From contig BAAFSQ010000043.1 of NCBI GenBank assembly GCA_054661495.1, positions 23,893 to 55,892 on the forward strand: a stretch of DNA of 32,000 nt. The letters are read 5' to 3'. This DNA comes from Zygophlyctis sp. KS116. Its lineage: Eukaryota > Fungi > Chytridiomycota. Within the stretch, counting starts at the first letter, position 1. Each line of letters opens with the position of its first letter. A model generated the notes under the pieces. The model worked only from the letters and a program-made list of their open reading frames with translations. It did no database searches and was not told the DNA's origin. This document shows, in pieces, positions 1-32,000 of this stretch. Position numbers and translations under genes: made by a program.

Positions 1-3000
1 CATACTCCGACATATGACATGCAAGTCTAGTAAGAGATTGTTTACCGGTTCCTCCAACCCCAATAAGAAGTGCATTTCCCCTCGGCTGTCGTATGATACG
101 AGAAATTCTAGAGATGTGTTGGATTGCATCCAAAAAGAATATTAATCGTATGTCCTTATTTAGAGATAAATTGTATTCTTCCAAATATTCCTCAAGAAGA
201 ACAGCCAGCGCTTTGGGATCCGGTAGCTCCGTGTAAATTCTTTCCTCTGCAGGAATGCCTCTTTTGGAGAAATCACCGAATATGGGAGGATTTTTATGCA
301 GATTATCCAGAACTTGCTGAGCAGCAAAATTCTTTTCTGCGACATCCGCCAAAATTTTGTTGAAGTAACCGCGATCAGTATTGTCGATCAAACGATCATG
401 AAAAATGCGAGATGATTCATGACAAAAAAGTTTCACCACATCGGCCTTCATTTGAATAGTTTGAGGTTTAACCTGCAACATACCTTGAATTACTTTCGAC
501 AAATCTCTAAGATTGAAAGTATAATGAGATTTTGCGGGAGTTGGAAGAAGTTCGGTGCACATCCTTCTATATATTTCTATGGATGAATTTACAATAGCAT
601 CACAGCAGCCTTTTACTTCACCATTAAAGTTTTTGAAAAACCCATCGACAATTGATTTGAATATTTTAAAAAGGGAAAGCTCTCCAGCAGCAGGTATGTT
701 AAGAACATTAAAATGACGGATTAATCGTGATGTAACATTATTTCTTCCTCCGCCAGGGGGTGCACAAGCAGCAACGATACCTACGTCTTTGATATCTTTC
801 CATGTCAGCTTTTCACGGTCATAAAATCCTGAAAATCCGATATACTGTCTTAATAACTCTATAGGAGGTTGCGAGCCGTAGCGATCTAACTTTGGCATAT
901 TCAAATCATCAACAAAGAGTAGAATTCTGTTAAATCCACTTGGGGCCCCGCTAATGTTTTTCCGTTTTTTTTCCAGGCGCAATTCAATCATTTCCTGGGT
1001 TTGCTTGCTATTTGTTTGGGCGGAAAAATTCAAATTTATCGGTAAATAGCCTTTTTGAGAACTAACTCGATTCAAATAATCCTGAATAATAACAGATTTC
1101 CCAACTCCTGATAAACCTGTGAATAACACAGGGAACCCGCCAGAAATCAGCTGATCCAGTAAATAGCCATATTTTACTGTTTCGACAGTTGGTACCATAA
1201 TCTGAAAATACGGAATTTCTGGGGAGTATTTGAATGTAGGAACAATAGATTCCCATGAGGAAAAACTTCGATATTTCATATCAATATAATAGGAAAATAC
1301 TGAACCATCATCCGGCATATTTATTTCCAGATTCTGATGCTGATCCAAGAGCTGACGGAGAAAAGTATCAAACTGGTCATGATACCCGTCTGCCAAATTC
1401 CCACCAATCGACCATACATAGCTGAAAATAAATATGTTTCCGAAGAGACTTTTTAATTCTGCTAAAGGTAATTTGAAATCAATTTCTTTTGTTCGAACCA
1501 CAAACGTTTGAATGAGTCTGCACAATCCACACACCAAATTAAAATCTACTGTTTTTACAAACTCTTTACAGCTTTTGCGAACAAATCGCAAGCCCGGATC
1601 CACCAGAGTATTAAAAAGTTCTTGCATCAAATCTCTAAGCTCAAGAGAAATATATTCTGGAAGCGACTTTAGCCATGATTTTACATATGCTCTCCATCCT
1701 AGAATCGCAGTGTCGATATAAACCATTCCACATCTACTAACTGTTGCGGGAGAGGCAACTGCTAAATCAGCAACTTCAAATAGCATATGCATTGTGGTAT
1801 TCATCTTGATGCGTTCTCCATTAATCAATGTCAAAAGCTTATTGTCATCAAGGACAGTATTCATGTTTTCAATCCACAAAGCATCAACAGGTCCGTCACA
1901 AACTGTCCACTTTTCATCTAGCGACAAGTCAGCCACCTGTGCTCGAAAAACGGAGCCCATTAAACCGTCCTTCCATTCCATGGTCGCAAGATTATATTCT
2001 CCATACAATTCCTGCATTGAAATGCACTATAAATAAAAATAAATCAACACACCTTGGGGTTAAGTACCCACGTCTTGACCTTTTGAAACTCGGCTGAGTA
2101 AGATTTTCCCTTAGAATTCAAATTCTCATAAGAATCTTTCAGAATTTCGTAACAAGTTGTTTTTCCACCACCTGTTGGACCAACAAGCATTACTCCATGA
2201 CGAATCCTCATAGTTTCACTCAATTGACATACTCTGCTGACGAAAGAATCTACGATTTCCAGGTTTTTATCCTTCATAGATTGTTGAACAGCTGAAACCA
2301 ATATACCAAAATCACGATCAGGAACATTTACACCCGGGAATAGATCTTGAATAATTCCCTTAAACAGGCCAATATCTTCAGCTAAAAACTTTGGTAGATT
2401 TGAGTCTCTCAGTGAACGAATCAGAACTACTTCCTCTACAAGTTCTGGATTTGACCTTTTCAGAGCACCGGCCATTATCAATACGGATTTAACGGCTCTC
2501 ATTCCAAAATCATAATGATCCTGCTGCGATAATTGTTCGGAGCAAAGCTTGTACAGGTTCACAACCTTACCAGACAAAACCTTGGCATTTTCAAATCCTT
2601 CAGAGAAAAGACTGATTTCTGCAATTAATCCGTAATCTAGAGATATCAAATAATATAGCTTACCCGGTATCATCATTGCTATTGGTCTAAAGAGTGCCTT
2701 GAGATTATCCGGCAGCTCTGTTCTACCTGCATATCCTGGATTCATAGTGATAAATGCAGCACAAGTATCAATAAGACGAATTTCCCTTCCTTCAAAGATG
2801 AACCTAGCCGCCCTGACGTCTTTTGCATTTTTAATTGTGAGAAGCTGCTGAGCAATGACCGAGAGTACTTCGATATCAATGCGATTAAACTCATCAAAGC
2901 AGCACCAAGCCCCTGACTGAGCTAGACCAGCAAACATTTTCCCCATCATTTTGTAATCCATTCCATCCGAACAATTGAAAACAACACACTGACGGGCAAC

Positions 3001-6000
3001 TGCCTTTGCGAGATCTTTTACAGTTTCTGTTTTGCCAGTACCGGCTGGGCCAACTGGAGAGCCTCCTAAATTTAGCTGGAGGGCTCCTGTCAGAGTTAAA
3101 TAGCAGCGATCAGTTAAGGGCGTGATAACAAGCCGAGCAGAGCAGCCTAAGTATTCACAGCCGTAATTGTAGGTTGAAGTTGCCATCCTAACGCTACAAA
3201 TATCTGATTCAGCGTCCCATACGTAACGCATCTGTTTTGTCCATTCAAAATCTGTTGGACTGGCCACTTTGGAATTGATTAAACCTTGAATTATATCACG
3301 ATTATGCACGTCTATTGTTATGAGGGCTCCAAGAATGGCCCGCTGAATTGTTGTTAATTCTCCTCTAACAAGCATGGCAAGCCCAGCAAGATTCTACAAT
3401 TATTAATCATTCAGATACCTGTACGCTTTTACTTTTTAAAGTATTGAGTGATTTGTTTGTATCCTGAGTTTTTAGACTTTCGTTAACATCTCGAGTCCAA
3501 AGAACTTGATTGGCAGTTAGAACAACTTGTCCCAGATGTTCCTTGACCCAAGAGAGGCGCTTAAGGTCTTCAAAGTCTTGAAGCGCCATTTTTATATGCT
3601 TTCGAATTACTGCAACCATCGCTTCTTCAACATTGCATAGCCATGACTCAACGTTTCCTCTGGCTTTAATAGTTTTAATAAATGGCACACGCTCCCCCTC
3701 CGGACTTATCATCGCGACGATATCATTACTCTTCGTATCAGCCGATAAAAATTCTAGGTTTTTAATTGCATCAAAGCATTTTGATAAATGAGGCTGGACA
3801 GCTTGTGGATTTTTAGTCTGAGATAAAATTTCAAGAAGTTCATCATTTGAAAGGAAATAAAATCTTGGAAATAACAATCGCTTGCTTTCCAGATAATCCT
3901 CGAGACATTTTTGAATTTGGTCAAGAAGTACATTATTTTGATGTAACAATTCAAGAAGCCCAGGAGCAGTGCCTGCCTTTATTGCATTGGGGTTTCTCGC
4001 TACTTTTCGCATTGTATCTTTCCAGCTTCGATCGACCTGAGAAAACATTCTAGCCTCATCAGGTAGTTGTCGTTGTATATCTGGTGCAGAAAAGATGCTC
4101 TCAAGATACAGCCAATTCCTTTGACAATTAAGCCAAGCATCAAGCGTTTCAGAAAACAGATTGACCTGCTTATCCCACCTTTCTACTTCTGATTTGATAG
4201 GGCCAATAAATCTTGATCCCTTGATTGTTGCAATTGTAACTAAACTATCTTCCAAAAGCGTTTGGACATCTTCTACACTCCCTAGAATGAATACATCTTT
4301 TGAGTCGCGGTATGAAACAATCACAAATTCGGTATCATTCCAAAGTTTAATAATACGGGTCAGCATTTCTTCTAGTGCTGCTTCAGATCCCGCCTGACCA
4401 GAAATTGAATTAATTTCTTCTTTGAAATCAAATATTCGCATTTCAATCAATTTGCCTAAAGTAAAGCCTTCTTCTTTTGATATTGTTTTTCCAATTGTGT
4501 CTTGAATTTTATCCCAGTGACGACTTTTCAGCGCTGGGTTTCTCAAATCAACAATTGCCGTATACATGGATCTATATTCGTCAACCATACTCTTTAATCT
4601 GGGAACAACATCGTTCGGCGGTAGTCCCTTGTCAAGAGAAAATGCAACTTTCATGAACGCATTAATTTGGTTGTTGATTTCTTCAGTGTTCAGACTCTCG
4701 AATGGTAACATCTTCCAATTACTTGATGATTAAATATAAAAAAAAAATACTCCGTAATAGATTCCCAATTATGCAGGCTATTCCATAATGTACACTTCAG
4801 TTCGACTTCAGTTCTTGTTTCTTCCAATTCTTGTGGCGGTGAAGACATTTGAGCTTGTGCGGATTCTTCCTCTTTGGTAGGATCTGTTGACCCGCCGCTT
4901 TTGAACAATCTACCCCAAGATTCATATTTCACTTTCATTTTCTCAGCATGATTTAATTGAGCTCGGATATCTTCTAAAAAAGTTGAGACATTTTCGAACT
5001 TAGAGTTCGGACTTAAAATCATGGGATCTTGCGCCTTGTTTCTGATTTCCAGAACTTCGGCCATTAATTCACCGATATTCTTTTCTAAATCAGAACTGAA
5101 CTTTGCTATTTTTTCCTCTTTAGTGTCAATAGCTAATTCAAGAGCATCTTTTAGTGAATGAAGTGTTGGACCTAGAGTTTGATATAATGCAAGATCTGTT
5201 GGAGGTATCGCTATGTGATATTGATCAATTAAATTATATAGTCGGCTATTTTCACCATTAATATGATCCACCAAAAGCATGCTAGTTTGTACTATTGTTA
5301 AACATTACTGAAATATCTTACTTTTTTCAAGCCATCCTAAATATTCCACAAATGCATCTACACTTGCTGGTTGGGAATTCAATAATAGAAGCCACGTTTG
5401 AACTTCATTCAACAGCAAACCATTCTTTTCCCTCGCAACTTTCGGTAGCAGTTTTGATACATCGCTTAAACAACGTTCTGGAATTGGTAAGAGGACAGAT
5501 TTCAATTGAGCCGAATCAACCAGCATATTATTAATCGTATAGAACACTGGAATAGATTCCATGGCATGTTTTTCCGTCGAGAATCTTTTTAAATAGTTTT
5601 CAAAGAATTCAACTAACGGAGACATGCATTTTTCCTCGCCATCTTCATTAGTTGATATTATCACGGTCGATGCGATTTCAAGAACGCCTTTGGGGGCTGA
5701 TATGTATTCCGGGTTCTGATCTAGACATAATTTATCTTGATTTTCTTTATACTCTTGAAGGATTACTCCAAGCCCCCGTTCAGCAGTAACTTCTGCTTTA
5801 GCTAGAAGAGAAGCGATTGGCCCCGCATGCATTTTTAAATTTTCAAGGACATCAAAGTTTTCTCCTTCAATCCACATTGAGCGAATTTTTTCCCATGATT
5901 TCATCCAAGTAAATGCGTTCGTAAACATTCCAACTAAAACTCCCCTAATTCTCCCGCAAATTTCACGGTAATATCCACCTTCTAATGCAATACTTCCCAG

Positions 6001-7900
6001 ATGAGGCCCTTCAGTAGATGCCGCATCTTCCAATCCACGAGTAGAAGAATATGATCCGCCAGATAGATTAGCAGGATCTAAAAATGGAAAAGAATTCGCT
6101 AAAAGCGGATAAGCTTCTAGAGTTTTGATATATCTCTTGAATAATACATCTACAGCTGCCAAGAAATCTGGCAAAGACGGTAAAAAATAGAATTCCTTGC
6201 TATCATTAGAATCTATCAAAAATTCGGTTCTAAACAGTGGCTTAAAGGGTGCTTGATCTTCAATAAGTAAATTTTGCTTCGAAGACCTTGCTTTGGAATT
6301 TAATGGATATTCTTCTTCACCGTCTTCGTCAAACTCCACTGTGTTTGTAATACTTTGTCGAATAATTCTGCTTAGTATCTGACTAAATCCATCGAATCCG
6401 CACTTAATCAATTCATCAGTTCCAACTTCTCTACCGACCGATACACCTCCCACAAAAAGTTTTGTGTCATTGTTATATTCATTTTGCTCTGATGAATGCT
6501 GGGAAAACTGCTTTTCCATACCAACTATTTCATTAATGTACAATCCAAGTCCAGCATCATCAATCGTAACGTCAGCATTGGTGCAGCCCTCAAAAACACT
6601 TTTGAGAAAGTCCCTAAGCGTCTCAATTACAAGCATATGTAGAGAGTTAACTATAAGATAATCAACAAGTTTGACAAAGCGCTGTAGGCGTCGACATTCC
6701 GATCTTCGAGTTGCCTGTTCAGTATATGATAATTTTTTAGGAGGTAGAGAAGTTTGCATATTTCCAGTGATCACGTTTGATTCAACAGGGAATCCCCGAT
6801 CATTTAGACATTTGATTCCGGCGATCTCTACAATTTCTCTTACACTATTCTCCCAATTTTTCATTGCTGTAACTGAAGTATATTCTAGACGTGCCTTTTG
6901 CTCAATTACAAATTGATTTAAATCAACTGTTCTGCGCTCCTCCAATTTAAAAAAGCGCGAATCAGCAATCAATTGCATACAGCTGGATTGAATTTTGAAA
7001 AGAGCTGGTCTCAGAGTATCATGATTGAAAAATGATGAATTTTCCAAGTTTTTCTTTGCAAGTTTGATTTTAGACCTTAGAATCACCTTTTTCCAATAAA
7101 ACAAGGATTTCCAGGTTCGATATTTTGCAAAAAATGGAATTTTAAGTAAGCTATGAAATATTTCATGCTCTCTCACCCATTGAGATACTGGAGTCAAGGT
7201 TCCATGACCGTGCACATCAAAATGAGTCATCCCCTACAAGATTAGACCATGAAATACTTACCGCTTTACTTAGTGTATAATAACCTTCGGGAGAATTTAG
7301 ATCCAAATCAGAATAATCTACAATTTCTAAATTGTATGGATTAAATGTTGGTTGTCCAAATTTAATCACAATTTTTACTGGTCTTAGATAGACAAATTCA
7401 TTAGTGTCCCTTCCATTAATCGATTCAATAAATGAAAATGGTGATTTTGAATCATGTTTTTTTGTAGTAAGATCCTGTGAATGATAAACTTCCAGTTCGT
7501 GAATCGATCCACCTTTTTCGATTGGTGGAATAACAGGCAACTTCATAGCAGGAACTTTTAGTATATATGATAATGCATCATTCTGGTCTTGATTTTTCCC
7601 GGTTTCTTGAATTACATTGCTCTTAAATATTTGGGCCTTTAGAGTTTTTGGTAATGGGCGCGTACTTTGGGCGCCTGATGGAGAATCATTGATTGGATCA
7701 AGTTTTAAATTAAAACCAGGCTTTGGCATTGACTGTGTAATCAGCCTTTTTCCTAAATTATTTGCTTTTACATCGCCAGTAGTATCTGTCATCATATATC
7801 GCATTGTTGACATTCGTCTGCGGTCTCCAGAGTCCATTAAGAAGGACATTCGACTGTTATCCTTTCTATGTGGACTCTTTGGAGATTTGTCCTTTTCCAT
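1..7900 (-). CDS. DNAH6: Axonemal inner-arm dynein heavy chain, DNAH6-like (3' part beyond the left edge)
   Basis: AAA1 GPAGTGKTET, WCCFDEFNRI and MNPGYAGRTELP; AAA2 GPTGGGKT; AAA3 GLSGVGKS; AAA4 GVGGTGKQSLTRLA at the window edge; linker FPRFYFLSNDELLEIL. ORFs join in frame across introns 7234-7261 (28 nt), 5292-5321 (30), 4722-4750 (29), 3394-3418 (25), 2637-2663 (27) and 2027-2052 (26). The DNAH6 subtype is from recall of the N-terminal and AAA4 motifs. Confidence 0.93.
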
Positions 7901-8412
7901 TTTGGCAATTTTAAGAATGACGTAGTGGCCGGCGGAAATTTACATCTAATGGCATGATTACATGTAAAGTATGTCGATATCATTATTCAAAAATTGGATA
8001 ATTATTCAGACTAACAGCCTAAGTTTTTTTTATATTATTATTACACATCTGGCATCATCTTCAAAGATTGGTTAAGAAAAACGAGTAAATGATTCCTTTC
8101 AACTGCATTGTTACTCCTCTATTGTGATTATCATGCATACTTATTTTAAATCTTTGAATTTGATTCTCTGGTACGAAATATCTTCTTAGTTTACAAATTG
8201 ATTCCTCGATTTCAGGAGAAATTGGCAATTACGGGAGTGTTTCTAGCAAACAACCAGCTTCAGAAATAACTTTACCTGCACGATCTGATCACTCTTTTTT
8301 CATGTACTATCAGAATTTCAATTTGCTATTGATTTCAACAAGGAATGCACTGAAACTCTAGATTGTCCGAAAATTGTCCAAACGCAAAATGGTAAATTGA
8401 TGTTCGCATTAA

Positions 8413-9530
8413 ATGAAAAAACGCTTCTACAGTCAGCAAAAACAGTTGTCTACGGCTCTTGATCATATTTGGTTTAATCTCTATGATTTTCATACTGGAA
8501 AGCCATACAAGGGAACAAGCGCTGATAAAGTTTCTCTCCCTACATCGGCTAATATTGCTCCGTTTAGAGATGCTGTCAAACTCAAGTATTCTGATAGTCA
8601 TCTGAAAGGTATTGCTCCATCTGATCTCTTGGTCTTCCAGAACAAGGATGCGTTTGATAAACAAAGCATTTAGATCTCGATCTACCTCTGCTGTGCAAAT
8701 CAAAGAACATTTTATTGTTACTTTCAAAGGTAATTATGCAAATAAAAGTCTTATAATAGGACATGGTGTAGCTGATTCTAGATTTACAACTCCTCCAACG
8801 TCATTACAGCACAAAATTTCAAAAGATGTGACATTATCTTTGCAGGATAAATATCATTACTTATCTAAGAAATGCTCCTTCAAAGAATATTGCGTAAATC
8901 TACTAAAACAGATGCATGATGGCCAAAAAGAATACTTGTGCCAAGTGATTCATTATAAAGACAGTGATTCAGGCTTTGGTGTTATTATTCCATCAATCGA
9001 CAGCCTTATACGATCAAATACTACTCATATGACGTTGATTGGATTTTGTAAGGCTGAATTAGATATTGATAATTACTGGAAGGACATTGCGTACAACTAT
9101 GAGAAATGCCAGAAATCAGTCAATTACTTTGCATCTTTGGACGGGTTTAAGAAGACTGGAATGAATATTGAATGGCATTTTATCTATCTAGCCCAACGCC
9201 ATGTATTGTCATCGTCGGATTCTGATATTAAAAAACATTCCAAGAATTTGCCTGATAATGTGATGATTATTGGGAGGGATGCATTTTTGATTTGTATGGG
9301 TCCTTGGCTGAAATGGTCATGTTTATCTCCTCTGATATCGAGGAAGTAAATCAAATTCAAACAAAGGCTCGGCCGAGTCCAGAAATATTAATAAAGAAAC
9401 TGCCGTAGAACACTGGGGACTATCGGAGATCGATTTCTTAGAATCGAAAAGGACGATTAAAGATCTAGCAGAATTAAATTGTTCTTCAGCAAATAATATA
9501 AAACTATTGAATGAATTTCTTAGCATATAA
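8413..9530 (+). CDS. Crinkler (CRN)-like protein: ubiquitin-like header, putative PD-(D/E)xK-type domain and HhH-like tail; may be a pseudogene
   Basis: The N-terminus WFNLYDFHTGKPYKGTSADKVSLP..IAPFRDAVKLKYSDSHLKGIAPSDLLVFQNK resembles CRN header domains. The downstream frame has IDSLI...LIGFCK and LPDNVMIIGRDAF..MGPW. Joining needs tentative introns 8652-8673 (22 nt) and 9346-9382 (37 nt), or frameshifts. Confidence 0.55.
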
Positions 9531-9570
9531 AGTATGCTACCAATAATGTGACATGTAGACTCCGCTGATA

Positions 9571-11342
9571 TTAGTAGCTCTGACTGAAAGAAAAAGGATA
9601 ATTTGAAACGTGTATTATCATTTCTCGAGCTTCCAATGACATTTTAACATTCAACTCTCCACGTATTAGTCTAAAATCAAGAATCTGTAATTTCTTTCCC
9701 CAATCTAAATATGTTTTCCATCTACTTTGCCCATATTTTTTGTAGAAGTTTTGGTTTTTGGAAATGAAATCATTGCCGGGTATCCATTCATCAGGCGCAT
9801 AATTCTGACAATATTTTGCTAAATCAATAAAACACTTGTACTGTTCAGTCAGACTTTTCGATTTGGAGAAGTCTTCAAGCGCAGTCCCTTCATGATCAAC
9901 AAGGGTAGTGATATGTTCAGAGCTTTTATCAAAATCGGCCCGGTCATTACCTTTTTTCAATGTGGTGTGAGAATCAAATTGATCATTTATACCCCATTTT
10001 CCGCTGTTTTTACTGCTTTCATGCTGTGTAACCATATTCAAAGGTGTTGGCTGTATAATTTGCTGCGGGGCTGGAAATCTTGGCTGAATCAAAACTTTCC
10101 TATCCTGATTTAAATTGTTCAGATATTTAGTTGGTGATCCCGCAACTCCTGATTCAGATGATTGAATTTGTGACCGGCGCCGATTAGTACCATTAATTTC
10201 TGCATTGTAATTTTTAGGACTACCATTTGTAACATTAAATCGCTGATTCTTTACAAACTGAGTTTCATGACTTGAGCAAGACTGTAAAATTTCCCGACAT
10301 ATTTGATCATTCATCTTTAATTCAATATTACTACCTCTAACAGTTCGAAATTCCAAGACATTATTTTTTTGTCCGTGTTCCAAGTATTTTTTCCAACTAA
10401 TAAATCCATATTCTTCAAAAAATCTTTTTGGCAAATCATTCAAAATTGAACTTCCACATACCCAATATCCCCATCTATCTTTTAAAACTTTTGCTAATTT
10501 GTAAAACTTTAAAAGATCCTTTTGTCCTGCAACTTCTATAAATCAGAGAAATCCCTCCCACCTTTTGCCTCATTAATCACAACTCTAAGATGATCTGTCC
10601 CTTGACCATTGTAATACACTAATCTATCTTTTCCTAAATCCTCAGTCTTCTTTTCTTCGAATACAATAGGACTTGGAATATTTTTAGAGATTTTTGGCGA
10701 CTCTTTTTCCAATACTTGAGCTATTTTAGAATCTGTAGAAACTAATTTTTCTAGACTTTGATCATTTTTTTTCAGAGTACTTAATTCCTGGCCTAAATCC
10801 GTATTTTCAGCAGGTCCATGCCGCGAATCTAAAACCTGTTCTTGATCATGATTAGACTCTGAATCACTTGAATCTTGATCCTGAATCACTGATTTAGAAT
10901 TAATTGACAGATGAAAACTAGTTATGGTCGGAGACTCTAATTTTCCATTCTTTATACTTTTACAGCTCCCTTCTGACGACTCTGAACAATATTCATCAGC
11001 AGAATCAACAAAATCTTCAAAAGCCAAATCTCTTTCTAAATTCTTTGGGGATTCATCCTTTTCAGAATGAATTATTTTAGCATTTTGAATCGATTCTTGA
11101 GACATTAATCTAGACAATGATCGAACATGAATCTGATCATTATCTTTTAGCAAATGCCTAGAATTCCCATCCCCTAAAAACCGGAATCCATCCAATTCCA
11201 GTATCAACTCTTGCAGTCCAAATTTAACCATTAAATCTTTAATTATCTGATCAATTGTAATATTTTTGCTTGTGTCTACAGGATACCAACAATTATTAAT
11301 TCCAAAGACTGCATCGAATATTAATTTGATTCTAAATGTCAT
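9571..11342 (-). CDS. Protein with a coilin N-terminal domain, an acidic/Ser-rich linker and two OST-HTH/LOTUS-like repeats
   Basis: FRIKLIFD..CWYPVD...TIDQIIKDLMVKFGL..LILELDGFRF.....HLLKDNDQIHV follows the coilin-N pattern. Intron 10536-10561 (26 nt) joins the two ORFs in frame. Two ~75 aa repeats: FFEEYGFISWKKYLEHGQKNNVLEFR and FYKKYGQSRWKTYLDWGKKLQILDFR. Confidence 0.7.
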
Positions 11343-11412
11343 TGCAATCCACAATCTTGTGTCGAAGAGTGCAATCAGTTGCGACGGCGCAGGACAATGC
11401 TTTAGGAGAGAA
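11343..11412. promoter_or_regulatory. Putative bidirectional promoter, 70 bp between divergent ATGs
   Basis: The coilin-like ATG is at 11342 (-) and the MRX11-like ATG at 11413 (+). There is a short GC-richer patch (TTGCGACGGCGCAG) in between. Confidence 0.5.
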
Positions 11413-11805
11413 ATGAGATGGCAAAACATTGTAATTCATTTCAAGAAATACCCAGGCTCTCATTTTACTTCATTTGTAGTCCTTCATGAAGTCTCTGCAC
11501 TTGTTCCCATTCCAATATTATTCCTAGGACTTGATTATCTAAATGTAGAAATACCATTCCCTCCTGATCTCTTACATATTGCTAATGATAAAGTCTCTAA
11601 AATCTTGGAGTTTTTGAAATGTCCGATTTTAGAAAAAGACTCGCAAGTCATGTTGCATTGGGCAAGTGCATATTTAATTGTAAAAGCGTTAATGCCTCTT
11701 AGAATAGGTCTATGTAATCTATATAATTGATAGCTAGGTATTTATTATGCTCCTGCATTCTCAAGGAGATTTGTAGAACCGATTACTAGAGTTTTTAAGG
11801 GCTAG
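11413..11805 (+). CDS. MRX11: FLILHELTA-family (Mrx11-like) mitochondrial membrane protein
   Basis: SFVVLHEVSA matches the FLILHELTA motif, and AYLIVKALMPLRIGL is present. Intron 11714-11737 (24 nt) gives the C-terminus CIYYAPAFSRRFVEPI. Confidence 0.8.
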
Positions 11806-11900
11806 GAGCTATTTCAGTACTCTATTTCAACAATATCTAGTATTTTAGACTGATTAGATAATAAAAGATTATAAATTTATAAATTTTAGAGGCAAGTGAG

Positions 11901-14900
11901 ATGGATCTATGTAGGGATGAAGAGATTTATAATTTAGAAAAAATGTTCGGACATGTCAGCGGAGGGGAAAGGCCAGGCGGTGCCACAACTATGAAATTAA
12001 GTGATATATTGGATGGGGTGATTGCATCTAATTATTCTGGATTAGGATCACTAAACGGAGATAGATTGCAATTATTGGATTATATTTCTAATGCCAAGAG
12101 AGATATCGGGAAACTATTGGTACTGGTAAAGAGCATAAAGGCTTTTGGAAATTATGATTCAGTTCAGAAATGTATAGAGTTTATAAAGAGTAAAGATTCA
12201 TATATTGAAAAGGCTGCAAACGATTTATATCATATGAAGGGCGAATTGGTTAGTGCAAAGTTGCCATTATTTGATCTAATCACGGCGATTCAGGTTTTAC
12301 AATTAAAGAAATATCCTCTGCCATTGGTATTACAATCTGCTTTTGAGGATTTTGATATGGGAGATGACGATGAAAAAACAACTTATCTTCATAGAGTCAT
12401 GGGAATGAGGTTAATGACTAATGATTATTTGCCAAGGAGTTTAACGGGGCTAAAGTTTAGTAATATCAATTTACTTAATATTAGATAAAGGTTATTTGCA
12501 ATTTAATGTTTTGGATTGCTTTCAAGTAAGGATTTTTTTAGAGGTTAATGGGATAAATTGGAGATTAGCTCAAGTGGTTGCATTGGTACAATCAAATCAG
12601 CAAAATTATCCAGGATTAAATAATCCATTGTCTGAAAAGATGATGGAAACTATTGCTAAAGGTGCACAAAATAAGTTGGATCTGGGAGGTACTTCTGCTC
12701 TTTTAGAGCTCTCAAAGTATTTGAGTAAACTGGGAATTCAGTTAATGTTGGAAACTATTTTGGCTCAGTCTGATTTTCTATCAAAAACGCGATGGTCAAA
12801 GTCTCTTAGTGTTGACTCTTCAGAATTAAATAATCTAAGAATATTTTTTTGGGCGTCTAATTCTAAATCTTTTAAAAGATTTGTTCTTTTTGCAATCAAG
12901 GAAACAAAGTCTATTCTATCTGAAGATGTGACAATCAATGCAAAGTATCCAAATCTTTATCTATCAGAAGAAATTATGTATTCTCTTCGAATCGATTTAA
13001 AAATAATTGGAAAAGATGATTTGGCTCATGATATTTTGTCTGAGTCGGCAAAGAAAAAAATTCATTCTATTGTTTTGGTAAAATGACATTTTTTTATGTT
13101 TTAGGATCCAAAGAATTTAGATCTGGAAGAATATCTATATCAAGTTACAGAAACAACTGCCTCATTGCTCTTGGATGAGTTTTTGATAACCCTTTTAAAT
13201 TCACTGGAATATAATCAGGGCTTTTTCAAGGCAGAAATCATTAATGACTCTCTCAAGATTGATTTCTTGGGTCAATTTTCATTAAGTATTTTTGTGGATA
13301 GTATTTCTGGGCGTATTCGTGTGGGATCCGATGAAAATGCGGCGACTGTTCCTTTACTTTCGCTTTTTGAAGATAAAATTAATGAAAGTAACACTGATAT
13401 TGTCCATTTACTGATGTTTTTACTTTACGAGGTAATATATTGGCTGATTTATAACTCTAGAATATTATGATATCTATAAAAGTGATTGCTACAAGTAATA
13501 AACTATACCCTATTAAAGAGCCATCGATTGATAAGCAGAGTAATTATATTCACGGTAATTTCTAGGTATGACTCCATTTTTGAAGTTACTCCCGACATTT
13601 CAGAGGCATTTTGTTTTTTTGTTTTTCAAAGATTATCCGGGACAATATATCGCAATCGCTGTTGCTGGCTCACAAGATTGGGCTGATATTGATAACAATA
13701 CTGTAAATATCCAGAGAAACATCAATGATATGGAAATTCGTATGTGGACGATCAATGCACGGTATGATGTTGAGATTAATTGTTAGGCCTTCTGAAAATT
13801 CAAAAGATTTGGTCATTGAAGATATTTCTCCTTTGGATAAAAATCATAAAACCATTCTTGATATTCATTCATACTCTTCTTCCAGATTTAATCTTCCAGC
13901 TCTCGCGGACATTTCAGAAAGGATTTACATTAAGCTGATTTATCGTGATTTCATCCAGGAAGTATCTCGTTCAAATTCGAATTTCAAGTATTTGGATTTT
14001 AAATCTCAAAGTCTTGAAGTTTTATCAAAAATTCATTTAATCACCAATTTTTCCAATCAGCCAAAACTTGTTATTGATTTAGATGATCTTGTAGGAATGC
14101 CTCTATGCCATATTTGTAGCCCGTTATTTCTACATTTGATTGAAAACGACACAGGCGAAATTTACGTTCAAGGGAAGGCCCTCATTCGTAGTCCAAATAC
14201 TTTCAGCTCGATCATTTTTAGTAACATTCAATAATTCGGGACTAACCAATAGATGTTGATCATCTTAATTATGATAAAGAAATTGGCGTGATTCTTTTTT
14301 CCCTTAATAGAAGCGGGTCTTTAAGTTCTCGATTAAAAAGGATATTATTTTCCTTTTCAAAATTGATGAGTATCACATCTGTTTGTAAGTTTCAATCTCT
14401 TAAAACTAGTACAAATTCACCAGAATAAACTTTCAATGTTCAATATTTCCATTTTGGAATACAGTTTTGATTACATAATTATATCCATGTGCGAAATCGA
14501 GTTGAAAATTTTGTTTAAAGATTCTCAAGAAGAAGGATCAGATCTGGTTATTGGGGTGGAATTGTGTAAAGAGCCGAAATTCCAAGCACATGCAATGAAA
14601 AGCTTTATATTCTTTTTGCAGAAAGCTTTGAACAGCTCCATGCACATTTCAGAGATCATTTATGTAACATAAATCATTCATTTATATATAGATGTCCTCA
14701 ATGCAACTCTTATTTTTTAGGCTTTTGAAAGATGCAGTAAAAGATGTGGACTACTCAAATGCATGGGGTTCGCCAATGCCTTCGCTAATAGATATTGTGC
14801 CGCGTTCTTTAAAGAAAATGCAGGTGTATATCATTCGCAAATGGGCATTCAGTTTAGATTTTACTACTAATTGTATTATTATAACGGACTCCTTTGCAAA

Positions 14901-15985
14901 AAAAGAAAATCGGGTGGGCAAGTTTGGACCGTTTCCTACGACTAATTTTATGTGGAATGATGCCATATCTATTCCAAAATCTTTTAAAATGAGCATACAA
15001 GACGGTATCTTATTCAATATTCATGGGATCTCTTGCTTCATGTCATCATTTACAAATCATTTGAAACTTTGGAGTGTATTTCAATTTTTAGAAACCAGCT
15101 TACTTAAATGTCAATCTGAGGCAACATTTGTAAGTTAAAATTATTAATACTTTATAGCAAATTGATACAATTTTAAATGAAGAATTAAAAACCAGGATCG
15201 GCTGGACAACTAAATACGTTCAAGCTGCTATATCCTTTAAAGAAGATGAAAATCTTTGGCATGCAGTAATTGTTCCTCATAATAAAGAATTAATGGCTCC
15301 ATTACAAATGGCTCCGATGGACTCTAAAATTCTGTCAGAAGTTCTTTCATCAAAGGTAGGGTCCGTAATATTAACTTTATAGCTTAATTCCCTTTCCGGA
15401 TCGCCGTTTTCCTCCTTTATAAACCTGATTGATTGTATAATTTCTCTATCTGTAGTACCAATGCTTGTATTAAGAGATTTTATTCAGTTAACAAAGTGGG
15501 AACTTGGATCTTCTAATAGTAATTTAGGAGTAGAATGGATATTTTCTATTCCTGATGAATCAAGTCTAGATTTCATCAAACTAAATCAGATGTTCCCATT
15601 CAAAATTGATAAGAAAAAATCAATCATATATTTTGTTGTAACTTTTTATTATTATAATGTATAGCTTAAATTCTTTCAAAGATCAACTCCTACATCATCC
15701 ATCTGGATCCCTTTTAAGTATAATTTTACAACTGGTATGATTAATCGTTGGACTCATCCCTCACATCCAAACGATTTTACAGACTATGATATCGATAGTG
15801 AAGCATTAAAGGAAAAATCCGCATCAATTTCTTCTGGCTCATTTCTAAATTCACAATCATTTCTTGATCGTACTCTAGCCCAAGCATCATCTAAATCTGT
15901 TCCTATTGCATTAGGAGGACCTGGTAAAATATTTGTGGTTGTAAAGCATTTATCTTCAAAAAACTTGCAAGATTTAAGATTTTAA
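11901..15985 (+). CDS. MED14: Mediator complex subunit 14 (Rgr1)
   Basis: Med14 N-domain motifs KLLVLVK, AKLPLFDLITAIQVL..YP.LP and GYLQFNV..FQV....WRL. Eleven introns start at 12460, 13078, 13432, 13540, 13762, 14221, 14385, 14664, 15130, 15356 and 15638 (25-32 nt) and keep the frame open. The start codon is uncertain (11901, 11942 or 11991). Confidence 0.8.
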
Positions 15986-16115
15986 ATTGTCTATGGAACC
16001 GCTACTGAATCTTAATATTAAAAATATCCAAAATCTAATAAAATATCGTAAAATCAATCTGCAGTCCGATTGTTTTCCGATCGTACAATCTGAAAGAAAG
16101 CGTGTCAGGTCTAAA

Positions 16116-16634
<519 letters not shown>

Positions 16635-16638
<4 letters not shown>

Positions 16639-19600
16639 GTCTGTACTGATTTTATATAATCTTCATATAGAGATATCAGCTGGAATAACTGATTATAAAG
16701 AAACTATAATAAGATAACAACTATTACCTGAAGATAATCTTCGTCCTTCTCTTCTAAAATGTCTTGATATTCCATTATCTCTTGTAAAAAGTTGTGTTGA
16801 GAATTCAAGATAGAAAGTCCCTTGTTAATGACTGATAAAGATTGAATTGGAAGGTATAATGAGCTATAATGATAAATGACAATGCTAATTTCTTGGAGCA
16901 TATCGTGGATATAAATTCTTAATTTAAGTTTAAAAATGTACCTCTTGTCTTGTAGAGTTTTTGATTCTAGATTGTTAAAGTCTTGAGATCTAGATAATGC
17001 TTTCAAAAGTGTAGATTTTATCCATGATTCAGATCGCTATAATAAATCAAATTAAAACATACCCATTTAGAATGAAAACTCTCGTGAAATGTGATTGAAC
17101 GGATATGTAAATTAACTAGCTTATCATCAAAGGCATTAATTAAGCAAGGAAAAGCTCTGGGTAGAGATAGCCAAGAATCATTTAAGTTATGAGGAAAAGG
17201 TATTTCTAGAAAATTAAAAAAGTTGATGATTAGCTTACTTGGAGGTACGGAGTTGATATCACTAGTATTGGGACCATCAAATACAATTGTATCGCGAATT
17301 CTAAAGGATTCATCAGTTAGAAATTCAACAATTTCCTTTTGTAATGTGAGAATAGATCGGTTTCTTTTTGCCTTGATGCATTCATCAAAGAATAAAATGG
17401 ATGGATCTTGTTCGCACATATTTGGATGTCTTCCTCTAATAAACACATAGAATGACTGAGATTTTGTAAATCGTTTCATGAATAGTCTAGATTCAAAATC
17501 TAGATCTAAGAGAAAATCTTGAGTTTGATAAATATGCTTCAAGGATTCATTGTCTTCCATCGCACATTTATTTTCTGGAAAAGTGAAAAACTGCTGATAA
17601 TTCCGCATTATGGAAGTAAAAACATTCAAAAATGCATGTCTGATTTTAGTAACATCAAACCTTTTTGGACATGGAAAAGCATCCATTACATCTAAGCATT
17701 CTTGATGAATCTTTGAATCACATTCTTTGATTTTAAGCTACAGAATATACCTTTGCATACTAGAAACCAATCCTGATTGATAACTTGTCGACATAATTTA
17801 CAATGTTTTGATTTATCCTGTTTTATATATCTTCTAGCATATTTTGCAAAAGCTTCGGCATTTTCATTCAGATAAGAAGAATCCGATATTTTATCATCCA
17901 CATTGCCGGGTATTGCATTCGGATGCACGGCTTTTCTATTCACAAAAAGATGACCGTGACAATCAATACCATCATCAGTCTTGATTGAGATAATACTGTT
18001 CAATTGGGAAGGCTTATTCTTTGTTCTAAATTTGAACGAGAAAGATTTTGATGGAAACGATTTTCGAAAGCTAGAAGTGCTTTGGATCGAGATATTTGAA
18101 AGAGAGACGGTAGACTATTAATTACCCAAAGAATATATACCTCTCGCTTGTTCAACGGAGAAGGCTCCGAAGAAATAGAACTTATAGATTTGGTATCTAG
18201 GGAATGATGATGCTTGTAGTCTGGTATTAAGTCACTCATAGGAGATTGAGTTTTCCCTGATGGCAATTGTGGTAAATCATCACGATCTACAGATTGTGCA
18301 ATACCAGTATCCAAGCTGTCCAATCTCGAAGAAAATGAGCACAAGCTGACATGTTTCCCATTAGGAAATGTTTGGTTGAACGTTATCATGCTTTCCAAGG
18401 TATTTCCAGTATTTGTGGGTATAAACTTTTGAATTCTAGAAATCAGCTTTCTTTTTTCTCGTGTTGGCAAGTATAATGAGCGACCCGAACTTGTAATTTT
18501 GTCATTATCAAGATCAATAAGAACAGCATCCGAAGGCCTATTTTCTTGTTCTATGGGGGTATCAAAATATTCTCTATTGATTCCGACTAGAAATGGTACT
18601 GGAGCTTGTAAATAACTAAGCATCCTTGACGGCAGAATCGGAATATATATATGATCCCAAGTAAACGGAAAACACAATGCTAAAATAGCTTCACATGCAA
18701 ATGTCAAGATATTAGAATATGATGATATAACAATGATTTTGCGCTCCATAAGTAAAAATTCCATAAACATTATTACATGATCTACAGATAATGAATGAAA
18801 TAAAGGATAAAATGAAAACTATCGAATTATGATTGGTATAACATACATTTGTAAGTATTGGAAAATCATTTACAGCTGGACGTGAACAAAAAAGTGTTAA
18901 ATTTCCAATTGGAAAAGCCATTTCTACTTTTCCACTAACAGGAAAAGGCAGCTCATCAATTAGATGAACAATGTACCTAACGTTAAGTTAATTAATAGAA
19001 CCTTTCCAGTGGAATTGTAGTATCTGAATGGCGTACAAGTATCAACTCTCTCAACCAATCCGTTAGCAATTGAAACCATGGCCACCTACTCAATACTCCA
19101 ATGCACCTACTAAATCAATATAATAGAATCAAACCGTGGAAGATAAACCTTTTTTGCATCAGAGATACCATGATATTTCATCGGACGCACCAATTGTTCC
19201 AGAATATTAACATTTTCCAATGCGTCATTACTAGCCTTTTCTAACTGCTTATCTGATGGATTATTTTGATATCCTTGAGTGAGCCTTGTCAACTTTTGTT
19301 TAGCGTTTTCCAATTGTATTTTCATATGCTTTGCGAATTCAAGTTCATCAGTCTTAAAATTATAAAACAGAATATACAGTATGTTGGCTATGAAATACAT
19401 TTAATAATTCGTCTAGTTCGGTTGCATGATCACCAGACAACATTTCATGGATGGTAACCGTTACGCCATAATATCGGACACCTCCTTTTCCAGTCACAAC
19501 CTTTTATGAATAAATAAATCATACAAATGAGTGAAATGTATCAATAGGAGATGCTTCTTGTGAGTGTATCAGTTTTAAATCATTTGGAAAACAAAACTAT

Positions 19601-19845
19601 AGTTGGCAAAGGTTGGCGTCGTACCATTGGTAAGAATTCATTAAAAGGAATATCTGAATATTCAGTCTCTGGATATCGCATTATCAAGCGAGGGATATAT
19701 ATATGCTGAATTGGGTGAATATCTTCTGCGTTTCAATAATGGTAAAAATACCAGATAAAGTATTTACTCTGCATGAATCAAGAGTCGACAATGATGGTAA
19801 TCCAACTTGAAAAAAGTAATCCGCTAATCTTGCCTCTCTCGCCAT
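16635..19845 (-). CDS. DENN-domain Rab GEF (uDENN-cDENN-C1-dDENN)
   Basis: RLADYFFQVG, FCFP, HSFVVT...YG, CIGVLSRWPWF, LLMERKIIVIS and HIYIPILP...LQAPVPFLVGI; a C1-type H/C pattern; IRHAFLNVF. Thirteen introns of 24-33 nt (e.g. 19726-19751, 19107-19134, 17725-17750, 16704-16727). The last exon is inferred from frame only. Confidence 0.88.
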
Positions 19846-20045
19846 CAATTAGCGGCCGTCGGAGAGTTGCTCAAGTATGACGTACTTTAATCAGTTTAAG
19901 TTTGGTCTTGTAGTATGTTCAATGTCAAAATTATGATGTCAACTAAAATAAGTCTGTACATGAAGCTCTAAAGGAAAAATAGATCTCTAAAGACACGATA
20001 TCCATAAGATAATCGGACATGGTCAGTAAATGCTCAAGCTTTATA

Positions 20046-21756
20046 TTATTTGTAAACAGCGATTTTATCCAATGTAAGGGGTAGCTTGCACATTAGACAT
20101 ACAGGATGCAATTCATCTGCGCAGAAATTCAGCCAGTTTCTTAAATCAAAAAACTAAATTATGAGTCTAAAATTATAAAATACCTCTAAATGCAAACAAT
20201 TACGGCCTTTAATTGGGATTTCCATTTGTTTATTTGATATATGACAAGTCATACTGAAAACTGCTGACCTAAAGTCAGCGTCTTCCCAAGAAGGATCAAG
20301 TGTTATGTTATTAGTTAAAATGTCCTCTGTTGCTTTTTGTCGTGTAAGTAAGGCCACAATTCGTAATTCAAAAACATATTTTACTTTTCTAGTTGATTGA
20401 AATCTTAGAGTTAATAGATTATCTTCCACTTTTAAAAAGTTTGAAATGGTTGGTGGATGATTTTCAGTGATATAGAAGTTATTAAGGTGTTTTTTTAATC
20501 CTGGGTCAGGATCTGTTGGGATTTTGAAAGAATTTAATTGTGCGCCGATTCCTGTTGGCCATTTAAGTCTTTTATGTACGTCTGGTTCTTCATAGCAATA
20601 AAGTTGCAAAATAAATTCTGTCATTGATATTTTTGTATCAAATCTACGGCATTTTTCCCGTGAAATTGAGAAACTGACATTAACAAATTTTGCATCTGGC
20701 ATAATTACTATTGGATCTATAAACGTTCCAATTACTTTAGAAAATCTTTGCACTCCTTGCCTGCTCATTTTAGAAGTAATTGCAATCTTTTTAGCAAATT
20801 CAAACCGTTGCTGCAATCTATGAAAAGGTCCGACATCCTGATCTACCACCCGAGAAGATTCATTACAGGCTTTTGATTTAATTTTTGATTCTTCCAAAGA
20901 TTTTTGGTTTCTAGAAACATTTGAATGGATTATTGTCTTTAGTACTTCAATCCAAGGCTTAATATCTCTAAGCAAACTAAATCCTCGAAAGACATCATTT
21001 TCTTCAATTTCATGGAGAATACAATATGCTGAATATGTATTATATTCTTCCTTTACTGCCAATTCAAGAACATCCTATTTTTAAATTTTTCAAATTACAG
21101 AGAGAAGGTTGGTTAATATATCTACTTCATATTGATCAATTTCATAACAGATTCCTTTTAACCACTTAGAAATTCCTGCACAAGCATATCTATAACCGTG
21201 AGTAGTATATAGTTTATTGTGCAATTCTTTTAATATTATCAAATCTTTATCTCTTAGACTATAGATATATCCATCATAAGAATTGACCAAATTACTGATT
21301 GGCACTTTTGATACATGGGATTTTGGCAGGATTTTGCTTTCATGTTCTCTTGTGTCATCAGTTTTGATCTTATCATTTTGAATTGAATTCATATAGGCTG
21401 ATAGCTTTTCTTCATCTGAATCATTCATTAATGTTTCTATCGATAATCTCTTTACTTGCATTGGCTTCTCTTTCGGAGATTGATATTGTAGATTATTTGC
21501 ATTACTCTTAATTGCGGGGAGAGTAGATAACAATCTATCATGTCCGATTTGAATCATTGGAGCATGTGGATGACATCCAAGAGTCTGATGAAATGGCTGA
21601 TGATGGTAGATCTGCCCTTGACTATTATTTGTATATCTATTTATTATCTTATAATTCTTACGGCTGAAATCTATTACTCTTAATCTTTAACTCTGATTCA
21701 ACTCTCCTATGATGAGGTATTGGAGTAAATAATCTAGGATTTTGCCCAAATGACAT
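20046..21756 (-). CDS. SP-RING (zf-MIZ) SIZ/PIAS-like SUMO E3 ligase family protein
   Basis: SMTCHISNKQMEIPIKGRNCLHLE|FFD...VCLMC SP-RING pattern, preceded by a PINIT-like region (LKWP..I...LN). Introns 21637-21661, 21075-21098 and 20154-20183. Confidence 0.75.
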
Positions 21757-21764
21757 TTATATGA

Positions 21765-21850
21765 TGATGTCACTCCTAAATGACGTTGTAAATCCCCCTA
21801 TTTACCGTTGCAGGTTAGGCATGACGTATGAATGACGTATGAATGACATC
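21765..21850. promoter_or_regulatory. Cluster of CRE/ATF-like motifs upstream of the SP-RING gene
   Basis: ATGACGT at 21780, 21821 and 21832 (11-bp tandem ATGACGTATGA), plus TGATGTCA and ATGACATC variants, all within 100 bp of the ATG at 21756. Confidence 0.5.
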
Positions 21851-21992
21851 GGCTGTACGGATGAATTACAAATAAGTGCGCCTCCGTATTTAATAACTAT
21901 TGGTAGTAACTATCCATCTATCTTATTTATTCGGACAACGCTCAAACAACCGAGAGATCAACGTTGGGAAAAACTGTCAAAACAAATAATAT

Positions 21993-22751
21993 TTATCCTT
22001 TTAACGACAAAGACTCTAAATTCCTTTCATTCTGCTCAATTTCAGAGTCTCCCCGTTCTTCTATTTGATCATAATACAAAATCCATTCCTTCTTAATCCT
22101 TGTCCACGTAGATGGATCAAAAAACACATATATTCCTCTTTCACATCCAGGACCTTTAATTGTAGTTTCCTATACAATAAATTTTCTAAAATAAAATACA
22201 ATTGAAGGATCCTTTGATAACCATAATTTCAATTCTTTGTGATACCTCCAACTCCTTCCATACAACTCTTGCGCAGCTGCTTCTTGCATTGCATCTCTAG
22301 GAAATGCATAAAAGATATAAAACAATGTTTCATCTGAATAAGAAGACATTTTAGGAATTACTTGAGAGAGACAATAAACAGGAGAAAGAGAAAATTCAGG
22401 TTCTGCTCCAATCATTGGCTGATCAGAGAATGGCGACATGAAAGATTGATAAATATGTTCAGAGCCATTCAAATTTAATCCCAATGCACTTAAATCTGTT
22501 CCCAACGATAGTGTACTCAAGTCTTCGTTTGTCATTCTGACCAGATCTATTAATCCCAAAAGTCCGAATTTATCCTGCTCTTTTGTTTTCGAAGGAACAA
22601 ATCCCATACTCGGACCACCGCCTCCTCCAACAGCTTTAGAAAACTCAAAATCTTTTACAAAGAGAGACTCTGAAGACTTACCAAGGGCGGGAAAGTCTTC
22701 TAAAGTCAAGTCTTTCTTTGCGGCTGATGCAACATTTGAAAATGACTCCAT
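21993..22751 (-). CDS. NOT2: CCR4-NOT complex subunit NOT2
   Basis: EDFPAL, DKFGLLGL, LGTDLSALGLNLN, DETLFYIFY, ELYGRSWRYHK and, after intron 22170-22199, ERGIYVFFDPSTW. Confidence 0.95.
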
Positions 22752-22890
22752 TTTACTCCAAGAATAAACTCAAGATTAATTTCTGAGAGGTCTGAGTCTA
22801 GTCGCCTTGAAGGCCGAGTGTCAGGTTGGAGGCGGTCAAAGTTTAGTCATTTAAGGATTTTTTTAAAAGGTAGTATTATACATTTAAAGT

Positions 22891-23670
22891 TTAAATCTCT
22901 GAATTCAAAAGATCAGACTTGACAGTTGGAAAATCAATTGTCAATTCTCTAAATGCATAATCAAAATCAGTTGTTGAGCCCAGTTGAGTATCGAGGGCCG
23001 GGGTAGCTAGTCCGAAATCAATCAGTTTAATTCCATCTCTTGTAACTATTGCATTGAGAGGGGATGCATCATTATGAGCATAGCCGGTTTCAAATGCAAA
23101 TGTAACAACTGCTTCTAGATATTCTAATGATAATTTTGTCAAGAGTTGTCTTTCTTTAGGAACCGATGGATTAATTGATTCTAAAACAGAATGCAAAACA
23201 GGTCCTTGTAAATAATCCTGAACGACTACCAACAAATCATCATCGGAACATATATACCGATCAAGTCTTTTTAAAACGGTAATTTCTCTAAGAAATGCTT
23301 CCCTTGGATTACAAAATGTAGAAAAAGGATTGTAAATCTTGACGACAACTTTCTTGTCAAGAGTTTCTCCAATGAATGCAGATCCTTGACTTCCTTGGCC
23401 AAGTCTGGATTTCAATACAACTACAAGACTACCAATGATGATTTGTTTTCCACAAACAGACTCTGAATCATTCAGAATTAGACTTAGTAGATCAATAGGA
23501 GATAGGGAGTGATTGGCTGGATGTAAACTAGTCTTTATTCCATCAAAGTTGAAGGAAGTTTCTACTATTTTGATTGCTGCATTGGAAAATGTTGATAATG
23601 CATTGGTTTCAAGTCCAGGGAATCTAGCTAGAAGAGATATCAATAGTAGATCGGAGATCTTTGTATACAT
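22891..23670 (-). CDS. Intronless atypical protein-kinase-fold protein with a truncated C-lobe and a possible signal peptide
   Basis: LGQGSQGSAF Gly loop, VVVK, FLREI helix-C Glu, HNDASPLN catalytic loop and IDFGLA. It ends about 40 aa after DFG without an APE motif. Confidence 0.8.
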   Translation of the reverse strand: MYTKISDLLLISLLARFPGLETNALSTFSNAAIKIVETSFNFDGIKTSLHPANHSLSPIDLLSLILNDSESVCGKQIIIGSLVVVLKSRLGQGSQGSAFIGETLDKKVVVKIYNPFSTFCNPREAFLREITVLKRLDRYICSDDDLLVVVQDYLQGPVLHSVLESINPSVPKERQLLTKLSLEYLEAVVTFAFETGYAHNDASPLNAIVTRDGIKLIDFGLATPALDTQLGSTTDFDYAFRELTIDFPTVKSDLLNSEI

Positions 23671-23884
23671 TTAAAAAAGCCGCCACAAGTCATGTGTAAC
23701 AGCAATATCTGAGACAATGATCGGGTCACAATGAATCTCTGATAATAATGGCTATATTGACTCTATTATTTTTTAAGAAAGTGGATACAAGATCTTATAT
23801 TGTTGTATTAATGAAGAGTGGAAGAATGTGTACCGCTAGTCAAAGTTTTTAGAATTCAATAATAGATTTTAATCATTTGCTTCT

Positions 23885-25207
23885 TTAAAGATATAATGCT
23901 AATAAAGTAAATCCAAATTTAAAGCTTGCATCAGTCATTGAGTAGAATAATTCTGATTCTAGAAATCTGAATACAGTTAATAGTCCAAGTGTCCATGTAA
24001 GAACTAGAATAGAAAACATCCAAAATATACTTTTTTGAATTCGAGAGATTCTAGTCTTTTTGTCAAGATCAGAGTCTAGATTTGGAATAAATTGATTCAA
24101 GTCAATCAATATGCTTCCAATTAGAAATATTGCAAATCCTCCAAAGATTTCGCATAAAGGAGTAAATTGTCCAGATGATATAAGTAGTGATAGAATGAAA
24201 ATTGGAATTTTGAGTCTTGTGTTACTCTCTAAAGGTTTTCCTGTTCTTATGAGGGAAGAAATTTCAAGTAAACATGGTAGTGAGACATTCCAATCAATAA
24301 ATCTAGCAGTCTGAATTGGAATACCTAATGGTCCATATAATTTGGGTGTAATTCCAAGATAAAGAAGAGAATATACCAATACTGAAAAACTGTTGATTCC
24401 AAAGAAAATAATTGCTAATGTTCTTTTAAAGATTGATTTACTCATTAAATCTAATCTTAATTTTATAAAACATACAAGATTGGTATGAAAAACCAGCTCC
24501 AATACTTAAAAGACACAATGTTACTAAATTTAGAAATTTATAGTCTTACAGAGATATAATGAATTCAAAAATTCAAAATTCAAATGACTTCCTCTAAATC
24601 CGAATATACCCATAAATACCAGAGCACAAAGTGAAGCTAAACCAAAGACTAGTCTTTTGTGAAAAATATGGACAACATCAAGTTTTGAATCAATATTGGG
24701 CGTCTTTTTAACATCAGGGATCGCATGTACAAAATCATCCCATAGTTTAGGATAGTTATTTAATAGTGAGACTGCTACAATTGGCAGTTGTTCAATCACT
24801 CTACTCTTAACTTGATCTATTTGTTTGATCACTTTTCCTTGAACTTGCTGTAATTGTTTAATCATTTTACTCTCAACGGTTTCCGGCACCTTGCGTCCTT
24901 TCAATGTAATCATTGGGAATTTTATCCGAAATATGTTGATCCATCCCATTGTAATCCATGCGAATGGATTTAATATGTAAAACCACTGAAATGATATCCA
25001 TGATATCGGATTCAATAATTTAAGTGAATATTTCTTATTTTTGCTTGATGATGCAGTTGATGCCATTGTCTTTTGACTCCAGTAAGTCAACTTGTGCCTT
25101 GATGCCGGACATTTACAGTCTGCACACTTAATTGCCCCATCATTAGCATATTCTTGACAATCGCATGAATTACAAGCTCCTCTAAAATAAGAGTCTTTAT
25201 CCTTCAT
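23885..25207 (-). CDS. Microbial rhodopsin of the fungal RhoGC/CyclOp type lacking the guanylyl cyclase domain (423 aa)
   Basis: Exons 25207-24550, 24523-24476 and 24450-23885 (introns of 26 and 25 nt; 1272 nt total). N-terminus MKDKDSYFRGACNSCDCQEY..CADCKC....H, helix C ARFIDWNVSLP and helix G YSMTDASFKFGFTL with DxxxK. The stop follows helix G. Confidence 0.88.
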
Positions 25208-25425
25208 TCGATTTGATTGTTTACTAGTTTACGCCACTGAGAGCCTCAAAACTCGTCATTCTCTCAATTGCTATTTATATAAATTCATAAAATATTCCCA
25301 TTCAAGGGGAAAATTATATAGTCTGAAAAAGTACAGAATAAGTATTCAAGTGCCAAAATCACCATGCCAAAAATAAGAAATCATCAGTGAAATGCAATTA
25401 AATTTGAATATTGACTACAGCATGC

Positions 25426-27770
25426 TTACCAATGTGTAAATGATTGGGGAGGAGGATTAAACACTTTTTGCCTTTCCTGAGAATCAGTTGGATTATATTG
25501 ATTTTGAGATTGATTGAACCATGCAGGGCTCGATTCTGAAGGGTGGTGCGTCAAGTGGAATATATTCCCTGTATTGGCAACTACATTTCCAGTTATACCT
25601 CCATGGGCTCCAGCATTTAGCCAGGGGGATACCGGATTATTTATATGAGGATTAGAGAATGTCCCACCAACAATCATGGGTGGCATCGGTCCTGGTGATG
25701 GAAGAATGTCAGGATTGACTAGAGGTGACGATACAATCTGTTTTGACCATGGGGATTCCAGAGTATTAGAAGAGCTTGGAGGCTGATGAGGCTGACCAAA
25801 TCTAGTAAAACCTGGAGGTGGAGGTATAGAGAATCCTGTTTTATCAGAGAGTTGCATATTGGGAGGTGGTCTATCAACAGTATTTATACCCATCGGGGTG
25901 CCAAAAAAATCCACAGGTGTTTGCGGAAGAGGGGGCATCCCAGTCCCACCAGGGGTAGTAAAAGCGGTGTTTTGTCGAGCTCCCATTGGGGAAGATACGA
26001 GCCCTAGAAAGGACATTGTATTAACTCCATCTGATGGAAGATCTTGGATCATCATATCATTATTTGCAGAATTTTTTACATTTCCAGACATTGGGGTTCC
26101 GCCAAACGATTTTAAATCCTTGATTAATGAATCTGACTTGAAAGAAGAGCCCCAGAAATTTGAAGGGGAGTTGGGGGAATGCTGTTCCTTCTTTCTCCCC
26201 TTGTACACCAAAATTTCCTGATCTTCTGATTCTTCGTCCATTTTCTGCAAAATGCTATTCAATACCGGATGTACATCTTCCAGCGTTGAGACGGGAGTGA
26301 TATTTTCCTGCTCTTCAGATTTTGAAAGAACAAATTGAGGAATATCTTCACTCTTCAATATTTTCAAGCCCAGTTTCTAAAAATTAGAATAAATGATGAA
26401 AATACCGGAAACTTTTCAACTTGTAGACCTAGAAACAAGATTTGAGTTGCTCGTACTCTTTTTTCTTCTGTTGCATTTTCATTCAACTTATCCAAAGTCC
26501 AGAATGAAGCAGTAGGATCATTTGCAAAAAGAAGCCAGCCGATATTTTCAACATCTTCCCTGACCAGTTCCAAGATCAAGGGCTCTTGAAATAAAGAAGA
26601 GTATTCAGAGCAAAATCTGTTAAAAAATCCAATAATATATGGGCGAATACTATCCTTAAAAGTCTTAATGACCACATCTTCATCCATATGACTAAAAAGA
26701 AATCTAATATACAGTTTGAGCGCATTAAAACACAAGTCTAGCTGTTTTTGTCCATCCATAACATATTTCAAAACCATTCCCACTATTTCAACAGATAAAT
26801 TCCATAAAACCAACTGTCTTGCTTTACCCTCCTGACCAGCTAGAGATTGTAAAGCAGAGTGTGACCAAATACTTTTTAAATATCTTGACTTTATCATATT
26901 TCCCCTTGACAAATCTTGATATAATTCATTTAAAAACAATATTTTAACCTGTAAGAAATTATCTATACTTTTTTCAATCAGTAATGAAGAATGTAAAAGT
27001 ATTAAATACTGACAAAGCGTTCCTTGGGCTGATAAATCCTTTAGACTATCTCTAGCAGCAATTTTCTTTAATAATACAACTACATTATCAAATCCAGTGC
27101 TAAAAGGTATTGTAACACTTAAACTTTTAAAGTAGTAATCCAATGCTCCTAATTCATTCCCTTCATAACTTTCAATGACTGCGAGTTGATTGTAAGGATT
27201 CCCATTTTCTGGAAAGAGCCATATTGCCAATGTATAAAAGTTTCTAGCCAGTGACCATCTCTTTTCTCTTTTTCCATTCATGGGAACATGCAATTCTCTA
27301 TATCTTGCCAAATCTCCCAGATATATTAATGATCTATGAATTGTTTTCGAGACTTTTTCTTGCAATGCAGGAGATAATGTCATTGGGACAAGGCTAAATT
27401 CCGGATCATAGGTGTCAGAGTCGTATACATCTAACCTAGAAACTACAATTTCATTGACCCTAACCAGATTGTATGCGATGCCCCAGGCCTTGACCCAAAA
27501 CAGATAAAATTTTGTAGCGTCCGCCAAATAAACGCGAAAAGAATTGATGAGTTTCTTTTCTACCTTTAGTCGTTTTCTAAACTCTTCAATCATTCTGTAA
27601 TGTCCGACTTTCCATACCATATCCACAACTGTATCATATTCCTTTTCTAAATTTGGATTTAGACTACTGAAAGCAGCATGTACAGCTTGATTCTTTACAG
27701 TCATTAACCAAGATATTTTGTCTAGAGTCCAGTTCTCTTCCTTTTTTAAAACTGATTTTAAATTTTGCAT
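25426..27770 (-). CDS. EST1/SMG7-like NMD factor (14-3-3-like TPR domain, Pro-rich tail, no PIN domain)
   Basis: IYLGDLARYRE, ARNFYTLAIWLFPENGNPYNQLAVI and ALDYYFKSL. Intron 26377-26405 (29 nt) joins the low-complexity C-terminus. Confidence 0.88.
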
Positions 27771-27891
27771 TTTCAAGATTTTTCCAAAAATTTTAGGGTT
27801 AGATTTTGAACCTAAACTGTGGATTTTAAAAGTTACTTTACTAGGATGAAATTATTTCTTCTTTATTTTTAAAATCTAATATTGTGTCTCT

Positions 27892-29121
27892 CTATGAAAA
27901 TCTAGCAGTTTCCATGATTCCAGATGCGGTAATAGCTGCTTTATCATTTGCATCCATTCTGGGATCGGCTAGTAACAGTCGGACAATGTCATCATACCCT
28001 TCTTCAGCAGCAAACATAATTGCTCTATTACTCTGATCAAAAGGATTAACTCGTGGGTCTTTCAATAAAAGTTTAACAATTTCCAATCTTCCATTTCGTG
28101 CAGCTTGTATAATTGCTGTATTTTTTCCATCTGAAGGATCCACCCTTGGATCTGCAAGTAAAAGTTTGACAACATCATCATTTCCGAATCCTGCTGCAGA
28201 AATAAGAGCAGTATTAACTTGATCTGAAGGATCTACTCTTGGGTCTTTTAATAAAAGGCGTACCAGTTCAATATTATCATTCTCGGCTGCATATTGAATG
28301 GCTAAATTAAACTGATCTGAAGGATCTACTCTTGGGTCTGTTAATAAAAGGCGTACCAGTTCAATATTATCATTCTCGGCTGCATCTATAATCAAAGAAT
28401 TATCCCAAATAGTAGGATCTACCCTAGAATCAGCTAGTATAAGTTTGAGAATATTAAAGTTTCCATGGTTTGATGCCTCTTGAAATGCATCATCAAGCAA
28501 ATATGAGGCATCTAATTTGGGATTTGCAAGTAAAAGTCTAAAAATTTCTTCATTTCCATTACGAGCTGCCTCTGTAGTCAATTCTTCATTCCTTAATGAT
28601 GGATATTTTTCCAAAAGATGTTTTATCATATTGAATTTTTGATAACGGAAAGCTTCAACGAAAACATCATTAGTTACTAAGCATCCTTTCTTCAAAAGCT
28701 TTTCCACTAGATTAGTATTTTCCATCAACACAGCATGAACCATAGGATTTTTGAGACCCCATTCTGAAGCTTTCCGGAAATCTATTGTAGGATTTTCCAA
28801 AATTTCATTCATATAAGTTTTCTTCAATGGATGATCAATCGGAATTTTTAGCCAAAATGCTAGTGCCCCACTTTCGTCTGCATCAAGTCTAGCGTTATGA
28901 AATTTAAGTGAATTCAGTGATTTCCCTGATAAGGTCTTCCCTGGAGCCGGATGGGCAGAAGCAAGATTGAATGCAGACTTCCAGGGCAAATACCCCATTA
29001 TTTTAGCTATGCTATCTTGAGGAAGTATTCCAAGATTCGGGGAGATACTCTTTATTGGTTGAAGGGGAACTGCCGATGCTAGCATGAATAGTAAAATAAG
29101 AATAGAACAAAGTATTATCAT
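27892..29121 (-). CDS. Putatively secreted F-box-like plus ankyrin repeat (DPRVDPS-type) protein
   Basis: From ATG 29121: signal-like MIILCSILILLFMLASA|VP, F-box-like LGILPQDSIAKIMGYLPWKSAFNL, then multiple ankyrin repeats (AA.NG..EIV.LLL.DPRVDPS). Intronless. The ORF track starts upstream at 29229. Confidence 0.85.
   Translation of the reverse strand: MIILCSILILLFMLASAVPLQPIKSISPNLGILPQDSIAKIMGYLPWKSAFNLASAHPAPGKTLSGKSLNSLKFHNARLDADESGALAFWLKIPIDHPLKKTYMNEILENPTIDFRKASEWGLKNPMVHAVLMENTNLVEKLLKKGCLVTNDVFVEAFRYQKFNMIKHLLEKYPSLRNEELTTEAARNGNEEIFRLLLANPKLDASYLLDDAFQEASNHGNFNILKLILADSRVDPTIWDNSLIIDAAENDNIELVRLLLTDPRVDPSDQFNLAIQYAAENDNIELVRLLLKDPRVDPSDQVNTALISAAGFGNDDVVKLLLADPRVDPSDGKNTAIIQAARNGRLEIVKLLLKDPRVNPFDQSNRAIMFAAEEGYDDIVRLLLADPRMDANDKAAITASGIMETARFS
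28220..28385. repeat. Recent tandem duplication of one ankyrin unit (93-bp period)
   Basis: 28220-28292 and 28313-28385 are identical over 73 bp except one mismatch (GGGTCTTTTAA vs GGGTCTGTTAA). Confidence 0.9.
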
Positions 29122-29428
29122 TAATTTTTTGTCCGAAAATTTGTTTAGCGCTTTACGTTTCAACTTGCGGCTAACTTGATGTTTTAGTGATTTACAGCGA
29201 TTATTGACCGGATATTGTATGAAACTCATGTCGAAAGATATAATAGAATATCATTTCGAAATAAACTAAATCTTAAAACAAAATGATTTTTTTTTAAAAA
29301 AAGGATGAATTGCCTTTTTTCTTTCTTCACTATCTTAAAATCAACTTGAGAAAGAAAGAACCAGTGCTCTTTGATTGAGATATTCTAATGCAGATCACAA
29401 AGAGAGTATCGCTTTTAATTAGCCATGA

Positions 29429-30760
29429 CTAAGGAGAACTACTGGCGGAGAGCATAGAACTTGTGGTGTTTATTGTACATGAGCTATACTTATTATCTTT
29501 GACAGTTGTGCCCTTTGGGGGCTTTGGGGGGTGGTGTGCGAATCCACAAAATTTGAAATAGATTTGCATTTTGTTTTTTTTAAATCTCTGCTGGAGCTTG
29601 GTAAAATTTAGAAGTTGGTACAAGTTCATTTCACTTGGTAATGGTGGTTGATTTGTAGGCTTTGATTGAAAGAAAACTCGGAACCTGTTATTATTCTTTG
29701 AACCGATAGCAAAATGTTCAAAAGTGTCCCCCGTTGCTACATTACAGTGTTTAAGGAGAGGATGATTAATTGTGGCCTGATTTAACTTAGCACCCGCGTA
29801 ACGTCCTCTGCTTCTGTAGGATATTTTATAACTGGCAAATTTAAGTCCGGCCCTTTCCGAGGGAGTACGGGTTTCGTTGGCTGGAAAACTTCTGCCATCA
29901 CAGTCATAGCTTAAGTTATCATTCAGCATAGCCAAAAAACTGCTCTCGCTATCTTGATCCACATATAGTCCTGCGTCAAATTGACCTACAGGGATAGGAG
30001 AAGCAGATGCTATAGCAGTAGATGCTGTAGCAGTAGATGCTGTTGTAGCGGTCGTAGCAGATGTAGTAATTGGAAGTGCAGGCTGGCAGATGTTTGCTCC
30101 AGAAGATCGTCGATGAATTCCTTCTGAGGAGCACAAAAATTCTTTTGCTTTAACTATATCCATTGTTGGATTTGTATTATACAAATGTCCAATTTCAATT
30201 CCATCCAATTTTGAGTCAAATGTGCCATCTTCCATTGAGATCCATCCTCTCAAAAGATCTTGAGAATCCTTGGTTGCATTATGAGATAGTATCGCCCAAT
30301 GCGTATGCAGATTTTCTTTTGTAGCTAATTGATTAGCTTCCGAATAAGAAAGACTTGACATTGAAGCAAGATTGTCTTCAAAATACTTAAGATAGCGAAA
30401 CCAATTTGGATTCATTCTCTCCTTTCGAGCAGCCTCCTGCGCCGCCATGTAATTTTGTTTGGTGACACTTTGTAAAAGAGATACATGCTGTTCAATGATT
30501 AGATTCTTTAACAGAGCTGCTTTAATATCTGGATTATGATTTGTTTCCCATTCTTTCAACGCAAAATAATCATCAAGAGTTGGATTATGAAATTGACTTG
30601 CATAAAGATCAGGAGCTGAATTGCCGTTATCTTTGGCATATTGTTTTGCAACGGCAAAAGTAGACATTTGTGCTCTTTCAGCATCCTGATTCGCCAAGAC
30701 TATTGATATCGACGAGAATACAGCATGAATAATACATAGATAGTACAGTTTCAATGACAT
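29429..30760 (-). CDS. Hypothetical secreted protein with a Thr/Ala/Ser-rich linker
   Basis: 443 aa intronless ORF with a hydrophobic N-terminus (LYYLCIIHAVFSSISIVLA), an HRR dibasic site and a TTSATTATTASTATAS linker between two apparent domains. Confidence 0.7.
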   Translation of the reverse strand: MSLKLYYLCIIHAVFSSISIVLANQDAERAQMSTFAVAKQYAKDNGNSAPDLYASQFHNPTLDDYFALKEWETNHNPDIKAALLKNLIIEQHVSLLQSVTKQNYMAAQEAARKERMNPNWFRYLKYFEDNLASMSSLSYSEANQLATKENLHTHWAILSHNATKDSQDLLRGWISMEDGTFDSKLDGIEIGHLYNTNPTMDIVKAKEFLCSSEGIHRRSSGANICQPALPITTSATTATTASTATASTAIASASPIPVGQFDAGLYVDQDSESSFLAMLNDNLSYDCDGRSFPANETRTPSERAGLKFASYKISYRSRGRYAGAKLNQATINHPLLKHCNVATGDTFEHFAIGSKNNNRFRVFFQSKPTNQPPLPSEMNLYQLLNFTKLQQRFKKNKMQIYFKFCGFAHHPPKPPKGTTVKDNKYSSCTINTTSSMLSASSSP

Positions 30761-30960
30761 GTTGATTTCTTAAAATTAAGAAAATTGCGGCAGGATCAGA
30801 AGACTTGTTTTGCGGCATCGTAATGCCACTCTTTCTATGAATCTCTAAATGATTTGCTCGATTGCAAAATCTAATTTAAATGCAATTTGATGGCATTCGG
30901 CCCCTTTTGAATCAGTATATCAGAATGTTTTTAGAATTTACGGTATTCAAGGCTATACTA

Positions 30961-30998
30961 AATTCACTTGGAAACTCACTTGGAAACTCACTTGGAAA
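30961..30998 (+). repeat. 12-bp tandem repeat (about 3 copies of AACTCACTTGGA) upstream of the LRR gene
   Basis: AATTCACTTGGA AACTCACTTGGA AACTCACTTGGA is read directly; each unit contains CACTTG. Confidence 0.9.
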
Positions 30999-31031
30999 AT
31001 GCCGCAGAATGCCGCTTTACTCTTTTCAAAA

Positions 31032-32000
31032 ATGAAATCCACAATGAACATTTGTACTTTACTTGCTTTTCTGGCTGGATTTGCACAAGCTCAGTATGTA
31101 AACTGTATCGAAATTTCCCAGGAGACTGGAGAAGCTCAGGAACACCCAGAGTGCTGTTGGGTTGTCCGATCTTGGCAAATGATGGGTCAAACTATTCCAA
31201 GTCACATCTCACCTACAGACAACAGTTGTTGTAGTAATTCTATGGATGGTGTGACGTGTGACCCTTCAAATACTACTGTTACTGAGCTAAATTGGATGAG
31301 TAGAGGTCTTTCAGGTTCCTTTCCCAAAGATATTGGAAATTTGATAAATTTGCAAACTCTGTAATTATTTTCTGAATTTAAACTTAAGTCTTCTTAACAG
31401 CAATCAACTATCAGGTTCAATTCCTGCAGAGATTGGAAATTTGATAAATTTGCAAGAACTGTAATTATTTTCAAAATTTAAAATCACAGGTGGCTTCGAA
31501 ATAATCAACTCTCAGATTCAATCCCGTCATGGATTGGAAATTTGATAAATTTGCAAACATTGTAACTTTAAGCTAAATTTTAACTCAAGATATCTTTCTG
31601 GAAATCAATTCACAGGAGAAATTCCTGAAGAAATTGAAAGATTGACTAATTTGCAAACTCTGTAATTATTTTAAAACTTAAAATGAAAGTGATCTTTCCA
31701 GCAATTCACTCTCAGATTCAATCCCTGCTGAAATTGAAAATTTAAAAAGTTTGAAATATCTGTAATTATTTTAAAAATTAAAAATGAAAGTGATCTTTCC
31801 AGCAATTCACTCTCAGATTCAATCCCGTCATGGATTGGAAATTTGATAAATTTGAAAACTCTGTAACTTTAAGCTAAATTTTAACTCAAGATATCTTTCT
31901 GGAAATCAATTCACAGGAGAAATTCCTGAAGAAATTGAAAGATTGACTAATTTGCAAACTCTGTAATTATTTTAAAACTTAAAATGAAAGTGATCTTTCC
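31032..32000 (+). CDS. Secreted or surface plant-type LRR protein (continues beyond the right edge)
   Basis: Signal peptide MNICTLLAFLAGFAQA, Cys cap (CC...CC..MDGVTC) and 24-aa LxLxxNxLSGxIPxxIGNLxNLxxL repeats. Each repeat is a 72-nt exon. Introns 31361-31388, 31461-31489, 31562-31589, 31662-31689, 31762-31790, 31863-31890 and 31963-31990. The start may be 30999, 31032 or 31044. Confidence 0.9.
31310..32000 (+). repeat. Tandem ~100-bp exon+intron units with a higher-order 301-bp duplication
   Basis: Each unit is a 72-nt exon plus a 28-29 nt intron; 31562-31699 recurs essentially unchanged at 31863-32000. Confidence 0.92.

Follow-up and report, generated by a model that had tools for sequence, protein, structure and literature searches.

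Gene structure of the C43 opsin

The window, a 32,000-nucleotide (nt) stretch of contig C43 from Zygophlyctis sp. KS116, contains on its minus strand a three-exon gene spanning positions 25207 to 23885, hereafter designated the C43 opsin. Its exon boundaries, established by reading the sequence and by local computation, are listed in Table 1 with the other features of the locus. Two open reading frames (ORFs) of 225 amino acids (aa; 24530-25207) and 205 aa (23885-24502; hereafter ORF B) are brought into a common frame by two GT..AG introns and the 48-nt micro-exon that lies between them. The joined coding sequence of 1272 nt encodes 423 aa with a single, terminal TAA, and the next ATG (23670) follows 214 bp beyond this stop. 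The original prediction had described the same ORFs, introns, hidden 48-nt exon, protein length, motifs, stop and 214-bp spacer, and the sequence bears it out on each of them.

Table 1. Features of the C43 opsin locus, in window positions.
Feature	Position	Strand	Basis
Exon 1, aa 1-219 + 1 nt: cytosolic N-terminal region and TM0	24550..25207	-	ORF
Cys-rich motif, aa 9-38 (RGAC-x2-C-x-C ... C-x2-C-x-C-x4-H)	25094..25183	-	Alignment with RGCs, C38 and environmental relatives
Trp-rich tandem 'LNPxxWI' segment, aa 64-93	24929..25018	-	Alignment; below TM hydropathy threshold
TM0, aa 186-205, followed by conserved GFRGSHLN motif	24593..24652	-	Hydropathy maximum 2.38; kept in orthologues
Intron 1, 26 nt, GT..AG	24524..24549	-	Sequence; relatives
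Micro-exon, 48 nt, encodes TM1	24476..24523	-	Found in all five species tested
Intron 2, 25 nt, GT..AG	24451..24475	-	Sequence; genome intron norm
Exon 3: TM2-TM7 of the rhodopsin domain and TAA stop (23885-23887)	23885..24450	-	Pfam PF01036, hhalign
Helix C motif R285-F-I-D288-W289 (BR R82, D85, W86 equivalents)	24290..24304	-	HMMER alignments to solved rhodopsins
Helix F, F381-W388: BR W182 to F, Y185 to L, P186 to V, W189 kept	23993..24016	-	Alignment to solved rhodopsins
Helix G motif D409-A-S-F-K413 (BR D212 and Schiff-base K216 equivalents)	23918..23932	-	Alignment
3' spacer, non-coding, up to the next gene	23671..23884	-	Strain-contig comparison
Neighbouring gene: short protein-kinase-like ORF	22891..23670	-	Pfam Pkinase, E 1.4e-9

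Tiny introns are usual in this genome (24-28 nt), as in the three that interrupt the cyclase part of the RGC1 gene on contig C71. The relatives on contigs L017, L018, L019 and L027 have intron 1 at the same position, and in each of them a micro-exon of 48 nt is again flanked by GT..AG introns, all 23-26 nt long; because this solution recurs, the splice model is supported independently of RNA. Intron 1 is missing from L022, in which the flanking coding sequence runs on unbroken. Reading the sequence between the Lys codon of helix G and the stop revealed no GT donor. Length, frame and hydropathy were computed on the spliced protein; database searches and folding were carried out exon by exon.

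RNA-library contigs from four metatranscriptome studies cover positions 23932-24086, 24173-24430 and 24745-25034 at 95-100% identity, with three synonymous and two conservative variants. They suggest that the C43 opsin is transcribed, and DNA carry-over could also explain them. These contigs represent parts of exons 1 and 3 with no joints, and none reaches across the introns or the stop, so that splicing and the 3' end rest on comparative evidence.

Topology and residues of the rhodopsin domain

Hydropathy analysis of the spliced protein gives eight transmembrane (TM) helices, TM0 followed by the canonical seven, and the positive-inside charge pattern is consistent with a cytoplasmic location of both termini. 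The ARFIDW motif of helix C comprises residues 284-289 and the DASFK motif of helix G residues 409-413, with Lys413 in the Schiff-base position. The chain terminates after Leu423, 10 residues past Lys413, at the cytoplasmic end of helix G.

ORF B matches the Pfam family PF01036 (Bac_rhodopsin) over profile positions 32-220, a narrow pass at 25.3 bits (cut-off 24.6; E 1.3e-5). A profile built from ORF B and its relatives aligns with the opsin profile of rhodopsin-cyclases over 178 columns in hhalign, with 98.6% probability, an E value of 8.7e-16 and 21% identity. Comparison of ORF B with PDB sequences gave marginal matches only (E 0.4-0.8), in which the key motifs align with those of solved rhodopsins. 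The opsin domain of rhodopsin-guanylyl cyclases (RGCs) is itself absent from the PDB, and the best PDB matches for RGC1 are to rhodopsin phosphodiesterase. AlphaFold2 models of exon 3 and exon 1 (mean pLDDT 49.8 and 40.5, respectively) are too low in confidence for fold comparison.

In BR numbering, the C43 opsin retains R82, D85, W86, W189, D212 and K216 (R285, D288, W289, W388, D409 and K413), with Asp at the D85 position in place of the Glu found in RGCs. Replacements occur at W182 (F381), Y185 (L384), P186 (V385) and T89 (Ser), the helix-C Cys of RGCs is gone, and the position of the proton donor D96 carries no carboxylate. The assignment of W388 to W189 is based on the spacing of 25 from Trp to Lys, the same as in L025, which retains P-x-x-W; hhalign and MAFFT favour another register of helix F, and Y185 and P186 are non-conserved under either. 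This pattern of residues fits a predicted retinal-binding, non-pumping protein with a remodelled pocket.

N-terminal module and rhodopsin genes of the genome

In the soluble N terminus, the Cys6-His motif comes first, followed by the NPxxW segment rich in Trp and then, just ahead of TM0, by a juxtamembrane helix that is conserved. The Cys-rich motif (M-K-D..R-G-A-C-x2-C-x-C-x-E-Y/F ... C-x2-C-x-C-x4-H) opens each of the four rhodopsin genes and has no fifth copy in the genome; both complete rhodopsin-cyclase genes start with it. The N-terminal resemblance that the original prediction drew to BeGC1 thus holds for the RGCs of the genome itself. By contrast, the Trp-rich segment is specific to the C43 opsin sub-clade, with one additional repeat in P0004, and no counterpart appears in alignments of L022, L025 or the full-length cyclases. 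Searching the ESM Atlas with exon 1 yielded no usable match. In CaRGC, catalysis does not require residues 1-43, and the essential stretch 44-139 rearranges under light (Fischer et al. 2021, PMC8575461).

The assembly that we searched (12.7 Mb in 1175 contigs, about 35% GC) is incomplete, seems to come from freshwater metagenomes and contains four rhodopsin genes, two on contig C71 and one each on C43 and C38. Its RGC repertoire and tiny introns would suit an uncultured chytrid-like fungus of fresh water. The search for full-length RGC paralogues that had been proposed leads to the C71 pair, RGC1 and RGC2, which lie in tandem on the same strand and are complete rhodopsin-cyclases, each with the full class III catalytic motif set. 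The C38 gene is also cyclase-less. A genome-wide profile search for the cyclase domain PF00211 produced matches on C71, C219, C80 and C199 only, with none on C43, and alignments reveal no linker motif of the INASVEE type after helix G of the C43 opsin. Inspection by eye of the regions upstream of the four rhodopsin genes showed no obvious common motif. The C43 opsin is flanked on the same strand by a P-rich gene and the kinase-like gene, with the RGC genes on another contig (C71).

A conserved short-opsin clade

Exon 1 has environmental orthologues at 48-62% identity. An exhaustive phmmer search with exon 3 retrieved six proteins only, a profile search added three more, and scanning metagenome contigs with the clade profile returned only L019, which was already known. 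Opsins of the C43 type are thereby present in at least six further lineages. None of the seven complete relatives, even those at about 34% identity, departs from the Asp and Lys of helix G, and every relative whose 3' end lies on the contig retains Asp-x3-Lys and stops soon after. From Lys to stop there are 15 residues in P0021 (67% identity to exon 3 of the C43 opsin), 19 in both P0022 (65%) and P0023 (64%), 13 in L022 (about 34%) and 16 in L025, a member of the about-34% clade. Orthologues with the same stop, as had been anticipated, are therefore present, ending 10-19 residues past the Lys when the C43 opsin is included.

Contig L021, from a different ENA assembly, is collinear with window positions 28466-23169 (5.36 kb, 96.8% identity) and runs across the stop. 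Its exons are 98.3-98.4% identical to those of the C43 opsin with one in-frame 12-nt indel, and the micro-exon is 100% identical; the 3' spacer, at 95.3% identity, contains four indels of 4, 1, 1 and 10 nt, each of which would break a reading frame. This collinearity and the contrast between exon and spacer indels indicate that the assembly runs unbroken through about 23880, where the first description of the gene had allowed for a break, and that the DNA after the stop evolves as non-coding sequence. Comparison with four species gave dN/dS values of 0.09-0.20 for exon 1 and 0.17-0.28 for exon 3, with dS near saturation; these are not near 1.

Taken together, the comparisons show that several uncultured, chytrid-like freshwater organisms keep a clade of predicted short opsins under purifying selection. 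The low dN/dS, the orthologues, the conserved stop, the independent assembly and the lack of a cyclase on the contig argue that the C43 opsin is maintained and is neither debris nor a mis-modelled cyclase. The proposal of a maintained paralogue that truly ends without linker and cyclase thus holds.

Relationship to rhodopsin-guanylyl cyclases

Kinship of the C43 clade with RGCs is indicated by the exclusive N-terminal module, the profile match and a shared phase-1 intron. This intron interrupts the codon of BR residue 185 in L022, L025, RGC2 and the C38 paralogue, and the C43 opsin sub-clade, judged from these gene structures, has lost it. At the level of sequence, these features show that the predicted protein belongs to the RGC/CyclOp gene family.

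The rhodopsin-domain tree (17 rows, LG+C20, with a histidine-kinase rhodopsin as the single outgroup) was built without the named references Be, Ca, Rg, NeoR and GpNeoRh. The C43 clade has long branches and falls outside a clade of all cyclase-bearing RGCs plus C38 and P0020 (support 86/86); its placement relative to the single outgroup has a support of just 64/36. C38 and P0020 nest inside the RGCs (94/91). With C38 and P0020 inside and the C43 clade outside, the genome holds two independently derived cyclase-less forms. The family placement of the original prediction is therefore upheld by the N-terminal module and the intron, but the rhodopsin domain itself does not group with the cyclase-bearing RGCs in our tree.

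Homodimeric RGCs (BeRGC/CyclOp and CaRGC; the RGC(b) type) are represented in our comparison by the tandem C71 genes. The C71 RGCs and the C43 opsin share the MKD..RGAC Cys motif, TM0 plus seven helices, the Schiff-base Lys, the R-x-x-acid-W pattern of helix C and a short F-G loop, and the codon-185 phase-1 intron is shared with the wider clade. The C43 opsin differs in lacking the coiled-coil linker, the class III cyclase, the Thr-Cys of helix C and the W-x-x-F-P of helix F, in having Asp rather than Glu as counterion and in carrying the Trp-rich N-terminal insert, which the C71 RGCs do not have; identity over TM2-TM7 is about 21%.

Comparison with known cyclase-less opsins

The original prediction knew of no characterised member with this architecture. 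However, NeoR-like rhodopsins without linker and cyclase (GpNeoRh and GhNeoRh, from two Rhizophydiales) were described in 2023, and GpNeoRh was studied spectroscopically (Broser et al. 2023, PNAS, PMC10622942). In these proteins, Gln, Asn and Ile/Val take the places of BR W86, W182 and Y185, respectively; despite its remodelled pocket, GpNeoRh binds retinal (630 nm) and is fluorescent, with no photocycle, and GhNeoRh is colourless (PMC10622942). They were termed gene fragments of mysterious origin and function (PMC10622942), and we found no later treatment of them in the literature searched. The C43 opsin extends this known, unexplained cyclase-less group instead of founding one.

Like the C43 opsin, GpNeoRh and GhNeoRh are RGC-derived, have no linker or cyclase, carry an aliphatic residue in place of Y185 and have no assigned function, and their genomes also bear same-strand clusters of homodimer-type RGC genes. 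Several differences set the C43 opsin apart from them, as judged from published residue descriptions rather than a sequence alignment. Positions 86 and 212 are both Gln in GpNeoRh, whereas the C43 opsin has W86 and the equivalents of D85 and D212. Position 182 is Phe in the C43 opsin and Asn in GpNeoRh, which leaves the replacement of Y185 as the sole similar change in the triad. L025, a member of the C43 clade, does have Gln at position 86, as in NeoR-like rhodopsins. Furthermore, GpNeoRh and GhNeoRh each have an RGC(b) gene as neighbour on the other strand, whereas the C43 opsin is unlinked to RGC genes, and the published residue numbering implies that the C43 opsin has about 150 more N-terminal residues than the GpNeoRh type, including the Cys motif.

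NeoR, the heterodimeric chytrid RGC subunit, and the C43 opsin are both divergent RGC paralogues proposed to modulate a catalytic partner. NeoR, however, retains linker and cyclase and pairs through them, whereas the C43 opsin has neither, and the counterion positions 85, 89 and 212 are Glu, Asp and Glu in NeoR but D288, S292 and D409 here. The split CyclOp of Homolaphlyctis polyrhiza also provides a rhodopsin-only gene from the CyclOp family, in this case by gene fission, with the cyclase gene 547 nt away (Galindo et al. 2022, PMC9616733). In contrast to that nearby cyclase gene, contig C43 has no cyclase domain, and the neighbours of the orthologues are unrelated.

Proposed role and alternative explanations

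In the reading that we favour, with a probability of roughly 60%, the C43 opsin is a member of the RGC/CyclOp family that binds retinal, has no enzyme activity, plays an accessory or sensory part and belongs to a conserved short clade. Going by its residue pattern, it would still bind retinal and, being neither a transporter nor an enzyme, would serve the light-sensing apparatus of the zoospore in a photosensory or accessory capacity. Light-driven cGMP synthesis cannot be intrinsic to it, because there is no cyclase domain. Output or targeting would most likely run through the N-terminal module, which is the sole sizeable soluble part, or through membrane-domain contacts with RGC1 and RGC2, and not through cyclase-cyclase pairing. 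Experiments with chimeras have shown that the cyclase domain decides between homo- and heterodimer function of RGCs (PMC10622942); by analogy, a NeoR-style heterodimer partnership is weakened for the C43 opsin, which has no such domain. Against the favoured reading stand the replaced pocket residues of helix F, the colourless GhNeoRh, the absence of an RPE65 homologue among our matches and the long-branch position in the tree.

Most of these points would also suit a membrane protein that descends from an opsin but has given up retinal, similar to Lys-less fungal opsin-related proteins, with a structural, chaperone-like or targeting role in eyespot membranes. Loss of BR W182, Y185 and P186 from helix F speaks for it, as do the varying helix-C pockets of orthologues (R82 to H and D85 to N in L022; W86 to Q in L025 and P0007) and P0009, a distant cyclase-less relative without the Lys. 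In addition, the incomplete genome yielded no carotenoid oxygenase of the RPE65 type, and colourless GhNeoRh offers a precedent (PMC10622942). However, the Lys and its Asp partner are invariant across the complete clade members even at about 34% identity, GpNeoRh binds retinal with a pocket altered even more (PMC10622942), and a source of retinal must exist in this organism because its full-length RGCs depend on retinal as well. We regard a retinal-free protein as unlikely.

An equally doubtful idea concerns origin, namely that the C43 clade, rather than being a recent truncation, may have long stood apart as a lineage of 8-TM fungal opsins and may use its conserved Cys- and Trp-rich N terminus for signalling. 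We leave this reading open because the clade branches outside all cyclase-bearing RGCs and because the later, independent cyclase loss of C38 and P0020 looks different, nesting inside the RGCs. If true, the clade would represent a non-enzymatic class of sensory rhodopsins of zoosporic fungi, or the descendant of an unfused opsin that preceded the CyclOp fusion.

Much less probable still is a stand-alone sensory rhodopsin that uses the adjacent kinase-like gene as its transducer. This ORF begins 214 bp downstream on the same strand, and the arrangement is repeated in the 97% strain and in the species of contig L027, at 65% identity. In the 65% species, however, the entire neighbourhood (P-rich gene, opsin, kinase and NOT2_3_5) is collinear, so the adjacency of opsin and kinase reflects shared ancestry, and the gene downstream in L022 and L025 is an SNF2 helicase instead. 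A fusion of the two genes was considered and rejected, since the spacer evolves as non-coding DNA and neighbourhood collinearity explains the adjacency.

Decay into a pseudogene, a remnant of a rhodopsin-cyclase gene, is very improbable: the 'gene fragments' label of the published relatives, the long rhodopsin-domain branch and the marginal Pfam score would agree with it, but the frame is intact over three exons, dN/dS stays at 0.09-0.28, the micro-exon keeps its length in five species, the sole coding indel is in frame and the gene is found in at least six further lineages. Least credible of all is that the locus encodes a complete rhodopsin-cyclase and that its cyclase exons went unrecognised because they lie further downstream, are trans-spliced or were lost to assembly error; the stop region is indeed uncovered by RNA contigs, but C43 has no PF00211 match, no GT donor follows the Lys codon before the stop, no INASVEE-type motif lies beyond helix G, the independent assembly is collinear past the stop, and six orthologues stop at the same place with unrelated genes downstream.

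Implications

What is new is that purifying selection maintains a whole family of cyclase-less short opsins across several freshwater lineages of chytrid-like organisms, and that this family has kept the retinal Lys together with an N-terminal module of the RGC type. A single genome holds two independently derived cyclase-less opsins beside two complete RGCs. The N-terminal Cys motif appears to serve a role that is independent of the cyclase, for example in targeting or assembly. Retinal-based fluorescent or sensory tools, a use that GpNeoRh had suggested, gain further candidates from the short-opsin family, and the eye of the fungal zoospore probably includes non-enzymatic opsin components.

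Sequence features of the window opsin and its neighbour

The N-terminal region of the window opsin, an 8-TM cyclase-less rhodopsin, contains two segments of different distribution (Table). A Trp-rich tandem 'LNPxxWI..W' segment is limited to the sub-clade formed by this protein and its nearest environmental orthologs, one of which, P0004, has one additional copy of the unit. Because its hydropathy falls below the TM threshold, this segment may serve as an interfacial or hairpin membrane anchor. The heptad-like insert (amino acids 113–140), rich in K/Q/V/I repeats, is species-specific: it is present in the 97% strain, an independent collinear contig, and absent from the closest ortholog, the environmental protein P0001.

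The neighbouring gene encodes a conserved kinase-like protein, found in the window and on L027, a contig with a relative of the window opsin. In both, the Gly-loop, the VxK Lys and DFG are present and H-N-D replaces HRD. Both ORFs stop about 40 residues past DFG and therefore lack a canonical C-lobe; a NOT2_3_5 gene begins about 60–140 bp further on.

Relatives on environmental contigs

P0009, a distant cyclase-less opsin from another organism that resembles rhodopsin-guanylyl cyclases (RGCs), retains the N-terminal Cys-rich motif, with Val at the position of the Schiff-base Lys. The stop of the P0009 gene overlaps the beginning of the adjacent gene call, which encodes a product with a ribosomal S15 domain. 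On another such contig, a run of 10 N (L022:1976-1985) lies within the last opsin exon of the public scaffold, flanked by a duplicated GAATGGATG; this run is a scaffolding gap and has no biological meaning.

Features and their coordinates
Feature	Location	Strand	Also in
Trp-rich tandem segment, N-terminal region	window 24929-25018	-	P0004
Heptad-like insert	window 24788-24871	-	
Short kinase-like protein, ~260-280 aa	window 22891-23670	-	L027:2287-3138
P0009	L023:33-1019		
Two complete RGCs, tandem, same strand	L015:2853-6545 (contig C71)	-	
Second cyclase-less RGC-family opsin	L016:4169-5240 (contig C38)	-	

Other rhodopsin genes of the genome

Introns in the KS116 assembly are uniformly tiny, at 23–28 nt in the genes examined. 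In non-exhaustive searches of this incomplete genome, no contig matched both Ion_trans and cNMP_binding and no RPE65-type carotenoid oxygenase was found; thus neither a BeCNG1-like channel nor a retinal-forming enzyme was identified.

The two RGC genes on C71 are separated by about 135 bp. Both are probably of the homodimer type, since the metal, substrate (Glu/Cys) and transition-state motifs are intact in each.

The opsin on C38 shares the N-terminal Cys motif of the window opsin, carries R-Y-V-E-W in helix C and a Lys in helix G, and ends about 30 residues after that Lys. It groups within the RGC clade with P0020, an environmental protein of 337 amino acids encoded by a complete single ORF. 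This placement indicates that the C38 opsin represents an independent loss of the cyclase, and probably a younger one.
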